Assembly: GCA_944324115.1 (NCBI GenBank) | Contig: CALUVB010000010.1 | Span: 11,002-75,001 of the forward strand | Length of the DNA: 64,000 nucleotides | Source: an uncultured Elusimicrobiales bacterium | GTDB taxonomy: Bacteria > Elusimicrobiota > Elusimicrobia > Elusimicrobiales > Elusimicrobiaceae | Direction of reading: 5' to 3' | Part shown: piece after piece, positions 1-64,000 of the stretch | How positions within the stretch are numbered: position 1 is the stretch's first letter | Layout: each line of letters begins with the position of its first letter | Notes under the pieces: model-generated | Database searches by the model: none | Told to the model about the DNA's origin: nothing | The model's input: only the letters and a program-made list of their open reading frames with translations | Program-made: the position numbers and the translations under genes

Positions 1-546
1 TCTTTGGTCAAAAAAGTGACCACTGCGCTGGGATTGGATATTTTCCCTGAGCCAAATGAAGAAAACAAAGGGAAAATTACGTTCTCTTCCGGCTCTGGCA
101 CATATAACTTTACAAACGGTTTGATGACGGTGCAGGAAACTCATTTTGATTCCGCCGTCAGCAATATTGAAGCTTCCGGCAACATCAATTTCAAAACGGA
201 AGAACTGGATATGCGGGTAACAGCCAGCGTACTGACAGACCAAACCCCCGTTGTCATTAAAATAGGGGGCACATTGAACGATCCTTCCGGCAAACTAGAC
301 GTTGCCGGAACGGCCACTTCCTTGGTAAAAGGCCTGCTCAATCCCAAAACGGCCGCTGACGCCGTAACAGGCACCGGTAATGCCGCCAAAGCAGTAGTAA
401 GCAAAACGGCTGATGTGGGAGCTAATGTAGTAGATGTGGGAACCAACGCCGTAAAGGATACAGTTGGCGCAGCTTCAAATGTAGTCAAAGGTATTTCTTC
501 TCTATTTAAAAGCAAAGACAAAGACACCGCTCAAGAAAAGAAATAA
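1..546 (+). CDS. AsmA-like C-terminal region protein (5' truncated by window edge)
   Basis: Frame open from base 1. The beta-rich tail (GLMTVQETHFDSAVSNIEASGNINFKTEELDMRV...VIKIGGTLNDPSGKLD) resembles AsmA/YhdP C-termini. Followed by a hairpin. Confidence 0.6.
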   Translation, partial: SLVKKVTTALGLDIFPEPNEENKGKITFSSGSGTYNFTNGLMTVQETHFDSAVSNIEASGNINFKTEELDMRVTASVLTDQTPVVIKIGGTLNDPSGKLDVAGTATSLVKGLLNPKTAADAVTGTGNAAKAVVSKTADVGANVVDVGTNAVKDTVGAASNVVKGISSLFKSKDKDTAQEKK

Positions 547-552
547 TCAGCA

Positions 553-586
553 AGCCAAGGCCCCTGCAGGGGCCTTGGCTATTTTA
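553..586 (+). terminator. Perfect 28-bp palindrome, intrinsic terminator-like
   Basis: agccaaggcccc-tgca-ggggccttggct at 553-580, followed by atttt, 7 nt after the stop codon. Confidence 0.75.
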
Positions 587-830
587 TGAAGTTTCGCTCC
601 AGACAGCGCCGGCTTGGCCTCCTGCAGGTCAAACCGGGGGAAAAGCATATTGGATAAAGTTACAAGGGATTGGTATTCTCTTACTATTTGTTTTAACTCG
701 CTTCAGCAGCATATTTTGTTCATACAAAAGATCCACACCCCGTATTGCGCACTATTGCCTGCCCTATAATATTCCTCATTTTTTTACCCGCAGGATTTGC
801 AGGCCTGTTTTGGTGCAGAAAATCTAGTAG

Positions 831-872
831 AAAAAAAAATACCGCTTTCTTTGGTATACAAGAAAGCGGTAT
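831..872 (-). terminator. Intrinsic terminator of the 932-1588 gene
   Basis: 13-bp stem ATACCGCTTTCTT/AAGAAAGCGGTAT with an 8-nt loop, followed by a T-run on the minus strand. Confidence 0.75.
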
Positions 873-931
873 GTTAAAAATATTTCGTTGCTGAAACGGA
901 AATATTCTCTACTAAAAATTAGACTACTTTA

Positions 932-1588
932 TTAATGCTTAAGTTGATCTTCCAAAGAAGGTCTTTCAACATAAGTAATTTCCGACCAATCCGTAAGCAA
1001 ATAAGCCTTCAGCCCCGTACCGTCTGCCTCCGGCCCCGGCACCTGCTGCCAGTTAAGCTTGGAAGAAAGAGTCCCCGCCGCTGAGGTAGCAGGGGTATTT
1101 AAGACAGCAGTATCCGTAATTTCCATGGTGCGGAAATTAGCCGCTTGGGTTGTAATAGGATTGCTATGCACCATAGCCGCTTCTCCCGTTTCTTTTCCGC
1201 CATCGTCTACCAATATGCGCTGGGGAGAAGTATTGCGCGCTTGCAAGCGGCCGCCTCTAAAATCAGCCGTACTGCCGATATGAATGGGGCCCAATCCCAG
1301 TTGCACGACAAATTCCTTCACATTGCCGCCCAATGTGGCATGAGGACGGACCAAGAGCTGGCTGGCTTGCACGGGATAGGTATCCGTTCCAGAAACGGAA
1401 ATAGTACCCAAAGAAGATTGGGTATTGCAAAAATTCAAATGATATATTTCGGCAGGCTCATCTTCCACAATCTCTACTGTTGAAAAACTGCCCACCGGCT
1501 GAGAAAGCAATGTCACAAAAGACATTTCTTCGGCGCATAATACCCCGCTTGTCAAAATCAAAACCGCTCCAAGACAAAAAGATTTCAT
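932..1588 (-). CDS. Hypothetical secreted protein
   Basis: Signal peptide (MKSFCLGAVLILTSGVLCA), RBS gaggtgag, upstream TTGACT-N18-TATAGT, own terminator. Confidence 0.75.
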   Translation of the reverse strand: MKSFCLGAVLILTSGVLCAEEMSFVTLLSQPVGSFSTVEIVEDEPAEIYHLNFCNTQSSLGTISVSGTDTYPVQASQLLVRPHATLGGNVKEFVVQLGLGPIHIGSTADFRGGRLQARNTSPQRILVDDGGKETGEAAMVHSNPITTQAANFRTMEITDTAVLNTPATSAAGTLSSKLNWQQVPGPEADGTGLKAYLLTDWSEITYVERPSLEDQLKH

Positions 1589-1816
1589 ATCCTCACCTCA
1601 TTTATTTAGGGAAACCCTGTTTTTTCACTATACATTAAGCATAAGCCATAAGTCAAGAAAATACAAGTGTTTCACTGCTTAAAAATAGAAGGGCCCATTC
1701 CACTCCAAAAACTCATCTTAACGTACTGTCCGCAGGTTTCTTTTTAAACAATATTCCCATCGAAAGCCACCCCTTTTATTACGCCCTAAAAAATTATTTT
1801 CTCACCTCATAAACAT

Positions 1817-1842
1817 AAAAAAACCGCCCGCAGGCGGTTTTT
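1817..1842 (-). terminator. Intrinsic terminator
   Basis: AAAAACCGCC-cgca-GGCGGTTTTT immediately after the stop of 1846-2316. Confidence 0.75.
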
Positions 1843-1845
1843 GTT

Positions 1846-2316
1846 TTATAACTGGTCCAGAGGTTTTTCTTCCAAACTCTGCGCCATTTTGGCGAACAAT
1901 TCTTTAATTTGCTTAATTTTATCCACCGGCAGACGAATGCCTTTCTTTGTCCAGCCTTTATAACTCTCATCTTCCTGCCATTGGCGGAAATCCAGCCCGC
2001 GCGTTCCTTTAAAACTGCTTACCCGCACCACCACCGACATGCCGGGCCGTTTGGCGAACTTGCCCAACTCCACGTCCGTCAGCTGTGCGGGGTCGTCTGG
2101 CAATGCCGCCAACAAAGGCGCCACCGCTTTTACAATCTCAGGTGTCATGGTAATGCCTGCGCGCGTTGCTCCGGTATAAGCGCCAGAAGTCAAGTATTTA
2201 CGTATAGAAGCATAACGATAACCACGATACGCATCAATGGAAAATCGGATTTCGCTGCTTTCATCTAATACCAAAACACCAATATTATTAAGTACCGCAA
2301 AACTACTTTCTGCCAT
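1846..2316 (-). CDS. Tandem PC4/YdbC-like ssDNA-binding domain protein
   Basis: Two PC4-like motifs: YRGYRYASIRKY...TRAGITM and FKGTRGLDFRQW...TKKGIRL. RBS ggagg. Confidence 0.7.
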   Translation of the reverse strand: MAESSFAVLNNIGVLVLDESSEIRFSIDAYRGYRYASIRKYLTSGAYTGATRAGITMTPEIVKAVAPLLAALPDDPAQLTDVELGKFAKRPGMSVVVRVSSFKGTRGLDFRQWQEDESYKGWTKKGIRLPVDKIKQIKELFAKMAQSLEEKPLDQL

Positions 2317-2473
2317 AAAAAATCCTCCGCCTTAAAAGGCCCGTGTAGTCCATGACAAAATATGCTATGATAAGGGGGCCCGCTTATATTGTAACGATTT
2401 ACAGCCGGCAAACGCAAGCAGTTTTTGTATAATAAATATAATACTTTTCAATATCATATATCAGAGGTCAGCT

Positions 2474-4786
2474 ATGTTAGATGGTCAGTCATTAATAGGC
2501 AAAGAAATCTCCGGCTGCGAAATTCTGACAAAAGTAGCAGAAGGCGGAATGGGGGCCGTATTCAAAGCCCGGCATAAAGCACTCAACCGCATTGTTTGCG
2601 TTAAAATTTTAAGTCCCGCCTTAGCAAATGATAAAAAAGCCGTTACGCTTTTTCTGACCGAAGCCCGCGCTATTGCAGAGCTGGACCACCCAAATATCGT
2701 CAATGTTTACAACGTAGGCAAAGAGCAAGGCTACTATTTTATCGTCATGTCCTTTGTAGAAGGGCAGACCCTTTCCGCCATGCTGAAAAAAGAGCGCATT
2801 TTGCCTATTGGCCGGGTACTGGATTTGTTTGACGGAGTGCTTAAAGGGCTTTCCGTCGCTCACGAAAAAGGCATTATTCACCGGGATATCAAGCCTTCCA
2901 ATATTTTAATCACCCCGGAAGGCCGCCCCAAGATTGTGGATTTTGGTATTGCCAAAAAAGTAGATAAAGAAAAAGGCTCCACCAAAACGACAGAACTGGC
3001 TGGTACGGCTTACTTTATTGCGCCGGAGCAGGCATTGGGCAAAGACATAGACACCAGGGCAGATCTCTATTCCATTGGTGCCAGTATGTATTATGTGCTG
3101 ACGGGTCATTTTCCCTATAATGGTAAAAACACCATTGAAATCATTCAAAAACACATCAACGAACCGGTACCCAATCCATCTAAATTGCGTACGGATTTGC
3201 CGGGTTGGCTCTCTTTGGCTATACAAAAACTCATGAGCAAAAACCCAGACGACCGTTTCCAAACCGCAAAAGAAGTGTATACCTATTTCAATAAAATGCG
3301 CGCAGAGGAACAGCTGCGCGTCAAAACCATGCACGGCCGCGCCGCGATTGATTTGGGGATAGAAAGTTCTCTCAGAATCGTCAACGAAGAAAAACACAGC
3401 ACGGACACCTTGCGCCAAATGAGCGGGGAGGATTTTTACCGGGCTCTTTCCCAGCGTAACACCAAACCCGGGCATAAAACGCCCACCCAAATGCCGCAAT
3501 TAGATGATTTGACGGAAGGAGCCAACAATCCCATGCCAAAATCCGCTCCTCCGCCGGCGCCTACCCAAGAGCTGGTGCCTCCGCGCCCCGTTAAAAAGAC
3601 CACTGTCCCGTCTTCAACATCTGCCGCTTTGGCAGCAATCAAAGCTGGACAACAGATGAAGATGATTGGGCAGCTGTTCGTTTTGCTTCCTTTGTTTTTG
3701 TTATTTGCCGTGCTATGCAGTTATATTTTCTTCCGTTTCGGAAAAATCTGCTCCATATATGTGTCCGAAACACAAGGTTTTCTCTCCAACATTTTGGCTC
3801 CGCTTACTTCAGGCAAAATGAGCGCAAGCCAACTGCTTTATGGGGCACTGTCTTTGGTGGCGTTGTGCAGCATTTTTGTCATATCCGCCGTAAGAGCCTA
3901 CGCCAAAACTACAGCTATTATGCTGGCTTTGGCGGTAGCTTCTTATTTGGCGGGCATGTTTACGCCCGACGTGCCATTCTTCAATACGCAAAATATGGCA
4001 GAATACCTCTTTTCCGCGGAGTATTACTTATGCTATCTGCTGGTAGCCGCTGCCTGGGTTATTTCTCTGTGTTGGCGTTTGGACCGCACCTGGCCGGAAC
4101 GTATTTTGGGAACGGCCTTGATTGTCCTGTCTGCCGTTTTGGTATTTAGAGGAACGGCCTTAACTATTCCGCCGGATTTGAGCAGTATGGCAACTAAACT
4201 GTTATTTGCCGGGGCCGTGCTGTTTGCCATCTTGGCTATATATTATTTGGCCGCCAAAGCGGAGCATAGTATTATTTTGCCTTCTATCTGTTTCTTGCTC
4301 AGTTTGGGTTGCTTTTGGTTTTACAATGTATCCGGTTTAGCCAACCATGCCCAAACGACACTTAACACCTTGGCCGAAACCATACCCATGGAAGCACCCA
4401 CCCAGCAACAAGTGCAAGCCATGCAGCAGGAAGAATTCTTAGGCATATCCCGCCCGAATCTTTTCAGCTCTTTTGCCGAGAGTAAAGCGGTGAACTATAT
4501 GTCTGAAGAAGAAAAATATAAGACATTAGACGAAGCTATCGTGAAATATGCAGATCCCTTCATTGCTCCGGAGCAACGGCCTTTGTTTATTCAATTGCTC
4601 AGCAGTTATTATTTGAGCGGTTCTAATAAAGTGGCATTTAAAATATGGGACTTCTCTGTCAGTTATCCATTGAACAATTTCAATCGTAACGCACAAGATA
4701 ACAACGCTTATTCTTTCTTAGTATTGGTACTGTTTATCTTGGCCGGTTTAAACTGTGCAGGTGGAATTCTGTTTAAAGAGGACTAA
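2474..4786 (+). CDS. Hanks-type Ser/Thr protein kinase with multi-pass membrane C-terminus
   Basis: EGGMG, VCVK, HRDIKPSN, DFG and APEQ motifs, a Pro-rich linker, then roughly 8-9 hydrophobic segments. Confidence 0.93.
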   Translation: MLDGQSLIGKEISGCEILTKVAEGGMGAVFKARHKALNRIVCVKILSPALANDKKAVTLFLTEARAIAELDHPNIVNVYNVGKEQGYYFIVMSFVEGQTLSAMLKKERILPIGRVLDLFDGVLKGLSVAHEKGIIHRDIKPSNILITPEGRPKIVDFGIAKKVDKEKGSTKTTELAGTAYFIAPEQALGKDIDTRADLYSIGASMYYVLTGHFPYNGKNTIEIIQKHINEPVPNPSKLRTDLPGWLSLAIQKLMSKNPDDRFQTAKEVYTYFNKMRAEEQLRVKTMHGRAAIDLGIESSLRIVNEEKHSTDTLRQMSGEDFYRALSQRNTKPGHKTPTQMPQLDDLTEGANNPMPKSAPPPAPTQELVPPRPVKKTTVPSSTSAALAAIKAGQQMKMIGQLFVLLPLFLLFAVLCSYIFFRFGKICSIYVSETQGFLSNILAPLTSGKMSASQLLYGALSLVALCSIFVISAVRAYAKTTAIMLALAVASYLAGMFTPDVPFFNTQNMAEYLFSAEYYLCYLLVAAAWVISLCWRLDRTWPERILGTALIVLSAVLVFRGTALTIPPDLSSMATKLLFAGAVLFAILAIYYLAAKAEHSIILPSICFLLSLGCFWFYNVSGLANHAQTTLNTLAETIPMEAPTQQQVQAMQQEEFLGISRPNLFSSFAESKAVNYMSEEEKYKTLDEAIVKYADPFIAPEQRPLFIQLLSSYYLSGSNKVAFKIWDFSVSYPLNNFNRNAQDNNAYSFLVLVLFILAGLNCAGGILFKED

Positions 4787-4792
4787 AAAAAC

Positions 4793-5614
4793 ATGAGCAC
4801 TTTTGATATTGAATTTGCCGCCGTCACAGATATAGGTAAAATCCGGGAAAAGAATGAAGACAATGTCCTCATTTCCTCCGATTTAGGCTTAGGGGTTGTC
4901 GCAGACGGAATGGGCGGACACAGCGCGGGAGAAATAGCCAGCAGTATTGCTGTATCCGTGCTGGCCGAGACCATACGGAAAATTAATATGGGGGCGCTTA
5001 AAATACCAGATACATTTTTGCCTAAACTGGCCCCCACGGAACGCAAACTGCTGATGGCGGCCAATCTTTCTAATGCCGCCATTTATTCCACGGCACAGTC
5101 TTCCGATATATATAAAATGATGGGAACAACCTTGACCGGAGTCTTGTTTGATAAAGACTGCGCTATCGCAGTGCATGTGGGGGATTCACGCATTTACCTT
5201 TACCGGGACAATAAAATTGTTCAAATTACCACCGACCACTCCCTCGCCATGGAACATGTGAGAAGGGGGCTTTTGTCTAAAGCAGACGCAGACAAAAGCA
5301 AAATTCAAAATGTTTTAACGCGGGCGATGGGAATTAAGAAAAACATAGAATTTGACTTGTTGAAGTTTCCCGTTCATGCGGGAGATGTATTGGTGTTGTG
5401 CTCAGACGGCCTTTACAAAGGCCTGACGGAGCAGGCTATTGGCGAAATATTGGCCAAAGACAAAGATATGCCCATTGTGAAACTTTGCAAACATTTGGTG
5501 CGCATATCCAATGAACGTGACGGGCAAGACAATATTTCAGCCGTAGTAATTAAGATTCTGCCGCCTAAAAAGCTTTCTTTTGGGCAACGGGTGCGCCGTT
5601 TCTTTACCAAATAG
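4793..5614 (+). CDS. PP2C-family (Stp1/PrpC) Ser/Thr phosphatase
   Basis: TDIGKIREKNED, VADGMGGH, HVGDSR, CSDGL and DN motifs; 6 bp after the kinase. Confidence 0.95.
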   Translation: MSTFDIEFAAVTDIGKIREKNEDNVLISSDLGLGVVADGMGGHSAGEIASSIAVSVLAETIRKINMGALKIPDTFLPKLAPTERKLLMAANLSNAAIYSTAQSSDIYKMMGTTLTGVLFDKDCAIAVHVGDSRIYLYRDNKIVQITTDHSLAMEHVRRGLLSKADADKSKIQNVLTRAMGIKKNIEFDLLKFPVHAGDVLVLCSDGLYKGLTEQAIGEILAKDKDMPIVKLCKHLVRISNERDGQDNISAVVIKILPPKKLSFGQRVRRFFTK

Positions 5615-5638
5615 AGCTTCTGACCAAATATATTTGCA

Positions 5639-5668
5639 GACCGGAGCGCTTGAAAGCTCCGGTCTTTC
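5639..5668 (+). terminator. Terminator of the kinase-phosphatase operon
   Basis: GACCGGAGC-N8-GCTCCGGTC followed by tttct. Confidence 0.65.
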
Positions 5669-6063
5669 TATATACTCAAATTGCCGGCTCTCATACACAG
5701 CGCCGCTCCATGTGGGGGCGTCTAGTAACTAAGCGGCTTTTCTCAATCAAACGAGGCCACAAGGCTTCTGACTGTATACTAACACAACCAGCCCCTTCAA
5801 CGAGGGAAGGGGAGAAATTAACCTGCCTTTTTGTCCCAGATTTACCCATTATTTACGCATGAAAACATAAAAGATGTGTCATTTGAGCCCACTTTTTTCG
5901 GGAATTATATTTAAAAATCTGCCTTTGCTTTTCCTACTCCTTTGCTTGCCAAGGGCGTTTATTTTATACTATTTCCAATTAAAACCACTCTATATTTACG
6001 TCTGAGAATTCAGTGCGCTGCTCATCAGCGGCAAAATTCTTTTTTAGCAATCATGGCAAAGTA

Positions 6064-6092
6064 TTGACAATTATCTTTTTTTATGCTAAATT
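6064..6092 (+). promoter_or_regulatory. Sigma70 promoter of groESL
   Basis: TTGACA (6064-6069), 17-bp spacer, extended -10 TGc-TAAATT (6087-6092). Confidence 0.8.
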
Positions 6093-6117
6093 AGCATTAA
6101 TCCCGCTGGAGTGCTAG
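6091..6117 (+). promoter_or_regulatory. CIRCE element (HrcA operator)
   Basis: TTAGCATTA-N9-GAGTGCTAG versus consensus TTAGCACTC-N9-GAGTGCTAA, directly upstream of groES. Confidence 0.85.
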
Positions 6118-6164
6118 TTTAATATCCGGCGGAAACAATTCTAAAAACTAAGGAGTGGGTGAAT

Positions 6165-6458
6165 ATGAGCGATGTAAAAATTAAGCCTCTTGGCGACAGA
6201 TTAATCGTCAAGCCGATTGAACGTGAAACCATGAAAGGCGGCATTATCATTCCTGATACCGCCAAAGAAAAACCCATGGAGGGGGAAGTGTTAGCTGCAG
6301 GACCGGGAAAACTTGACGATAAAGGCAACCGCATGCCTATGGACGTCAAAAAAGGCGACCGGGTGCTTTACGGCAAATATTCCGGTACGGAAATCAAATT
6401 AGACGATGAAACTTATTTGATTATTCACCAAGATGAAATTCTGGGTATTTTAGGGTAA
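6165..6458 (+). CDS. groES: Co-chaperonin GroES
   Basis: [24 protein letters not shown] and KYSGTE motifs. RBS aaggag favours the ATG at 6165. Confidence 0.98.
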
Positions 6459-6476
6459 AAAGAGGAGAAAATTTAT

Positions 6477-8114
6477 ATGGCAAAACAAATTGTTTTCGGC
6501 GATGAATCCCGCGCCAAAATGAAAGCCGGCATTGAAAAAGTAGCCAATGCCGTAAAAGTAACTTTGGGTCCTAAGGGCCGCAGCGTTGTGCTGGAAAAGA
6601 AATTCGGCTCTCCGCTTATTATTGATGACGGCGTGACGATTGCTAAAGATATTGAGCTGGAAGATAAATTTGAAAATATGGGCGCCCAGCTTATCCGTGA
6701 AGTGGCCGCCAAAACCAACGACGTCGCCGGTGACGGCACCACCACCGCAACCGTATTGGCTGATGCATTGCTTAAAGAAGGAATCAAAAATATTACGGCC
6801 GGCGCCAACCCGACCTTGGTGAAAAAAGGCATTGAAATGGCGGTCAGCACCGTAAAAGAAGAATTGGCCAAAATGCAGAAACCGGTCAAGACCAAAGAGG
6901 AAAAAGCGCAAATTGCCACTATTTCTTCTAACGACCGTGTCATTGGCGAACTGATTGCCGAAGCAATGGAAAGAGTAGGCCACGAAGGCGTAATCACAGT
7001 AGAAGAAGGTAAAAGCGCCGAAACCAAACTAGACGTGGTGGAAGGCATGCAATTTGACCGCGGATACATCTCCCCGTATTTTGTAACCGACCCGGAAAGA
7101 ATGGAATGCGTCTTGGAGAATGCCTATATCATTATCACGGACAAGAAAATTTCCTCTATGAATGACTTGTTGCCGATTCTGGAAAAAATCGTACAGAGCG
7201 GCCGCCCGTTCTTGATTGTAGCAGAAGATGTAGACGGAGAAGCGCTGGCTACGTTGGTGGTCAACAAGTTGCGTGGTACGCTTAAAGGCTGCGCGGTCAA
7301 AGCCCCCGGCTTTGGAGACAGACGCAAAGAAATGTTGCAGGACATCGCCACGCTGACTGGCGGCGAAGTCATCAGCGAAGAACGCGGCATGAAGCTTGAT
7401 AAAGCCGAAATCACCATGCTTGGCCAGGCTGACCGCATCGTAGTGGACAAAGAGAATACCACCATCGTCAGCGGCAAAGGCGACAAAACCGCTATCGCCC
7501 AGCGCGCCGACCAAATCCGCAAACAGATTGAAAACTCCACCAGCGATTACGACAAAGAAAAATTACAGGAACGCTTGGCGAAACTCTCCGGCGGGGTAGC
7601 CGTTATCAGCGTCGGTGCAGCCACCGAAACGGAAATGAAAGCCAAAAAAGCCAAAGTGGAAGACGCCAAAAACGCCACGAAAGCCGGTGTGGAAGAAGGC
7701 CTCGTTCCGGGAGGCGGTGTAGCATTGGCCCGCTGCCAAAAAGTCTTGGACTCTTTGAAAGCAGACAATGAAGACATTAAAACGGGTATTGCCATCGTGC
7801 GCAAAGCTCTTACGGCGCCGTTGCGTCAGATTGCGGTCAATGCAGGTTTAGACGGCGCGGTCGTGGTGGACAAAGTATTATCCATGAAAGGCCAAGCTGA
7901 CGGTTTTGATGCCGAAAACGGCACCTATGGAGACCTGTTGAAAGCCGGCGTAGTGGACCCGGCAAAAGTGGTCCGCACCGCATTAGAAAATGCGGCTTCT
8001 ATCGCCGCTACGGTACTGCTCACTGAAGCTTTGGTGGCAGATGCACCGGAAAAAGAACATTCCCACGGCCCGGCAGCCATGCCAGGTATGGGGGGAATGG
8101 GCGGCATGATGTAA
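6477..8114 (+). CDS. groEL: Chaperonin GroEL
   Basis: [24 protein letters not shown] motifs and the GGM-rich tail. Confidence 0.99.
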
Positions 8115-8132
8115 TTTAACCCGCACTAGACC

Positions 8133-8159
8133 AAAACCCCGCCGAGAGGCGGGGTTTTT
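8133..8159 (+). terminator. groESL terminator
   Basis: AAAACCCCGCC-gaga-GGCGGGGTTTTT. Confidence 0.85.
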
Positions 8160-8500
8160 CTGTTTACAACACATACAGGGAATAAAACGATAAGATGGCG
8201 CGAAACGAAACTGCGCTTTCCGTCCACGCCGCTTTTTCTTTCTGTCCTTTTATAATATCCTTGCAGCAGTCGGCATTTTAACCATCAAAAGCAGCCCAGA
8301 AACCCGTTTACTCCGCAAGTTCCAAATGGCAGCTGGAACAAGGGCTAGGAGCCTGACTTTCAGCATGAAGCCGCAGCCGCCACAAAAAGAAACGGAGGCC
8401 CGCATTTTTCAAAACGCCGCTTTATTGACCGGAAAATCTCCCCTTGAAGGTATGCTCAAAAGGTGTTATACTATAGAAAATGCCGCAAAAGGACTAAATT

Positions 8501-9370
8501 ATGAAAAGATTAATCTCATTTATGTTAGTATGCAGCTTGGCTGCATCTGTTGCTTATGCCCTAGAAACGGACAAACTGGAACAGGTGGTAAAAGAAAAAA
8601 CCGCCGAAATCAAGACATCCTATCCTTCCAATTTCTCTAAAGAGGAAGGGGTTTTGATGTTGTCTATAAAAACGGAAGAAATCAGAAACATAGAAGATAT
8701 TGATATGTCCGGCGAGACCGCTTTTTTTACTAAAAGCTATTCCTACCGCTGCCCGGCTGTAAAAGTATATAATAACTGGTTGCTGGCCAGCGCTTCCTGC
8801 GTACACGCCACCAGAGGAGCTTACAAACATTTTACATTAGATGGTTATGAAATAGATGCTTCTCAAATCATAGGATTAGAGGACTATTCCTCTTCCGTCG
8901 TAGCTATTTTCGTGCCCCACAAAGAAAATTCCCGCTTGGTGCATACCTTGAGCGCCATGCCGCAAGCCAATATCATGATCCTTTCCGACACAGCAACGGC
9001 CCAGGATATAACGAATTTAAACAACTTCTATATCAACCGCCAGCGCCTCAGCGGCATCGGGCGCACCACAGCAGAAGTAAAGCCGGATTTGCAATGTGAG
9101 CAGGACAAATGTGTATTGACGCTGGAAAATAAGTTTATTAACGGCGATTATGGAGACCCGCTTTTCAGCGTATCGGAAAATGGCCAAGAATTTTTGCTCG
9201 GCTTCAACGTCAGCAATCAAGGTTTCTCCGGTCGTTCGGGCTGCCAATACGCCCTGTTTACCGACAAAGACCTGCAAGCAATCCAAAAAGCCATTTCAAC
9301 CACGACACCCCGCTTTTGGCCAGAGATAAAACGGAAAATCGTAGATGAAAAGTTTTTAGCTTCACATTAA
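8501..9370 (+). CDS. Secreted protein, probable catalytically degenerate trypsin-like (S1) fold
   Basis: Signal peptide. CPAVKVYNNWLLASASC resembles CxxxLIxxxWVLTAAHC, and GDYGDPLF resembles GDSGGPL. Confidence 0.6.
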   Translation: MKRLISFMLVCSLAASVAYALETDKLEQVVKEKTAEIKTSYPSNFSKEEGVLMLSIKTEEIRNIEDIDMSGETAFFTKSYSYRCPAVKVYNNWLLASASCVHATRGAYKHFTLDGYEIDASQIIGLEDYSSSVVAIFVPHKENSRLVHTLSAMPQANIMILSDTATAQDITNLNNFYINRQRLSGIGRTTAEVKPDLQCEQDKCVLTLENKFINGDYGDPLFSVSENGQEFLLGFNVSNQGFSGRSGCQYALFTDKDLQAIQKAISTTTPRFWPEIKRKIVDEKFLASH

Positions 9371-9374
9371 ACAC

Positions 9375-9398
9375 AACCCCCGGTTAAACCGGGGGTTT
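9375..9398 (+). terminator. Intrinsic terminator
   Basis: AACCCCCGGT-taa-ACCGGGGGTTT. Confidence 0.75.
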
Positions 9399-9593
9399 AT
9401 TATGGGGCGCGCACCCAAATTTTCAAGAAAGAACCAAACCGCCATAACTTTGACCGGGGTTATTTCGGAGCGCTTTCTAACATTCTTAAAAAACTAATTA
9501 CTTTTATAATAAACGAAAAAGGAAAAGAGAATTCAATTAGCCGTTCAAATTTTATAAAATAAATATATATTAAATATACGGAGGTAAACACTT

Positions 9594-10316
9594 ATGGCAA
9601 GCGGCAATCCGCTTTTTAACGAAAAGGCCTACCAACAGGCCATGAACCGCACCGAAGCAGCCATGACTCTGCAAGGCACTATCAATAAGACTTTTTTTCT
9701 GCTGTTGTTATGTGCCATAGCAGGTATGATTGCTTTCAATCGCCCGGCGCTCACTGCATTTATGTGGCCGGTAACGATACTAACTTTTGTTATAGCCTTG
9801 ATTGTTATTTTCAGCAAAAGGACCGCCCCGATATTGGCCCCGGTATATGCACTGGGGGAAGGATTTGTGTTGGGGGGAATTTCTGCTATCTATAATGCCC
9901 AATACCAAGGCATCGTGTTCCAAGCCGTTGCCATTACGCTGCTGGTATTTTTTACCATGTTGTTCTTGTACAAAACAAGAATCATTAAAGTTACCCGCGG
10001 ATTGGCAATAGGCATTGTCTCCGCCACAAGCGCCATCGCCTTATTTTATGTCATTTCGTTTGTTCTGATGCTTTTCGGAGTCAATGTAAGCTATTTCTCC
10101 AGCACCAGTTTACTCAGTATTGGCATTAATGTTGTGATTTGCGGCGTAGCAGCATTCAACTTCTTGCTGGATTTTCATTTTATAGACGAGCTGACCTCTC
10201 AGGTATCAGCCCCCAAATACATGGAATGGTATGCGGGCTTCTCTCTGTTGGTCACTCTGGTATGGTTGTATTTGGAAATTCTCAGATTGTTGGGCCGGGT
10301 GAACAGCCGCAACTAA
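9594..10316 (+). CDS. Bax inhibitor-1/YccA family membrane protein
   Basis: About 7 TM helices, N-terminal MTLQGTINKT, C-terminal YMEWY...LLVTLVWLYLEILRLL. RBS ggaggt. Confidence 0.9.
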   Translation: MASGNPLFNEKAYQQAMNRTEAAMTLQGTINKTFFLLLLCAIAGMIAFNRPALTAFMWPVTILTFVIALIVIFSKRTAPILAPVYALGEGFVLGGISAIYNAQYQGIVFQAVAITLLVFFTMLFLYKTRIIKVTRGLAIGIVSATSAIALFYVISFVLMLFGVNVSYFSSTSLLSIGINVVICGVAAFNFLLDFHFIDELTSQVSAPKYMEWYAGFSLLVTLVWLYLEILRLLGRVNSRN

Positions 10317-10344
10317 TCCTGCGTGTAAAAATTTTGTAAAATAG

Positions 10345-11400
<1,056 letters not shown>

Positions 11401-11413
11401 TCTGTCTTACAAG

Positions 11414-11445
11414 CAAAGGCGGCTTGCAAAAGCCGCCTTTGTTTT
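11414..11445 (+). terminator. Hairpin between gap and pgk (partial terminator or stability element)
   Basis: CAAAGGCGGCTT-gcaa-AAGCCGCCTTTG followed by tttt. Confidence 0.65.
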
Positions 11446-11471
11446 ATCTGAAGGAAGAAGGGGTGAAAGAA

Positions 11472-12665
11472 ATGAATTTTGACAGCATTAAAAAAGTGCA
11501 AGATGTAGATTTGAAAAATAAAAAAGTATTGGTGCGCGTGGACTACAACGTGCCCCTTAAAGACGGAAAAGTGGACAACAACAAACGTATCGTCGCTACC
11601 GAAAAAACCATCAAACATCTGCTGGATAACAACTGCCGCATCGTTTTGATGGCTCACTTGGGCCGCCCCAAAGGCAAAGTAGCGCCGGAATTTAGCTTGG
11701 CTCCGGTGGCGGAAGAAGTGCAGAGAGTGTTCGGCGTGCCCGTGCACTTTGCCAAAGACTGCGTCGGCCCGGAAGCTGACAAAGTAGTGGAAAGCGCCAA
11801 AAACGGCGAAATCGTACTCTTGGAAAATCTGCGCTTCCACCCCGAAGAAGAAAAGAATGACCCCGAATTTGCCAAACAGCTGGCCAAACATGGAGAAGTG
11901 TTTGTGCAGGAAGCGTTCGGCACCGTGCACCGCGCCCACGCCTCTACCAGCGCCATTGCGCAGTATTTGCCGGGCTCTATGGGCTTCTTGGTGCAGAAAG
12001 AAGTGGAATTTTTGGGCAAAGCGCTCAATAATCCGGCCCGCCCGTTTGCAGCTGTCATCGGCGGGGCAAAAGTGTCCGACAAAATCATGCTGCTCAATAA
12101 TTTGCTGGACAAAGTCAATGTGCTTATCATCGGCGGCGGTATGGCCTATACTTTCCTGAAAGCCAAAGGCATGGAAGTGGGCAAATCGCTGTTAGATGAG
12201 AGCAAAATTGAAGAAGCCAAACAGGTGATGGCAAAAGCCGAAGCCAAAGGCGTCAAAATGCTGATGCCGGTGGATTTCCGCTTGGCTAAGGAATTCTCCG
12301 AAACCGCAGAAGCCGTCGTGTCTGATACCATTCCCGCAGACATGGAAGGTATGGATATCGGTCCGAAAACTGAAAAATTGTTTGCAGATGAATTGCTCAA
12401 ATGCAAAACGATTTTCTGGAACGGCCCCATGGGCGTGTTTGAATTCCCCAATTTCGCCGCAGGCAGCTACGCCATCGCCAACGCGATGATTGAAGCCACC
12501 AAAAATGGCGCCATTTCCATCATCGGCGGCGGAGACAGCGTCAACGTGCTCAAAAAAGGTAAAATTGACCAGAAGGCGTTTTCGCACGTTTCCACGGGCG
12601 GCGGCGCCAGTATGGAATTTGTGGAAGGCAAAGAATTGCCCGGACTCGTTGCTTTGACGAAATAA
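11472..12665 (+). CDS. pgk: Phosphoglycerate kinase
   Basis: VRVDYNVP, HLGRP, ENLRF, GGAKVSDK, STGGGAS motifs. The ATG at 11472 follows aggaagaaggggtga. Confidence 0.99.
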   Translation: MNFDSIKKVQDVDLKNKKVLVRVDYNVPLKDGKVDNNKRIVATEKTIKHLLDNNCRIVLMAHLGRPKGKVAPEFSLAPVAEEVQRVFGVPVHFAKDCVGPEADKVVESAKNGEIVLLENLRFHPEEEKNDPEFAKQLAKHGEVFVQEAFGTVHRAHASTSAIAQYLPGSMGFLVQKEVEFLGKALNNPARPFAAVIGGAKVSDKIMLLNNLLDKVNVLIIGGGMAYTFLKAKGMEVGKSLLDESKIEEAKQVMAKAEAKGVKMLMPVDFRLAKEFSETAEAVVSDTIPADMEGMDIGPKTEKLFADELLKCKTIFWNGPMGVFEFPNFAAGSYAIANAMIEATKNGAISIIGGGDSVNVLKKGKIDQKAFSHVSTGGGASMEFVEGKELPGLVALTK

Positions 12666-12998
12666 ATCCGACACAAACAAATCCCTCCGCGTAAGCGGGG
12701 GGATTTTTATTTCATACGGGCAAAGAATTGCCCGGACTCGTTGCTTTGACGAAATAAATCCGACACAAACAAATCCCTCCGCGTAAGCGGGGGATTTTTA
12801 TTTCATACGGGCAAAGAATTGCCCGGTTTGGTCGCTTTGACCAAATAAGGCAAATCTTTGGGCTTACCCCTAATATAACACAAACCGGGCCCTGTTGTTG
12901 GGGCCCGGTCTATTTTTGTCCAAAGAATTGCCCGGGTTTTGCCACTTGGACCAAACAACCCTGACACAAACAAATCCCTCCGTTTATTAAGAGGGATT
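12627..12998 (+). repeat. Four successive copies of the pgk 3' end plus terminator
   Basis: The core CAAAGAATTGCCCGG recurs at 12629, 12721, 12812 and 12921. Units 1 and 2 (92 and 91 bp) differ by one G; units 3 and 4 are diverged. Each unit carries a hairpin. Confidence 0.95.
12679..12708 (+). terminator. pgk terminator (first copy)
   Basis: AAATCCCTCCGC-gtaa-GCGGGGGGATTTTT. Confidence 0.8.
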
Positions 12999-13033
12999 AG
13001 CTAAACAAAAACTGTTCACAAAAACTATTTATG

Positions 13034-13579
13034 CTATTGAATTCTGCAATAATATGATTTTCCATTTTCATGATCAATAAATTGAGAACTTGAGCATATG
13101 GCGGCACAAATTGTTTTTGCTTGGGCATTCCGGGCTACACAAGCATAGCCCCCAACATAAGAATAATAAATATAATAATCCGTCACCTCATTCCCGTTGC
13201 TGTTTCGGGAAGCGACAATCTCAAATCCTTCTTGTCCATCTCCGATATTATGCACATCATAAGTGAAGTTAGAGAGCACCATTTTTCCGCCATCATTTAT
13301 TTCACCATTTAACTGCAAATCCAACAGAGTTAAATCTGTCGTAGCTATGCCGTTAGACATCTGATAAACTTTCTCTGCAGTTACCAAGGCGCGCAAATTA
13401 GTTACAGCCTCCACTGCACGGGCCCGTTCCACCGCTTTAGTATATTGCGGCAGGCCAATGGCGGCTAATATGCCGATGATTAGCACCACCACCAAAAGCT
13501 CAACAAGCGTAAAACCGCCTAAACGGCGTTTTCCGAGTTTTATTACGTCGGAGATGTTTTTTTGACACATGTTATCCAT
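13034..13579 (-). CDS. Type IV pilin, PilE-like
   Basis: Class III signal G|FTLVE, hydrophobic helix LLVVVLIIGILAAIGLP, QYTKAVERAR, C-terminal Cys residues. Start placed at ATG 13579; ATG 13570 is an alternative. Confidence 0.92.
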   Translation of the reverse strand: MDNMCQKNISDVIKLGKRRLGGFTLVELLVVVLIIGILAAIGLPQYTKAVERARAVEAVTNLRALVTAEKVYQMSNGIATTDLTLLDLQLNGEINDGGKMVLSNFTYDVHNIGDGQEGFEIVASRNSNGNEVTDYYIYYSYVGGYACVARNAQAKTICAAICSSSQFIDHENGKSYYCRIQ

Positions 13580-13585
13580 ATGCAA

Positions 13586-13613
13586 AATTTATCAAAAAAA
13601 AAAAATGAGTCAA
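13586..13613 (-). promoter_or_regulatory. Candidate pilin promoter with a T12 tract in the spacer
   Basis: Minus strand TTGACT (13613-13608), 16-nt spacer ca-T12-ga, TAAATT (13591-13586). Confidence 0.65.
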
Positions 13614-13694
13614 GGCCATTCCATTGCGTGCACATTCATCTGACAAAATTTGTATAATAAATATGTTACTTTTACAGGAGAGATAGATAATTGT

Positions 13695-13991
13695 ATGCAA
13701 ACGCTTCTTCTTATTATTCATTATTTTGCGTGTGTCCTTTTGATTTTACTCGTCTTATTGCAAAGCGGCAAAGGATCCGCCGCCGGCATTTTTGGTGCTT
13801 CGGGCGCGGATAATATTTTTGCCAGTCCTACCGCTTTCAATGCCGTGAATAAATTGACGGCCGCCTTGGCTGTATTACTTTTTATAACTTCCGTTTTATT
13901 GACGATATCTTATAACAGCAAGGCTTCGTCTTCTGTATTAGACAAAGTTAATCTTCCTGTCCAGACGGCTCCAGCCACCCCGGACAAATAA
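13695..13991 (+). CDS. secG: Preprotein translocase subunit SecG
   Basis: LILLVLLQSGKG...G.FG and LNKLT-like second TM helix. RBS caggag. Confidence 0.93.
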   Translation: MQTLLLIIHYFACVLLILLVLLQSGKGSAAGIFGASGADNIFASPTAFNAVNKLTAALAVLLFITSVLLTISYNSKASSSVLDKVNLPVQTAPATPDK

Positions 13992-14005
13992 AATTTTCTT
14001 ACCCG

Positions 14006-14032
14006 AACCCGCGCCCAAAGCGCGGGTTTTTT
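14006..14032 (+). terminator. secG terminator
   Basis: AACCCGCGC-ccaaa-GCGCGGGTTTTTT. Confidence 0.8.
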
Positions 14033-14081
14033 GTTGTCTTCTTGCGCAGGATATGGGATAATAGCGTATCGAGGAGAAAAA

Positions 14082-14615
14082 ATGACAGAAAAAAAGATTG
14101 TGTTAGCCCCGCTGCTGCCAGCCCAACGGCCTCAATTCATAAAAGACTTACAGGAAGCATTTTCCTTGGAGCTGAAAAAAAACTTTAAGATTACGGAACC
14201 TTTTCCTCCAAAAGAAGAAGTAGAAGCTGTCATCTGTAACTCTGAAAATGATGTGTATCATATTCTTTCCAACGGACAAAAAATTGGCGGAGCCGTGGTA
14301 AAATATATTGCGCCCCCAAAACAGGGATTTTTGGAATTATTTTTTATTCTTCCTAAAGAACACGGCAAAGGCTTGGGGAGGCAGGCTTGGCAAGCCATAG
14401 AAGCACACTATCCACAGGCAAAAACATGGGAACTGGTTACTCCGTATTTTGAGAAACGAAACATTCATTTTTACGTCAACAAATGCGGCTTTCATATTGT
14501 AGAATTCGTCAACAAATACCATTCCTCATCAAACCCACATTACCACTTGTCAGAAGGGGAAAATCCTTTAGGTCGGAACGAATTTTTTCGTTTTAAAAAA
14601 GTAGTAAAGCGTTGA
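14082..14615 (+). CDS. GNAT family N-acetyltransferase
   Basis: Acetyl-CoA motif EHGKGLGRQAW and TPYFEKRNIHFYVNKCGFHIVEF. RBS gaggag. Confidence 0.88.
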   Translation: MTEKKIVLAPLLPAQRPQFIKDLQEAFSLELKKNFKITEPFPPKEEVEAVICNSENDVYHILSNGQKIGGAVVKYIAPPKQGFLELFFILPKEHGKGLGRQAWQAIEAHYPQAKTWELVTPYFEKRNIHFYVNKCGFHIVEFVNKYHSSSNPHYHLSEGENPLGRNEFFRFKKVVKR

Positions 14616-14626
14616 AACAGAAAACC

Positions 14627-14650
14627 GGTAGCGTTTTTGGTAGCGTTTTT
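14627..14650. repeat. Perfect tandem 12-bp direct repeat (GGTAGCGTTTTT x2)
   Basis: Read directly at 14627-14638 and 14639-14650, about 120 bp beyond the tRNA-Leu 3' end. Confidence 0.9.
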
Positions 14651-14767
14651 TAAGAAAAAAAAGCGTTTCCTTCGTTTCCTATTGTTTCCGTTTTGTTCCT
14701 TTCCTGTATAGGGGAAATGGGCACAAAAAAGCCCCTTCTATTGCTAGAAAGGGCTTGTATAGTGAAG

Positions 14768-14849
14768 TGCGCGGGGGGGGACTCGAACCCCCAAGCCGTG
14801 AGGCATGCGCCCCTCAAACGCACGCGTATACCAATTCCGCCACCCGCGC
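14768..14849 (-). tRNA. tRNA-Leu (anticodon GAG)
   Basis: Acceptor GCGCGGG/CCCGCGC, anticodon arm TGCGT-TTGAGGG-GCGCA, long variable arm, T-loop TTCGAGT. CCA not encoded. Confidence 0.96.
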
Positions 14850-15023
14850 TACAAATCGTTTATCCTACAAGGGAAATGCACCCTAGGTGCTTGTATATTT
14901 TAGCAAAATTAATCCCCGCTGGCAAAGACTCTACGAAAAAACTCGCAAAAAACAAAAATTTTCCCGTCGGAAAACAACTCCGTATTTTGATATAATTTAT
15001 ATATCTTTTAATTCGGAGCATTC

Positions 15024-15911
15024 ATGAATCCTCTGCTGGCTACTTGGTTATGCTGGGCTATTGTAGGCGCCTCCCCTATTGCGGGCCGGTATGCTGTAGG
15101 TGTCATCAGCCCGGTGTTACTGGTATTTTTAGGCACTTTAACCGCAATAGCTTTTTTTGCTCCGTGGTTGACTCACCATCATAAATGGGGGGAGCTGTTC
15201 GCTCCACAGACTCGTTGGCAATTCCTATTTATCGGTACATTTGGTACGGCATTGCCTTTCTCTATATTACTTTGGGCGCTGCATTACACCACACCGGGCA
15301 ATGCTGCTATTTTGCAACAGTCGGAACTTATATACTCCCTCTTAATTGCGGGATTATTCTTAAAAGAAATTCCTTCCAAACAGCAGCTTGCAGGAAGCCT
15401 TTTGATCTTAGCCGGGGTGGTGCTTATCTTGCTCAAAGAGCAATATACGCCGCGCTGGAAAGGAGATTTAATGGTAGTGGGCTGCACCTGGATGTTGCAG
15501 GCGGCCTCTTGTGCCGCCAAACGATTGCCCCGACACCTAGACCACCATGTTATCGCGGCAGCTCGCAATATATACGCCTTGCCGGCACTGATGCTTATCT
15601 TGTTTCTGCTGGGCAGCACTACGCAGGGAACATTTACCTTAAAACCTGCCATTACAACCGTGTGGGTACTTCTATACACGGGTATTTTTAAATACGGCTG
15701 GGCCATGATTTTATGGTACCAAGCTATCCGCGCGCTGGATTTGGGCAAAGTAACCGCTATTTATTTGTCATACCCCGTTTTGTCTTTTATTTTATCTTTG
15801 ATGTTAGGATTTGAACATTTGCATTTCTATCAGCTGCTTGGATTAACGCTTACGCTGACGGGTGCATACTGGGTCACTCTTATCGTCAAAAAACAACAGG
15901 AGCATTCATGA
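15024..15911 (+). CDS. EamA/DMT family transporter
   Basis: About 10 TM helices with duplicated EamA halves; YTTPGNAAILQQ and LKE motifs. Confidence 0.9.
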   Translation: MNPLLATWLCWAIVGASPIAGRYAVGVISPVLLVFLGTLTAIAFFAPWLTHHHKWGELFAPQTRWQFLFIGTFGTALPFSILLWALHYTTPGNAAILQQSELIYSLLIAGLFLKEIPSKQQLAGSLLILAGVVLILLKEQYTPRWKGDLMVVGCTWMLQAASCAAKRLPRHLDHHVIAAARNIYALPALMLILFLLGSTTQGTFTLKPAITTVWVLLYTGIFKYGWAMILWYQAIRALDLGKVTAIYLSYPVLSFILSLMLGFEHLHFYQLLGLTLTLTGAYWVTLIVKKQQEHS

Positions 15912-16801
15912 AAAAATTCTCACCCGTGGCTGCCATTTGGATAGCGTGGTTTGTTACCGCAGCCAACTTGGTAGTTGCGAAATACGCCGTACCTTATATT
16001 ACCTCCGCTTTATTCATATTTTTAAGCTGTGCCGGAGCCGTTGTACTTTTTACGCCCTATTTGATAAAAACCGGAGGCTGGAAAGTCATTTTTAATCGCA
16101 AGCTTTTTTGGCAATTTTTGGGACTGGGCACATTGGGTACGGCCCTGCCTATGACGGTATTTATGATTGCTTTAAACTATACGACCCCAACCAATGGCGC
16201 CATTTTAAACCAATTTGAAATCGTTTATTCCATTATTCTTTCTTGGCTGCTCTTAAAAGAACGCCCCACCACCAAACAAATAGGCGGATCTGCTTTGGTA
16301 ATTATTGGCGTAACATTACTTTTATGGCAGGCAGGCTTTTCCGTACAGCTCAAAGGGGATTTGATGATTGTAGGCTGTCTGTGGATGTTCCAATTAAGCC
16401 ATATCTTTGCAAAAAAATTACCTTCAACTATGGAACCGGCCCAAATAGCGGCCGCGCGGGCTTTGTTTGCGCTGCCGGCCTTGTTTTTGCTTATAATATA
16501 CGTAGCTGCCACCCAAGAATTAGTATTTCAACCCGCGCCGGTTTTGTGGTGGACTTTGGCCTTTAGCGCTGTAATTAATTATTTTGCGGGCAACACATTT
16601 TGGTATTACGCCATACGCCATATGGATTTGAGCAAGGCGTCTGCTATTATTTTGTCTTACCCGGTAATGACGTTTGTTTTGTCCGTCTTGCTGGGATTGG
16701 ACAAAATTACTGTTTTCAAAGTGCTCGGGTTGGTGCTGGCCATGGCCGGCGCATATATCGTGACGGGCATTGTCAGTAAACAAGGAGAAGCTACGAAATG
16801 A
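15908..16801 (+). CDS. EamA/DMT family transporter (paralog)
   Basis: Same architecture (YTTPTNGAILNQ); ATGA overlap with the preceding gene. Confidence 0.9.
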   Translation: MKKFSPVAAIWIAWFVTAANLVVAKYAVPYITSALFIFLSCAGAVVLFTPYLIKTGGWKVIFNRKLFWQFLGLGTLGTALPMTVFMIALNYTTPTNGAILNQFEIVYSIILSWLLLKERPTTKQIGGSALVIIGVTLLLWQAGFSVQLKGDLMIVGCLWMFQLSHIFAKKLPSTMEPAQIAAARALFALPALFLLIIYVAATQELVFQPAPVLWWTLAFSAVINYFAGNTFWYYAIRHMDLSKASAIILSYPVMTFVLSVLLGLDKITVFKVLGLVLAMAGAYIVTGIVSKQGEATK

Positions 16802-17646
16802 AAAAGTTGGTACTTTTTGATTTAGACGGGACATTGGTATATGCCGGAGGCGCGGGGCGAACTGCACTAACCAAAGCCATGAAAGAACTTTACGGCAAGG
16901 AACCAAAATTTGAACACAGCCTCATTTCCGGACGCACGGATACGGATAATTTCGCTTTAGTATATAAATTGCTTACAGGAAAAAAGGCCAGCGCGGCAGA
17001 AATTAAAAAAATCCACAAAAAATATCTGGAAATTCTGCCCGAAGAAGTAAATAAGGCCTGTAAGAAAAAAACATACAAATTAGTTCCCGGCGTAAAAAAA
17101 CTATTGCAAAAACTGGCCCAGGAAAAGAATATAATAATGGGACTGGGAACCGGGAATATTGAAGCAGGCGCCCGAATTAAGCTGGAACCCTCCGGACTGC
17201 TGTCTTACTTTGTATGCGGCGGTTATGGAGAAGATGGACATACCCGGGAAGATATGCTCAAAGCCGCCGTAAAACGGGCCGAAAAGAAATGCAAAATTTC
17301 TTTCAGTCCCGACCAAGTTTACGTGGTAGGCGATACGCATCGCGACGTATGCGCCGCTAAAAACTGCGGCTATCACAGCGCAGCCATTACTTCAGGTTTC
17401 GGCGACGCGGCGTTATTGCAGCGGGCAGCGGCAGAGTTGGAAATTAAAAATTTCAATGACTGGAAAACTTTTTACGTTTGGTTAGGGCTCAATGCAGACC
17501 CTAAAGGCGTAAAACGCGGCATCTATATTTCGCCGGCCAGCGCTATTGAGCATGTTTTTTTCAGCCGCACGGGAATAGATGAGGATCGTTTAAAAATGCT
17601 TCGCATCAAAAAATATTCAGATTTGCCCTCCGGCACGATTATGTAG
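16798..17646 (+). CDS. HAD-superfamily hydrolase (phosphoglycolate phosphatase-like) with C-terminal extension
   Basis: FDLDGTL, GTGN, VVGDTHRDV motifs; ATGA overlap. Confidence 0.88.
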   Translation: MKKLVLFDLDGTLVYAGGAGRTALTKAMKELYGKEPKFEHSLISGRTDTDNFALVYKLLTGKKASAAEIKKIHKKYLEILPEEVNKACKKKTYKLVPGVKKLLQKLAQEKNIIMGLGTGNIEAGARIKLEPSGLLSYFVCGGYGEDGHTREDMLKAAVKRAEKKCKISFSPDQVYVVGDTHRDVCAAKNCGYHSAAITSGFGDAALLQRAAAELEIKNFNDWKTFYVWLGLNADPKGVKRGIYISPASAIEHVFFSRTGIDEDRLKMLRIKKYSDLPSGTIM

Positions 17647-17692
17647 CAAAGTCGGCTGAATTAGGCACTATACGCAGAAAGTAAGGATTTTT

Positions 17693-18262
17693 ATGGAATG
17701 GTTTAAAGCAGCAGAAAAATTTAATCAGGCACTGGCATCTTCCGATCCGACTCCGGGCGGGGGGGCCGCCGCGGCTATGGCAGCCGCGATGGGCTGCTCG
17801 TTGGCATTGATGGCAGCCCAGACTACAGTAAACAGAAAAAACACCGCTGCCGAAATTAAAAACAAATTGGAACAGCATATACGCAAACTGGGCGCTTTAA
17901 AAGGCCAGCTGAACAATTATATTCAAGAAGACGGAGCCGCTTACAGTGCTTATCTGGTAGCCAAAAAACTGCCTAAAGAAGATGCAGACCGCCAAAAAGC
18001 CATGCAAGATTCACTGATATATGCGGCACGCATACCGGCAGACACCGCCACAACGGCCATACAGTGTTTGCGTGAAATTGACCTAATAAAAGACCATATT
18101 GCCCCTATTATTATGTCGGATATTTTTTGCGCCCAGCATTTACTTAAAAGTGCGGTGCGCTGCTGTGTGGAAAACATCAAGGCCAATTTAGAACTTATCA
18201 AAGACGACGACTGGCAGAAAAAATTCCGCCAGCATATTGAGGTATTTTTAAAATCCTGTTAA
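17693..18262 (+). CDS. Cyclodeaminase/cyclohydrolase family protein (FTCD C-terminal-like)
   Basis: LASSDPTPGGGAAAA...MGCSLALM motif; IQEDGAAYSAY. Confidence 0.88.
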   Translation: MEWFKAAEKFNQALASSDPTPGGGAAAAMAAAMGCSLALMAAQTTVNRKNTAAEIKNKLEQHIRKLGALKGQLNNYIQEDGAAYSAYLVAKKLPKEDADRQKAMQDSLIYAARIPADTATTAIQCLREIDLIKDHIAPIIMSDIFCAQHLLKSAVRCCVENIKANLELIKDDDWQKKFRQHIEVFLKSC

Positions 18263-18275
18263 AAGGCGAGAGGAT

Positions 18276-19841
18276 ATGACTGAAAAAGCAAGCAAGCGCA
18301 GCGGCATGCTGGGCACCATTTACAAAATGCTTCCTAATATTGACGACGACTATGCCGCCAAACTTGTCTATACATTGGAAAATAAGAAGTCTCTGCCGCG
18401 CTTAGAGCAAGACATTGCAGATATTGCCGCCCAACTGGGGGAGGCTAGCGCTATGTCAGACACCATTGTAGCGAAAATGCTTTTAGATGAGATTACCCTG
18501 CCGGCCGCTTTGCGCCAGCTGCGCGTGTACAATAATGCCGTATCTGTCATAGAGCTGACAGGTGCATTAGACACGCCGCCTGAAGCGACGGATTTGCTGC
18601 TTAACTATTATGCGGCGTTTGGGGCGAGGCGTTTCTTTGATGTAGAATTTGCCCACGCCCTTAAAGATGTGCGCGACGATAAAACCATGTCAGACGCAGA
18701 CAAGGCACAACATGCATTAGACCGCCTTATCCTGCAAGCGCAAAAAGATTTGCCGGCCAATGAAAAATTGCAGGAGAAAAACAAAAAAGCCATCTACCAA
18801 GCCGCCGACAAATATCATCTTTCCGTCAAAATCACGGCTGCTTTGCTTGCCATTTATACAGTACCCGGCGCGGCGGATTTTGACGATGCTTTTGCCAAAC
18901 TGATGAAAAGCCTGTCTAAAATAAATGAAGATGACAAACTCTGCGCTTCGCTGGCTGCCAAAGCGCTGTTGTGTCAAATCACCCAAAAAGACGCCCAAGA
19001 CATCGCCTTGACTTCCAAATTGGTAAAAGGACAAATCTTGGAAGAAGATTTGATGATTATTGCCTGCCGTTATTTAAAAGTGAAAACTCCGCAGGACATT
19101 CAAGATACTTTTGAAGCGGTGCTGGCGCGTTTGCCGCACGTTAATCAAAAAGAAGAAAATTTAGGTTTAGCCGTACAAGTCATTTTAGACGGTACGGAGC
19201 CCACCTTTGAAAAAGCCCAACAAAAAGCCGGTCTGCGCAGAGAGCGTATTTTGCTGCGTAAAGCTTTAGCCAAAAAAGAAGCGTACAGCGGCTACGAATA
19301 TGATTTGGCGGATCGTTTCGCCGGACAAAAAACGTTTGTACAAATTGAGCGGGAAATGAACGAATTGCTCACCCATTTACCCCATTGTCAAGACGAAATG
19401 GAAAACAAAGAATTGGCATGCAAAGTAATATTGGGTACATTAAGCAAAGAAGAAGCCTATAAACAAGCTTCCTATTTGCGCGACTTAAAAGCCCAAACTT
19501 TGACCCAAGGATTAGCCCCGCAGGCATTAAAAAGCTATTTAGGCACGAAACCAGCCAAAGAATTGTTGGCTTTCTTTGAAAAATCCCTTGCCCCTTATAC
19601 ATTCTGGAAATCGGACCAGACAAAACACGAGTTCGCTTTGCAAGCTTTGGTGGGGGAATTGAACGGGACATCAGACAGACGGATTTCCACTTTTGTATTA
19701 GATATGCTGGAGAATGGATCCTCCTTGGAATTGGTAGGAGACATGATGGCCAATATACAAGCCCACAAAACCTCTGCACAAGAGGTGGAACAGCTGCTGG
19801 AAAACTACAAAAAAGCGTGTGTGGCCAGCAAAGAGGCATAA
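18276..19841 (+). CDS. Hypothetical alpha-helical protein with internal repeats
   Basis: 521-aa ORF with RBS gagagg; repeated LxxLPH....EN..LA..V.L segments. Confidence 0.8.
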   Translation: MTEKASKRSGMLGTIYKMLPNIDDDYAAKLVYTLENKKSLPRLEQDIADIAAQLGEASAMSDTIVAKMLLDEITLPAALRQLRVYNNAVSVIELTGALDTPPEATDLLLNYYAAFGARRFFDVEFAHALKDVRDDKTMSDADKAQHALDRLILQAQKDLPANEKLQEKNKKAIYQAADKYHLSVKITAALLAIYTVPGAADFDDAFAKLMKSLSKINEDDKLCASLAAKALLCQITQKDAQDIALTSKLVKGQILEEDLMIIACRYLKVKTPQDIQDTFEAVLARLPHVNQKEENLGLAVQVILDGTEPTFEKAQQKAGLRRERILLRKALAKKEAYSGYEYDLADRFAGQKTFVQIEREMNELLTHLPHCQDEMENKELACKVILGTLSKEEAYKQASYLRDLKAQTLTQGLAPQALKSYLGTKPAKELLAFFEKSLAPYTFWKSDQTKHEFALQALVGELNGTSDRRISTFVLDMLENGSSLELVGDMMANIQAHKTSAQEVEQLLENYKKACVASKEA

Positions 19842-19939
19842 GCTCTATACAAAATCAATAAAAAAGACTATTCAAAAGCAAGATAATTTGGTATGCTTGT
19901 ATCGTGACAGTTTATTTTTAAACGCTAGGGTGAAAAGAA

Positions 19940-22651
19940 ATGAGATACTGGGTTTATATTAATGACAAAGTAGACGGTCCCTATGATGAGGAAAAACTCG
20001 CTACATTAGACGGCTTTACACCGGAGACGTTAATCTGCTCCGAAGAAATAGAAGAAGGCGGCAGCCAAGAATGGGAAAAAGCTTCCAACATTTTTGAATT
20101 TGATGAAGCCACCAAAACCATGACCCGCGCCCCGTTAACCGAGGAAGAATTGAATACAATCCGCGGCAATACCGCTACCGCCACGACGGAACCTCCCGTC
20201 CAAGAGCAGACACAGCAAACGGCAGGTTCCACGCAACTTTTAATTGAAAAAATAGATAATCTGACGCGGGAAATTGAAGGGCTGAAAAACAAATTGGACG
20301 CTGCTTTGGCTGCGGCCGCAGCGGCACATACCGCCGCGCCGGCCCCTACCATTGCCCCAGCTTCACACGCCAGCGAACCTGTCACGGAAGAGGCGTTAAT
20401 CACCAACACAGAAAGCTTGGTCAACCATGCAGAGAAATTAGTGGCCCAAGCAGCCAGCGCTCAACCCCATAGCAAACCGGCCGACTTCTTAGATGAAATA
20501 GAAATAAATGCTTCCAAAACGGAAAACCTCGCAGAAAAAGGCGGAGAGGAGCTTATTTTACGTTCCGCATTAGATTCTTTATACAACCAAAAACCTCAGA
20601 CTGAAACGGAAAAAGAGGCTACTTTCCAAGACTTGCTTTCTTCTGCCAAGCTCATCACGGATCCTTCTTTGTCAGCTTCCACAGAAGAATCCACCCAGCA
20701 ACCTCAGCCGCAACCAGCGGAACAACAACCAGCCGCCCAAAAAGATATGGCGGACAATATGGCCCAGCCGGCTTTGCAATCTCTGGCTGAGGAGTCGGCT
20801 CCTGCTTCCCAAGAGGAAGCTGCTCAAGCGGCCCCGGTAACAGCGGAAGAAATGCCGCAAACTCCGGCCCCAGAAACGGCCGAGTCTGCGCCGGCTGCTG
20901 AAATTACGGAAGAGAAGCGGGAAGAAATCATTAACGAGATTACAGCCCCCGCCCAACAAAATAATTTGATTTTGCAAGCTATTGAAGAAGCGCAAAAGGA
21001 AGATACTCACGCTTCAGCTGAAAACGTTGCCCCGCTTGAACAAGATGTTCCGGCAGAACAACAAGAGCAAGAGCCTATGCTCTCTCTGCCTACAAACGAA
21101 CAACCTGCCGCAACAACCCAGGATTTGCCCACAGCCAAAGAAACATTAGACTTGACGGGCCAACCCCAACTGAATATTATAGGGGCGGACCAGACGCTGC
21201 GTATGGCTGAACAAAACCAGGCTACGGCGGAAGAGTTCCAGCCTCAAAGCCCGGTTTCCGATTCTTTAACCCCGCTTAGTCCTTCCGAAACGGAAGAAAA
21301 AGCCTTTAAAGATGCAACGGAAACCATTAAAGAATTGGTACCTGGGAAAAAACTGGAACCTGCAAATCAAGAAGAAGGGCTGATTTCCCAGAAAGACTTG
21401 GAAGAAGCCTTTACCGAAAAAACGCCTACGGCAGACTTCCCTATCCCGGAGAATAATAATGCGCCGGCCGCACCTGAAAACATTGCAGCCGCTGCGCCGC
21501 AAGCGCCTGCCCAGCCTGCGGGGGATTTTCCGGAAGGAAAAGGATTTTACAACCCCAATGAAATGACGGAAGTGGAACTCAAAGAAGGCTCCACCTACTT
21601 AATCTCAGATTTCATTCCTCCGGCCTTAACCTCGGGAGAACCGGAGAAAAAATCTTCTAAAGATTACGGAGCCGTGCCTGGATCTTCCGAAGCGGCGCAA
21701 GCCAGCGCCGAGACGGAGCCGGGCGTACAAGTACAGTCTTTGGCGGAAACCATAGAAGAAATTGTACCTTCCAAAAAAGAAGAGCAAACTGATTTGACGC
21801 TCTCCAAAGTCATCTTGGAAAACACAATCAAAACCAAACGCGGCGCCACAATGGACATTAAAACCGTGCCTATGGTAAAAGAGCCGGGCGATTCGGAACG
21901 GCTGGATCTGTCCGATTCTGACCTGGACATTAATACCCAGCATGATTTAAAAATGGCGGATATCAAGCCTGGCAACAAAAAGATAACTAAAATTGTCTTA
22001 GGCTCTTTGGCCTCTGTTGTTATTTTGGCTTTAATCTATGTGATGCTGGCCTATTTGGAAATTATACCCGCCCAGTTTAACTTCATTAAATCGGCTCCGG
22101 CCCAACAGCAATCCGTTGAGCAAGATGCCCAGTTAAACGAAATGTTAGGTATAGACCAAGGCGCTGCCGCCTCCTTGCCGGGGGTGCAACAGCAAGCCCT
22201 GCCGCAGCAATATCCGGGATATGCGTCTCAATCCGGGCAAATGGCTGCTCCGGGGCAAGGCATGCCTGCCGGCTCTGCGGAAGATATGCAAGCAGGCCAA
22301 GCTTTCATGCCGCAGCAAAACGGGCAAATGATGCCTATGCAGCCGGCCGTCAATCCGTTGGATCCAATTTTGACCGAAGTCAAAAACTTCCCCTTAGCCA
22401 ACGGACAAACGCTGCAGCAACTCATCAATACGCGCCACCCGGCAGCACAGCAGCTGATTGAATGGAATATTACCACCGCCGTAGAACCGGATAATTATTC
22501 CATTTTAGTCAAAGTACCGCCGGAGAATCCGCAAAGCTTTAAAATTTCGTACCGCTTTAATTATAATATGGTCACGAAAACGCTGGACCCGACTATATCG
22601 GATTCTAAGAACTTATTAGATTCTCTGTCGGCGTCTCAGCCGGTGCGTTAG
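19940..22651 (+). CDS. GYF_2-like N-terminal domain, long acidic disordered linker, single TM, C-terminal domain
   Basis: MRYWVYINDKVDGPYDEEKL...PETLI; E/P/Q/A-rich middle; TM IVLGSLASVVILALIYVMLAYL. Confidence 0.8.
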   Translation: MRYWVYINDKVDGPYDEEKLATLDGFTPETLICSEEIEEGGSQEWEKASNIFEFDEATKTMTRAPLTEEELNTIRGNTATATTEPPVQEQTQQTAGSTQLLIEKIDNLTREIEGLKNKLDAALAAAAAAHTAAPAPTIAPASHASEPVTEEALITNTESLVNHAEKLVAQAASAQPHSKPADFLDEIEINASKTENLAEKGGEELILRSALDSLYNQKPQTETEKEATFQDLLSSAKLITDPSLSASTEESTQQPQPQPAEQQPAAQKDMADNMAQPALQSLAEESAPASQEEAAQAAPVTAEEMPQTPAPETAESAPAAEITEEKREEIINEITAPAQQNNLILQAIEEAQKEDTHASAENVAPLEQDVPAEQQEQEPMLSLPTNEQPAATTQDLPTAKETLDLTGQPQLNIIGADQTLRMAEQNQATAEEFQPQSPVSDSLTPLSPSETEEKAFKDATETIKELVPGKKLEPANQEEGLISQKDLEEAFTEKTPTADFPIPENNNAPAAPENIAAAAPQAPAQPAGDFPEGKGFYNPNEMTEVELKEGSTYLISDFIPPALTSGEPEKKSSKDYGAVPGSSEAAQASAETEPGVQVQSLAETIEEIVPSKKEEQTDLTLSKVILENTIKTKRGATMDIKTVPMVKEPGDSERLDLSDSDLDINTQHDLKMADIKPGNKKITKIVLGSLASVVILALIYVMLAYLEIIPAQFNFIKSAPAQQQSVEQDAQLNEMLGIDQGAAASLPGVQQQALPQQYPGYASQSGQMAAPGQGMPAGSAEDMQAGQAFMPQQNGQMMPMQPAVNPLDPILTEVKNFPLANGQTLQQLINTRHPAAQQLIEWNITTAVEPDNYSILVKVPPENPQSFKISYRFNYNMVTKTLDPTISDSKNLLDSLSASQPVR

Positions 22652-22662
22652 AAAAAAGTTTT

Positions 22663-22690
22663 AACCCCTGTCTTCTGACAGGGGTTTTTT
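22663..22690 (+). terminator. Intrinsic terminator
   Basis: AACCCCTGTC-ttct-GACAGGGGTTTTTT. Confidence 0.8.
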
Positions 22691-22704
22691 TATACACTGT
22701 TTAT

Positions 22705-23751
22705 ATGGATAGCCTTGCATTGCTTGACCAAGCACAAGCAACACATCATTTGCAGGAAGATGACCTGCTGCAGCTCATAGAAGACCAGACCATAAACGAC
22801 GCCTTGTTTGCCGCCGCCGACCGCGTACGCCAAAAATATGTAGGGAATGAAGTTCATCTGCGGGCCCTGATAGAATTTACCAATATTTGCCGCAACAATT
22901 GTTTATATTGCGGTTTACAGTGTCAAAACCGGGCCATAACTCGTTACCGTATGGACCCTGGGCAAGTGCTTCACTTAGCGCAGCAGGCGGCCCAATACGG
23001 CTATAAAACCGTTGTGCTGCAAGGGGGGGAAGACGCCTTTTTTACGGTGGATAGGCTGGTACCGTTGCTGCGCCAACTAAAGAAATTGCATTTGGCTGTT
23101 ACACTAAGTATCGGGGAACGGCCCCGCGCGGATTATCAAGCTTTTAAAGAGGCAGGGGCGGACCGCTATTTGTTGCGCATAGAAACAACGGATCAAGCAT
23201 TGTATGAAAAATATCACCCCGGCATGAGCTTTGAAAACCGCCTGCGCTGTTTACGGGATTTAAAAGAATTGGGCTATGAAACCGGTACTGGAATTTTAGT
23301 GGGGCTGCCCGGTCAAACCAGCCGCTCTTTGGCGCGTGATATTCTCTTTTTTAAACAATTAAACGCGGATATGATTGGGCTGGGGCCTTTTATTCCCAAC
23401 CCAGACACTCCGCTTAAAGACGCCCCGGCCCCGCAGTTGACTCCCGCCCTAAAAATCATGGCGCTCACCCGGCTTTTATTGCCGGATATTAACATTCCCG
23501 CTACGACCTCTATGGAAACATTGGAGCCTAATGGCCAGATAAAGGCTTTACAAAGCGGAGCCAATGTTATCATGCCTAATATTACAGACGAAAAACAACG
23601 GCGCCTATATGCTCTCTATCCCGGCAAGAATACTGCCGCCGCCGGCACGCCCCTGCTATACCGCCGCCAACTGGAAGCCCGCTTAAAAGCCGCCGGGCGT
23701 TCCGTTTCCACCTCGTACGGCGGGCATGTTTCCAAACATTCCACGCCCTAA
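22705..23751 (+). CDS. hydE: Radical SAM protein, [FeFe]-hydrogenase maturase HydE family
   Basis: CRNNCLYC cluster motif; LQGGED, LSIGE, YLLRIET, GPFIPNPDTPL, GANVIMPN, YALYPGK. Confidence 0.85.
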   Translation: MDSLALLDQAQATHHLQEDDLLQLIEDQTINDALFAAADRVRQKYVGNEVHLRALIEFTNICRNNCLYCGLQCQNRAITRYRMDPGQVLHLAQQAAQYGYKTVVLQGGEDAFFTVDRLVPLLRQLKKLHLAVTLSIGERPRADYQAFKEAGADRYLLRIETTDQALYEKYHPGMSFENRLRCLRDLKELGYETGTGILVGLPGQTSRSLARDILFFKQLNADMIGLGPFIPNPDTPLKDAPAPQLTPALKIMALTRLLLPDINIPATTSMETLEPNGQIKALQSGANVIMPNITDEKQRRLYALYPGKNTAAAGTPLLYRRQLEARLKAAGRSVSTSYGGHVSKHSTP

Positions 23752-23818
23752 AAACATCTGCCGCATACTTACCAAAACTTCCAGGCGGAAAGCCCGCATT
23801 TCCATGGCTGACACAGAG

Positions 23819-23901
23819 TGGCACATCAACAAACGATGGTATTTTCTGGAAGACACCGCCTTTTCAAGCGAGATTGGCACATCAACAAACGACGGTATTT
23901 T
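23819..23901. repeat. Two 27-bp direct repeats (26/27 identical) separated by 29 bp
   Basis: TGGCACATCAACAAACGAYGGTATTTT at 23819-23845 and 23875-23901. Confidence 0.9.
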
Positions 23902-24004
23902 GACTTCTGTCAATATAGATTTCACAAAATATACCTCTTGCCCACAAGCTCCCGCCCGCCAGCCAGCGCTTCTGAATCTGGCGCTATAATAAGAAGCAGT
24001 CTAT

Positions 24005-24032
24005 AAAAAACCGCCTTTTCCAGGCGGTTTTT
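24005..24032 (-). terminator. pepT terminator (symmetric)
   Basis: AAAAACCGCCT-tttcc-AGGCGGTTTTT. Confidence 0.8.
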
Positions 24033-24044
24033 AAAGCAGTATTT

Positions 24045-25280
24045 TTATTTTCCAGCCGCTATTTCCAGCATACGCACCAACAAATGGAATATTTTTTCAC
24101 TCCATTGCAAGCTGAGCCACTCATAGGGGCCATGCGGGTTTTCATATGAGGCGAAGATATTGGGCGTGGGAAGGCCGCTCAGAGATAACCGAGCCCCGTC
24201 TGTGCCGCCGCGGGCTTGGGTGAGGCGATAGTCTATTTTTTCTTCTTTTAAAGCCTGCTCCAGCACATGCATAGCTTCTGGTTTGGCTTTCAAGACCTCG
24301 CGCATATTGCGGTACTGGGGGGTAATTTCCAAATGAATTTTGGCATTTGGATATTTGACCCGTTTTTCTTCTACAATTTGTTCTAAATCTTTTTTAAATT
24401 GCTCAAAGGCTGCCGAGTCATGATGACGGATAATACCGCCCAAGGTGGCATGGTCCAAACCGCCTTCTATGTCTTTAAAAAGAATAAAACCTTCCTCTCC
24501 TTCGGTCGTTTCGGGCAGTTTATCTTCCGGCCAGGAAGACACTATGTCGGCCGCTATGCGTACGGGATTAGCCATAAAGTTTTTTGCCGCACCCGGGTGG
24601 CAATTTTTGCCGGTAATAGAAATAAGCAGCTTATCGGCGTTAAAATTGCCGCAGTCTATATCGCCCAAGACGCTTCCATCTATCGTATAAGCAAAATCCG
24701 CATTAAAGCGTTTCAAATCAAAATATCCCACGCCTATGCCGTTCTCTTCATCTATTGTGAAAGAAATTTTTACGGCTCCATGCTTAATCTCTTTATGGGC
24801 CAGCAGATATTCCGCCAACGTCATAATAATGGCAATCCCAATCTTGTCATCACCGCCCAAAAGAGTATTTCCGTCAGAAGTAACAATATCATGCCCTAAA
24901 CATTTGAGCAGATCAGGGGCATTTTGGGTACTTAAATACATTTTCTTTTCTTCATTAATCACCAAGTCTCCGCCCTGGTAATTGGAATGTATAACGGGGC
25001 GAATATTTTTGCCGCAAAAATCTTCCACCGTATCCATATGAGCCAAAAATCCAATCGCCGGCGCACCGGATACATTGGCGGGTATTTCTCCCAGGACAAA
25101 ACCGTTTTTGTCTATCTCTACGTTAGAAACGCCCAAATCCTTCATTTCTTGCGCCAGCATTTTGCCAAAATCCAGTTGGGTGGAAGTAGTAGGAACGGTT
25201 TGGCTGTTGCTGTCGCTGGTGGTATCTACCGCTACATAACGGGCAAAGCGGTCATAGATTTTCTGTTGTAGCTCATTCAT
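24045..25280 (-). CDS. pepT: Peptidase T (M20B tripeptide aminopeptidase)
   Basis: AHMDT, LGGDDK, DEE, YTIDG, RGGTDG, PNIF motifs. Confidence 0.95.
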   Translation of the reverse strand: MNELQQKIYDRFARYVAVDTTSDSNSQTVPTTSTQLDFGKMLAQEMKDLGVSNVEIDKNGFVLGEIPANVSGAPAIGFLAHMDTVEDFCGKNIRPVIHSNYQGGDLVINEEKKMYLSTQNAPDLLKCLGHDIVTSDGNTLLGGDDKIGIAIIMTLAEYLLAHKEIKHGAVKISFTIDEENGIGVGYFDLKRFNADFAYTIDGSVLGDIDCGNFNADKLLISITGKNCHPGAAKNFMANPVRIAADIVSSWPEDKLPETTEGEEGFILFKDIEGGLDHATLGGIIRHHDSAAFEQFKKDLEQIVEEKRVKYPNAKIHLEITPQYRNMREVLKAKPEAMHVLEQALKEEKIDYRLTQARGGTDGARLSLSGLPTPNIFASYENPHGPYEWLSLQWSEKIFHLLVRMLEIAAGK

Positions 25281-25402
25281 AATTTTTCTCCATAGATCTT
25301 TTAATTATTATACAACATACGGCCCGGCTCTATAAGGCCGCACAAACAACGAAGGGAAAAATGTTATAAAATAAGTTTATATTGTGTTAGAAGGAGGTTT
25401 GT

Positions 25403-25864
25403 GTGAGAAAACTTTTTTTGGTATTGGCAACCCCATTTTTATTTACTGCATGCGCCAGTGTGCAAGAAGCGGAAAACTTTGCCAACTGTACCTATGCCCT
25501 GCGCGGGGTGGAGATATCGGACTACAATGTCAATTCCCTCTCATTTAATGTCTATGTGGGCATTACCAACTTAAACCGCAAAGAGGCCGCCGCCATTAAA
25601 AAATTTGAAGGGGAAATGTTTATGGAAGACGTCAAAGTATCAGACGTCAGCTTTGAAAACGTACGCATAGAACCGGGCGCGACGAAGAATCAAAAAGTAT
25701 ATTTAAACATTCCGATGGAAGTATTCAGCAGCAAACTGTTGGGGCTGGTCAGCATGGGCAGTGCAACAGTAAATTACCACTTAACCGGTACAGCCTATTT
25801 TGAAACCCCGTTGGGAGATGTTCCCGTTCCGGTGGACATAGGCCGCTATGGCAGCGCCAATTAA
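25403..25864 (+). CDS. LEA_2/WHy domain lipoprotein
   Basis: Lipobox LFTAC; beta-sandwich with ITNLN and YHLTGTA. Confidence 0.75.
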   Translation: MRKLFLVLATPFLFTACASVQEAENFANCTYALRGVEISDYNVNSLSFNVYVGITNLNRKEAAAIKKFEGEMFMEDVKVSDVSFENVRIEPGATKNQKVYLNIPMEVFSSKLLGLVSMGSATVNYHLTGTAYFETPLGDVPVPVDIGRYGSAN

Positions 25865-25871
25865 ACTTTTT

Positions 25872-25899
25872 AAATCCCTTCCTTTTGGAAGGGATTTTT
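25872..25899 (+). terminator. Intrinsic terminator
   Basis: AAATCCCTTCC-tttt-GGAAGGGATTTTT. Confidence 0.8.
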
Positions 25900-26120
25900 A
25901 TGCCGTAGCATGCCCAAAAGCCGCCCTGTTTATTTTCCTATACCGCATGCTTGCCAGCCCGTCACTCCTTTTAGCCGCAAACCGCCCTAAGCCGCAAGAA
26001 ACTTTTGCTTTCAGCATAAAGGTGTATTACGCAATCGGCCCGGCTTGCAAAATACCACCCATACAAAAGAGCGCAAAACAAGTTGTTTTGCGCTCCGCAT
26101 AAAATTGATTATACGCTCTC

Positions 26121-28097
26121 TTATATAATCAGCCGCAGCACGGAAGCACTGAGCAAAGCCAAAGCAAAAGTAAGCGCGACAATTTTAAGCGTATCTTTCA
26201 ACCCGTTCTCCCGCAGCATCACAAAGAAAGTAGCCACACAGGGCAGATACATCGCCATAAATACACACGCCACCGCCAGTTGATCCGGAGGCAAATTAAA
26301 CGGCTCTAACAACGCGATAGACACGTCTTTGCGCAAAAACCCCAAAAACAGCACCGGGGTAGCTTCTACCGGCAAATTCAGTAAATATTGCACAGGATAG
26401 CGGAAAATCTTGGCCAGCCAATCCGTCAGGCCGGAAAACTGCATTAAATCCACAAATAACACGCCTGCCAAAATAAGCGGCAACGCATCGCCGAAATATT
26501 CTTTCATGCGCAGCCAGATTTTACGCGCCAACGGGCGCAACTGCGGCACACTCCAAGAAGGGATTTCCATGAACATTTCCGGCGTGTCTCCTTTCAGCAA
26601 TTTATTTAAAATTGTACCGGCCAAAATGCCGTTTACAAACAAAACGCCAAATACGATAAGCAAGTATTTTATCCCATAGGGGGAAAGCATGGATAAAATC
26701 ATTGCCGTCTGGGAAATACAGGGCGCCAACACCAAAATCAGAGCCAGCGCAATTACACGTTCCCTCCTGCTTTCCAACACGCGCACGCCCATCACGGCCG
26801 GCACTTTGCAGCCAAACCCCAACATAATGGGAATGGCCCCATATCCATGCAATCCAATGCGGTGCAGCAATCTGTCCAACAACACCGCCAGCCGCGGCAA
26901 ATACCCCAAATCTCCCAAAAACCCCAGCAGAGAATAAAATACCAGCACATAAGGCATCACATCAACCAATGCAATTTTCAGCCCGTCTGAAAGCACGCCA
27001 AAATAATGCGCCCCGCCATCACCTAAGAGAAACAAATGCCACGGGGTGCCTTCCAAGAAAGAAAACAACCTTTGCAGCAGCGGCAAATAATAATTTTCAT
27101 ACAGCGGCTCCAACAAGCCTATAATCAATTCTCCTACATTGACGATAACGTACAAAGAAAGAAGCAACACCGCCAGCGCAATAACCAATCCGCTGACAGG
27201 GTGTGTGGCCCAGGCCTGTAATTTTTCGGTAAAACTGGCATGTTTATGGCGTATTTTCTGCACTTGCCGAACAATCGTGCCTATCAAACGCCACTTATCT
27301 TCTGGAGCGGGGGGAATATCTAACGTATGCTCTTGCCGCCCTTCATTCTGGGCTAAACGGCTCACCGTCACTTCCAATCGTTTAAGTCCTTCCCCGGTAG
27401 TGGCCACCACGGCAATCACCGGGATTGCCAAGCGCTTGGAAAGACCTCTGACATCAATGACAATGCCTTTGCGTTGGGCTTCATCAAATTTATTAAGCAA
27501 TAAAATCACCGGCTTTCCCAAGCTCATTAATTCCAGCGTAAAATACAAATTACGCTCCAAATGGGAAGCGTCGGCTACACAAACGATAAAATCATAGCTT
27601 AATTCTTTAAACAAATCCCGCTTTTTGCCCTCTATCAACCATTTTTCTTCCAAACGGTACAGACCGGGAATGTCTATAATGTTATAGGTTTCTCCATCAA
27701 ATACGGTTGTCCCATAATTAAGCCCCACAGTAGTGCCGGGAAAATTAGAAGACAAAATACCAATCCCCGTCAATCGGGAAAAAAGCAAGCTTTTTCCTAC
27801 ATTGGGATTGCCTGCCATTAAAAAAGTGCGGGGGCGGAAACTATCCTGCGGGCACGCGTCACAGGCGCAAGGCACCACCTTAATTTTTTTAGCGGTACGA
27901 GGGCCGATAGCCACCTCGCTTCCGCAAACGGAAATCACCAGCGGATTTTTGCCGGGCTTGCGCACTACGGTTTGTCCTTTCGCCAGCCCCATAGCCGCCA
28001 ATTTGCCGGCTTGGGCGGCGTCAGTCTGCACATCGGCAATTTCAGCATAATCACCGGGTTTCAAATCAAAAAGAGTAACAGAAGAAGATGTTTGCAT
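26121..28097 (-). CDS. feoB: Fused FeoA-FeoB ferrous iron transporter
   Basis: N-terminal FeoA (KLAAMGL...VAIG); G1 GNPNVGKS, G2 NFPGTTV, G3 DIPG, G4 NKFD; gate motifs GFGCKVPA and YLPCVAT. Start at ATG 28097 after RBS aagga. Confidence 0.95.
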   Translation of the reverse strand: MQTSSSVTLFDLKPGDYAEIADVQTDAAQAGKLAAMGLAKGQTVVRKPGKNPLVISVCGSEVAIGPRTAKKIKVVPCACDACPQDSFRPRTFLMAGNPNVGKSLLFSRLTGIGILSSNFPGTTVGLNYGTTVFDGETYNIIDIPGLYRLEEKWLIEGKKRDLFKELSYDFIVCVADASHLERNLYFTLELMSLGKPVILLLNKFDEAQRKGIVIDVRGLSKRLAIPVIAVVATTGEGLKRLEVTVSRLAQNEGRQEHTLDIPPAPEDKWRLIGTIVRQVQKIRHKHASFTEKLQAWATHPVSGLVIALAVLLLSLYVIVNVGELIIGLLEPLYENYYLPLLQRLFSFLEGTPWHLFLLGDGGAHYFGVLSDGLKIALVDVMPYVLVFYSLLGFLGDLGYLPRLAVLLDRLLHRIGLHGYGAIPIMLGFGCKVPAVMGVRVLESRRERVIALALILVLAPCISQTAMILSMLSPYGIKYLLIVFGVLFVNGILAGTILNKLLKGDTPEMFMEIPSWSVPQLRPLARKIWLRMKEYFGDALPLILAGVLFVDLMQFSGLTDWLAKIFRYPVQYLLNLPVEATPVLFLGFLRKDVSIALLEPFNLPPDQLAVACVFMAMYLPCVATFFVMLRENGLKDTLKIVALTFALALLSASVLRLII

Positions 28098-28153
28098 AAA
28101 AGTTAGTTTTTCCTTACTTTTATATTGTAGCACACACTCCCCGGCTTATGCAA
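28098..28153 (-). promoter_or_regulatory. feoAB promoter with downstream inverted repeat (candidate metal-repressor operator)
   Basis: Minus strand TTGCAT-N18-(TGc)TACAAT; AAAAGTTAG-N6-CTTACTTTT at 28098-28121. Confidence 0.5.
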
Positions 28154-28272
28154 TAGGATTTATTTCTTTTTCCCGTCGGATAAAGGGCTTCCGTTCGGCC
28201 AATCTGCCCCATGGAAGACATTTTTGGTATAATAAAGTATCCAAAAAATTAATCATTTAGGAGAGACAATTT

Positions 28273-28443
28273 ATGGCTTACAAAGTGAACCCCGATGTTT
28301 GCATCAACTGCGGCGCCTGTGAATCTTCTTGCCCGGTCAGCGCCATCTCTGAACAAAACGGAAAACGCGCCATTGACGCCGCCAAATGTATTGAATGCGG
28401 CTCCTGCGCCGGCACCTGCCCGGTCAGCGCCATCTCTCTGTAA
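28273..28443 (+). CDS. 2[4Fe-4S] clostridial-type ferredoxin, 56 aa (missing from the ORF track)
   Basis: Own translation: MAYKVNPDVCINCGACESSCPVSAISEQNGKRAIDAAKCIECGSCAGTCPVSAISL, two CxxCxxCxxxCP motifs; RBS aggag; terminator follows. Confidence 0.97.
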   Translation: MAYKVNPDVCINCGACESSCPVSAISEQNGKRAIDAAKCIECGSCAGTCPVSAISL

Positions 28444-28458
28444 AAGACACCTCGCTTT

Positions 28459-28485
28459 AAACCCCCTGCTCATGCGGGGGGTTTT
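28459..28485 (+). terminator. Ferredoxin terminator
   Basis: AAACCCCCTGC-tcat-GCGGGGGGTTTT. Confidence 0.8.
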
Positions 28486-28858
28486 ATATTGTAATTCCGC
28501 TTCAGAGCCGGCCCGCCCGCAACAAAAATCCCCACATACGTCTAAATTCAGCTGCGGCCCCCAATCTCTTTTGAAACTCCATTTATCCAACTAACTGTTG
28601 TTCTGCACAACACCCCTCTTGCCGCTTAAGCCCCCTTAATCTGCACAACATACGGCACCTCAGCTTTGTTCTATTTCCCAAACAGCCTCTAACCAGTATC
28701 TTTCCTGCATATAGCGCCAGCTGCCTCCGGGCAATAATCTGCCAAAAGCCGCTCCAACGCGCTCCTCTGCCGGTACAAAACATGTGCCATTGTTGGAAAA
28801 TGAATAGAAAAAGAAACTAAATATCCCCCGGGCCCAGCCGGAGTTGTCTGTACAAAAG

Positions 28859-28890
28859 AAAAGAGCAGGGGGATGTGCCCTGCTCTTTTT
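28859..28890. terminator. Free-standing symmetric terminator-like hairpin
   Basis: AAAAGAGCAGGG-N7-CCCTGCTCTTTTT; no clear gene ends here. Confidence 0.55.
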
Positions 28891-29127
28891 CAGAACCATT
28901 CGGGGGGTAAATCGAAAGGTTCTGGGGGGGAGAAAATCTATACTTTTATGATACAACGCGATGAAGAAAAATGCAAATATTTTTTTAAATTTAGAGCGAT
29001 TTTTTTTATTTACCTGTACATAGCCGTTTTTAATTATCAAGTAGCACAATCACGGCAAAATAAAATTTTTAAAATTTTTTATCAAAACTTCTTCCCTATT
29101 GCTATAATATAGACATTGGAGGAAAAC

Positions 29128-31200
29128 ATGAATAAATTCTATCTGACGTTGTTGCTCGCGTTTTCTTTAGCTCCGGCCGCATGGTGTGAGGAGCCGGACA
29201 TTATTTATGTAGATGGGAAACCCATCTACATCAAAGGGTTAGAACCTGCTGGACAACAAGAGCGCAAAACCCGGGAAGAAATGATACAAGCCGAGGCTGC
29301 GCGTTCCAATATCCCCGGAGATATTTATCGGGGCACAGTACTGGGAACACAAACGCCCACCAACACAGGTGAAGTATTTGGCAGCAAACAAGCCACTTAT
29401 CGTGGCAATGTCTTAGGACAAAAACAAGCCAACCAACAAGTACAAGGAGATATTTACCGGGGCGAAGTATTCGGCGCCCAGCAAAAAAAATACCAAGGAG
29501 ATACCTTAGGTGCGCGTGAATTGGCAAAGACCAAATATGTTTACGACACATCTCTAGTTCGCGCCATCAAAACTTCAGATGCAGACCGGGTGCGTACGTT
29601 GATTTATGCCAATGTAGATGTCAATGAGCGCAACTACGCCGGCATTACCCCGCTGACAATAGCTGCCGAAAAGGGGAATATGGATATTATTAAATTGTTG
29701 GTGGAAGAAGGTGCCGCTTCTGTCAATCTCACCTCCAGCTATGGGGTTACCCCGCTGATTGCCGCCGCTGCCGCCGGTAATCGCGAAGCGGTAGATTATT
29801 TGCTCTCCAATGGAGCCGACGCCACCGCGAAAGACGACTTAGGCAAGACCGCTTTGCTGCATGCCATGTCCTCCGACGACCGCCGCCTGACAGAAACACT
29901 GCTTTCTTTAAACACCCGCGCATTGAATTTGCCGGATAATATGGGAAACACCCCGCTTATTTATGCAGCGCAAAACGGCAGTGTGAACAATTTGCGTACG
30001 CTTTTAAAATATAAAGCGGACCCGGATTACCAAAATCCTGCCACCGGTTTCTCTGCGTTAAGCGCCGCTGCTGCGGCTGGTCAAGAGAAAGCAGCCCAAG
30101 TATTAGTCAGCAGCGGAGCCAACGTCAACCTGCAAGATAAAGAAGGCCGAACCGCTTTATTCTATGCCGCCGCAAACGGACAGACCGCGTTAATCCGCCA
30201 ATTGCTTCGCATGGGAGCTGACATAAATGCCACTGATGTCGCAGGCAAAAATGTATTTATTGCCGCGGCAGAAGGCCAAAGCATTCCTTCTATGGAGCTG
30301 CTTGCCAGAGAAAACTTCTCTCTCAATTCAGCCGACAAACAGGGCAAAACAGCACTCATGTATACCACCGCCAAAGGAACTGACGCTTTACAATGGCTGA
30401 TGGATCAAGGCGCGGACTTAAACTTACAGGACAACAACGGCAATACCGCATTGATGTATGCAATAAAAAATATGAATGAAAAAGCCGCTTTGTCCCTGTT
30501 AAAAAACGATGTAGATTTAACCGCCACCAACAAAGAAGGCAAAGACGCTTTTGCTTTAGCGGCAGACTTAATGCCCAATTCGCCGGTTTCCACTGTTTTG
30601 CAAGTCAAGAAACATACCGTCTTGCAAGATCAACTGAAAGCCCGCGCCGCCGCTCAAGCATTGGCCAATGAGGAACAAGCCCAGATGCGAGCACAGGCCG
30701 CCGCTTTGGCTGAAGAAAAATTGGCCGAGGTACAGGCACTCCAAGCTCAGTTAGCAGAAGAAGAAGCTGTCGTAAGACAACTGCAAGATGAAGAATTGGC
30801 CCAAAAACGGGAAGCCTTGCGTGCGGAAATAGAACAAGAAATGATACAGCAGGACAGCGAACTGGCCACATTGCAAAAACGTTTAGATGAAGCGAAAGCC
30901 CAGCGGGAAGCTGAAATCCAGGCTCAGATAGATGCACGCCTGCAGCAAATGGAAGGCACCGCTTCTTCTTACGTAGAGCAGATTAACAGCCAAGTTGACG
31001 GTGTTACCGAAAAATATGTATCCGAACCTATCAATAAAGCGAACCAAAAAATAGATGAAGCCTTTGATAAGGTGGAAAGTGCCAAAGAGGAACATATTAC
31101 AAAACCCATCAATAAAGCAAACAAAAAAGTAGATGAAGCGTTTGAAAAAGTGGAAAAAACAAAAAAACAGCTAACGCTGCCTTCTGTCTTAAATGACTAA
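29128..31200 (+). CDS. Secreted ankyrin-repeat protein with C-terminal coiled coil
   Basis: Signal peptide MNKFYLTLLLAFSLAPAAWC; about 10-11 GxTPL/GxTAL ankyrin repeats; RBS ggagg; TATAAT at 29103. Confidence 0.92.
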   Translation: MNKFYLTLLLAFSLAPAAWCEEPDIIYVDGKPIYIKGLEPAGQQERKTREEMIQAEAARSNIPGDIYRGTVLGTQTPTNTGEVFGSKQATYRGNVLGQKQANQQVQGDIYRGEVFGAQQKKYQGDTLGARELAKTKYVYDTSLVRAIKTSDADRVRTLIYANVDVNERNYAGITPLTIAAEKGNMDIIKLLVEEGAASVNLTSSYGVTPLIAAAAAGNREAVDYLLSNGADATAKDDLGKTALLHAMSSDDRRLTETLLSLNTRALNLPDNMGNTPLIYAAQNGSVNNLRTLLKYKADPDYQNPATGFSALSAAAAAGQEKAAQVLVSSGANVNLQDKEGRTALFYAAANGQTALIRQLLRMGADINATDVAGKNVFIAAAEGQSIPSMELLARENFSLNSADKQGKTALMYTTAKGTDALQWLMDQGADLNLQDNNGNTALMYAIKNMNEKAALSLLKNDVDLTATNKEGKDAFALAADLMPNSPVSTVLQVKKHTVLQDQLKARAAAQALANEEQAQMRAQAAALAEEKLAEVQALQAQLAEEEAVVRQLQDEELAQKREALRAEIEQEMIQQDSELATLQKRLDEAKAQREAEIQAQIDARLQQMEGTASSYVEQINSQVDGVTEKYVSEPINKANQKIDEAFDKVESAKEEHITKPINKANKKVDEAFEKVEKTKKQLTLPSVLND

Positions 31201-31204
31201 ACAA

Positions 31205-31240
31205 TATAAAACACCCCGCCGTTTGGCGGGGTGTTTTATA
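31205..31240. terminator. Bidirectional terminator
   Basis: 16-bp stem TATAAAACACCCCGCC-gttt-GGCGGGGTGTTTTATA between convergent genes. Confidence 0.85.
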
Positions 31241-31285
31241 CTTCAACAATTTCCTATTGGCGGGGAATATATATTAGCATAAATA

Positions 31286-32749
31286 TTATTTTCTCAGTTT
31301 ACACCAGTTTAAAAAATTATGCCATTGTTCGTATAAACTCTCCGCTTCTTCCGCATCTATAGACGCCACCACGGGAGGAAGCAGGCGCATAGTTTCCCAC
31401 TGGGAAACATCTATCTCCGCCCCTTGAGCCGCCAACAAAGCTGCTCCGACTGCTGTACTTTCGGACTCGGCGCAGGGCAAAAGCCGCGTCTGCAATATGT
31501 CAGCCTGGGCACGCAATAAAGAACGACACTTTGACAGGCCGCCCGTTACTTTTATTTCGCCGCTTTTTACACCGAAACGCTCCGCATAAAATACGATATC
31601 CGCCAGCAAACACGCCATCGCCCGCACAGCTCCGGCGGCTACGTCGGCTTTGCGAGTGCGGGGAGAAAGCCCCGCCAATACCGGCGAGGCGGAAAAATCC
31701 CAATAAGGAGCCCCCAGACCGCCTAATGCCGGCAAAAACCATACGGGTTCGGAGGCATTTTCACACAAAGAGTCCAATTCATCGGTAGAAAAAGAAAAAC
31801 CGATTTCACTCAACCAAGCAAACGCCGTACCGCAGGCATTTACCGGCCCTTCCAACAAAAACTCGCAGCCGCCGCCATTGGGCGACGCCCCCACCGACGT
31901 AAGCAACCCGGGCAGCAAGTGCCGCTGCGTACCGGTATTGCGCATAAAAAAGGCCCCCGTACCGTAATTGATGCAAGATCCTCCCGCCACTACACGCAAT
32001 GCACACAAAGCTGCCTGTTGATCTCCCACACAGACTCTCACAGGCAAATGTACTTCTTCATGTTCAAATAAGCCATAATCGTCTGCTGTCCGCTTAATTT
32101 GAGGCAGCCAAGCGCGCTCAATGCCAAAGGCGTCTAAAAGCTGATTATCCCAATTTAACGTGGCGATATTTAAGAGCAACATTCGCTGGGCCAAGGTCGG
32201 ATCGCAGGCAAACGTTTTTCCTCCTGTCAAATGCCAAATGATATAAGAAGCCACCGGCCCCACACATAAGCGGCCGTCTCGTGCGGCCTGTGTCGCCTCA
32301 GGAACTTGTTTTACTGTCCATGCAATTTTAGCTGCAGAGTAATAGGGAGTTTTATATAACCCCGTCAACTGATGTACCGTCTCTTGCGGCAATTCAGCTG
32401 CTTCTGCTTCCGCCGCCGCACGCCCATCTTGCCAGCTTAAAGCCGGCGCCACCGGACGCCCGGTTAACCGATCCCAAAATACCACTGTGGAACGCTGGCT
32501 GGCCACGGCAATAGCACAAACGTTTGCCGGACCTACTTGGGAAAGCACCGCAAACAAGGCATCTAATTGTCCGGTTAACAATTCCCAAGCGTCATATTCA
32601 GCCTTAACCGTGGCGGCTTGATCCGTTTCTTTGCGGCAGGTCTCTGCCGCACGCGTGGCGCGGGCGGCCACTTGTCCCTGTTCATTTATGGCCAATGCGC
32701 GGGAAGCAGAGCTGCCCTGGTCCAAAGCAATAATAAATTTATTGTTCAT
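31286..32749 (-). CDS. glpK: FGGY carbohydrate kinase, glycerol kinase-like
   Basis: ALDQGSSASRA, SQRST, WQD, GDQQAAL, YGTGAF, GLGAPYWD motifs. Divergent, so the substrate is not certain. Confidence 0.75.
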   Translation of the reverse strand: MNNKFIIALDQGSSASRALAINEQGQVAARATRAAETCRKETDQAATVKAEYDAWELLTGQLDALFAVLSQVGPANVCAIAVASQRSTVVFWDRLTGRPVAPALSWQDGRAAAEAEAAELPQETVHQLTGLYKTPYYSAAKIAWTVKQVPEATQAARDGRLCVGPVASYIIWHLTGGKTFACDPTLAQRMLLLNIATLNWDNQLLDAFGIERAWLPQIKRTADDYGLFEHEEVHLPVRVCVGDQQAALCALRVVAGGSCINYGTGAFFMRNTGTQRHLLPGLLTSVGASPNGGGCEFLLEGPVNACGTAFAWLSEIGFSFSTDELDSLCENASEPVWFLPALGGLGAPYWDFSASPVLAGLSPRTRKADVAAGAVRAMACLLADIVFYAERFGVKSGEIKVTGGLSKCRSLLRAQADILQTRLLPCAESESTAVGAALLAAQGAEIDVSQWETMRLLPPVVASIDAEEAESLYEQWHNFLNWCKLRK

Positions 32750-34664
32750 TTTTATACCATGTATTATTTTTTAACAATGTATATGCGGCTTTGTCCAAAG
32801 AAAGCAATATTTCTTCGGCCTTTTTGGAGTCAAAGCTGTCAGATAATTTTTCTTCCGACAGAATTTCTTTCCGGCTGTGCCGTATAGCGCCGTCTTGCAT
32901 GATAAGGCCGATATTTACCCCTTCCGAAACCAAGGCCACCCGCTGTTGCACATTCCGGTCGTCTAACATATCCCGCCCCAACGCAGTATAAGGCATATTT
33001 AAACCTGCCAAATTATACATAGTAGGCAGCAAATCCAATTGGGAAACCACATAATGCACACTGCGCGGTTTTAACAGGTTAGGCGCATACAGAACCAACG
33101 GAATACGGAACTTAGTATATAAAGAATCCGAATCCGGCCCGCCGGAATTATGATCGGCCACGAAAACAAACACCGTACGGTCAAACCAACCTTCTTCTTT
33201 TGCCTTTTTTAAAAGCTCCCCAATAGACCAATCCGCAAAATACAGGGCGTTTTTAAATCCGTCGTCCCAGGTGTCGCCTTTATATTTCTCAAATTGTTCC
33301 AGTGTGCGGCCAAAAGGCGCCTGCGTACTGCCCGTGTATACCAATCCCATAAAATTACGCGGCTGGCTCCGGCGGGCTAATCCGGCAGCAAAAAGCAGGC
33401 TGTCATAATCGTAACCCAGCGTTGCACCGTCTATATAATCCAGCAGCTCTTTTCTGTCTTCTTTGCCATAAATGTTTTGCGCACCCAAATAAGAAGCCAA
33501 TGTACCCAAATGATATAAATCCCGGCGGGAAGTTTGCACAAAGAAGCTGTCCCACCCCACTTCCGCCAAGGCAGCAGGAAAACGGAAAAAATTGGTCAGC
33601 TCCAATCCTCCACCCAACATAGGCAGCCCCGGCAACAACGGAACGCCGGCCAAAACCGCCGCAAATCCAGACGCACTGGGCATACCCACCGCATAGGCAT
33701 TGGTAAAGTTGACCCCGTCTTTCACTATTTGGTCAAACACTGGCGTAACGCCAAAATGATTGCCGGACAGAGAATCCACATAATAGGGATGCCAGCCTTT
33801 CAGCAGGACAATAAAGAAATTAATGTCTTGAGACGGGCGGGGGGAAATCGGTTGGCGCATTAAGGGGTAATGCTCGTCTGGCACCGTTTCCTGCGGGGAA
33901 ATAAGCAGTTGCTGTGCATAGGCAATCGCTTTATCGGCCGGATAATCACTGGGGATATCCACCACCCCTTTGCGGCTGACCTGATAGGCGGTAAAAACGC
34001 CGTTTAATGTCAAGGCGGCTGCTGCTGCGGAAGAAGAATAACGGTAAACGTCGGCAATACCCAATGGCTTGCCAAACCCCAAATGGCCGCGCACACCCAA
34101 CACAATAAATAGTACGCACACCACCAGTTTAATCAATTCTCCTTTGGCGTAATATGGGTCAAAAATATAGCGGTATTTGAAAATCTTATGGACAAATATT
34201 CCGGCTATGACCAACAAGACAAACAAAAGCAGTAAGGGAAACAGCATTTTGGTAAACATACAGGATAAAATAACACCCCAATGGGTGGAGAGCTGCAGGA
34301 TTTCTTCCGCAATATGCCGTTTTACATAAGGAAAATAAATCAAATCCGCCAAGAGAAAACTTGCCATGGCTATCAGCTCAAAGACCATCACCAAAACGCA
34401 GGTTTTAACGTAACGCACCGAATTGACGGGCAAATTAAACAACAAAATAACCGGACCTAAAAATAGGGCTATTACAGCCAAATCAAAGCGCATACCGTTC
34501 AGAAACGCCCGCACCACTTCTCCTGCTCCCAAAGAGGCAAACGCCGCATGATGAAACAGGAACAGCGCCAGCCTAAATGCCGAAAACATCAACATAGCCA
34601 GCAACACGATGGATACAGAAAGCTTAACACGGAAATCACTTCTTTTTGGTTTTTTAATCCACAT
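32739..34664 (-). CDS. LTA synthase/phosphoglycerol transferase family membrane protein (degenerate metal site)
   Basis: 5 N-terminal TM helices (GMRFDL), sulfatase-like domain, ADH, RIPLVLY, SQLDLLPT. Confidence 0.88.
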   Translation of the reverse strand: MWIKKPKRSDFRVKLSVSIVLLAMLMFSAFRLALFLFHHAAFASLGAGEVVRAFLNGMRFDLAVIALFLGPVILLFNLPVNSVRYVKTCVLVMVFELIAMASFLLADLIYFPYVKRHIAEEILQLSTHWGVILSCMFTKMLFPLLLLFVLLVIAGIFVHKIFKYRYIFDPYYAKGELIKLVVCVLFIVLGVRGHLGFGKPLGIADVYRYSSSAAAAALTLNGVFTAYQVSRKGVVDIPSDYPADKAIAYAQQLLISPQETVPDEHYPLMRQPISPRPSQDINFFIVLLKGWHPYYVDSLSGNHFGVTPVFDQIVKDGVNFTNAYAVGMPSASGFAAVLAGVPLLPGLPMLGGGLELTNFFRFPAALAEVGWDSFFVQTSRRDLYHLGTLASYLGAQNIYGKEDRKELLDYIDGATLGYDYDSLLFAAGLARRSQPRNFMGLVYTGSTQAPFGRTLEQFEKYKGDTWDDGFKNALYFADWSIGELLKKAKEEGWFDRTVFVFVADHNSGGPDSDSLYTKFRIPLVLYAPNLLKPRSVHYVVSQLDLLPTMYNLAGLNMPYTALGRDMLDDRNVQQRVALVSEGVNIGLIMQDGAIRHSRKEILSEEKLSDSFDSKKAEEILLSLDKAAYTLLKNNTWYKNEQ

Positions 34665-35923
34665 TATTCTGCCTCGGTAATTTCTAAATCTGTTTGCTGC
34701 GTCTTAGAAAGCAAAGCTTCCAGCTTTGCTTTTGCTTCCGCCGATGTGGAGTCATCGCTAAGCAAAGCGGCTATACTGCTTTGAGTAGGTACCAGCGTTT
34801 TAGCCAACAAATGCAACTCCCGCAGGGTATCTATCGTCTTTTGTTTATCCGGAAACTCCAGCTTTTGCGTTTGCACCAATTCCGCCCGGAATTTTGTACC
34901 GAAATGACGTTTATATCCCAACTTCTCCATTAAAGCCATAATTTCCTGCCGCAAACGGCGTTGCTCATGGGTAATTTCACCCAAGCGGTCTATTTTTTCC
35001 GTCAATATTTCCGTTTCTGTTTTAGGAGACGGCGCAGCTGCGGACTGCTGCAGCGCAGCAGGAACCTCCGAACGGGAATCAAAAGGGTTGTGCGTCGGAG
35101 GAGGCACGTCTGGAATTTTAGCGCCCCAACCGCTGGGGCCGTCATACTCTTTGCCCGTAAAAACAGGACAAATATTGTGATAATCGCACCAACGGCATTT
35201 ATTTTCTTCGGGCGCGGGGGTAAATTGCCCGGCGCGGATTTGATCCGCCACGCCCAACACTTTCTGCCAAAACGCATACATTTCTTTATCACTTACGCGC
35301 TCAAAAGACAGCTCCTGCAAAGAAGGCAAGTGATAAAAACTTAAGGTTTCCACTTGAACTTGTTTAATCTTAGGATCTAGTTTCTTTACTAAATTCAACA
35401 CGGCAGGGCTGCTTTCGGCCACTTTCTGATACATCATCAGCTGGTCCGGCTCCCGCTGCACGGTTTTGCCTGTTTTGTAATCCAAAATTTTAATACGGCC
35501 GTCACCCAAATAATCAATACGGTCCAAGATGCTAGTTAAACTTAAGCCGTCTAATTCCATGGTGCTTTTCATCTCTACCGACAGCGGGTGCACAAGCGCT
35601 GCGCCATATTTATCATAATAAGCGGAAATAATGCGCCGGCCTTCCTCATAGCCCAAGGCTTCCTTTTCTGCGCTGGCATAGCCTTTTTGCTCAAAGGTGG
35701 TACTGTTCCAATGGGTTTGAAAAAACGAAAGGGCCTCCGCCAACGTAGGAAAAGCGGGATTTTCCGGATTATAAATATATTCCATTACCTCATGCAACGC
35801 CGTACCGAAAGCAAAATAATATTTTGGCAATTCAGGCAGCATATGAACATAGCGGAATTTATATTTTTGCGGGCATTCTTTATACATGCCCATTTTAGAA
35901 TAAGAAAAAGAAAGTTTTTTCAC
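34664..35923 (-). CDS. PD-(D/E)XK RecB-family nuclease with Fe-S staple cysteines and C-terminal extension
   Basis: SYSKMGMYKECPQKY, FGTALH, ILDRID, ILDYKTG, QLMMY, CRWCDYHNIC. Start placed at GTG 35923 (RBS agagg). Confidence 0.88.
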   Translation of the reverse strand: MKKLSFSYSKMGMYKECPQKYKFRYVHMLPELPKYYFAFGTALHEVMEYIYNPENPAFPTLAEALSFFQTHWNSTTFEQKGYASAEKEALGYEEGRRIISAYYDKYGAALVHPLSVEMKSTMELDGLSLTSILDRIDYLGDGRIKILDYKTGKTVQREPDQLMMYQKVAESSPAVLNLVKKLDPKIKQVQVETLSFYHLPSLQELSFERVSDKEMYAFWQKVLGVADQIRAGQFTPAPEENKCRWCDYHNICPVFTGKEYDGPSGWGAKIPDVPPPTHNPFDSRSEVPAALQQSAAAPSPKTETEILTEKIDRLGEITHEQRRLRQEIMALMEKLGYKRHFGTKFRAELVQTQKLEFPDKQKTIDTLRELHLLAKTLVPTQSSIAALLSDDSTSAEAKAKLEALLSKTQQTDLEITEAE

Positions 35924-36492
35924 GCAAAGACCTCTATATACACAGTTAGCTTTATTGTAGCATTTTGCAATAAGAAAAAAGCCATCAATCCCTACGTACG
36001 CGCGCAAAAGGGGGCCTGCCCGGCAACAGAGCGCCTTCCGCTCTGCATATGTCCGGCGAGCAGACCGCTTATGCCATTCCAAAAGCCAGCTACAATAAAG
36101 AAAATTATTTTTCCGTATCCGTACCCCAATCAGACCCTTTTTGAAAGCGCCCGGCGCCACCTTACGAACTAGACCAAAAACAACAAGTGGAAAATTTGGA
36201 GCAAATCCAAAATCTGATTCTTAAAAAATTAAAACTGTCTAAAGATTTAGAAAGAAAAGCAGGCCTTAAAAGCATGAGGCAAAACCTTCAACTCTATTAA
36301 GAAAGGAGCACATAAAGAGGGAAGCGGAATTTGGAAAATTACGGACAACACGCCGCGCCTGGAAGGCCCAAAGAGGGCTGCCGGCCAAAAGGCCGCAGCA
36401 TTGTTTTAAGTGAAGGAAAATGGATAAAAAGGGCTAAACGGCATGTCGCCATTTAGCCCGCTGAATCAAATAATCTCTTAGTAACCCGGGAG

Positions 36493-38505
36493 TCAGCGCG
36501 TTGTGCTCGTCAAATCTGTTCCATGCAAAATGCGCCAAGCCGCCACCGTCTGCACATCTTGCAGGGTCTGATGCAGCTGCCGCAACTGCTGCGCTGAGGG
36601 GGATTCTGAAGCATCGGGCAATAATTCATATTGGTCAGAGGAAAGCTCTCCCAATGCGGCCGCATTTTCCCAGTAATAAGCATGCAAAGCCAGCTTTTGG
36701 TCTTTAAGCAGGCTGCGGCCCAAGGCGTAATACGTCTCTCCGGCAGGCAACACAAGCTCCATCACCGTAGCGGCAATATCCATATGGCTCCCGGCGCCAT
36801 CGGCTGGCAAAGCCGTTTGCTTAAGACCTTTGCCTAACAAGACCAAAGGAACGGAAAGCCGCTCATACAAAGAAGGGTTGGCCTGCAAAGTCCAGCGGTC
36901 GGCGTGGTCGCCGGTAATGACAAAGAGGCTGTCGGGATATTTTTCATACATTTCCGACACAAATTCCGCCAAATAATTATCTGCATATTGGAAATGTTGC
37001 AACCGGTCTATAAGCAAATCTTTATCCGCCGTCTCCGGAGGCACAAAACGCGCCATCTCATCACGGCCAGCCACCTGCGGCTCCTGTTCCATATCCACCA
37101 CCAACGGGCTGTGGTTGGAGCTGGTTAGAATCAAGTTAAAAGAAGGTTCCGGCGTAATATGCTGTGCTACCGCGCGCAAGAAAAGCTTATCTTCCACACC
37201 CCACACGCCGCCTTGACCGCCAAAATCCGCATAGTAGAAGCTTTCATCTATTTGCTGATTGTTCATAAAAACGCCCACATTCTCCCACGACGGAAACCCA
37301 CCGTAAAAGAAACGCGTTTTATATCCCAATTTGCGCAGTTGCACAGACAGAGCCGTTTCATAAGGCTCTTGGGCCGTAGGCCGGTTGGCGGTCAGCAAAT
37401 TCACTTCCGGCAAACCTAATAAAATAGAAGTTAATCCGAACATAGTGCCATTGGAAGAAGGCAAAAAATGCGGCACAAACACGCTTTCCGGCCTCTGTAT
37501 CAAACCACGCAGACCTTGGGCAATGGGCAAATCCCGGTATTTTTCCAACAAAGGCCACAACATATATGTCTCGCCTACGATGACAAAAATATGACGGGGT
37601 TTTTGTTCCAACAAGCTGCCGCCGGATTTGCGTTCCAACAAGGCAAGCAAGGAGTCCTCATCATACGAGTCACGCCCCATGAGGCGGGCGGCAGCCGCGC
37701 GGACTGTTGTTTCATCTAAATCTTTGGAATAGGCGGCAAATTGCTTGTAAATGCGGCTGGCTTTATATAAAGCCTGTATATCATCTAAAATGGCTTCATT
37801 AAGCAAATGTTGGCTCATGCGGGCGGCATTTTTCCAATAAATGGAACCATTATATGTAAAACTGCCCCCTTTGCGAACAAATACGGCCGCCGGCACCAAC
37901 AATACGCAAATACACGCCACCACCACCCATTTGCGCCGCACAGCCAACAGCGGTTTAGCCAAAGGCACCGCCAATTTAAGCCACCAGCTAAATGCATATA
38001 TGCCCAGGCCCGCGCACAACAGCCCTCCCATCACCCGCCAAACCGCTTGATATTGCTGTACCGACGTTTTGACAATCGCCCACACGTCATCATGAAATGT
38101 ATTAAATACAAAAGGCCCAAACGCATTATTAAACTCATGGTAATATGGAATGCGGCTTTGGAAAAGCAAAGAAAGCCCTATTATACAAATACACGCCCAT
38201 ATAAAACGCAGCCGACGTGCCGCCCAACGCGGATAAATCTGCTGCAGCAGCGTACCTAAGACAAACGCCGGCAGAAATAAAGCCCCGGCGGTCTTTAAGC
38301 TAATACGCAAGCCATACCACATGGTCAACGCAATATCAGTTACAGACGTGTCCGGCAGCAACAGGCTGCGGAAATTAAATAAAAAAGCTGCCCGGTAAAC
38401 AGACAAAAGCAGCAACAAAAACAAAAAGAACAAAATATCTTCTGCAAAGTTAGAGATAAATTGCTGGTAGCGGCCTTGGGGGGGAAACAAATCATGGGAA
38501 GGCAT
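36493..38505 (-). CDS. LTA synthase family protein
   Basis: YGLRISLKT; metal and catalytic motifs GET, GT, SNHSP and GDH intact. Confidence 0.88.
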   Translation of the reverse strand: MPSHDLFPPQGRYQQFISNFAEDILFFLFLLLLLSVYRAAFLFNFRSLLLPDTSVTDIALTMWYGLRISLKTAGALFLPAFVLGTLLQQIYPRWAARRLRFIWACICIIGLSLLFQSRIPYYHEFNNAFGPFVFNTFHDDVWAIVKTSVQQYQAVWRVMGGLLCAGLGIYAFSWWLKLAVPLAKPLLAVRRKWVVVACICVLLVPAAVFVRKGGSFTYNGSIYWKNAARMSQHLLNEAILDDIQALYKASRIYKQFAAYSKDLDETTVRAAAARLMGRDSYDEDSLLALLERKSGGSLLEQKPRHIFVIVGETYMLWPLLEKYRDLPIAQGLRGLIQRPESVFVPHFLPSSNGTMFGLTSILLGLPEVNLLTANRPTAQEPYETALSVQLRKLGYKTRFFYGGFPSWENVGVFMNNQQIDESFYYADFGGQGGVWGVEDKLFLRAVAQHITPEPSFNLILTSSNHSPLVVDMEQEPQVAGRDEMARFVPPETADKDLLIDRLQHFQYADNYLAEFVSEMYEKYPDSLFVITGDHADRWTLQANPSLYERLSVPLVLLGKGLKQTALPADGAGSHMDIAATVMELVLPAGETYYALGRSLLKDQKLALHAYYWENAAALGELSSDQYELLPDASESPSAQQLRQLHQTLQDVQTVAAWRILHGTDLTSTTR

Positions 38506-38590
38506 AATATGGACACTCCCTGTATATCGGGTTTAGAACAAAGCGCCCGGACCAAATAGAGCAGGCGTTTGCTTTTTTCAGTTATAAAAA

Positions 38591-38662
38591 TACCCCCATA
38601 CAGAATCGAACTGTAATCCCCTGCTTAGAAGGCAGGTGCTCTATCCGTTGAGCTATGGGGGC
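38591..38662 (-). tRNA. tRNA-Arg (anticodon TCT)
   Basis: GCCCCCATAGCTCAACGGATAGAGCACCTGCCTTCTAAGCAGGGGATTACAGTTCGATTCTGTATGGGGGTA; anticodon arm CCTGC-CTTCTAA-GCAGG. CCA not encoded. Confidence 0.96.
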
Positions 38663-39049
38663 TATATAATACATTAGAAATGGTTTTGTATAACAACAGG
38701 GAAAATATCCTTTTCCGCCAAAAACCATTTATAATTATTATTGATATTTTAGCAAAATTGACGTTTAGTATCAATTTGTTTGTTTCACTAGCTGCCACAA
38801 AAGTTGCGCCCAAATCTGCACCAGATTTTATATGAAATTCAGTAGGAAAAGGGCAAGCAATCCCAGCAGGCATCGCAAGAGAAATTCCGCATTAACGCAT
38901 TAAGATAAAACCCCTCTTTAATACACCACAACAGTCCAAGGCCGTTGTGTGCAGAGGCAGAAGGCGCACCAGTTTGGGCATTAACAAACGGCGGACACAA
39001 TAAGCGGGTCTATTAAAAAGTCATTGACGCGGCGCAGACAGCCTCTGTC

Positions 39050-40429
39050 TTAGGCGGATTTTTGCTGCTTGCCGCCTTCTATCCATTTGCGCGTCAGCAG
39101 CAGGCCAAGGGGGGAAATGCACGCAATCAATGCATAAATAAGCCACATTTCTCCCGGATTCTGAGCCCCTTCTCTTGGGATAAAATACGACAACATAAAC
39201 CCGGAATACAAGCCTGTGGTAAACTTAGCCAAAAACCACGGCAGTCCGGCCAGCCCCATATAAGCGCCCACCTGTCCGGCCGGAGCCAGATCCCCCACAT
39301 ACTCATAGAAACGGGAAGACCAGGCCGCTTCTCCCAAAGAGAAAATAATCACATAGAGAATCAATAAGGTCAAATCCGGCCGATGACCAACCAGTAAAAA
39401 AGTAGTCGCGGCGGAAATACTGGTACCGATAATAAGCATTTTAAATACACTCACATTGCGCGTCAGCATGGCAATCAAAGGTACACAGAACACGATAATG
39501 AACGGATTAATGCCGTTAATCCATTCAAACTTAGCCGCCACTTCCGCCGGGAATACGCGGAAAATATAATCCGGCATCGTTAAAAATTGATGCGCAAACA
39601 AGGTCTGCACCGGCAGCAAAATAAAAATAAACCACATGAAACGCATATCTCTAAAAGGCATTTGCGCAAAACGTTGTTTCCAAGTTTTATTTTTATTTTC
39701 TTCTTCATTTATCACAACCAGCCGGCATTGCTGTTCCGTCTTTTTGGTAAAAAACGTTATATGCGCCAGAAGCACCAACCCCGTAATAGCCGTGCAGGTT
39801 AAAAACACACCCATAATACCCCAGCCCAAGCCATGTATATTTCCAATAAACGGTTCATTGGTGCGGATAAAAGGAGAAATGAAATTCTCAAAAACAATTC
39901 CCAAGTTCATAATGGCATAAATAAAACTGAACGCAATGGCGGAAACTTTAGGATTAGTATATTCTTTGGCGCCCGCGTATAAAGCCGGCTGCAAAATTCC
40001 TGAGCCCAATGCCATCAAAATAATGGCCGCCCAAGACATGACATAGCCTACCACCGGGCTCCCCATCTGCGCCGGCACCCCGGCAAACCCCAGCAAAACA
40101 CGCCCGCCAAAAAGCAAAAGCAAAGAGATGGTCAATGCGTTGCGCACGCCATATTTATCTGACACAAAACCGCCGCCAAACATAAACAACGTCACTAACC
40201 CCGTAAACGTAGATACGCTCACTCCGGTCATCGCATCGCTCATGCCGACGCTTCCGCCCAAATACAACGTAAGCAGAGTCAAGATGCCAAAATAGGCCAC
40301 CCCCTCTGCGAAATTAACCAAATTCACCAGCCAAAAAGCCCTTGAAGAAGAAAAGATGATTTTTAATTCTTCTTTAAGCGAAGTTTTTGTTTTTGATTCT
40401 TTTTTTTCTGTTTGTTCTTGTTCGTTCAT
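39050..40429 (-). CDS. MFS transporter, POT/peptide-permease-like
   Basis: About 12 TM helices; AEGVAYFG, GGGFVSDKYGVR, LGEAAWS. Start placed at ATG 40429. Confidence 0.85.
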   Translation of the reverse strand: MNEQEQTEKKESKTKTSLKEELKIIFSSSRAFWLVNLVNFAEGVAYFGILTLLTLYLGGSVGMSDAMTGVSVSTFTGLVTLFMFGGGFVSDKYGVRNALTISLLLLFGGRVLLGFAGVPAQMGSPVVGYVMSWAAIILMALGSGILQPALYAGAKEYTNPKVSAIAFSFIYAIMNLGIVFENFISPFIRTNEPFIGNIHGLGWGIMGVFLTCTAITGLVLLAHITFFTKKTEQQCRLVVINEEENKNKTWKQRFAQMPFRDMRFMWFIFILLPVQTLFAHQFLTMPDYIFRVFPAEVAAKFEWINGINPFIIVFCVPLIAMLTRNVSVFKMLIIGTSISAATTFLLVGHRPDLTLLILYVIIFSLGEAAWSSRFYEYVGDLAPAGQVGAYMGLAGLPWFLAKFTTGLYSGFMLSYFIPREGAQNPGEMWLIYALIACISPLGLLLTRKWIEGGKQQKSA

Positions 40430-40516
40430 ATGTATTATTATATTTTTTACAGAGCCCAGCGAAAAGTTTTTTAAAAAAATTTTGCAAACGGGAAGACGAA
40501 TTGATACCATCAGCTT

Positions 40517-41422
40517 ATGCAACGCTTATTAAAACCCCAGGTCCAAAAACGCGCGGAAGAAATTAAACGCCTTATTTTGGCCGGGGTTGCTTTTGAGAAA
40601 CCACTGGAACGGCTGTATTTGGATTTATCGTTGGCGGGCAGGCACGACTGGACCGTACAGGTGTACCAGCTGTTGCTGCTTTACACCGGCCCGGAAGATC
40701 GCAAACGGCTTCTGCACCCGGCGCTGTTACAGGCGTTTATTTCACTGGGGCTGACTACGCCGGCTATGGCAATAAGTCAAGAATTACTAAAGCAAAATCC
40801 GCATAATCCGGAAACTAAAAAACTGACCCGCAGTTTACATACTCGGAAGGAAAACACCCTTCCTGCCTATACTCCCGTGGCTTCTTTGAGCAAATATGCC
40901 GCCCCCAATTCCTTATTTCCAAAGCCCCACCCCCTGCCGCCAAAATGGCAGCAACTCAGCCAACTGCTCACCGCAGAAAAATTGGCTGAAAGCCATTATT
41001 TTGAAAAACGCCGCCAGCTGGCACGCGCTCCCAAATCCTGCCGGAGCGCCTTGTTGCAAACTTTTGACGAACTGGTATGTTGTTACTTGTTGCAGCAGCG
41101 GCGGGCAGTGGCGGCTCTCTGCGGGGCCTTGCTGGAAACACTCTTGGCGCTGTTGATAAGCAAAAGACACCCCCGAAAAGGCTCCACTTCCCGTAACGAC
41201 ATATCCAAACATTTAGATCTGCATTTATACGACCTAATAGGCTATTGCCAGCAAAATGCGCTTCTGCAGCCCGCCACTTTAAAGCTGCTGCGGGCCGCAC
41301 GCATGCAACGCAATTTTATACACCCCGGGAAAGAGTTGCTGGAAAAAAGTTCCCTAACGGCTGCCGGCATGCGTATCTGTTTTTTGGCGGTTTTGGAAGT
41401 GATAGACGAAGTATTCGCTTGA
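40517..41422 (+). CDS. Hypothetical protein with C-terminal DUF4145/HEPN-like domain
   Basis: AVAALCGALLE.LL...LYDLI...RMQRNFIHP pattern; helical N-terminus. Confidence 0.65.
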   Translation: MQRLLKPQVQKRAEEIKRLILAGVAFEKPLERLYLDLSLAGRHDWTVQVYQLLLLYTGPEDRKRLLHPALLQAFISLGLTTPAMAISQELLKQNPHNPETKKLTRSLHTRKENTLPAYTPVASLSKYAAPNSLFPKPHPLPPKWQQLSQLLTAEKLAESHYFEKRRQLARAPKSCRSALLQTFDELVCCYLLQQRRAVAALCGALLETLLALLISKRHPRKGSTSRNDISKHLDLHLYDLIGYCQQNALLQPATLKLLRAARMQRNFIHPGKELLEKSSLTAAGMRICFLAVLEVIDEVFA

Positions 41423-41600
41423 CTGGTTGCGTTTCTTATGCCGGGGCGGTTTTTTTGCCGGAAAAGCATACAACAGACGCCCGAACATGTCTGTTCTGCA
41501 AAAGCGCATGAACAAAAACAAATGAGTTATAATTAAAATAACATTTTAGCCGGCATATCCGCGCAGGGAGCCGGCTGCACGGAAATCGGATTAAATAAAT

Positions 41601-42077
41601 ATGAGAACCGAACAAGTAAAACATTTTCTGGCCGCTCATGGCGTACTGGAACAATACTTGCAATTTCCCGTATCTTCGGCCACGGTAGCACTGGCGGCGC
41701 AGGCCGTCGGGTGTGCTGCAGAGCATATTGTTAAAACATTGGCTTTTAAAACCAAGTCTGGCCCGATTGTCGTCTGCGTATGCGGCGCGGCAAAAGTGGA
41801 TAATCAAAAATTTAAAGCGGTTTTTGGAGAAAAAGCTGTCTTTGCCCGCGGGGAAGAAGTAGAACGCCTGACCGGACATCCCGCCGGGGGCGTATGCCCG
41901 TTTGCGCTAAAAGAAGGTGTCAGCGTATATTTGGACAAAAGCATACGTTCTTTTGCTTTTGTTTATCCCGCCGCAGGAGCTCCCAATAATGCCGTTAAAC
42001 TGACTCCGCTCCAATTAAAGGAATTGACAGACGCCCCCTGGATAGACATATCCAAAATGCCGTCTTCTTCTCTTTAA
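41601..42077 (+). CDS. YbaK/EbsC aminoacyl-tRNA deacylase family protein
   Basis: IVKTLAFK, TGHPAGGVCPF, AAG motifs. Confidence 0.92.
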   Translation: MRTEQVKHFLAAHGVLEQYLQFPVSSATVALAAQAVGCAAEHIVKTLAFKTKSGPIVVCVCGAAKVDNQKFKAVFGEKAVFARGEEVERLTGHPAGGVCPFALKEGVSVYLDKSIRSFAFVYPAAGAPNNAVKLTPLQLKELTDAPWIDISKMPSSSL

Positions 42078-42284
42078 CAGGCTGCGCCAAGCTGCCGCCC
42101 GGCAGCTTGGCATGATTATTCTCCCACAACTGCAACAAAAACCAGATACGCATTCTCCCAACGGCTTATCCGGCAAACGCTGTTTTCTTCCCCTACGGAT
42201 ATAGCAGAGAAAAAGGTTTCCAATGCAGCGAAAATGTGCTATAGTAAGGACATTGAGACTTTTTATGATAAGGAGAAGGGGTTT

Positions 42285-42695
42285 ATGCAGGCGTTCAAAA
42301 CATATTTTCTTGCAGAAGTTATCCGTCCGTACCGCCTCCTTTTAGACGGAGCTCAAAAAGCGGATTTTAAACCGGCTGTTTTTTTACAAGGACGCATCGC
42401 CAGAAAACAGTTCTGGATTTATGCCGTATTTTTTCTTCTTTTCAGCACGGTGCTGGGGCTTTTGTCCACCGTAGGCGGCATAATAGGAGCTTTTTTCATC
42501 GTTCTATTAAGCGCCTATTCTTTGTTTACTCTCTTAGGATCGGCATCGGTTGTGGTGCGCCGCTTGCATGACACAAACCGTACAGGCTGGTGGTTATTTC
42601 TGATTTTGCTTCCGTTTTTGGGGTTGGTGGCATTGGCTGTTTTGTGTTCCCTGCCACCTACGCAGGGCCCCAACAGCTTTGACACAGCCAATTGA
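42285..42695 (+). CDS. DUF805 family membrane protein
   Basis: GRIARKQFW...VRRLHDTNRTGWW. RBS aggag. Confidence 0.9.
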   Translation: MQAFKTYFLAEVIRPYRLLLDGAQKADFKPAVFLQGRIARKQFWIYAVFFLLFSTVLGLLSTVGGIIGAFFIVLLSAYSLFTLLGSASVVVRRLHDTNRTGWWLFLILLPFLGLVALAVLCSLPPTQGPNSFDTAN

Positions 42696-42898
42696 CGTTT
42701 TTCAAGCGCCCATCATCAAGATGGGCGCTTTATTTACCCCGAACTTCCATCACGCCATACCACAAGCCACAGCTTTCACCGCAGAGAAATTGCTAAAATA
42801 AAATAATTGATATGTCGGTTATCTAAGCGTCAGGACTATCAAATGCCCCGCCGCAGTCATTTATCATATTACTTGAAATATTTTGAAGGAGACACTTT

Positions 42899-43486
42899 AT
42901 GCCCTCCACGCATATTAACAGAGAACAAGCACTCAATTTGCTCAAAAAATATAACCAAGAGCCGTTCCACCTCATACATGCACTAACCGTAGAGGCCGTA
43001 ATGCGTTGGTACGCCAATCATTCCGCTCATGCCCAAGAAGCGGATTTTTGGGCTTTATGCGGACTGCTGCATGATATAGATTTTGAAAAATATCCTCAAG
43101 AACACTGCAAGAAAGCCCCGCAACTGCTGGCCGAAATCCAAGCGGAACCGGAACTGGTACACGCCGTTTGTGCGCATGGATATGGCCTCGTGAGTGATGT
43201 AAAACCCGAACAGGAAATGGAATCCTTCTTGTTCGCCGCAGACGAATTGACCGGGCTTATTGGAGCGGCAGCCCGCATGCGTCCTTCCAAAAGCACACAG
43301 GATATGGAACTGTCCAGCCTGAAGAAAAAATTTAAAGATAAAAAATTTGCGGCAGGCTGCTCGCGCGATGTAATTAAACAAGGCGCCGATATGCTGGGCT
43401 GGGAGCTGGATAAACTACTGCAAACGGTTTTGCAGGCCATGCGTGAAACAGAAAAAGAAGTGGCGGAACAAACTGCTTCTTTATAG
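42899..43486 (+). CDS. HD/HDIG domain hydrolase
   Basis: HALTVEAVM, GLLHDIDFE, ADELTG, KFKDKKFAAG motifs. Confidence 0.9.
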   Translation: MPSTHINREQALNLLKKYNQEPFHLIHALTVEAVMRWYANHSAHAQEADFWALCGLLHDIDFEKYPQEHCKKAPQLLAEIQAEPELVHAVCAHGYGLVSDVKPEQEMESFLFAADELTGLIGAAARMRPSKSTQDMELSSLKKKFKDKKFAAGCSRDVIKQGADMLGWELDKLLQTVLQAMRETEKEVAEQTASL

Positions 43487-43501
43487 CTATTTTTAGCAAG
43501 G

Positions 43502-43534
43502 AAACCTATCCCCGGTTGCGCCGGGGATAGGTTT
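43502..43534 (+). terminator. Terminator of the HD gene
   Basis: 14-bp stem AAACCTATCCCCGG/CCGGGGATAGGTTT. Confidence 0.8.
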
Positions 43535-43560
43535 AGGCAAATCCCCGGCGCTCTCTGCCC

Positions 43561-43655
43561 CGTATCTCAAAACCAATCACCAACCCCTGTCTTTACGTTT
43601 TACCAATCGTATCTCAAAACCAAATACCAACCCCGGTCTTTGAATTTCTGCCAAT
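43561..43655. repeat. Imperfect tandem duplication, 47/48-bp unit x2
   Basis: cgtatctcaaaaccaa..accaacccc.gtcttt.....ccaat at 43561 and 43608. Confidence 0.88.
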
Positions 43656-43681
43656 ACGCCCGGCCCCATTAGAACGAGACA

Positions 43682-43707
43682 CAAAACCCCGCCTAAGCGG
43701 GGTTTTG
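43682..43707 (-). terminator. Terminator on the sirtuin side
   Basis: CAAAACCCCGC-ctaa-GCGGGGTTTTG. Confidence 0.75.
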
Positions 43708-43764
43708 ACTAAACAAAATACCTCTAATCCAGCCGCCGCTTGGCAATTTGCGGCGGAAAGGCAG

Positions 43765-44484
43765 TTATAAATGTTTTTCAAGCTCGGCAAAAAATTCAGT
43801 CGCCTTCTGTTGAAAAAACAAATCGCTCACTCCTTCCGTATAGGCGGAGGGCATTGTATTCACTTCTATAATTTTCGCCCCATGCTGCTTGGCCAACAAC
43901 GGCAAACTGCATGCCGGCATGACTTGCCCGGCTGTTCCCACCACCAGCATTACATCGGCTTGGGAAGCCATTTCCACGGAAGCCTGATAAGCCGCCGGAG
44001 GGATACCTTCCCCATAGAAAACAAAATCCGGCTTTAATACGCCGCCGCAGCTGCAACGGGGCGGAAGCGCATCTAAACTTACTTCTTTTGTTTGATACTG
44101 GCGGCCGCAATTTAAACAATGCATATGATGAATAGTGCCATGAAATTCCTGCACATTCTGGCTGCCGGCCTTTTGATGCAATCCGTCAATATTTTGCGTA
44201 ATCACCCCGCAAAAGCCACCCCGTTTTTCCAACTGGGCAATAACTTGATGGGCTTTGTTAGGCTGCGCTTCTTTCATGCAAGTAAAGAAAATCTTCTTCA
44301 TTTCTTCCCAACTGCGCTGCGGCTGAGCATAAAAAAAGTCTATCTCAATAAACTTGGGGTCATATTGATTCCACAAGCCGCCCTGGCCTGTGAAAGGGGG
44401 GATTGAGCTCTCCACCGACACGCCAGCCCCCGTAAACACAACGCCCCGCTGGGCGTTTCTAATTAAATTTATCGCTTGCTTCAT
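43765..44484 (-). CDS. cobB: NAD-dependent protein deacylase (sirtuin)
   Basis: TGAGVS, TQNIDGLH, HG, CxxC...CxC, KPDFVFYGE, VGT motifs. Confidence 0.93.
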   Translation of the reverse strand: MKQAINLIRNAQRGVVFTGAGVSVESSIPPFTGQGGLWNQYDPKFIEIDFFYAQPQRSWEEMKKIFFTCMKEAQPNKAHQVIAQLEKRGGFCGVITQNIDGLHQKAGSQNVQEFHGTIHHMHCLNCGRQYQTKEVSLDALPPRCSCGGVLKPDFVFYGEGIPPAAYQASVEMASQADVMLVVGTAGQVMPACSLPLLAKQHGAKIIEVNTMPSAYTEGVSDLFFQQKATEFFAELEKHL

Positions 44485-44513
44485 ACCTGCTATAATATAA
44501 TATCGGGGCGAAT

Positions 44514-45338
44514 ATGAACAACTCTCTCAAGGTAAAAGAAATCGTCGCCAAGGGATATATCAACCCTTCCAAGCTGCCAGGCTCAGATTACGTCATCAAT
44601 CCTTACGTCGGCTGCCCACACCGCTGTATGTATTGCTATGCCGAATTTATGAAACGTTTCTCCAATCACGATGAGCCCTGGGGCACATTTACAGATGTCA
44701 AAATACGCAGCACTTCCAACCGCCCTATTGATCTAGCGGGCAAAAATGTCTTTTTAAGTTCCGTGACGGACTGCTATAATCCGCTGGAAGAAAAATATGC
44801 TCTGACACGCAAGCTGCTGGAACAACTCAAATACAGCGGAGCGAAAATAACCATACTCACAAAATCCGTCTTGGTATTGCGCGACATCGACGTTTTCAAA
44901 CAGATACCGGATATTACGGTGGGGCTGTCCATGAATACGACCGACGATTCTTTCCGCCAAGAAATAGAACCCTGCGCTTCCAGTGCATTGGAACGGCTGT
45001 ATGCTTTAAAAACGCTGCGCGAAAACGGAATACACAACTGGCTGCATGTGGCCCCGGTATTTCCTTATCTTTCCGTTTGGAAAGCCTTGTTGGAAGCGGC
45101 AGAGCCGTTTACAGACCGCTTCACCTTTGAAAATTTAAAACTGCGCGCAGCGTCACTGCCGCGGGTATTGCTCTATATCACCCAGAAATATCCGCATCTT
45201 AAAGAATTATATGAACAAATCTACCGTCAAAATAACAATGAGTATTGGCGCGTCATACGCAAAGAAATCTTAGCCTTCTGTAATGAACGCAAACTCTCTG
45301 CGGCGGTACAATTTGCCGAAAGAGAACCTGAATCGTAA
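44514..45338 (+). CDS. Radical SAM protein, spore photoproduct lyase-like family
   Basis: INPYVGCPHRCMYCYA; SSVTDCY; ILTKS. Confidence 0.88.
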   Translation: MNNSLKVKEIVAKGYINPSKLPGSDYVINPYVGCPHRCMYCYAEFMKRFSNHDEPWGTFTDVKIRSTSNRPIDLAGKNVFLSSVTDCYNPLEEKYALTRKLLEQLKYSGAKITILTKSVLVLRDIDVFKQIPDITVGLSMNTTDDSFRQEIEPCASSALERLYALKTLRENGIHNWLHVAPVFPYLSVWKALLEAAEPFTDRFTFENLKLRAASLPRVLLYITQKYPHLKELYEQIYRQNNNEYWRVIRKEILAFCNERKLSAAVQFAEREPES

Positions 45339-45404
45339 TCTGACCCTAAAAACCGCTTGCCCCAACGGCCTGTTATTTACTACCCTGTGCAAGGGAGAAA
45401 CAGT

Positions 45405-46160
45405 ATGTCTCAAATAAAACGTGCCATTTATAATACCTTGCAATTTAATCACCGCAGCAAATTGACTCATGTCATTAATGCTTTTATTATCCTGCTGATT
45501 CTGCTGAGCGTACCTGTAGATGTCATAGAAAGTTTAGGCGATGCCGACCCCCGTTTAAAACGCGCCGTACTGCATTTGGACTTATTTATGAGTGCTGTTT
45601 TTGGTTTGGAATATGTGCTGCGTCTTATGACCTGTACAGCCGATCCGCGTTATGCCAAGCCCGTATCCGGCCGCATTAAATATATGCTTACCCCGCTGAT
45701 GATTATTGATCTGCTGGCTATTTCGCCGTTTTTTATTTTGGGAGCGGGATATTTGCGCATGTTGCGGGTATTCCGTATTTTAATGCTTATGCGTTACACC
45801 AACGCCATTGAGCTGATGAATACCGTAGTATCCAAAAAGAAATCCGAGCTCATGATTTGCGGGGCATTTATTTTAATGTTGTGGGTGTGGAGCGCTTTTA
45901 TGATTTACCGGGTGGAACACGTAGCCCAGCCGCTGGTATTCCGAAACATGTTAGACGCACTATGGTGGTCTGTAGAAACATTTACCACGTTGGGTTATGG
46001 GGATTTGTATCCCATCACCTATTTGGGCCGTGCTATTGCCGCCGTAACTGTAGCGGCCGGATTGATTTTATTTGCCATTACAACTGCCGTGTTGACCGCG
46101 GGCATCGTACAAGAAATACAGCGTTTTGAAAAAAGCAACAAAAAACCACCCGAAGTATAA
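45405..46160 (+). CDS. Voltage-gated-type potassium channel (6 TM)
   Basis: S4 LRMLRVFRILMLMRY; pore TTLGYGDLYP. RBS gggag. Confidence 0.92.
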   Translation: MSQIKRAIYNTLQFNHRSKLTHVINAFIILLILLSVPVDVIESLGDADPRLKRAVLHLDLFMSAVFGLEYVLRLMTCTADPRYAKPVSGRIKYMLTPLMIIDLLAISPFFILGAGYLRMLRVFRILMLMRYTNAIELMNTVVSKKKSELMICGAFILMLWVWSAFMIYRVEHVAQPLVFRNMLDALWWSVETFTTLGYGDLYPITYLGRAIAAVTVAAGLILFAITTAVLTAGIVQEIQRFEKSNKKPPEV

Positions 46161-46461
46161 CCTCTTTGGGCCGCGGCTTGCTGTTACCAGCAAGCGATTT
46201 TTCCTAAAAGAAGAATCCTGCCACTTGCCAGACGAAGTGTCTCTACGCGGCCGGAATGAAATCCGCCGAATCACTAAAAGAAGTCTTCTGCTCTCTGTTT
46301 GCCATGCCAGAACACTGCTAAGCTTGAGACCGCGCACACCCCAATCAATACAAACAAAAGCTGTAGTCTCCCTGCAAACATAAACAGAAAAATAGTTCAA
46401 GCCTGAAAAGAAAGATTTTTAATACAAGACACCCCTTCCTTAGGCCAGGCCGAGAGATAAC

Positions 46462-46490
46462 AAAAGCCCACCCCTGTATGGGGTGGGCTT
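46462..46490 (-). terminator. Terminator of the TraF_2-like gene
   Basis: AAGCCCACCCC-tgtat-GGGGTGGGCTT with an A-run on the left. Confidence 0.75.
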
Positions 46491-46508
46491 CGGATTACAC
46501 AAGCCAAG

Positions 46509-48074
46509 TTAAAACAAGAACCCTAACATCAAAGAGAGCGCCGCCGAATCCGGCACGCTGGTACCGTCAATATCCGTGCTTCCGCTGCTCATCGCTCCAG
46601 CCAGCTCCAGGTGAAAATGAGCCATATTTAACCCCAGTCCCGCCGTATAAAAAGCAGACACCGCGCTGGAAGAAAGGTTTTTGTTAAATCCTAACCGCAG
46701 GGGAATATTGAACGTAGAACGGTTAAGCAGGTTAAGCTCCAGCCCCAAAGCCAGCTGACGGGATTTGATCTCATCAAGCAATGTATCGTTTTCCGTCAAA
46801 TCCAAATCCATAGCCAGCGTCATAAACGGCAAAGGATTAATGGCCGCACCGGCACGCACTTGAGGTTTCAGCTGATATTTGTCTGTATTCCACTGCGCAG
46901 CAATAGCCGGATTTAAATCCGCCGGCGCTGCCGGGCGGTCAAATTTCGGACCATTCAGATTTTTTACCGTTAAACCCAACTGGGGGTTAAGCCATACTTC
47001 CCGGTCCAACGCGCGGGAAAAATTAAATTGCGCCCCCAAATCCACGCCGATATTAACGCTGTTTTCTTTATTGTCATAAGCTTTATCAAAGATGTCTTTT
47101 ATATCTTGGTCATCGCTTAAAATCATTACACCGCTTTGCGCCATATATCCGTCAATGACTTTCAAGTTTGCGCCCAGTTTCAATCCGGGCATTACCTGGG
47201 CCCCATAACCCAAAGCAATTTCCGCAAAAGTAGCCGCATCTGCCATGGCCAACGTCTGGTTGTCCGCATAAGAGCCGGAAGAAGAAGCAGCTTGGTTAAT
47301 AATTTGAGCCGCACCGCCCATGCTGCCCACTGCTGCACGGACTGCCTCAGCAATTTGCTGGCTGGTGCCGCCGGCCGAAGCCGCGGCATTGATAAATGCA
47401 TTAGCCAGCTCCTGGCTGCTGGAATAACCGCCGCCAAGCAATTGATTCAATGCGTCAAATACGCCATGTTGATCTATAGCCTGCGCCAAAGCATCTGCCG
47501 AGGATTGATTGCTGCCGGCGGAACCCGTAGAGCCTAATTGTAAACCCGCACCCGCTCCGGCGAAACCAATATTTTTAGTATCTACCACCGGCATAATAGC
47601 CATACTGCCTAGTGCACGCGCGGTAACGGCAAAATTCTTAATTTTCAAACCAGCTCCGGCATTGGCATCTACCAAGGCTCCCATATTTTTTCCAACTAAT
47701 TTGGATATATCGTCAAGACCTTCAAAAATGGTGCTCAAATCGCTCGCTGTAGCCGTATAACCGTTCTCTATGGCAGAAGCTAAATTTTTGTAGCGGTCCG
47801 CCATATCCGTTAAATCCCGCACGCCTTCCAATACGTTTTCCGCCGCCTGCAGGCTGGCCCCTGCCGTCAAGGAAAAACCGGCATCGTTTACGTCATCTTC
47901 CGCAGCCAAACCCGCCGGGTTCCAATATTGCGCATCAGCTCCGTAAGCAGTAGCTACGCCGGCACCGCCCATACCCATAGCACGGGTGCCCACCATTTGC
48001 CAGGACTGTGCCTGTAATACAAGTGGGGAAAATACCGCCAGCAAGGCGGCTAACAAAAGGACTCTTTTTTTCAT
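46509..48074 (-). CDS. Outer-membrane beta-barrel, TraF_2/FadL-like family
   Basis: Signal peptide; GTRAMGMGGAGVA...YWNPAGL; amphipathic strands; terminal Phe. Confidence 0.75.
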   Translation of the reverse strand: MKKRVLLLAALLAVFSPLVLQAQSWQMVGTRAMGMGGAGVATAYGADAQYWNPAGLAAEDDVNDAGFSLTAGASLQAAENVLEGVRDLTDMADRYKNLASAIENGYTATASDLSTIFEGLDDISKLVGKNMGALVDANAGAGLKIKNFAVTARALGSMAIMPVVDTKNIGFAGAGAGLQLGSTGSAGSNQSSADALAQAIDQHGVFDALNQLLGGGYSSSQELANAFINAAASAGGTSQQIAEAVRAAVGSMGGAAQIINQAASSSGSYADNQTLAMADAATFAEIALGYGAQVMPGLKLGANLKVIDGYMAQSGVMILSDDQDIKDIFDKAYDNKENSVNIGVDLGAQFNFSRALDREVWLNPQLGLTVKNLNGPKFDRPAAPADLNPAIAAQWNTDKYQLKPQVRAGAAINPLPFMTLAMDLDLTENDTLLDEIKSRQLALGLELNLLNRSTFNIPLRLGFNKNLSSSAVSAFYTAGLGLNMAHFHLELAGAMSSGSTDIDGTSVPDSAALSLMLGFLF

Positions 48075-48285
48075 TTTTTCTCCTGTGTAAACACAAAGAT
48101 ATGTTTATTTTTGCATATCCCCTATATTTTGTCAATATGAAAAATCACTGGACTTATGCCCGGAGTTTTTTACTGAGAAATGTCAGTCCATCTTTTGGGT
48201 TTGAGACAAAACTAGTTGGAGAAAAATAGCGGGGGAAAACTCCTCATTCTGCGGGCTTGCAAACAGCGGTTTAAAGAAAAGGCAT

Positions 48286-48312
48286 AAAAAACCCCGCCGA
48301 AAAGCGGGGTTT
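48286..48312 (-). terminator. aax operon terminator
   Basis: AAAAAACCCCGC-cgaaa-GCGGGGTTTT, 17 bp past the aaxC stop. Confidence 0.8.
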
Positions 48313-48329
48313 TGAAAATAAGGACTTAT

Positions 48330-49799
48330 TTAAAGGCTGACCAGCCCGCGAGAAAACACATACACCGCCACTAAAGCCGCCAATACAAGCAAACACATGA
48401 CGATTTTTTCTCCCGTACTGGAAAAAATGGGGTTTCCGTCTTGTTGTTGGCGCCGTGCCCAGACAAATACAGGCACTCCCAACGCCAAGAAAATAACCGC
48501 CATAAATAAATATTTCAGCCCCGCCGCATACACCAGCCATAAGCCGTATCCCGTACCGATAAGGGAGGTAAACAGCGCTGCGGCGCGGCCTTTCTTGGCC
48601 ACTTGGCTGTATTCGCCGTCTTCCACCAATTTCCACAGATACGCCGTACTGAAAATATACGCCGGCAGCACCATAACCCCGGTAATAGAAAGCATGGTAT
48701 TCCAGGCATTATTAGAGAAATATACCAACAAAATGGCCAACTGCATTAAAATACTGGTCACCCACAAAGATACACTGGGGGAACCATTTTTATTTTCCCG
48801 CGCAAACTGTTTGGGGAAAGTGCCATTTTGGGCGGCTGCCTGCGGTATTTCGGCGCAAATCATGGTCCAAGCCAGCCAGCTGGAAAGCACCGCTATCACA
48901 AGACCAATGTTCATCACCCAAGCACCCCACGGGCCGACTACTTTTTCCAATACGCCGGCGGTTGAAGGATTGGCAATAGAAGCAAGCTCCTGCTGGGTTA
49001 AAAACCCAAACGGCAACAACGAAAGCAAAATATAAATCACCAAGCAGCCCAAGAAACCCAATATAGTGGCTTTGCTGACGTCGCTTTGGCTTTTGGCGCG
49101 GTTAGACATCACCACCGCCCCTTCTATGCCGATAAACGCCCACAGCGTGACCAACATGGTGCTTTTGAGCTGGGCTCCCAATCCGCCCAAACTTTTGCCG
49201 CCTTCGGCCATTTTGCCCCAAAAGTTAAAATCAAACTTATCCAAATGAAAACTAAAGAGCAAAATAATGATAAACAAAAACAGCGGCACCAGCTTGCCCA
49301 CCGTACCGACAATGTTCATCACCGCCGCCTGGCGCACCCCGCGCAGCACCACAAAATTAAATACCCATATCAAAATGGATCCGCCGATAATGGACCACAA
49401 ATTATTTCCTCCCTGGAAATAAGGCGGGAAAAAATAATTCAGCGCGTCCATCGTAATAACCGCATAGCCCACATTGCCAAAAATTTGACACAGCCAATAT
49501 CCCCAGCCAATGGTAAAGCCGGCATACGGGCCAAACCCCTCCCGCGCGTACATATAAATGCCGGCGGTTAAATCCGGCTTTACACGGGAAAGAATACTAA
49601 ACGTATTGGCAATAAAATACATGCCGATTCCCGTAATGACCCACGCCAAAAGGACAGCCCCGGCGCTGGCGCCGGCGGCCATGTTTTGGGGGAGGGAGAA
49701 AATCCCGCCCCCAACCATAGAACTGATAACAATACTAGCCAGGCCGATAATGCCCAGCTTTTTGACCGCAGAAACGGACGAGTCGTTATTTTCTGCCAT
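48330..49799 (-). CDS. aaxC: Arginine/agmatine antiporter (APC family)
   Basis: [61 protein letters not shown], as I recall them from chlamydial AaxC. Start at ATG 49799. Confidence 0.9.
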
Positions 49800-49818
49800 A
49801 GCTCCCCCAAGAAAAACC

Positions 49819-50430
49819 TTAGTCCATCGGTTTGACGCCTTTGGCTGTAGCCAGCGGCGCAAATTTAAAGTTTAAAAATCCCATTACAGTCAAGCAATAC
49901 GCAAACGGTTTGGTAATGTTGATGTAATTGTGCCACATCTGGAACTCGCTGTGTTTCTCTACGCCGCGGATTTCCAGCTCGTGCTTTAAGGATTTATTAA
50001 GCCACATTTCACAATGGCCTTTGGCAATTTCATCGTCAATAGGCGTATCAAAATATTCCACATATTCCGCCGCCCAGCCTCCGACCAGGTTGCCTTTTTT
50101 GTCTTTGCCCCAGCATACTCCTAAACCGGTGGCAATGGCTTTGTGTTCGGTAATATTGGCTCCATTGCCGGCCATAATCACTTCCAGTACGGCGCCATGT
50201 TTGAACTGATCAGCCACGGCATCAACCGGTACGATGTTTTGATACAGCTCTTTGGGCAGCACCGAGGTATAAGGCACCACGTTGAAGTTTTCTATCTTGG
50301 CCTGCAAGAGTGCAGAATCGTAGCAGAACGTCTCAAACGGCTGCGGCGGAATACCATCTTCTGCCTGTCCGGCTCCGCCGGAAATAAACGCTAAGGTAGG
50401 ATAGCGAGTCCCCAATTGAATGTCTTGCAT
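49819..50430 (-). CDS. aaxB: Pyruvoyl-dependent arginine decarboxylase, chlamydial type
   Basis: [37 protein letters not shown]|[27 protein letters not shown]. Confidence 0.93.
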
Positions 50431-50457
50431 AGTTTTCTCCTTTTATGTCCAGTATGT

Positions 50458-51690
50458 TCACAGCATAATTGTAGTCCGCAAGCCCGCCACTGTTACCACA
50501 TGATTACCGCCATCTAAAGCAGCCCGCGGATAAATTTGCACATCTGGGGTAATGGTCAACATCTTGCCTATACCCCACACCCATTGCAGTTCCACCGCTG
50601 TTTCTCCGCTGCGCCAGAAAGTGGGATAACCCAGCGCTTCTCCGTCGGCGCGGTTATATACCACACCCAGTGTGATAACGTCTAATATGTTGCGGTTGAA
50701 CGGATTTAAATAAGAAAGCGCCAGCGCATAGGAGTTTTTAATGGTGTTAATATTTCCGTCTGAGCCGTTTGCCCGGGCGGAAACGGCCCATTTTTTGCCG
50801 AAGTTTTGACTGGCGTTAAACGACCAACCCCGCCCTATGCCCGGCTGATCGGACACGGAAGGCTGATAATAATACAGAAAAGAGTATTGTCCCGCGCCCA
50901 GCCCCTTAATAGTGGGGCTGTAGGAGATGGAGCCAAACCATGTATAATACCCGCCAAAAGCGTGGTTTAACTGTATGGTCTGCCCGTCTATATTGGAAGC
51001 ATCTTGCCAGCCGGCAGCCAAAGTCCAATCACCCGGGGCGGCCTGTACATAACCGCCAAAGCTGGCTATCGGGTAAACGGAGGTGGCATTTTGGGACAGG
51101 GCATAATTAAACAGCGCCGTTTGCTGATTGTCTAAATAATTGGAGCCGTCAAAATTATAGAGAGGAAATTGGCCTATGGTAAAAGAAAGCCAGTCCATTT
51201 TGCCAGGCAAAGTATGAGTATAAGAAAGCTGGGAAAAAATTTCTTGATTGGCCGTATAATCATTCTGCGCAGACAACAGCCCCAAGCGGTTTTGCAGGGT
51301 AGTGCCTTGTATGCCCCAGTAATGAATATAAGTATAGTTGAAAGTAATCTGCCCGGAACCCAAACGGGTATCAGTAAATAAATCCCAGGAAGCATATGGA
51401 TAATAATAACCTTGAATAGAAGTTTGTTTACCGCTGGGCGCTCCACGTTGGAGTAGGTAACTGATGTCGGCCCCTACCTGCAGACCGAGGTGTTTGGTCA
51501 CATCTTCTTCCCAGCCCAAATATTGTTTGCCGAAAGCCTGCAAAGAATCATGATGCATCAACTGGGTCCTTGCCAGCACGCGCTGGTGTTTGGCGGTGTG
51601 CTGGGTTATGTTGGTTTCTTGGGCCCCGGCAGAATAAAAACAACAGAAAAACATTCCCAAGATTATACCCGCAGCGGCTTTTATATTCAT
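50458..51690 (-). CDS. aaxA: OprB-family outer-membrane porin
   Basis: Signal peptide; SQLSYTHTLPG, IGQFPLYNFDG, DNQQ...NYALSQN; first gene of the aax operon. Confidence 0.82.
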   Translation of the reverse strand: MNIKAAAGIILGMFFCCFYSAGAQETNITQHTAKHQRVLARTQLMHHDSLQAFGKQYLGWEEDVTKHLGLQVGADISYLLQRGAPSGKQTSIQGYYYPYASWDLFTDTRLGSGQITFNYTYIHYWGIQGTTLQNRLGLLSAQNDYTANQEIFSQLSYTHTLPGKMDWLSFTIGQFPLYNFDGSNYLDNQQTALFNYALSQNATSVYPIASFGGYVQAAPGDWTLAAGWQDASNIDGQTIQLNHAFGGYYTWFGSISYSPTIKGLGAGQYSFLYYYQPSVSDQPGIGRGWSFNASQNFGKKWAVSARANGSDGNINTIKNSYALALSYLNPFNRNILDVITLGVVYNRADGEALGYPTFWRSGETAVELQWVWGIGKMLTITPDVQIYPRAALDGGNHVVTVAGLRTTIML

Positions 51691-52016
51691 ACGCCCCCCT
51701 TGAAGTAGTTTTGTTTTATTTACACTAATATTTGCCGGTTCGTACGGGCAAGGGGGGGAAAAGGATTAGATAAAAAAAGACGGAAGGCTCCCGTCTAAGA
51801 TCAAAACAAAAATAACCCTTTTTTTATTATCCGGTTCAGCTTTTTATTATTTATTACTCACTTAAAAATATTCTGTTTTCACTCTACATACCATGTTGTC
51901 ATCTAAAAAATATACTGGCACATGATAAAAAGCCGAAAACAAATAATTACGAAAAGATTGCGCCCAAAGATAAAACTTTTTATACAATATAAATATCTTA
52001 ACTAAGGGGAATAAAC

Positions 52017-52337
52017 ATGAAAAAACTGCTTGCTCTTACCGTATTAGGCGCCTTGTGCTTGGGTGTTGGTTGCGCCGCCAATACTTCTACCGCCGCTTCC
52101 GCTGCCAATACGCCAATGACATTAGATGAAGCGCTGCAAAAATCAGCTGAAACGCGCCAGAAACTTTTAGATGCCAAAGAAGCTTATGAAAACGCCAAAG
52201 CAGCTGCTCAATCCAGCCAAGAAAACAATACCAGTTTCTCCACGGAAATGGCAAAACAAGCCGTACAAAGCAAAATAGACGAATCTAAACAAAAACTCCA
52301 AGATGAAGCAAACGCTTGGAAAGAAGTATTGAACTAA
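52017..52337 (+). CDS. Hypothetical lipoprotein
   Basis: MKKLL...LGVGC lipobox; RBS aagggg; terminator follows. Confidence 0.8.
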   Translation: MKKLLALTVLGALCLGVGCAANTSTAASAANTPMTLDEALQKSAETRQKLLDAKEAYENAKAAAQSSQENNTSFSTEMAKQAVQSKIDESKQKLQDEANAWKEVLN

Positions 52338-52344
52338 TCTTACC

Positions 52345-52372
52345 AACCCCCTGTTCAGCCGAACAGGGGGTT
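52345..52372 (+). terminator. Intrinsic terminator
   Basis: AACCCCCTGTTC-agcc-GAACAGGGGGTT. Confidence 0.75.
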
Positions 52373-52631
52373 AGTGTCTAAACATCACCCAATCAAGTCT
52401 TCTTATCGCTTGAGAAACAAAGTGCGCGCCACAGAAAAGTAACAGAGATAAGGAACGGATCCGTCTCAGAGCCGAATTAACAAAGCGTGTATGGATAATT
52501 GAGCCCATTACCCCAAACTGGCGGCGGCCGGGAAAAAATTTATTAACCCTTTACTCTCTCTAAAAAATCAGCTATCAGTTCCTTGCAAAAGCACTGAGGA
52601 AAATAAATTTTGGCTTTTCCGTTTTAAATAG

Positions 52632-52657
52632 AACCCCCCGCATAAAAGCGGGGGGTA
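52632..52657 (-). terminator. Terminator of the sigma/anti-sigma operon
   Basis: ACCCCCCGC-ataaaa-GCGGGGGGT. Confidence 0.7.
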
Positions 52658-52670
52658 TTAATTGAATTTT

Positions 52671-53315
52671 TTATTCAGCATCTTCCGGAGCCGGAGGAGG
52701 CGGAGGAGGAAGTTTCCCTTCCGGACCGACGACTAAGGGGCCTTTCGGACCAGCTTCAGGGCCTCTAGGCCCTCTGGGGCCAGCTTCAGGACCGGCTTTG
52801 GGACCTTTCGGCATATGCCCATAGCTGCGCAGAGCCTCTCCCAAGTCTCCATCTTCCGCAATGACTTTATCAGTCATTTTCTCAATCCAAGCGTTTTTGG
52901 CGGCAGGTTCTTGCTCTTTATTCAAAGCTTCTCTCATATCCGCCAGGCGTTTTTCAAACGCTTTTATTTGCTCGGAGCGCATTTCAATTTGCTCGGAGCG
53001 CACGGTGTTTAACACTTCACCGATTTCTTCGCGCAAAGAAGCCTGTTTTTTGCTGCCTTCTTTAGCCTTCTTATATTCTTTGACCAGTTTTTCCAATTTT
53101 TCTTCATTGGCTTTAAACTGGGCTCTGCGGGCCTTGCGTTCGGCTTTGTCCGCATCAAGCTTCGCTTTTCTATCGGCTTTATCGCCCTTCATGAGCATTT
53201 CATGACGAGCTTCTTTCCCTTTCTTCACCGGGCAGTCATCGCCTTGGCATTTGGGAGCCGCAAAAGCAGCCGCGCCAAAAACCAACAATGTGCCCAACAC
53301 GAATAATTTTTTCAT
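52671..53315 (-). CDS. Secreted helical protein, Spy/CpxP-like
   Basis: Signal peptide; charged helical hairpin; Pro/Gly-rich tail (GPKAGPEAGPRGPRGP...PPPPP). The family call is inference. Confidence 0.65.
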   Translation of the reverse strand: MKKLFVLGTLLVFGAAAFAAPKCQGDDCPVKKGKEARHEMLMKGDKADRKAKLDADKAERKARRAQFKANEEKLEKLVKEYKKAKEGSKKQASLREEIGEVLNTVRSEQIEMRSEQIKAFEKRLADMREALNKEQEPAAKNAWIEKMTDKVIAEDGDLGEALRSYGHMPKGPKAGPEAGPRGPRGPEAGPKGPLVVGPEGKLPPPPPPAPEDAE

Positions 53316-53335
53316 GTGTTTCCTCCCTTCTTTAT

Positions 53336-53746
53336 TTAAAATTTTTCCTCAAAAGCTTCAAAATCCGCCACAAAGTTGTTATATTCTTCATCAGCTTCGG
53401 CGGAAATATAGGCCATGAGTTCTGCGCCGTCATCTTGATAACGGCTCCTATAAGGCCCGGTAAAAAAGAACAGCACTCCCGCGCCCAATACCAAAGCGGC
53501 AGCTAACGCCGGTTTAACTATCCGGCTCCACCAGCCTTGTTTGCCCGCCGCAGCACCAGCCAAAACGCCTTCTACCAGCGTTTGCGGAGCGGCGGGGGGG
53601 ACTAATGCCTGCTGCGTCTGCTGCAAGAAAGCCATTTCCCGCCGGCAATGCGGGCACTGGGCCACATGTTCTTGGAACGCGGCGGCCTGCTGCGGCTCCA
53701 ATTCGCCGTAGAAATACAGCAGTATGTTTTCACATTCATTTTTCAT
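53336..53746 (-). CDS. Zinc-binding anti-sigma factor (zf-HC2)
   Basis: LYFYGEL...HVAQCPHC (HxxxCxxC) and one TM helix. Confidence 0.88.
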   Translation of the reverse strand: MKNECENILLYFYGELEPQQAAAFQEHVAQCPHCRREMAFLQQTQQALVPPAAPQTLVEGVLAGAAAGKQGWWSRIVKPALAAALVLGAGVLFFFTGPYRSRYQDDGAELMAYISAEADEEYNNFVADFEAFEEKF

Positions 53747-53748
53747 AA

Positions 53749-54309
53749 TTAAGCCTCGTTCTGTAACATTTTCTGCATCTTGCGTATGCCGCGGTGATGG
53801 TCTGCTAATACCGTGCCAAGGGGGCGGTTTAAAAGTTCAGACGCTTCTTTAAACGTCATATATTGCTTTAAGTAAATCGCTTCCCGTTGGGCCGGCGGCA
53901 GACGCAACGACGCATTGCGTATCTGCTGGGCCAGCTCGGCTCTTTCTAACCCTTCCAGCGGCTGTGGGTCTTGGCCGGGCAGTTCATCGTGCCAATAGGG
54001 ATTTCCTTCTTCGTCAGTGTCGTCTAATGAAACCAGCTTGTCTTTGTCGCGAAAGTAATTTAAAATTCGGTTTCGCGCCGCAGTGAAAAGATAACTTTTC
54101 AGTTTTCCTTCCGGCTGATAGTCATGGATATGGCGGTAAAAATTCAAAAATACTTCTTGAAAAATATCGCCGGCGGCGCCTTCGTCGCGCACCATGACCA
54201 TGATATATTGGTACAGCATATTTTTGTACCGATATACCAATTCATTGAAACACCTTTCGTCTCCGTTTTGGAAACCGACTACCAATTCATCATCACTTTG
54301 CCCGTTCAT
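53749..54309 (-). CDS. ECF RNA polymerase sigma factor
   Basis: SDDELV...AGDIFQEVFL...YLFTAARN; LPPAQREAI...PLGTV. Start at ATG 54309 after ggag. Confidence 0.92.
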   Translation of the reverse strand: MNGQSDDELVVGFQNGDERCFNELVYRYKNMLYQYIMVMVRDEGAAGDIFQEVFLNFYRHIHDYQPEGKLKSYLFTAARNRILNYFRDKDKLVSLDDTDEEGNPYWHDELPGQDPQPLEGLERAELAQQIRNASLRLPPAQREAIYLKQYMTFKEASELLNRPLGTVLADHHRGIRKMQKMLQNEA

Positions 54310-54628
54310 GTCGTCTCCACCCTTATATAAACCTAGAAAGCGTTTTTTTATTGCAGTTTTTTCTAAAATTTTATCCGTCTTTTTCACGACGGGGCTTTTT
54401 ATTACTGTAGCAAAATTAGAGCTGCCAATAGAAAAAGAAAAAGGTTATTTCAAGCTCCATAGTGCAGCCTATACAGGCATTTACTTCACTGCCTGCGTGC
54501 ATTACCCAACGCGCAGCACTTGCTTCCCAGTACACATATTACCGCCCATACGCCTGCTCCGGCAAGCCCAATCTATTCCTATCCGTTCTTTCAAACAAAA
54601 CCCGCCGAATTGGCTGAAGGGCTGCACA

Positions 54629-54656
54629 TAAAAAAGCCCGGCTTAAAACCGGGCTT
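54629..54656 (-). terminator. Terminator of the efflux operon
   Basis: AAGCCCGG-cttaaaa-CCGGGCTT with an A-run on the left. Confidence 0.75.
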
Positions 54657-54677
54657 ATGTATGACAGGCAAAACAGA

Positions 54678-55907
54678 TTATTCATAACGCAGGGCATCAA
54701 TTGGCGTCAGTTTAGACGCTTTATACGCCGGATAATACCCGAAAAAAATACCCGTAGCGGCCGAGAATCCAAACGCGATAAAAATAGACGGTATACTCAG
54801 CTGTGCAGGAATGCTGGTGCTGTTAGCCGCCACAATCATCGTGGCTATAATGCCAATCAATACCCCAATTAACCCGCCTATACAAGAGAGAGTCACCGCT
54901 TCCACCAGAAACTGAAGCCGAATATCGGCGCTGGTGGCCCCAATAGCCATACGAATGCCGATTTCACGCGTACGCTCCGTCACAGACACTAACATAATAT
55001 TCATTACGCCAATGCCGCCCACCAGCAAAGACACGGCTCCTATCACCCCCAGCAGAATACCCATGGTCTTGCTGGCGGCTTTGGCTTCTTCCACAAAAGA
55101 AGCAAAATCATCTAATTGAAAATCATCTTCCGCCAATGGGTGTATTTTATGCGTATTGCGTACAGTATTAGCGATTTCTTCTTTTGTTTCTTCTATCGTG
55201 TTGAAATCTTTTACGCGGATAATAACCCTGTCCAAAGCGCGGCGGTCGCTGTTATTCCAGCCGGTGTTCATTTTCACTTTGCCGGTGGTATAGGGGATCA
55301 GCGTGCCTTCGTCCATATCAAACCCCATGCCGCCTTGGCCATTCTTTTTCATTATTCCAATGACGGTGAAAGGTATTTCGTCAAAAATGACGGTCTTGCC
55401 CAAAGGGTCTACATCGTTAAAAATAGTTTGCGCCACCGTAGCGCCCAGTACCGCCACTTGGGCATAATCATCTACTTCCCGTTCCGTGAACTCCCGCCCT
55501 TCTTCTATTTCCCAATCATACGTTTTAAAAATATCGGTATCCGTAGCCAATACGTCAATAGAGGTGGAAGTATAGCCGTATTTTACGTCAAATCCAGAAT
55601 TAATATACGGCGCGGCCGCTTCCACTCCGGGCAAACGGCGTATGGCGCGCACATCGTCCATTGTCACATCTTTAGGCGAAGAAATGCTTTCGTCTAAATC
55701 CCACGGCTGACGCAGATATAAAATATTCGTGCCAAAGCGGGAAAACCGCTCTGACATACTCTGCTGGGTACCCGTACCCACCGCCAGCATGGTAATGACC
55801 GCAGCCACCCCAATTACAATGCCCAAACTGGTCAATGCAGAACGCATTTTATTGGCAAAGATGGCTTTTACCGAAATGCGGAAAACGGAGAGAAGCGTAT
55901 CTATCAT
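54678..55907 (-). CDS. MacB/FtsX-family ABC permease
   Basis: RSALTSLGIVIGVAAV; GGIGVMNIMLVSVTERTREIGIRMAIGA; PIDALRYE. Confidence 0.95.
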   Translation of the reverse strand: MIDTLLSVFRISVKAIFANKMRSALTSLGIVIGVAAVITMLAVGTGTQQSMSERFSRFGTNILYLRQPWDLDESISSPKDVTMDDVRAIRRLPGVEAAAPYINSGFDVKYGYTSTSIDVLATDTDIFKTYDWEIEEGREFTEREVDDYAQVAVLGATVAQTIFNDVDPLGKTVIFDEIPFTVIGIMKKNGQGGMGFDMDEGTLIPYTTGKVKMNTGWNNSDRRALDRVIIRVKDFNTIEETKEEIANTVRNTHKIHPLAEDDFQLDDFASFVEEAKAASKTMGILLGVIGAVSLLVGGIGVMNIMLVSVTERTREIGIRMAIGATSADIRLQFLVEAVTLSCIGGLIGVLIGIIATMIVAANSTSIPAQLSIPSIFIAFGFSAATGIFFGYYPAYKASKLTPIDALRYE

Positions 55908-56590
55908 TTTTTCACCTCATCGCTGACTTTCTGCCCGTCGCGGAAGGTAATCAGCCGGCCGGCATACTGAGCAATATCCGGCTCATGTGTAATCAAAATA
56001 ATGGTCTTGCCCATTTCTTTATTCAACCGGGTAAACAAGTCCATAACCTCAATACTCATTTTGGTATCTAAGTTGCCGGTCGGCTCATCGGCAAAGATTA
56101 TCGGGGCATCACACACCAAACTGCGCGCAATAGCCACACGCTGCTGTTGCCCGCCAGAAAGCTGGTTGGGCATATGAAATGCGCGTTTCTCCAATCCAAC
56201 AGCCTTCAAAGCTTCCATGGCTTTTTCACGGCGTAGGTGAGACGGAGTATGATTATACACCATGGGCAGCTCCACGTTTTCTACGGCCGTGGTACGGCTG
56301 ATTAAGTTAAACCCTTGGAACACAAAGCCGATTTTGCGATTACGCACCCCGGCCAATTTGGACAAATCCGTTGCGGTTACATCTATTCCGTCTACAATAT
56401 ATTTCCCTTGGGTGGGTTTATCCAAACAGCCTAAAATATTCATAAAAGTGGATTTGCCGCTCCCGGAAGGGCCCATTACCGCCACAAACTCACCACGCTC
56501 TATAGAAATACTCACCCCTTGCAGCGCGTGCACTTCCACATCACCTACGACGTAGGTTTTATATAAATTCGTGGTTTCAATCAAGCTCAT
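55904..56590 (-). CDS. ABC ATP-binding protein (MacB/LolD-like)
   Basis: [28 protein letters not shown] motifs. Confidence 0.96.
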
Positions 56591-57829
56591 TTATCTTCTC
56601 CGGCCCGGGCGCGGGGGCTGGCCGCTGGCGGCAGCGCTTGCACCGGCTTTATTTTCAGAAACGATGACCCGCTGCCCTTCTTTTAAATCACCCGAAGTGA
56701 TTTCTGTACGTTTCTCAGAAATGATGCCTATGCTGACCGGCACACGGCGTGGCTGGGCGCCCTGTTCAAGCACCCATACTCCCGTTGTATCATACTTTTC
56801 CATATTGGTGGAGGGGGAGAAACGAAGCGCTTCATTAGGCACCAAGAGCACGCCTTGTTTATCGGTTGTTTTGATAGTAATGGTAGCCGTCATGCCAGGC
56901 ATAAATTTACCTTCCGCATTATCCACATCAATCACCACTGTATAAGTGGTGGAAGAAGACGACGTGCTGGAAGATGAGCTGGAAGAAGCCGTGTAATTGG
57001 TACGCACCTGGCGCACCGTACCGGAAAATTTTTCATCGGGGTATCCGTCTAATGTAAATTCAGCGGTTTGCCCTTCTTTAATCTTTACCACGTCGGCTTC
57101 AGACACCTTGGCTTCAATCTGCATTTTAGTCAAGTCTTCCGCCAGCGTAAACATTTCCGGCGTAGAATAACCTGCCGTCAGAGACTGGCCTTCGCTCACT
57201 TTTTTGGTCAGCACCACTCCATCTACCGGGGACACTATACGTGTATTATCCAAGTCTTTTTTGGCGCTGTCCAAGCTGGCCTGCGCTTGAATAACACGAG
57301 ACTCCGCCGAATTTAAAGAGCTTTTGGCATTGACAAATTCCAGCTCATACTGTTCCAAATCCGTCTTTGCCACATATTCTTTATCATACAAGGATTGGTA
57401 ACGTTTTAAGTTGATTTGGGCCAAATTATAGGTCATCTTTGCGGATTCCAATTCTTCTTTGGCAGAAGAAAGACTGGCCACCGCCTGGTCATAATTGGCC
57501 TGGATTTGGGTAGGATCAATAAGGGCCATCAGATCCCCTTTCTTCACTGGCGTATTATAATCCACATAAATTTCCAAAATCTCGCCGGACACCAAAGCCC
57601 CCACTTCCGTGGTGTTGACAGGTGCTATCGGACCGGAAGCTTCCACAATATCTTCTATGTCGCCGGTTTTCACTTCAGCCGTACGGTACAGCGGCGCAGA
57701 CGGAGCTTGGAAGAATAGTTTCCACGCGCCAATGCCCGCGGCGCATAAAACAGCCAAACACAGCCATTTCACCCATGTAGGGCGGTTTTTAAACCAATTC
57801 CATATTCCGGAAAAAATATTTATTTTCAT
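56591..57829 (-). CDS. Periplasmic adaptor (MacA/HlyD-type membrane fusion protein)
   Basis: N-terminal TM; EVGALVSG, SPVDGVV, VSEADV, PGMTA, VPNEAL. Confidence 0.92.
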   Translation of the reverse strand: MKINIFSGIWNWFKNRPTWVKWLCLAVLCAAGIGAWKLFFQAPSAPLYRTAEVKTGDIEDIVEASGPIAPVNTTEVGALVSGEILEIYVDYNTPVKKGDLMALIDPTQIQANYDQAVASLSSAKEELESAKMTYNLAQINLKRYQSLYDKEYVAKTDLEQYELEFVNAKSSLNSAESRVIQAQASLDSAKKDLDNTRIVSPVDGVVLTKKVSEGQSLTAGYSTPEMFTLAEDLTKMQIEAKVSEADVVKIKEGQTAEFTLDGYPDEKFSGTVRQVRTNYTASSSSSSSTSSSSTTYTVVIDVDNAEGKFMPGMTATITIKTTDKQGVLLVPNEALRFSPSTNMEKYDTTGVWVLEQGAQPRRVPVSIGIISEKRTEITSGDLKEGQRVIVSENKAGASAAASGQPPRPGRRR

Positions 57830-57831
57830 AT

Positions 57832-59385
57832 TTATCTTGTACCCATCGCTTTTTTAAGTTCCGCCAACGCCACGGCATAATCATAACGGGCGGTCAGTAA
57901 ATTCAATTCAGAATCCGTATAGGCCACTTCCGCGTCTTTTAAGGCAATCATATCTCCAATGCCTTCATTATAACGGCCGCGCGCCAAGTCTAGATTTTCT
58001 TTCGCTTTTTCTACCGTAGAAGCCGCCACAGGGATACTTTCTGCCGCTTCATTAAGTGCAATAAACGCATTCTGTACTTCCAAGAATACGTCATTAGAAA
58101 GACTGCGGTCACTGTTTTGCGCTGAGGATAAATTGATACGCGCCTGTTTGACGCCGTTATAAACACTCAATGCGCTGAAAATAGGTATCTCTACGCCGGC
58201 AAATAAGCGGGTTTGGTCATTGTCAAAGTGGAATTCATCTCCATTTTTGCTAAAAGAAGCGCCAAAAGTAAACGTAGGCCAATAAGCGGCTTGGGCTTGA
58301 TTGAGCTTAATTTCACTTATTTCCAGTGCCGCTTTAGACGAGCGGACATCAGGGCGGTTGGCATAAGCTTGCGTCAACGCTTCTTCAAAGGTCATGGTAA
58401 ACGGCTCCGCCTCAATGGTATCATCTAACACCAGGGGAACCTGGCGCGTAACTCCCATCACATTAGCCAACGCGGCGGTCTGGGTTTTGACCAAATTTTT
58501 AGCACGGATTAAACTTAAAATTTCATTATTAAGATTCACTTCAGCCGTTGTAACATCTACTTTAGGGCGGAGTCCTTCATCAAAAAACGCTTTGGTACGG
58601 TCATACTGTTCTTGATACAAATCCCGCGATTGTGTACGTATAGCCACGGCGCGCTGGGCGGAAAGCAAGGCATAATATGCGCTTTTTACATCGGCGATAA
58701 TGCCGTTCTCCGTATCACATAAATCCAACTGGGCGCGCTGCAGCTCTAATTTTTGTGTTTTGATATTACGCACCATATCCGTAATGCCGGAAATAGAAAT
58801 TGACGCATCAACAGAAGAACTGCCTTGTCCATGGTCGCTGCGGGAAGCGGGGGGAATTTTTTGATTTACATATTCTTGCTGCGCCGTAGCGGAAACGGTA
58901 GGCAAAAACTCCGCCTTAGCGCTGCTGAGCGCCACCGCCGCCGATTCCACAGCCAAACGCGCACTGACTACGCGCGGGCTGTTTGCCAATGCGATACGCA
59001 CGCAATCATTTACTGTCAATTTGTCATCTAAAGAAGGAAGCGGTTGGTCAGCCTGAGCCAAAGCGGAAAGTGCCGCTGCGGCCTCTGCCTGCGCTTCGGC
59101 GGCCAAAGAGACGGCCTCCGTGGGGTGTTTAGAAATATTTTCTTCCGCTACACCGGCCGCTTGGGCGGGGGAAAGAACTTCCTCTTTTGTGACATCGGCA
59201 GACGCCGGTGCCGTATCCGCAGCGGAATCCGCCGCAGCAGACGCTTCGGCCTTCGGTGCGCTGCCCGCGGCCTGTTCTTGCCCGGCTGGTACAGCCTGCG
59301 GAGGCTGCGGCATTTGGGCACCCAAAAAAGAAGCGGTAAAAAAACAAATAGTTAATAATAAAGTTTTTTGTATTTTCATTTTCAT
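57832..59385 (-). CDS. TolC family outer-membrane efflux protein
   Basis: Signal peptide; ALANSP, AEFLPTV, ANRPDV, RYNEG, ARYDY motifs. Confidence 0.92.
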   Translation of the reverse strand: MKMKIQKTLLLTICFFTASFLGAQMPQPPQAVPAGQEQAAGSAPKAEASAAADSAADTAPASADVTKEEVLSPAQAAGVAEENISKHPTEAVSLAAEAQAEAAAALSALAQADQPLPSLDDKLTVNDCVRIALANSPRVVSARLAVESAAVALSSAKAEFLPTVSATAQQEYVNQKIPPASRSDHGQGSSSVDASISISGITDMVRNIKTQKLELQRAQLDLCDTENGIIADVKSAYYALLSAQRAVAIRTQSRDLYQEQYDRTKAFFDEGLRPKVDVTTAEVNLNNEILSLIRAKNLVKTQTAALANVMGVTRQVPLVLDDTIEAEPFTMTFEEALTQAYANRPDVRSSKAALEISEIKLNQAQAAYWPTFTFGASFSKNGDEFHFDNDQTRLFAGVEIPIFSALSVYNGVKQARINLSSAQNSDRSLSNDVFLEVQNAFIALNEAAESIPVAASTVEKAKENLDLARGRYNEGIGDMIALKDAEVAYTDSELNLLTARYDYAVALAELKKAMGTR

Positions 59386-59530
59386 TATTATATAAATAAA
59401 ACCAGCTTTGCCGAATAAAAATTTACAACATTCCCTTTATACGCAACACATAAAGAACGCTTTTTATTGCATTTTATTTCCAGCGGGAACAGCCTGGCTC
59501 CTGCTCTTCCATTTTTACTATAATAAAGAT

Positions 59531-59860
59531 ATGTGGAAACCAATTGCTTTATTAGTTTTGTCTAATTTATTTATGACGGTGGCTTGGTATGGGCATTTGA
59601 AACATAAAAGCACCGCCTTGTGGGCTGTTATTTTAATTAGTTGGGGCATTGCTTTTTTTGAATACTGTCTGCAAGTACCGGCCAACCGCATGGGCAACGG
59701 CTACTTTACAGTCACCCAACTTAAGGTAATGCAAGAAGTTATTACGCTGTCCGTATTCACCGTATTTTCGCTGCTTTATTTCCATGAGCATTTTCATTGG
59801 AACCATTTGGCGGCGTTTTGCTTATTGGTGGGGGCGGTCTTTTTAACGTTCAAAAGTTAA
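59531..59860 (+). CDS. DMT family small membrane protein (DUF486-like)
   Basis: SNLFMTVAWYGHLK, SWGIAFFEYCLQVPANR, QLKVMQEVITL. Start placed at ATG 59531. Confidence 0.88.
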   Translation: MWKPIALLVLSNLFMTVAWYGHLKHKSTALWAVILISWGIAFFEYCLQVPANRMGNGYFTVTQLKVMQEVITLSVFTVFSLLYFHEHFHWNHLAAFCLLVGAVFLTFKS

Positions 59861-59868
59861 TCGGCCTT

Positions 59869-60375
59869 ATGAAAAACAAACACAAATTATTCACCCAAAT
59901 GGCTGAATTAGTAGCGGCCCAGTCCACTTGCTGCCGTATGCAAGTGGGAGCTGTTTTGGTCAAAGAGAGCCGCGTCGTAAGCATAGGATTTAACGGATCT
60001 CCCTCCGGCCAAGAACATTGCTCGGACCATTTTGCTCAGCTCTACCAAACCACCTTTAAAGACCAGTTTGCTTCTTACGAAGATTTTCTTGCCAGCCGTA
60101 CATTTTACGATGCCCATGGCAAATGGTCTGTAGAAAATGAATTGCATGCGGAACAAAATGCGATTTTGTTCGCCGCCAAGAATGGTATTCCTACGGCAGG
60201 AAGCACCCTTTACATTACTTATTCCCCGTGCGTACACTGCGCCAAAGTCACCATTACGGCCGGCATTGTGCGGGTGTTTTACAAAAACCTATACGACCGC
60301 AGTCAAGACGGGTTACTTTTTTTGAATAAAAACGGCATTGAATGCCGCCAATTGACAGAAGAAGAATTAGCGTAA
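59869..60375 (+). CDS. dCMP deaminase
   Basis: STCCRMQVGAV, GFNG, HAEQNAI, SPCVHC zinc motifs. Start placed at ATG 59869. Confidence 0.9.
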   Translation: MKNKHKLFTQMAELVAAQSTCCRMQVGAVLVKESRVVSIGFNGSPSGQEHCSDHFAQLYQTTFKDQFASYEDFLASRTFYDAHGKWSVENELHAEQNAILFAAKNGIPTAGSTLYITYSPCVHCAKVTITAGIVRVFYKNLYDRSQDGLLFLNKNGIECRQLTEEELA

Positions 60376-60436
60376 AAGCAGGGAAAGGCCCTAACGTGCG
60401 TGGTCTGCCGCTCCATAAGGAAAGAAAATACTCTGC

Positions 60437-61342
60437 TTAAATAATACGGGCCTTTTGCAGATTATCCAACACTTCATCACTAAACGGAACCAAGCAAGCC
60501 GCATCTTCACACACACAGCAAGCGGCGCGGTTTGCCTCTTCATTTAAAAGAGCTAAATCCGCCCCGTTGAGCGCCCCCAAACAAAGCACCGCAGAAAAGG
60601 CGCCCGCACAGCCATAGGAATTGACAAACTGGTCCGCATAAAAACCGCCACAATCATAAATATGAGTCCGATCCACCAACAAACTTCCGTTTTCTCCGCG
60701 CGTGCAAGCCACAAAACGCAAGCCCTCATATTTGCCCAATAAAGTATGGGCCGTTTCTTCCGCGCCGGCGCCAGGGATATTCAGCCATTTGGCCAGGAAA
60801 GGCAGCTCCGAATGGGTAATTTTGGCTATGGTCGCCCGGCGAAATGACTGCTCCAAAATTTCTTCCGTGTAATAGGGAGCTCTCAAATGCAAAGCCAGCA
60901 CCCGCACCGCATGGGAATCTGTTTTGTCCAGAAATTCATAAACAGCCCGGCGGGAATCAGGCGAGCGTTGGCTTAACGTATCAAAAATAACGCCATCTAC
61001 TTGGCCGGCCACTTGCGCCAGCGGTGCAGTCATCGCCAAATGGTCCCAAGCGCAATCTTCTAAAATATGGTAGGAGGGGCTGCCATTTTCATTATAATGA
61101 ATACGGACTTCTCCGGTAAACTGTCCTTCCAGCAGCGCAACAAATTCAGAAGAAACACCCCGTTGCTGCAGCTCCCGCTGCACACGCCAGCCATGTTTAT
61201 CTTTTCCGACAGCCGACACCAATATTCCCTTGGCCCCCATTTCATTACAATACCATGCCGCTGCCGCCGGCAGGCCGCCTAAGCGGACTCCGGTAGGCAA
61301 TAGATTTAGCCACACTTCTCCTATAGCTGCAATTTGCCACAT
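60437..61342 (-). CDS. PfkB-family (fructokinase-like) protein with degenerate active site
   Basis: AVGKDKHG, DTLSQRS, TRGENGS; C-terminal signature reads NSYGCAGAF instead of DTxGAGDxF. Confidence 0.8.
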   Translation of the reverse strand: MWQIAAIGEVWLNLLPTGVRLGGLPAAAAWYCNEMGAKGILVSAVGKDKHGWRVQRELQQRGVSSEFVALLEGQFTGEVRIHYNENGSPSYHILEDCAWDHLAMTAPLAQVAGQVDGVIFDTLSQRSPDSRRAVYEFLDKTDSHAVRVLALHLRAPYYTEEILEQSFRRATIAKITHSELPFLAKWLNIPGAGAEETAHTLLGKYEGLRFVACTRGENGSLLVDRTHIYDCGGFYADQFVNSYGCAGAFSAVLCLGALNGADLALLNEEANRAACCVCEDAACLVPFSDEVLDNLQKARII

Positions 61343-61440
61343 AACATATCTCTCGGTATGCTAGTAGAATACAATATTTTCAGAAAAATAAACAATAGCC
61401 GTACAATACTATTTTCCAACCGGCTTCTTTTTTTAATATA

Positions 61441-62091
61441 ATGAAATATATGGAAAACAAAAATCAAGAAACTCTGTCTTCTTATGTTTTAAAACTTATC
61501 GATGTCTGCAAAGCCCATAAAACCGTCTTGCTGACGGCAGTAATTGCGATTGCCATAGTAGGAGGCGGCTGGGGGTTGTATTCATCTCATAAAGAAAAAG
61601 TGATGCAAAATTCTTGGGCTCAGTTTTATAATGCCCAACTTTTGCTGCTCACGCAAGGCCCGGCACAAGGAATTGCTGCCATTGACCAGCTTAACGCCGA
61701 TTATCCCGGCTCAGACGCCGCTTATTATGGGCGTCTTATGCAGGCGGATTTATTGTTTACGGAAGAAAATTATGCTCAGTCCGTAGATATATATAAAGAA
61801 TTGCTACGGGCCCATAATCCTTATGTACGCCAAATAGCGGCTGTCTCTTTGGGGGCGGCGCAACAAGCGGTACAAGATTATGCCCAATCTATTGAAACGC
61901 TGCAAAAGTTCATCACAGAAAACCCTTCCAGCTTCGCCCTGCCGCAAGCTTATTTTACCCTAGCCATCAGCCAAGAATTGTCCGGGGATAAAACCGCTGC
62001 GCTGGAAACCTATAAAAAAGTGCTGGAAGATTATACCAAAACATATTTTGGTGTCTTTGCTAAAGACAAAATCAATCAATTAACCAAATAG
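61441..62091 (+). CDS. TPR protein, YfgM-like
   Basis: N-terminal TM (IAIAIVGGGWGLY), then TPR helices (YPGSDAAYY, AYFTLA). Confidence 0.8.
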   Translation: MKYMENKNQETLSSYVLKLIDVCKAHKTVLLTAVIAIAIVGGGWGLYSSHKEKVMQNSWAQFYNAQLLLLTQGPAQGIAAIDQLNADYPGSDAAYYGRLMQADLLFTEENYAQSVDIYKELLRAHNPYVRQIAAVSLGAAQQAVQDYAQSIETLQKFITENPSSFALPQAYFTLAISQELSGDKTAALETYKKVLEDYTKTYFGVFAKDKINQLTK

Positions 62092-62163
62092 CATAACTCC
62101 CTTTTCGTTTCAACGGAAAGGGGGTTTTCTTTTGTAATACATCTATTACGACTAGGACTCACT

Positions 62164-63408
62164 ATGCAAAAAATAATCAAAACGTTAGCCGTACTCGTCT
62201 TACCGGTATTATTCTGCGCCGACGTGCAGGGTGCCGGATTTGCGCTGTATGAATTCAGCGCCAGAGGCACTGCTATGGGCGGTGCCACTATGGCCAATAA
62301 AGCAGAAGCTGCCTCTTTGGCCTACAACCCGGCTTTAATTACGGAGCTGGAAGGCACACAGGCACAACTGGGCCTAACCGTGGTAACCGCAGATGCGACC
62401 ACTTCCGTAATGGGGCAATCCCGCTCATTGAAAAATGATACCTGGTATCTGCCCAATTTCTTTATTACCCAAAAATGGAATGATCAAGTATCCGTTGGTT
62501 TAGGCGGTTTTTCCCGCTATGGTTTAGGCGGAGAATACGACGGAAATATCCAAACATGGCCCGGCAGCAACTTAGCCTATAAAGTAAAAGTGGAAACCTT
62601 CTCTTTTACTCCGACCATTGCCGTCAAAGCAAATGACGAGCTGTCCATCGCTATGGGATTGGAAGCCATGATCATTGGTTTCTCCCAAAGCTCTTTCTTT
62701 AATTTGGCCGCACCCGGCGTAAAATACGACATAAGCGGTTCCGGCGTAAGCTGGGGGGGAAACTTCTCTTTATTGTACCGACCCCACTGGGCGGAAAAAT
62801 GGGCCTTGGGTGCAATGTACCGCTCCAAAATCAAACAGAACTTAAACGGTCGCATTGATGCCGGAGGCAACACCATTCCTTCCATCAATATCAAGGGAGG
62901 AAACGCCGAAGGCGCCATCACGCTGCCTGACAGCATTTCTGCCGGCATTTCTTATCAAGCTACAGACAAATGGGTATTGGAAGCTGGCATCGTAGGTACA
63001 TTCTGGAGTTCTTACGACCAAATTTTAATTCAATACAAAGACAACAGCAGCAATCCCTTTGTCTATAACAACAAAAATTACAAAGATGTATATCGTTTGA
63101 ACTTTGGTACGGAATACCAGTTAAACAAAAACTGGGCTTTGCGTGCCGGGTATGTGTATGATAAGTCTCCTATCAACGAGAAAGAAATGGATACGCTGGT
63201 GCCTGTAGATGACCGCCAGATTGCTTCCATTGGCGTTGGCTACAGTCAAGAACGTTGGAGCGTGGATTTGGCCTATGCCCATATCTTTGCCAAAGATTTA
63301 AGCGGCATTTCCAGCCAGATGTCGGATAAATTGGGAGCTCCCGTATCTTTGGAATATACCGACGGAAAGAGCGATATTTTCTCTATCACGTTTGGATATA
63401 AATTCTAA
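62164..63408 (+). CDS. FadL/OmpP1 family outer-membrane transporter
   Basis: Signal peptide; GFALYEFSA...MGGA, YNPA, LRAGYVYDKSP; terminal YKF. Confidence 0.92.
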   Translation: MQKIIKTLAVLVLPVLFCADVQGAGFALYEFSARGTAMGGATMANKAEAASLAYNPALITELEGTQAQLGLTVVTADATTSVMGQSRSLKNDTWYLPNFFITQKWNDQVSVGLGGFSRYGLGGEYDGNIQTWPGSNLAYKVKVETFSFTPTIAVKANDELSIAMGLEAMIIGFSQSSFFNLAAPGVKYDISGSGVSWGGNFSLLYRPHWAEKWALGAMYRSKIKQNLNGRIDAGGNTIPSINIKGGNAEGAITLPDSISAGISYQATDKWVLEAGIVGTFWSSYDQILIQYKDNSSNPFVYNNKNYKDVYRLNFGTEYQLNKNWALRAGYVYDKSPINEKEMDTLVPVDDRQIASIGVGYSQERWSVDLAYAHIFAKDLSGISSQMSDKLGAPVSLEYTDGKSDIFSITFGYKF

Positions 63409-63421
63409 AAAAGCCTTACGC

Positions 63422-63451
63422 AAAAACCCCCGGCTAAGCCGGGGGTTTTTT
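63422..63451 (+). terminator. FadL terminator
   Basis: AAAAACCCCCGGC-taa-GCCGGGGGTTTTTT. Confidence 0.85.
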
Positions 63452-63721
63452 ATCTCACAGGCTCAACAATATGCCACAGCCGCCTATCAGAAAGCGTTTC
63501 TTACACGGCTTTATTTTTTCCAGCCTCCGGAGATAAAGAACCCCGCCCTTCGCCACTCAGGACCAGCCTTGGTCCCCTTTGTTTCCCTTCCGCCGTCTAT
63601 GTAAAAAATCTTGACAAAACGAAACAGCAAGTAATCTTCACACCGCCCCATGCACGGCTTTCTCCTTGTTATACTGTCCGGTTTTGGGATAGGGCCGATT
63701 TTGCTTTACATTCCGGCACAA

Positions 63722-64000
63722 TCACAAGGTAAATGTTTCTCCGTCTGACAACAAAACCACATGCTCCCGGGGGCAAAGTGTCTGGAGACGTTGAGGAAAG
63801 TCCGTATGAATAGGAAGGACAAAACGGGGACTCGTCTTTTCAATAATTCGCCTCAAATCCTGCTGGCTGGCATGCCCGCTGGTGTGCAAAGAAGCCCATT
63901 GGCCCGTCAGACGCAAAAAAGAAGGCAACGTGCTGCGCTCTTGTTGCAGGTAGCCGTTCCACATGCAATAGAGCAAAATACTTTGCTGCGGATCAAAAGA
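63722..64000 (-). CDS. 3' end of an MBL-fold/beta-CASP (RNase J-like) hydrolase, truncated by the window edge
   Basis: Frame open to base 64000; YCMWNGY, LHTSGHAS...PIHT (RMMBL motif). Confidence 0.82.
   Translation of the reverse strand, partial: SFDPQQSILLYCMWNGYLQQERSTLPSFLRLTGQWASLHTSGHASQQDLRRIIEKTSPRFVLPIHTDFPQRLQTLCPREHVVLLSDGETFTL

Follow-up and report, generated by a model that had tools for sequence, protein, structure and literature searches.

The phosphoglycerate kinase gene (pgk) of an uncultured Elusimicrobiales bacterium is followed by a tandem array of modules, each built from the pgk tail and a terminator, and this array is best explained as an ancient one that is turned over by unequal homologous recombination or slippage, an explanation to which we give somewhat better than even chances. 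The analysis started from a window of 64,000 nt (C10:11002-75001) in the source genome (G000; 1.53 Mb, 25 contigs), and positions below are those of the window unless a contig is named. The pgk 3′ flanks of relatives were taken from public genome and metagenome contigs assigned to uncultured Elusimicrobium sp., Elusimicrobiaceae, and Candidatus Avelusimicrobium. Unit types are labeled A, A', B, E, and E', and the order of units is given 5′ to 3′ from pgk.

The local gene order was gap (10387-11400), pgk (11472-12665, plus strand; identified from the ORF listing and Pfam PGK, E = 1.8e-155), the repeat array, a convergent pilin-like gene, secG, and a GNAT gene. The last 12 pgk codons (12630-12665) formed the coding part of unit 1 (type A; 12630-12721, plus strand). 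This expressed end consisted of KELPGLVALTK*, GACACAAAC, a terminator hairpin (12679-12706), and the tail TTTATTTCATACGGGC, the final 5 nt of which (12717-12721) pair with GCCCG at 12638-12642 and thereby close the unit. Unit 2 (type A; 12722-12812, plus strand) was a silent, near-identical copy of unit 1 with a terminator one G shorter, the single difference lying in the terminator 3′ arm (G6 versus G5). Unit 3 (type B; 12813-12921, plus strand), silent in this genome, encoded the peptide of unit 1 via 5 synonymous changes. A stem-loop (12812-12833 paired with 12839-12860) enclosed its last codons and stop, and was followed by CACAAAC and a bidirectional terminator (12884-12909) of the form ACCGGGCCC...GGGCCCGGT, unlike that of the first two units. 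Unit 4 (12922 to about 13000, plus strand), the last and decayed one, combined a B-like coding part with an A-like 3′ part and had lost its reading frame; on the minus strand, its hairpin (12973-12998) can be read as a terminator of the convergent pilin gene. The latter, type IV pilin-like (13034-13585, minus strand; Pfam N_methyl and Pilin_GH), is a variable occupant of the gap between pgk and secG and lies outside the repeat array. The conserved right-hand neighbor was secG (13695-13991, plus strand; Pfam SecG).

The core CAAAGAATTGCCCGG was found at 12629, 12721, 12812, and 12921, and four copies were reached in none of 100 shuffles. The motif GACACAAACAAATCCCTCCG recurred at 12670, 12762, and 12963, and the 18-nt CGGGCAAAGAATTGCCCG, which holds the 7-bp palindrome at the junctions of units 2 and 3, at 12717-12734 and 12808-12825. 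The first-pass annotation, which had read this locus as a recurrent integration site, was correct in all its statements on the sequence, namely the four-fold recurrence of pgk tail, stop, and terminator, the one-G difference between units 1 and 2, the identical peptide with purely synonymous substitutions and different terminator of unit 3, the decay of unit 4 with its share in GACACAAACAAATCCCTCCG, and the palindrome. Its interpretation was partly supported; the integration-site reading itself was not, as set out below.

The array was confined to a single place in the genome. Outside it, searches of G000 with the core, the type-B terminator, and the whole array (BLAST) returned no second copy and generic terminators only, and a dispersed element was rejected on these grounds. 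Similarly, a general process acting at all gene ends was rejected, as pgk was the sole ORF of 2577 with a genuine downstream echo of its own 3′ end.

Among relatives, at least two units (range 2-5) were present between pgk and secG in 31 of 39 related Elusimicrobiaceae genomes, whereas in other families of the order secG stood directly 3′ of pgk with no repeat (7 loci). In all of the roughly 45 arrays seen, the units abutted directly with nothing between them. One array (L149) contained five units, all encoding KELPGLVALAK* with differing codons. Tandem copies with internal differences like those of G000 occurred in many independent assemblies, and near-identical tandem neighbors in the assemblies of G000, G014, G019, x117, and L149 point to recent duplications. 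Contigs ended inside the array, within 200 nt of the pgk stop, in at least nine genomes; the missing units were found at the ends of other contigs, and combining contig ends gave at least four units in G017 and the order B-A-B-A in G011. The array is hence a recurrent cause of contig breaks in metagenome-assembled genomes (MAGs) of Elusimicrobia.

A metagenome scan with a first pattern gave no matches, and a second pattern matched six loci, of which four were further pgk arrays, one was a pgk end with a single unit, and the last was unrelated. When the type-B terminator pattern was searched in 185,579 species genomes, the matches in Elusimicrobia lay solely between pgk and secG; the other matches were chance occurrences, without pgk in their vicinity, in unrelated genomes that were mostly GC-rich. 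Types A and B were both found in clades whose PGK proteins are only ~82% identical, so that the genus-wide array is ancient and predates the radiation of the genus. The gap between pgk and secG contained 0, 1, or 2 pilins, or other genes, independent of the number of units, and some arrays (G004, G023, G014, and x118) were accompanied by no pilin at all.

Two further observations were made on these flanks. Throughout the order, secG followed pgk with no tpiA between them (window 12666-13694; L029-L035), while gap-pgk-tpiA-secG is a common arrangement elsewhere. In one genome (L019, G013:C19, last 53 nt), pgk departed from every other pgk precisely where the core begins (GGAAAG/GGAACAATC..., the slash marking the point of divergence), and the continuation past the core was not found elsewhere in the G013 genome; either an insertion at the core or a chimeric assembly could account for this.

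Close species, with PGK 96-100% identical and ~7% nucleotide divergence, nevertheless differed in the order of their units, which was A-A-B-A' in G000, A-B-A' in G021, A-B-A-B in G014, B-A-B-A in G011, and B-B-A in x118. Similarly, the sisters x116 (E-B-E') and x087 (B-E-E), with pgk 95% identical, carried matching units in another order. The type-B tail was the expressed pgk end in the sister species G011 and x118, which bears out one half of the earlier proposal that unit 3 was once a functional pgk end; the other half, its arrival by integration, found no support. Unit 1 of x124 was a chimera of the coding part of G001 unit 2 and the 3′ part of G001 unit 1, and the units of L149 shared common bodies with differing cores. 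Crossovers have therefore taken place at various points within units. In addition, G018 carried a truncated unit (L009, ~80-130 nt after the pgk stop) in which the terminator-stem CCGGGC was joined to the CCGGGC of the next core, which exemplifies a microhomology deletion within an array.

The best cross-genome match of each unit was a close relative, with an identity no higher than that of pgk, and no unit was found to be unexpectedly similar between distant species. As unit divergence tracked species divergence, the units are inherited vertically and not imported. This bears on a rival explanation, horizontal-transfer displacement as in Rhs/CDI loci, in which DNA of relatives would recombine with pgk sequence at its left end and with a short homology at its right end, so that a foreign tail and terminator are added ahead of the resident one. 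Codons often differ within one array (e.g., TTGCC versus CTTCC in G008, x073, and L149), simple, ancestral-looking terminators are always last, and the alternative C-terminal peptides LTALIK and LVALAK occur in a silent unit of one species and in the expressed unit of another, all of which would fit such displacement. However, between distant species no unit was more similar than pgk, the last 120 nt of pgk showed no general homogenization between species, and no over-represented uptake sequence was seen. An uptake sequence was rejected as a candidate, CACAAAC not being enriched in the genome and no DUS-like k-mer occurring within units. We consider displacement unlikely as the general process; it may describe the founding event.

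The silent units carried a strong signature of coding constraint. Compared with the expressed unit of their own array, internal units differed by 87 synonymous and 11 non-synonymous changes, against an expectation of 76% non-synonymous for random change (p about 1e-41, with counts that are not phylogenetically independent). The bias was seen in every clade, and the ratio indicates that internal silent units are kept translatable. No intact internal unit lacked a frame or stop, the exception being the deletion-truncated internal unit of G018. In contrast, frame or stop was lost in six last units, and last units as a class showed 92 synonymous versus 99 non-synonymous changes (a few spurious core matches included).

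All units began within 3 nt of AAAGAA (the Lys-Glu codons) and ended just past the T-run of the terminator. That the left boundary is so uniform would be expected of a single ancestral junction, and equally of a site-specific process. In type A units (91-94 nt), the tail 3′ of the terminator was complementary to the Pro-Gly-Leu codons (CCNGGAC) and the AAATAA of its own unit. The pairing between tail and codons closes the whole unit, exceeded that of all or nearly all of 200 shuffles in eight of nine units, and co-varied with the codons (CCCGGAC with GTCCGGG; CCTGGAC with GTCCAG). In type B and related units (108-122 nt), the segment right after the stop was complementary to the Lys-Glu-Leu-Pro-Gly codons. 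RNAalifold gave no consensus on type-B units, owing to bulges in the alignment of the second arm, and this stem was assessed by duplex energy and a contingency table in its place. The duplex energy of own arms was -14.6 kcal/mol on average, compared to -6.2 kcal/mol for shuffled arms and -10.9 kcal/mol when the arms came from units using the other codons. The sequence of the arm tracked the Leu-Pro codon choice (TTGCC or CTTCC; Fisher p = 0.004, ignoring shared ancestry), and the stem persisted in units without coding capacity (x071). Furthermore, CACAAAC(C) was conserved genus-wide, as was the type-B hairpin together with its loop (YGYTGTTTRG). On the minus strand, CACAAAC forms the U-rich tract of the type-B hairpin, so that units 3 and 4 can be read as terminators of the convergent pilin transcript.

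That the stems co-vary with codons and survive decay, together with the conserved type-B loop and CACAAAC, points to a function beyond simple termination. The units could be sibling small RNAs of the 3′ UTR, in each of which a 5′ stem-loop would precede a single-stranded CACAAAC "seed" and a terminator, or alternative 3′ UTRs that set the stability of the pgk mRNA. This proposal addresses the maintenance of the array and does not conflict with turnover by recombination. The architecture is like that of 3′-UTR-derived sRNAs, the units fold strongly (z = -4 to -5), the stem co-varies with codon choice, and CACAAAC and the terminator loop are conserved across species. Although a live alternative, it appears rather unlikely all the same, given that an Rfam search of the units matched no family, no promoter-like site was found within units, the strictly synonymous pattern requires translation and not RNA structure, and CACAAAC doubles as the U-tract of a minus-strand terminator.

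The stems also admit a reading as miniature, hairpin-bounded gene-tail cassettes that would be moved as folded single strands by a host enzyme such as XerCD or by another factor. A conserved, co-varying stem at the left boundary of every unit and a left boundary common to all units would be in keeping with it. It is made distinctly improbable by the restriction to a single locus per genome with no donor copy elsewhere, by crossover points that vary within units, by vertical inheritance, and by the lack of resemblance between the core and the candidate dif at C10:80474. A programmed form of such cassettes, in which host machinery would act on the stems, shuttle units into and out of the expressed position, and so switch the pgk 3′ UTR and terminator genus-wide, possibly freeing small RNAs, is improbable as well. 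Should the co-varying stems have an RNA or DNA function, the locus would be a new kind of 3′ UTR/terminator switch.

Recurrent site-specific integration, as put forward in the first-pass annotation, would have brought replacement pgk ends, within the attP of integrase-bearing elements, to a palindromic recombinase core, with the cargo lost later and the att scars left stacked. Tandem accretion at a gene 3′ end does yield stacks of displaced 3′ ends, the gene content of the gap between pgk and secG varies, and the last units are the most decayed, as expected when new ends are added beside pgk. Nevertheless, this reading is largely refuted and we rate it as highly improbable. A comparison of pgk 3′ flanks across relatives, which the annotation had proposed as a check, did reveal varying copy numbers and gap genes, but no cargo between the units of any array. 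The pilin gene, taken by the annotation for residual cargo, sits past the last unit and has no tail copies flanking it, and arrays without any pilin exist. The palindrome was restricted to two junctions, both in G000, whereas stems at the remaining 45 junctions measured at most 5 bp, mostly 2-3 bp. It arises in G000 because the closing tail of type A meets the next core.

No integrase had been noted in the window, and the whole contig that holds the window was indeed without matches to integrase or resolvase families. Elsewhere in G000, a XerC-like (C4), a XerD-like (C16), and one large serine recombinase (C4) were detected. The XerC/XerD pair constituted the only tyrosine recombinases in 15 of 25 genus genomes; serine recombinases were present in 14 and Y1 transposases in 5 of the 25. 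In several array-bearing genomes, which as MAGs are incomplete, neither a serine recombinase nor a Y1 transposase was detected. A candidate dif, ACTAACGATAA-TTTTTA-TTATGTTAACT, was located at C10:80474-80501, on the contig of pgk and ~5.5 kb past the end of the window; it is unlike the core.

The search for an external carrier, also proposed earlier, likewise gave no viral, phage, or plasmid sequence bearing the core. Viral contigs scanned for the core and the type-B terminator produced no matches, and the phage and plasmid collections held no carrier of the core. The plasmid match was a short one to the conserved 3′ coding end of pgk in a Subdoligranulum record. A phage attP was rejected as well, the sole phage match (MT835613.1) being a mislabelled bacterial gap-pgk-tpiA contig. 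In this record (L164, 13007-19065), which bears the name "Bacteriophage sp.," the genes gap, pgk, and tpiA are consecutive. The vertical inheritance of the units likewise speaks against integration. The reading would be revived if Elusimicrobia metagenomes held an element with an integrase adjoining AAAGAATTGCCSGG...LVALAK*.

The recombining tandem array thus remains our preferred explanation. The array was present in the genus ancestor, and its modules of ~90-120 nt run from the last 12 pgk codons and the stop through a structured spacer to an intrinsic terminator that is in part bidirectional. Substrates would be offered by the 36-nt coding repeat, and also by the conserved 3′ motifs, for unequal homologous recombination or slipped-strand mispairing, and a dedicated recombinase would be unnecessary. 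Such exchanges would duplicate units, delete units, and make chimeras. Deletion of one or more leading units would fuse pgk to the next one, so that any internal unit could become the working end. Promotion of this sort would place internal units under purifying selection and keep silent units translatable, and the last unit would decay because it is rarely promoted. A microhomology duplication may have founded the array; some arrays close with the initial 3-4 nt of the next core (e.g., ...CCCCAAAG followed by CGG in G001). Alternatively, the founding event may have been a single displacement by a foreign tail; simple, ancestral-looking terminators always occupy the last position.

For the maintenance of the array, the likeliest reason in our view is that it terminates transcription redundantly in both directions and insulates the highly expressed gap-pgk operon on one side from the convergent, variable pilin slot and secG on the other, possibly with an added RNA-level role of the stem-loops. 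Neutral unequal exchange would have a single copy as its absorbing state, and persistence of the array in ~80% of species therefore implies selection or bias. Taken together with the co-varying stems and the conserved loop, this persistence argues for selection.

The array was compared with known systems, including tandem terminators behind highly expressed operons and tandem repeats under unequal crossing-over or slippage. Like the latter, it consists of head-to-tail units in phase whose copy number and order vary between relatives, with recent identical duplicates and chimeras, as unequal recombination or slippage demands. It differs in that part of each repeat is the end of an essential coding sequence, that silent copies have stayed translatable over genus-level time, and that at least two diverged types have coexisted for long.

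The loci of rhs/CDI toxins contain C-terminal displacement arrays (Jackson et al., 2009; PMC2935791). As in these, alternative or former 3′ ends of one gene are stacked downstream of pgk, each starting from the same conserved block, and a silent tip can reach the expressed position by recombination. The common left homology block of such arrays has its counterpart in the start of all pgk units within 3 nt of AAAGAA. In contrast, the pgk tips encode the same peptide with synonymous differences only, the units are ~100 nt long, vertically inherited, and attached to the gene of a housekeeping enzyme, and immunity or cargo genes are absent; horizontally acquired, divergent C-termini with linked cargo were not found at this locus.

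Integrative elements and CIMEs are known to accrete in tandem at the 3′ ends of housekeeping genes, as in the case of ICESt1/CIME at fda, where the repeats flank kilobases of element DNA and need an integrase. The direct repeats of a glycolytic gene 3′ end are shared with the pgk array, which differs in having no cargo, integrase, or attP carrier. Of the features that mark att accretion, the array showed neither a cognate integrase nor flanked cargo, and neither an attP element elsewhere nor a conserved inverted-repeat core.

The pgk array resembles silent pilS cassettes and the intergenic mosaic elements of neisseriae in that silent partial gene copies lie beside a pilin locus and are recombinable into an expression site; it differs in that the copies are of pgk and not of pilin, no protein diversity results, and there is no G4 or dRS3-type site. 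An integron cassette array requires IntI, attI, and attC with RYYYAAC/GTTRRRY cores. Here, the tyrosine recombinases detected were only XerC-like and XerD-like, and CACAAAC, as judged from the sequence, does not fit RYYYAAC. Hairpin elements of the IS200/IS605 type (PATE or REP) depend on a Y1 HUH transposase and form many dispersed copies, whereas Y1_Tnp was absent in G000 and in 20 of 25 genomes, and the pgk array occupies a single locus. For elements that exploit Xer/dif (IMEX), a unit would have to hold a dif-like site; none was present in the unit, and the core is unlike the candidate dif.

Stacked gene ends are usually read as footprints of an integrase, and the pgk locus presents the same picture without a mobile element. 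Copies of this kind would normally decay into pseudogene scars. Our results suggest that, on the time scale of a genus, an essential gene can retain silent spare ends in translatable form through turnover, as recombination keeps promoting them to the working position.

Several other repeats were observed in G000. The 12-mers AAATTTATCAAA and TTTATCAAAAAA, with ~60 copies genome-wide, were among its most over-represented words, and in the window (13577-13613) they occupy the promoter of the pilin gene and its 5′ region, which suggests a large pilin family with one common promoter module. At G000:C17:53855-53955, GGATTTCTAGATAC...GACCCGCGCAAACGC, resembling a gene end with a terminator, occurred twice, 64 nt apart, with the first terminator copy degenerate; this may be a second, much smaller tail echo. 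Finally, an intergenic region at G000:C13:15858-15960 contained two identical 37-nt direct repeats (GTTCCCTTACAGTTCAAAACCAGCCACACGAACGCG...), 66 nt apart, which could be a minimal CRISPR-like remnant.

Follow-up and report, generated by a model that had tools for sequence, protein, structure and literature searches.

The pilin promoter described here is one member of a conserved promoter cassette of the Elusimicrobiaceae that is predicted to drive a very large family of pilin-like genes. The window, meaning the whole stretch of 64,000 nucleotides that was analyzed, covers positions 11002-75001 of contig C10 in a genome of 1.53 Mb, 25 contigs and 47% GC (G000), and positions given without a contig name are those of the window. 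The model that we consider likely is that the cassette is a leaderless promoter in which a tract of twelve T (T12) acts as an architectural spacer whose length is under selection.

Briefly, RNA polymerase carrying the housekeeping sigma factor would read a TTGnnn hexamer and the extended -10 element TTTG-A-TAAATT, and the 16-nt spacing between TTGnnn and the -10 would be set by T12, which makes up nearly the whole spacer. Transcription would begin at the A of the ATG, 7 nt past the -10 element, and the mRNA, having no leader, would be translated without a Shine-Dalgarno (SD) sequence. The product would be a prepilin, from which prepilin peptidase would cut off a 22-aa leader. We propose that T12 is a fixed architectural element, which keeps the spacing, contributes part of the extended -10 element and lends its proximal half to a palindrome. 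In canonical copies this AT-rich palindrome of 17-18 bp spans the -10 element, the start site and the first codons, and its most likely role is control of the whole family, as an operator-like or structure-forming element. The spacer slips because it is a homopolymer; off-length alleles recur, would be expected to shift promoter output and would mostly be purged by selection, with some persisting and some going with gene decay. The analysis supplies the pilin family with a testable control module, composed of the -35 hexamer, the T12 spacer, the extended -10 element, the leaderless AUG and the co-varying palindrome.

Anatomy of the promoter opposite secG

A base-by-base check of the minus strand at 13577-13613 gives TTGACT, ca, T12, ga, TAAATT, ttgcat and ATG. 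The -35-like hexamer TTGACT (13608..13613), identified from the sequence and the promoter scan, is preceded by a conserved ggcC context. The T12 homopolymer (13594..13605) forms the core of the spacer, contributing 12 of its 16 nt, and is so placed that tract length alters promoter geometry. The extended -10 element TGA-TAAATT (13586..13594) shares the tract, as its TGn consists of the last tract T plus GA, and the last three T together with the G make up the TTTG of the extended -10. The independent promoter scan likewise returned TTGACT and TAAATT separated by 16 nt, with a TG ahead of the -10. The site therefore has the features of a sigma-70-type promoter, namely TTGnnn, a spacer of 16-18 nt, TAnnnT and a TG one base upstream of the -10, and its extended -10 fits the genome's own leaderless-promoter consensus aAATTTGnTAnAAT, also written TTTGnTAnAAT. 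The motif with its 16-nt spacer had been given in the preliminary description exactly as it stands in the sequence. The same description had equated the -10 hexamer with that of the groESL promoter, and rightly so: in the window, groESL reads TTGACA-17 nt-TAAATT and is followed by a CIRCE-like inverted repeat at about 6087-6118. Two other promoter classes were considered by eye in the cassette alignment and rejected, sigma-54 for want of a GG at -24 and sigma-28 for want of TAAA-N15-GCCGATAA.

The start codon (13577..13579, minus strand), whose A at 13579 is also the predicted transcription start, opens a type IV pilin-like gene of 181 aa (13034..13579, minus strand). The product matches the prepilin N-methylation motif PF07963 at 29.4 bits (cut-off 21.2) and TIGR02532 at 25.7 bits (cut-off 16.3), with a weak Pilin_GH match and N-terminal similarity to PilA/GspG. 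Its 22-aa leader MDNMCQKNISDVIKLGKRRLGG is followed by the mature N-terminus FTLVELLVVVLIIGILAAIG, the junction lying between G and FTLVEL. No full-length equivalog match (PilA, GspG, ComGC) was found, the matches being confined to the N-terminal 40-75 residues and far under the cut-offs; the globular domain is peculiar to the family. The genome also encodes an intact prepilin peptidase (PF01478, 85.9 bits, open frame of 264 aa). A terminator-like hairpin lies 3' of the pilin stop codon (12973..12998, minus strand), with a 9-pair stem and then a T-rich tail. The divergent neighbor on the plus strand is secG (13629..13991; CDS 13695-13991; PF03840), which has its own SD and a promoter-like site TGCACA-18-TATAAT at 13629-13658.

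Copy number, conservation and length variation of the T12 cassette

The preliminary description had suggested a survey of the pilin paralogs for the same layout, and this survey finds the arrangement -35/T12/extended -10/N6/ATG about 60 times in the genome, as cTTGnnn-N2-T12-GA-TAnATT-N6-ATG. Its account of the promoter and of the leaderless start is strongly supported, while it had overlooked the multicopy cassette and the share of T12 in the palindrome. The genome contains A/T runs of length 9 (n=5), 10 (n=3) and 11 (n=2), and 47 of exactly 12, the last far above chance. All but two of these 47 runs, which lie at C10:84897 and C3:111508, sit in pilin promoters (45/47). The runs share the context cTTG(ACTCA/CATTG/...)-T12-GATAAATTTTG-nnnATGnn-CAAAATTTATC-AAAAAA. 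The TTG is invariant over the roughly 60 paralogous cassettes, the next 5 nt vary (ACTCA, CATTG, ACTTG, ACGTA and others), and upstream of the TTG the flanks of the copies diverge completely. A census of T-tract promoters ahead of pilin-like genes (n=63) counted T12 in 45 and a 16-nt spacer in 44; about 30% of cassette copies have a spacer other than 16 nt. In 48 cassettes of the census the ATG follows the -10 after 6 nt, and in 7 others after 5 or 7 nt.

The 1.53-Mb genome encodes 84 pilin-like ORFs, about 60 of them with the cassette. Pilin-like genes take up about 5% of the tiny genomes of gut Elusimicrobia. All cassette-bearing genes are co-oriented with the G-rich strand (56/56), and this co-orientation with replication is a second constraint on the family. 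An origin of T12 as an assembly artefact was rejected, as T13, T14, T17, T18 and T35 tracts are also present and independent assemblies and pipelines give T12. Our literature search found neither a paper on Elusimicrobium pilin promoters nor a description of the cassette.

The cassette and its spacer are conserved beyond this genome. In a variable-gap pattern search, A12 was the clear cassette mode in at least 11 species of the genus (G000, G010, G011, G017, G018, G031, G033, G038, G041, G042 and G046 being cassette-positive), with minority tract lengths from 8 to 15 and a few interrupted tracts. The pattern TTGACT-N2-T12-G turned up in two genera of the family, but in zero genomes of the order's other families and in zero reversed-pattern controls, and over the two genera T12 with a 16-nt spacer is the most frequent state. 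Members of the genus that have no GATAAATTTTG palindrome carry 27-84 pilins each and still show T-tract promoters with the 16-nt spacer. The spacer is 16 nt in G034 (TTGACT-TTG-T11-GC-TAATTT, with another palindrome over the -10 and an SD-led start), in G002 (TTGTCT-TG-T12-GA-TACACT, with an SD) and in the one clear copy of G040 (TTGACT-TA-T12-GC-TACGAT), the -10 being unclear in the other two G040 copies; this spacing is shared although the sequences further downstream differ.

At the orthologous position divergent from secG, a T-tract pilin promoter was found in nine species, with T12 in five of them. The gene is intact in the five with T12 (G000, G033, G010, G049 and G009) and in those with T11 (G047) and T10 (G017). 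Two off-length orthologs are decayed: G046 (T11) has its start changed from ATG to ATT, and G042 (T5) has lost the -35 and is frameshifted. The locus in the window itself carries T12 in 3/3 samples, as two further metagenome assemblies encode the identical SecG and pilin; one more metagenome contig at this locus ends inside the T tract. Of nine human-gut contigs from a generic cassette scan, at low coverage, five carry T12, two T11 and one or two T9. Metagenome contigs scanned for this particular locus gave 0 matches, and two exact-protein look-ups returned no record.

The preliminary description had noted that one more T would give a 17-nt spacer; the conserved spacer is 16 nt, not 17. Few housekeeping promoters have a TTG, and these favor a spacer of 17 nt (8/100, against 3/100 with 16 nt); groESL has 17. 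Possible reasons are that 16 nt works best beside an extended -10, that selection favors less than maximal output, or that the TTG does not act as a plain -35; the cassette TTG might be an activator site rather than a -35. It is a striking puzzle that a homopolymer so prone to mutation has stayed exactly 12 T long at some 60 sites through a long evolutionary history: the tract is either needed for function, or it is its mutability that is selected.

Departures from 12 are informative in this respect. Within G000, none of the 39 assessable copies with a 16-nt spacer has a broken gene, as against 4 of the 18 with other spacers (two frameshifted, one truncated and one without an ATG; hypergeometric p ~0.008, or 0.03 without counting the ATG loss, calculated by hand). 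Of 6 loci whose pilins are 100% identical between samples, 4 are polymorphic in tract length, a count with an ascertainment bias, as 3 of the 4 polymorphic loci were picked for an off-length tract in G000, and one in which some ±1 differences could be homopolymer errors, many of the between-sample assemblies having 1.4-8x coverage. The four comprise T14 against T13, TTGACTC-T11 (twice) against TTGACTCG-T12, T13 against T12, and a locus with T12, T12, a T12-equivalent, T11 and T11 across samples. The two invariant loci are the window site, with T12 in all three samples, and a T6 copy. Furthermore, tract length differs in 3/7 pairs of near-identical paralogs. The T16 and T17 tracts are no products of slippage; they arose by substitution, and their distance from TTG to ATG is still 34. 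The genome has an intact MutS gene, and a mutator background is therefore not expected. Because off-length copies are strain-variable and enriched in broken genes, tract length appears to matter, and the sequence comparisons indicate that the tract slips at an appreciable rate and that selection pulls it back to 12 and holds it there. We infer that expression depends on tract length. The window locus itself looks stable.

The preliminary description had inferred more for this pilin, namely that it is switched stochastically. In a true contingency system of this kind, each pilin promoter would turn ON and OFF, or act as a rheostat, independently and reversibly through slipped-strand mispairing of its tract; populations would then present pilins in varying combinations, and second-order selection for mutability would keep the homopolymer pure. 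Such reversible phase variation is plausible, and we hold it only tentatively. The homopolymer lies in the spacer, where its length must matter, and the pure T tract is kept over two genera though an interruption would stabilize the spacing, interrupted tracts being rare. The roughly 30% of copies that are off-length mostly belong to intact genes, and the between-sample polymorphism at loci with identical proteins also fits. Classical contingency loci have ON and OFF lengths that are both common, whereas T12 is strongly modal everywhere. The window locus, moreover, is invariant over three samples and carries T12 in five species, MutS is intact, and the polymorphic loci are subject to the selection bias given above. 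The enrichment of off-length copies in dead genes suggests one-way loss rather than reversible switching. A combinatorial surface variation without described parallel, in which some 50-60 leaderless pilin genes per 1.5-Mb genome would each be gated by T12, share the palindrome and be co-oriented with replication, is possible and somewhat less probable still. If it holds, replication-linked slippage would continuously yield cells that differ in the pilins they display, and this would be the first contingency-type system in the phylum and the largest homopolymer-gated promoter family known.

Known systems with repeats in surface-protein promoters allow this to be judged. We regard the vlp family of Mycoplasma hyorhinis, the promoters of which have reportedly been described, as the closest analogue. 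Like the pilin genes, the vlp genes form a multigene family for surface proteins. In both families every member is preceded by a highly conserved 5' region of its own, in which an A/T homopolymer (an A tract in vlp) separates the -35 and -10 boxes, and in both one particular tract length would correspond to the expressing state. The pilin cassette differs in that some 70-80% of copies over two genera have the fixed length 12 with MutS present, in its predicted leaderless mRNA, in the co-varying palindrome over the -10 and start, and in its copy number of about 60 as against 7. In Neisseria meningitidis porA/opc, Bordetella fim and Haemophilus hif, simple repeats lie in or near the -35/-10 region, and slippage alters the spacing and hence transcription. 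These are single or few genes with G/C or dinucleotide repeats and documented ON/OFF populations. The likeness lies in a simple repeat at the -35/-10 of a gene for a surface structure, while the pilin cassette is a 60-member family with T12, known from assembled sequence. Helicobacter pylori sabA has a T-tract "rheostat" upstream of the -35, the length of which is highly variable between and within strains and has been proposed to tune RNA polymerase binding via DNA geometry (Aberg et al. 2014, PMC4081817). Both sabA, of adhesin type, and the pilin genes have a promoter T homopolymer for a surface protein, reused as a device at several genes, and together with vlp the sabA tract (PMC4081817) lends the contingency reading the precedent of a large surface-protein family; the pilin tract, however, is the -35/-10 spacer itself and is strongly conserved in length. 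Relative to these known systems, the cassette is set apart by the near-fixed length over two genera, the mismatch-repair-proficient host, the leaderless start, the palindrome, the copy number and the co-orientation.

The co-varying palindrome over the -10 element

Most cassette copies also have a palindrome, to which half of the T12 belongs. In canonical copies, GATAAATTTTG and CAAAATTTATC are inverted repeats 8 nt apart with the ATG inside, and the A6 beyond the 3' arm is matched by the six proximal T of the tract. Folded as DNA, these copies form a stem of 18 bp with -14.8 kcal/mol (z -6.6). The copy in the window (13557..13593, minus strand) is degenerate. It consists of the 5' arm GATAAATTTTG (13593-13583), a loop of 8 nt that holds the ATG (13582-13575), the decayed 3' arm TAACATGTGTC (13574-13564) and A7 (13563-13557), and it reaches -6.4 kcal/mol (z -0.75).

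The arms co-vary. In the T6/A6 flanks, the positions pair in 33-39 of 39 distinct copies (34-40 of 40 in a repeat analysis), and 96% of cells in canonical copies are paired, against 44-62% when the partner is slid. Compensatory cells number 19, compared with 4.1 ± 1.6 in shuffles, and 0/500 shuffles were as high. Palindrome position 5, for example, is A:T in 24 copies, C:G in 10, G:C in 2 and T:A in 1, with 3 mismatches. A compensatory change turns I to M in the leader peptide, and three copies keep the palindrome where it is non-coding, with an SD plus ATG downstream; for both reasons, the palindrome is a nucleic-acid element and not a protein constraint. T-tract promoters that lack the palindrome and keep T11-T12 also exist (C1:82956, C12:50161 and C1:136360 in this genome, and others in G002, G049 and G009), and tract and palindrome are therefore separable modules. 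With transcription starting at the ATG, as predicted, the 5' arm would be untranscribed and the mRNA would contain the 3' arm alone, so the covariation would need a DNA-level explanation. We favor a DNA-level role, as an operator (like CIRCE at groESL) or as a cruciform. The covariation could also come from templated correction of quasi-palindromes, without any function. An intrinsic terminator was considered and rejected, as the T run precedes the hairpin and the A run follows it, on both strands, which is the wrong order.

The likeness to CIRCE/HrcA at groESL is that an inverted repeat lies over the -10 and start of a TTGACx/TAAATT promoter; the cassette repeat GATAAATTTTG-N8-CAAAATTTATC differs in its sequence, in its longer effective arms and in that the arms co-vary among copies. 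An alternative is that the T run matters mainly within T6-GATAAATTTTG-N8-CAAAATTTATC-A6 over the -10 and start, with slippage as noise. A dimeric regulator acting on the whole family would bind the repeat as its operator, or the repeat would form a cruciform that responds to supercoiling, and T12 would be kept for binding or structure. The 17 paired positions with compensatory changes and the stability of the stem, retained even in the non-coding copies, agree with this reading. So do G034, where a different palindrome occupies the same place relative to the -10, and the analogous inverted repeat at groESL. We nevertheless consider it unlikely, if not to be dismissed lightly: palindrome-free promoters keep T11-T12, which shows that conservation of the tract does not depend on the palindrome, no more than 6-7 of its 12 T are able to pair, and the window copy has kept T12 while its palindrome decayed. 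In addition, covariation is not expected when a single protein binds both half-sites, and it may be the mutational by-product mentioned above.

The 11-8-11 architecture might instead mark a site of portable homology or of a recombinase, at which promoters or pilin bodies are swapped, T12 being carried along by concerted evolution. Exchange of this kind would account for one protein having GATACAT/TTGAATTG (5' arm/-35) in this genome and GATAAAT/TTGCATTG in the sample L005, for an identical 180-aa pilin with four unrelated upstream flanks, and for the co-orientation of 56/56 cassette genes, which would follow from selection against inverted copies in the same replichore. It is an improbable explanation of the tract, as some 60 near-identical 55-bp cassettes with a conserved N-terminal coding region would recombine without a dedicated recombinase, no recombinase is linked to the cassettes, and concerted evolution leaves T12 unexplained in promoters that lack the rest of the cassette.

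Probable leaderless translation of the cassette genes

The preliminary description had placed the ATG shortly after the -10 without an SD, and the gap is confirmed at 6 nt; as only 6 nt separate the -10 from the ATG, an SD site is impossible. Leaderless genes are recognized in silico by the absence of an SD and by a TANNNT that begins about 12 nt ahead of the start codon (PMC3160421), and this is what the promoter shows, the first T of TAAATT being at -12 from the start codon. The cassette ATG is in frame with GFTLIEL and stop-free in 53/55 copies, and most cassette copies have no other in-frame start with an SD. The cassette-free pilin paralogs have a classical AGGAG SD site and a short leader, MKK before GFTLIEL. 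From this comparative geometry, which supports it strongly, a leaderless mRNA is very likely made from the cassette, and we infer that transcription starts at the A of the ATG (13579).

The same geometry is found outside the pilin family. Among about 1,290 non-pilin ORFs, a TAnnnT lies 6 nt before the first ATG in 100, compared with about 25-30 at neighboring gaps, and the remaining non-pilin genes show an SD peak at gaps of 5-8. The 100 promoters with the 6-nt gap have the consensus aAATTTGnTAnAAT-N6-ATG, with TGn in 52% and the -35 signal almost absent, and about 70 non-pilin genes share the layout TGnTAnAAT-N6-ATG. It is strongly supported by these sequences that leaderless translation is a property of the genome, which some 70 other genes would use.

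An opposite view, in which transcription starts in or before the T tract and an RNA hairpin displays the AUG in its loop for SD-independent initiation or regulation, would fit the covariation of the arms, as an RNA stem would show it, and the departures from A in the 3' flank, which are nearly always G and allow G:U pairs on the sense strand; it is very improbable, because no conserved promoter lies upstream of the TTG, where the flanks diverge completely, the sole conserved promoter elements put the start at the ATG, about 70 unrelated and palindrome-free genes have the identical -10-N6-ATG geometry, the cassette region has no match in Rfam, and A-to-G changes are also ordinary coding transitions.

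The leaderless reading brings to light such genes in a little-studied phylum, the Elusimicrobiota, which the text of PMC3160421 does not mention. Leaderless genes have been described in Actinobacteria, Deinococcus and others (Zheng et al. 2011, PMC3160421; Cortes et al. 2013, PMC3898074; de Groot et al. 2014, PMC4007540). The pilin cassette resembles them in its TANNNT about 12 nt upstream, its AUG without an SD, and an extended TG that is strong where the -35 is weak. It differs from them in adding a homopolymer spacer and a palindrome, and in serving secreted proteins with a cleaved leader.

Promoter exchange and possible mobility of pilin genes

The 185-aa pilin encoded at contig C16:85216 of the window's own genome (G000) is identical at a locus from another sample (L005), while the -35 box and the 5' palindrome arm of its cassette, the T12-tract promoter found before many pilin-like genes, differ between the two (TTGAATTG/GATACAT in G000 vs TTGCATTG/GATAAAT at L005). 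An identical protein behind a different -35 box and 5' arm means that recombination has swapped the promoter half of the cassette, with a breakpoint near the ATG. A second pilin, of 180 aa (G000 C11:14459), shows 100% identity across five samples (including loci L010-L013), and the sequence 5' of its cassette is unrelated in four of the five. This pilin is either under extreme constraint, perhaps as the major pilin, or has moved between lineages.

A comparison of window 12627-13700 with loci L048-L075 shows that some species of the genus carry the pilin gene lying between the pgk-tail modules and secG, and many others lack it. In species without the gene, pgk-tail-like repeats directly adjoin the secG promoter.

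Orientation and leader geometry of cassette genes

Across G000, all 56 of the 56 cassette-bearing pilin genes are oriented along the locally G-rich, presumed leading, strand, compared with 372 of the 678 ORFs that are 300 aa or longer; among pilins lacking a cassette the count is 23/28. The cassette matches in G033, a genome from a related species, all lie on a single strand in contig C1 and all on the opposite strand in contig C2.

In most cassette copies of G000, 69 nt separate the -10 box from the G of GFTLIEL, the conserved pilin motif at the leader cleavage site, and the leader length is thus fixed at around 21-22 aa; a second class of cassette genes has 125-138 nt over the same interval. 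The DNA palindrome dictates MNKIYQK, the conserved leader start. In the sister species G034 (L018, L015, L023, L027, and L034), the -35/T-tract/-10 layout is the same as in the G000 cassette. The palindrome there differs from that of G000 and is longer (GCTACTTTTTAATAAA...TTTATTAAAAAGTAGC), and the genes behind these promoters possess a Shine-Dalgarno sequence (SD) and a short MENKILGG leader.

Probable leaderless starts and homopolymers beyond the pilin family

In a whole-genome search of G000, TGnTAnAAT exactly 6 nt 5' of an ATG, with no SD, was found at about 70 non-pilin genes above background, because of which this Elusimicrobiaceae genome seems to use leaderless translation routinely. 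After the groESL promoter, TTGACA-17-TAAATT (window 6064-6120, plus strand), comes an inverted repeat resembling CIRCE, TTAGCATTA-N9-GAGTGCTAG, which lies 5' of groES/groEL.

Many G000 contigs start or end approximately 100-350 nt from a cassette, and the repeat therefore fragments the assembly. T/A runs of 35, 19, and 15 at contig ends adjoining cassettes (C13:99-133 and C16:85216-85347) could represent tracts that have expanded or points where the assembly broke. Only two T12 runs occur outside the pilin cassettes (C10:84897 and C3:111508), and these runs would be usable as internal controls when read error in homopolymers is assessed; one of them lies 5' of a possible leaderless start, TATAGT-tgaat-ATG.

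Follow-up and report, generated by a model that had tools for sequence, protein, structure and literature searches.

A probable arginine:agmatine exchange operon homologous to chlamydial aaxABC in an uncultured gut bacterium of the Elusimicrobiaceae

The closest described counterpart of the locus considered here is the AaxABC system of the Chlamydiaceae, known from genes CPn1033-1031 of C. pneumoniae (Giles et al. 2009, PMC2720952; also Giles & Graham 2007, Smith & Graham 2008). The searchable literature presents aaxABC as peculiar to that family and horizontally acquired from an unknown source (PMC2720952), and its references to non-chlamydial aax genes are confined to incidental annotation labels. 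An operon with the same three components is carried on the minus strand of the window (the whole 64,000-nt stretch of DNA analysed in the current study), which comes from a small (1.5 Mb), 96% complete genome. It encodes a homologue of chlamydial AaxABC that very probably exchanges arginine for agmatine. The first-pass annotation had taken the host for a non-chlamydial, probably gut, anaerobe with the whole system intact. This description holds; the host belongs to the Elusimicrobiaceae, and the window DNA is also present in chicken gut metagenomes. The chlamydial loci used for comparison (L005-L009) are from Chlamydia crocodili, Chlamydia sp. and a Chlamydiaceae MAG.

The operon comprises genes for an aaxA-like outer-membrane porin (nt 50458-51690, minus strand, 410 aa; an ORF with OprB/AaxA family matches), an aaxB-like pyruvoyl-dependent arginine decarboxylase proenzyme (nt 49819-50430, minus strand, 203 aa; PvlArgDC) and an aaxC-like inner-membrane antiporter of the APC family (nt 48330-49799, minus strand, 489 aa). 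All three are intact, and each ATG is preceded by a ribosome-binding site. For aaxC the ATG at nt 49799, preceded by the ribosome-binding site GGGGGAG, was taken as start; the longer version in the ORF list, with a TTG start at nt 49862, runs into aaxB and is less probable. The aaxA-aaxB gap is 27 bp (nt 50431-50457) and the aaxB-aaxC gap 19 bp (nt 49800-49818). An intrinsic terminator lies 3' of aaxC (nt 48284-48313, minus strand); its hairpin (nt 48288-48313) has a stem of 11 bp and a loop of 4 nt and is followed by a T-run. A simple terminator scan did not pick it up but folding did (-17.3 kcal/mol, z -3.46; 0 of 200 shuffles equally stable). ORF coordinates and folding thus agree with the gaps of 27 and 19 bp and the single terminator previously read from the sequence. 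The three genes are presumably co-transcribed. A 262-nt contig from a gut metatranscriptome, 100% identical to the window, covers nt 50068-50329 within aaxB, a match for which DNA carry-over is possible.

A second hairpin (nt 51771-51796, minus strand; 8 bp, then T7) lies some 80-105 nt ahead of the aaxA ATG, in the 326 bp upstream of that gene. It was picked up by the terminator-like scan, has a folding energy of -9.4 kcal/mol (z -2.4; 3 of 200 shuffles equally stable), and had no visible counterpart ahead of aaxA in other Elusimicrobiaceae loci. It could be a leader/attenuator element or a chance hairpin, and is at most a candidate part of the system. An Rfam scan of the operon and leader returned no riboswitch or leader family, only sub-threshold matches (Trp_leader, rimP and others), those at the operon end being due to the terminator hairpin. 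Neither a riboswitch nor a regulator responsive to acid can be seen at or near the operon. In 8 of the closest species aaxABC and a TraF_2-like gene behind it are found in synteny. The flanks are not common to other genera. Recent insertion as an island is ruled out by this synteny and by the flat G+C content of the window. In public records the porin is labelled 'carbohydrate porin' and the operon has no name.

AaxB is a member of the PvlArgDC family (PF01862; 83.8 bits, cut-off 22.7) and shows similarity at the level of orthologues to AaxB of C. crocodili (68% identity over 192 aa). Residues 54-59 read Y-T-S-V-L-P, and the cleavage site that they contain, Thr55-Ser56, aligns with Thr52-Ser53 of the C. 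crocodili protein, YTSVLP included. The proenzyme is predicted to cleave itself between Thr55 and Ser56, Ser56 giving rise to the pyruvoyl group. A single-sequence search of the PDB matched no solved structure. The AaxB profile matches the PvlArgDC of M. jannaschii (1N2M, E 1.9e-12), and residues D38, N50, S56 and E122 align with D35, N47, S53 and E109 of that enzyme; the roles of Asn47, Asp35 and Glu109 we take to be those given in the M. jannaschii literature. Against the equivalog model for canonical PdaD, TIGR00286, AaxB scores 29.5 bits (cut-off 107), and it is likewise far below the cut-off of NF009064. In the AaxB tree 85 sequences, 5 of them from Chlamydiaceae, form a clade whose separation from 10 representatives of the outgroup has an SH-aLRT support of 99%. 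In C. trachomatis L2, activity of AaxB was restored when Trp128 was put back into the pseudogene (PMC2720952). The corresponding residue in the window protein is Pro131 (pairwise alignment with C. crocodili), and Trp128 would appear to be dispensable across the Aax clade.

AaxC matches AA_permease_2 (PF13520; 202.9 bits) and falls within the basic amino acid/polyamine antiporter subfamily TIGR00905 (583.9 bits, cut-off 409). It scores 531.8 bits against the ArcD (arginine-ornithine) equivalog TIGR03810, below the cut-off of 591, 478 bits against a histidine-histamine antiporter model, also below the cut-off, and 167 bits against the AdiC model (cut-off 574). Over 449 aa it is 66% identical to its C. 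crocodili counterpart, again at the level of orthologues, and the AaxC proteins of Elusimicrobiaceae group together within the Aax radiation as a clade supported at 99%. AaxC is predicted to be an arginine:agmatine exchanger. The first-pass annotation had reported a conserved Thr55-Ser56 and long blocks matching chlamydial AaxB and AaxC; both observations are confirmed by the sequences compared here, and the phylogenies it had proposed as a check group AaxB and AaxC with chlamydial Aax, apart from generic PdaD/ArcD proteins.

The porin is less similar to its chlamydial counterpart than AaxB and AaxC are to theirs. AaxA begins with a Sec-type signal peptide, MNIKAAAGIILGMFFCCFYSAGA (read by eye only, with cleavage before QETN), followed by an OprB-fold beta-barrel. 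It matches Pfam OprB (43.4 bits), and its sole match in NCBIfam is NF051888, 'porin AaxA', at 231.8 bits (E 1.5e-68) versus an equivalog cut-off of 600 bits. Scores for the same model are 824 in C. crocodili, 673 in another Chlamydia sp., 493 in a Chlamydiaceae MAG and 326 in a gut alphaproteobacterium. By these scores, the window protein is an AaxA-like relative outside the chlamydial equivalog. It is 33% identical to AaxA of C. crocodili over 387 aa (E 7e-61), with a range of 33-36% to chlamydial AaxA proteins. An AlphaFold2 model gives a multi-strand barrel (pLDDT 77, pTM 0.76), the best PDB fold match of which is OprB of P. putida (4GEY, E 8.5e-19, TM 0.70). The features expected of an AaxA porin are present, i.e. 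an OprB-fold barrel, a signal peptide (by eye), and a co-directional position directly upstream of aaxB. Since AaxA-like porins were also found unlinked to aaxBC in the genomes checked, it is only by its adjacency that this porin may be taken as dedicated to arginine and agmatine.

With the substrate and exchange stoichiometry presumed here for the AaxB/AaxC system, arginine would enter across the outer membrane via the OprB-fold porin AaxA and be imported to the cytoplasm by AaxC, with agmatine moving out in exchange. AaxB, matured by cleavage at Thr55/Ser56 and carrying the pyruvoyl cofactor formed from Ser56, would decarboxylate the arginine, each decarboxylation using one cytoplasmic proton and releasing CO2, and the agmatine would exit through AaxC and then AaxA. 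As the net result, protons would be consumed and extra positive charge exported, raising internal pH and building membrane potential. Likely benefits would be survival of acid passage in the upper gut of the bird, the supply of agmatine to the lumen and, possibly, energy conservation.

Acid resistance is a plausible role. The caecum, which is the habitat of such bacteria, is near neutral, so that acid resistance may be of use only during passage, or energy gain may be the actual function. That the same machinery mainly conserves energy, proton-motive force being generated by decarboxylation together with electrogenic exchange of arginine(+) for agmatine(2+), is possible if somewhat unlikely. 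Decarboxylation-antiport cycles make proton-motive force in other cases, e.g. histidine/histamine and oxalate/formate antiport. In many strictly gut or rumen lineages, living at near-neutral pH, aaxBC is stable and clade-wide, and in the present case the small genome of a fermenting anaerobe lacking the ADI pathway, and the lack of an acid-stress regulator nearby, also favour energy conservation. However, a colonist of the chicken gut must pass the acidic proventriculus and gizzard, and the characterised chlamydial enzyme is acid-dependent, at least according to the title of Giles & Graham 2007 as cited in PMC2720952. Acid resistance and energy conservation are compatible, and neither excludes the other.

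Two further explanations would change the assignment of the operon itself. PvlArgDC enzymes serve polyamine synthesis in archaea and many bacteria, and an arginase-family (agmatinase-like) gene is present in the genome, both in favour of a reading in which AaxB simply feeds agmatine into the making of polyamines (putrescine) while AaxC imports arginine. On contig C5, however, the agmatinase-like gene has as its neighbour a separate paralogue, the canonical PdaD (PF01862, 200 bits), which is 25% identical to AaxB and covers the polyamine role. In related loci this type of AaxB is always paired with a basic amino acid/polyamine antiporter and, in the window genome, with a porin as well, leaving a biosynthetic function very improbable. 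It is also hard to credit that the system handles ornithine/putrescine, lysine/cadaverine or histidine/histamine. AaxC does score highly, if below cut-off, against the arginine-ornithine (532 bits) and histidine-histamine models, and transporters labelled 'aaxC' adjoin histidine decarboxylases in some gut phyla (PMC8465708), but pyruvoyl histidine decarboxylases are a different family, and AaxB closely resembles the arginine-specific enzyme of the chlamydiae (68% identity) and conserves the active site of the M. jannaschii arginine decarboxylase. Arginine deiminase (PF02274) was not found in the 96% complete genome, which also speaks against another substrate and means that an ArcD-like transporter would not be serving an ADI pathway. 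Arginine/ornithine exchange of the ArcD type was rejected for this reason and because the score for TIGR03810 falls short of its cut-off. Arginine:agmatine exchange is retained as the probable function of the operon.

Relatives of aaxB were found in 550 species genomes. The chlamydial loci were fetched with a chlamydial AaxB sequence that served as search probe only, as they otherwise lie behind more than 100 Elusimicrobiaceae matches. The real Chlamydia loci match this probe at 84-92%, and all identities and alignments were taken from fetched sequences, never from the probe. The best 80 loci, which represent at least five phyla, belong to Chlamydiaceae, Alphaproteobacteria of gut and rumen, Opitutales, Elusimicrobiaceae and one Desulfovibrio. 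In 79 of them aaxC is directly downstream of aaxB, the sole exception being a locus (L059) on a contig that stops some 260 bp past aaxB. In three loci aaxB and aaxC are fused in one frame. Among these 80, the co-directional order A-B-C occurs only in Chlamydiaceae and Elusimicrobiaceae. Gut Alphaproteobacteria possess each of the three components, the porin being transcribed divergently in 18 and unlinked in one; those genomes of Opitutales and Desulfovibrio that were checked lack the porin. Of 145 Elusimicrobiaceae species genomes, 111 have an intact porin which, together with the synteny of aaxABC and the TraF_2-like gene, indicates purifying selection on the operon. The rarity implied by the first-pass annotation does not stand up to these counts. 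Gut and rumen bacteria from several phyla commonly have the system, and the window locus is a sound, fairly ordinary annotation.

The same annotation saw the locus as bearing on the horizontal origin of the system, and here too it went too far, since the trees put Elusimicrobia no closer to Chlamydia than other gut groups. In the AaxA tree Chlamydia is sister to the Elusimicrobiota with weak support (82/64), and a grouping of Chlamydia with Alphaproteobacteria is not rejected by the AU test (p 0.33). Chlamydial AaxA is slightly closer to that of Alphaproteobacteria (38%) than to that of Elusimicrobiaceae (35%). The backbone of the concatenated AaxB+AaxC tree is a polytomy and all gut groups lie at the same distance from Chlamydia, so that no donor can be named. 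The restriction of the A-B-C order to two families among the best 80 loci, and the sister placement of AaxA, would fit a movement of the whole aaxA-aaxB-aaxC cassette between an Elusimicrobiaceae-like gut lineage and an ancestor of the Chlamydiaceae, the Elusimicrobiaceae being the closest surviving relatives, or the donor pool, of the chlamydial operon. Such a transfer is regarded as doubtful, and indeed improbable. The locus and its several hundred relatives nevertheless provide a concrete candidate pool for the chlamydial acquisition.

The value of the window locus is in a confident functional annotation rather than in discovery. More broadly, a decarboxylase-antiporter core, often with an AaxA-like porin, emerges as a common trait of animal-gut Gram-negatives from at least five phyla, and the abundant uncultured gut lineages that carry this core probably produce agmatine and consume arginine.

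Compared with chlamydial AaxABC, the window operon has the same gene order and orientation, similarly short gaps (27 and 19 bp, versus 39 and 9 bp in C. crocodili), AaxB and AaxC proteins of 68% and 66% identity with an aligned Thr-Ser site, and an OprB-fold AaxA for which the chlamydial AaxA model is the best family match. It differs in that its AaxA lacks the first ~120 positions of that model and is only 33-36% identical, in having Pro131 where chlamydial AaxB has Trp128, in the retention of a canonical PdaD elsewhere in the genome, and in its host, as it belongs to a free-living anaerobe of the gut and not to an obligate intracellular pathogen. Canonical PdaD (M. jannaschii MJ0316; PDB 1MT1, 1N13, 1N2M, 2QQD) shares with AaxB the PF01862 fold family, the serine-derived pyruvoyl group and equivalents of Asn47, Asp35 and Glu109, but is very distant from it and serves polyamine synthesis without a coupled antiporter.

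The AdiA/AdiC (AR3) system of E. coli follows the same scheme, with arginine taken in, a proton-consuming decarboxylation, and agmatine moved out via an APC antiporter. Its parts differ. AdiA, a large PLP-dependent enzyme, is not homologous to AaxB, AdiC belongs to a different APC subfamily from AaxC, and AR3 has no dedicated porin. The aaxBC modules of gut and rumen Alphaproteobacteria, of Opitutales (Ca. Merdousia and relatives) and of a Desulfovibrio MAG have no publication in the searchable literature and carry generic annotation only. Unlike in the window, their porin is divergent or unlinked (Alphaproteobacteria) or absent (the Opitutales and Desulfovibrio checked). With AaxB 76-83% and AaxC 63-73% identical to the window proteins, these modules are closer to them than Chlamydia is, and they share with the window locus both the aaxB-aaxC adjacency and the animal-gut habitat.

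Three minus-strand genes make up the operon, each an intact ORF whose ATG is preceded at short distance by a purine-rich ribosome-binding site: an aaxA-like porin (nt 50458–51690; 410 aa), an aaxB-like decarboxylase (nt 49819–50430; 203 aa) and an aaxC-like transporter (nt 48330–49799; 489 aa from the ATG at 49799). A longer version of aaxC in the ORF list, starting at a TTG (nt 49862), was rejected because it overlaps aaxB and lacks a ribosome-binding site. The intergenic gaps of 27 bp (aaxA–aaxB) and 19 bp (aaxB–aaxC) reported in the first-pass annotation agree with the ORF coordinates, and the single terminator that it placed after the operon is present as a minus-strand hairpin 3' of the aaxC stop (nt 48288–48313; 11-bp stem and T-run). 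A simple terminator scanner did not call this hairpin; its folding energy is -17.3 kcal/mol (z -3.5), a value matched by 0 of 200 shuffles. Window DNA is also found in chicken gut metagenomes, and the claim that a non-chlamydial gut bacterium carries the whole system intact holds. Just 3' of the aaxC terminator (nt 46509–48074, minus strand) is a gene whose 521-aa secreted product matches TraF_2 and, weakly, PorV; this product is likely to be an outer-membrane barrel.

At the other end of the operon, a GC-rich hairpin with an 8-bp stem and a trailing T7 (nt 51771–51796, minus strand; z -2.4) lies about 80–105 nt 5' of the aaxA start, within a divergent intergenic region of 326 bp. It matches no Rfam family, none was seen 5' of aaxA in other genera, and it may act as a leader or attenuator or have arisen by chance. 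Other Elusimicrobiaceae (loci L001–L004, L046 and L081) share a promoter-like block, TTGACATTA(N3-4)TAAAATAAT / TTGACATTAGTGTAAATAAT, about 40–70 nt 5' of aaxA, a possible conserved operator or promoter; of this the window retains ATTAGTGTAAATAA alone, without a good -35 box.

The porin, named 'carbohydrate porin' in public records, matches Pfam OprB, and its sole NCBIfam match is the chlamydial 'porin AaxA' model (232 bits, E 1.5e-68), well under the equivalog cut-off of 600. Its AlphaFold2 model (38 homologues) is a beta-barrel (pLDDT 77, pTM 0.76), closest among solved structures to Pseudomonas putida OprB (E 8.5e-19, TM 0.70). The decarboxylase matches Pfam PvlArgDC (84 bits) and, weakly, the canonical PdaD equivalogs. 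A single-sequence search with AaxB found no match among solved structures; an AaxB-type profile finds the Methanocaldococcus jannaschii enzyme (E 1.9e-12), aligning D38, N50, S56 and E122 of the window protein with D35, N47, S53 and E109, of which S53 is the pyruvoyl serine and the other three are known from mutant structures of that enzyme. From residue 54 the sequence reads Y54-T55-S56-V-L-P, so the Thr55-Ser56 self-cleavage site noted previously is real. The transporter reaches the cut-off of TIGR00905 (basic amino acid/polyamine antiporter) and falls under those of the ArcD, histidine/histamine and AdiC equivalogs.

In the favoured model, which follows that of Chlamydia, arginine would enter via AaxA and then AaxC, self-processed AaxB would decarboxylate it with consumption of a proton, and agmatine would be exported. 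Candidate benefits are survival of acid exposure in the upper gut of the bird, proton-motive force at neutral pH, or both. A 262-nt gut metatranscriptome contig, 100% identical to aaxB, gives weak evidence that the gene is expressed. The alternative that the ArcD-like transporter exchanges arginine for ornithine is ruled out, since no arginine deiminase was found in the genome, a 1.53-Mb Elusimicrobiaceae assembly (96% complete) whose closest named protein relatives are Candidatus Avelusimicrobium. Polyamine synthesis appears to be served separately from aaxB, because the genome also encodes a canonical PvlArgDC (PF01862, 200 bits) that shares only 25% identity with AaxB. Its gene lies outside the window on contig C5, immediately 5' of an arginase-family, agmatinase-like gene, and the pair (nt 51017–52522) is likely a PdaD-SpeB putrescine route apart from the aax operon. 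On contig C1 (nt 190810–199290), likewise outside the window, a short ORF (287 aa) of the PAD_porph family, which resembles agmatine/peptidyl-arginine deiminases, lies outside any polyamine or agmatine operon; its defence-like neighbours encode a WYL-type regulator, a large DUF262-like protein and an ATPase with two AAA+ units.

The rarity implied by the first-pass annotation was not confirmed. AaxA-like porins occur in 111 of 145 Elusimicrobiaceae genomes, but in only 3 of 10 genera (phylum-wide, 95/401 genomes and 4/123 genera), and 550 species genomes across bacteria encode an AaxB relative. In the best 80 of these 550 loci, from gut or rumen Alphaproteobacteria, Opitutales, Elusimicrobiaceae, a Desulfovibrio and Chlamydiaceae, aaxC directly follows aaxB in 79, the lone exception being a contig that ends ~260 bp past aaxB. 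Among the same 80, the porin is co-directional with aaxBC in Chlamydiaceae and Elusimicrobiaceae only and divergent in 18 Alphaproteobacteria; it is unlinked in one alphaproteobacterial genome examined and absent from the one Opitutales and one Desulfovibrio genome checked. Some same-genus genomes have a second AaxA-like porin near the operon (L089, i.e. G036:C20:1-10000; G015:C19; G047:C75), in tandem or just 3' of aaxC, and other Elusimicrobiota (G100, G202, G214, G095) have such porins without aaxBC nearby. In two Opitutales loci and one alphaproteobacterial locus (L020:6001-8070, L043:200-2278, L053:1883-3937), aaxB and aaxC share one frame with no stop (ORFs of 684–692 aa), apparent decarboxylase-antiporter fusions, and some distant AaxB representatives (P0259, P0260, P0265; 387–479 aa) carry long N-terminal extensions. 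Two 'cleanbin' records with aaxBC, titled Limosilactobacillus gorillae (L045) and Lachnospiraceae bacterium (L064), are probably mis-binned or mislabelled: their aax genes are nearly identical to gut alphaproteobacterial ones and group there in the AaxB and AaxC trees, and L045, a Gram-positive bin, also has a divergent AaxA-like outer-membrane porin.

Within its sub-lineage the operon is an old, stably inherited resident, as aaxABC and the following TraF_2-like gene are syntenic in 8 of the closest species, the flanks are not common to other genera and G+C content is unremarkable. The AaxB subfamily is small (out of 1.84 billion cluster representatives, a mere 143 match at E 0.001 or better). 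In the AaxB tree all 85 Aax-type sequences, including Chlamydia, form one clade against ten outgroup representatives (99% support). AaxC and concatenated AaxB+AaxC trees give one or two clades per phylum-level group, joined by a backbone without resolution, a pattern consistent with a small number of ancient transfers and subsequent vertical inheritance within host-associated lineages. The operon had been thought to bear on the system's horizontal origin; no donor can be named from these trees, as AaxA places Chlamydia sister to Elusimicrobiota with support of only 82/64, and an AU test does not reject grouping with Alphaproteobacteria (p 0.33). Chlamydia is about equidistant from every gut group (mean identity 72–76% for AaxB and 61–64% for AaxC; for AaxA, 35% to Elusimicrobia and 38% to Alphaproteobacteria), so gene order is the sole specific link between Elusimicrobiaceae and Chlamydiaceae.

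The locus is intact and its function can be interpreted, but such loci are common in this lineage and habitat. Literature searches for aaxABC outside Chlamydia returned incidental annotation labels and no describing paper; the system itself is already known from Chlamydia. The chlamydial system has been shown to take in arginine, decarboxylate it with consumption of a proton and release agmatine (Giles et al. 2009, PMC2720952, and papers cited there). AaxB-type genes were found in 25 of 300 Chlamydiota genomes, all of 1.0–1.3 Mb, which fits the published restriction to Chlamydiaceae. One Chlamydiota match (G451:C1:1102248-1102841) has an in-frame TAG, recalling the published aaxB pseudogenes of some C. 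trachomatis strains. A chlamydial AaxB sequence served as search probe alone, and with it loci were recovered from Chlamydia crocodili, from two further Chlamydia species and from one Chlamydiaceae MAG (78–92% match to the probe); the comparisons rest on these fetched loci. The long blocks of similarity to chlamydial AaxB and AaxC described earlier were recovered, C. crocodili AaxB being 68% identical to the window protein over 192 aa, with YTSVLP aligned, and AaxC 66% identical over 449 aa; AaxA is 33% identical over 387 aa (E 7e-61). Given these identities and the same gene order and direction, the best homologues are not generic PdaD, ArcD or OprB proteins. Gaps are short in both operons, at 39 and 9 bp in C. 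crocodili and 27 and 19 bp in the window.
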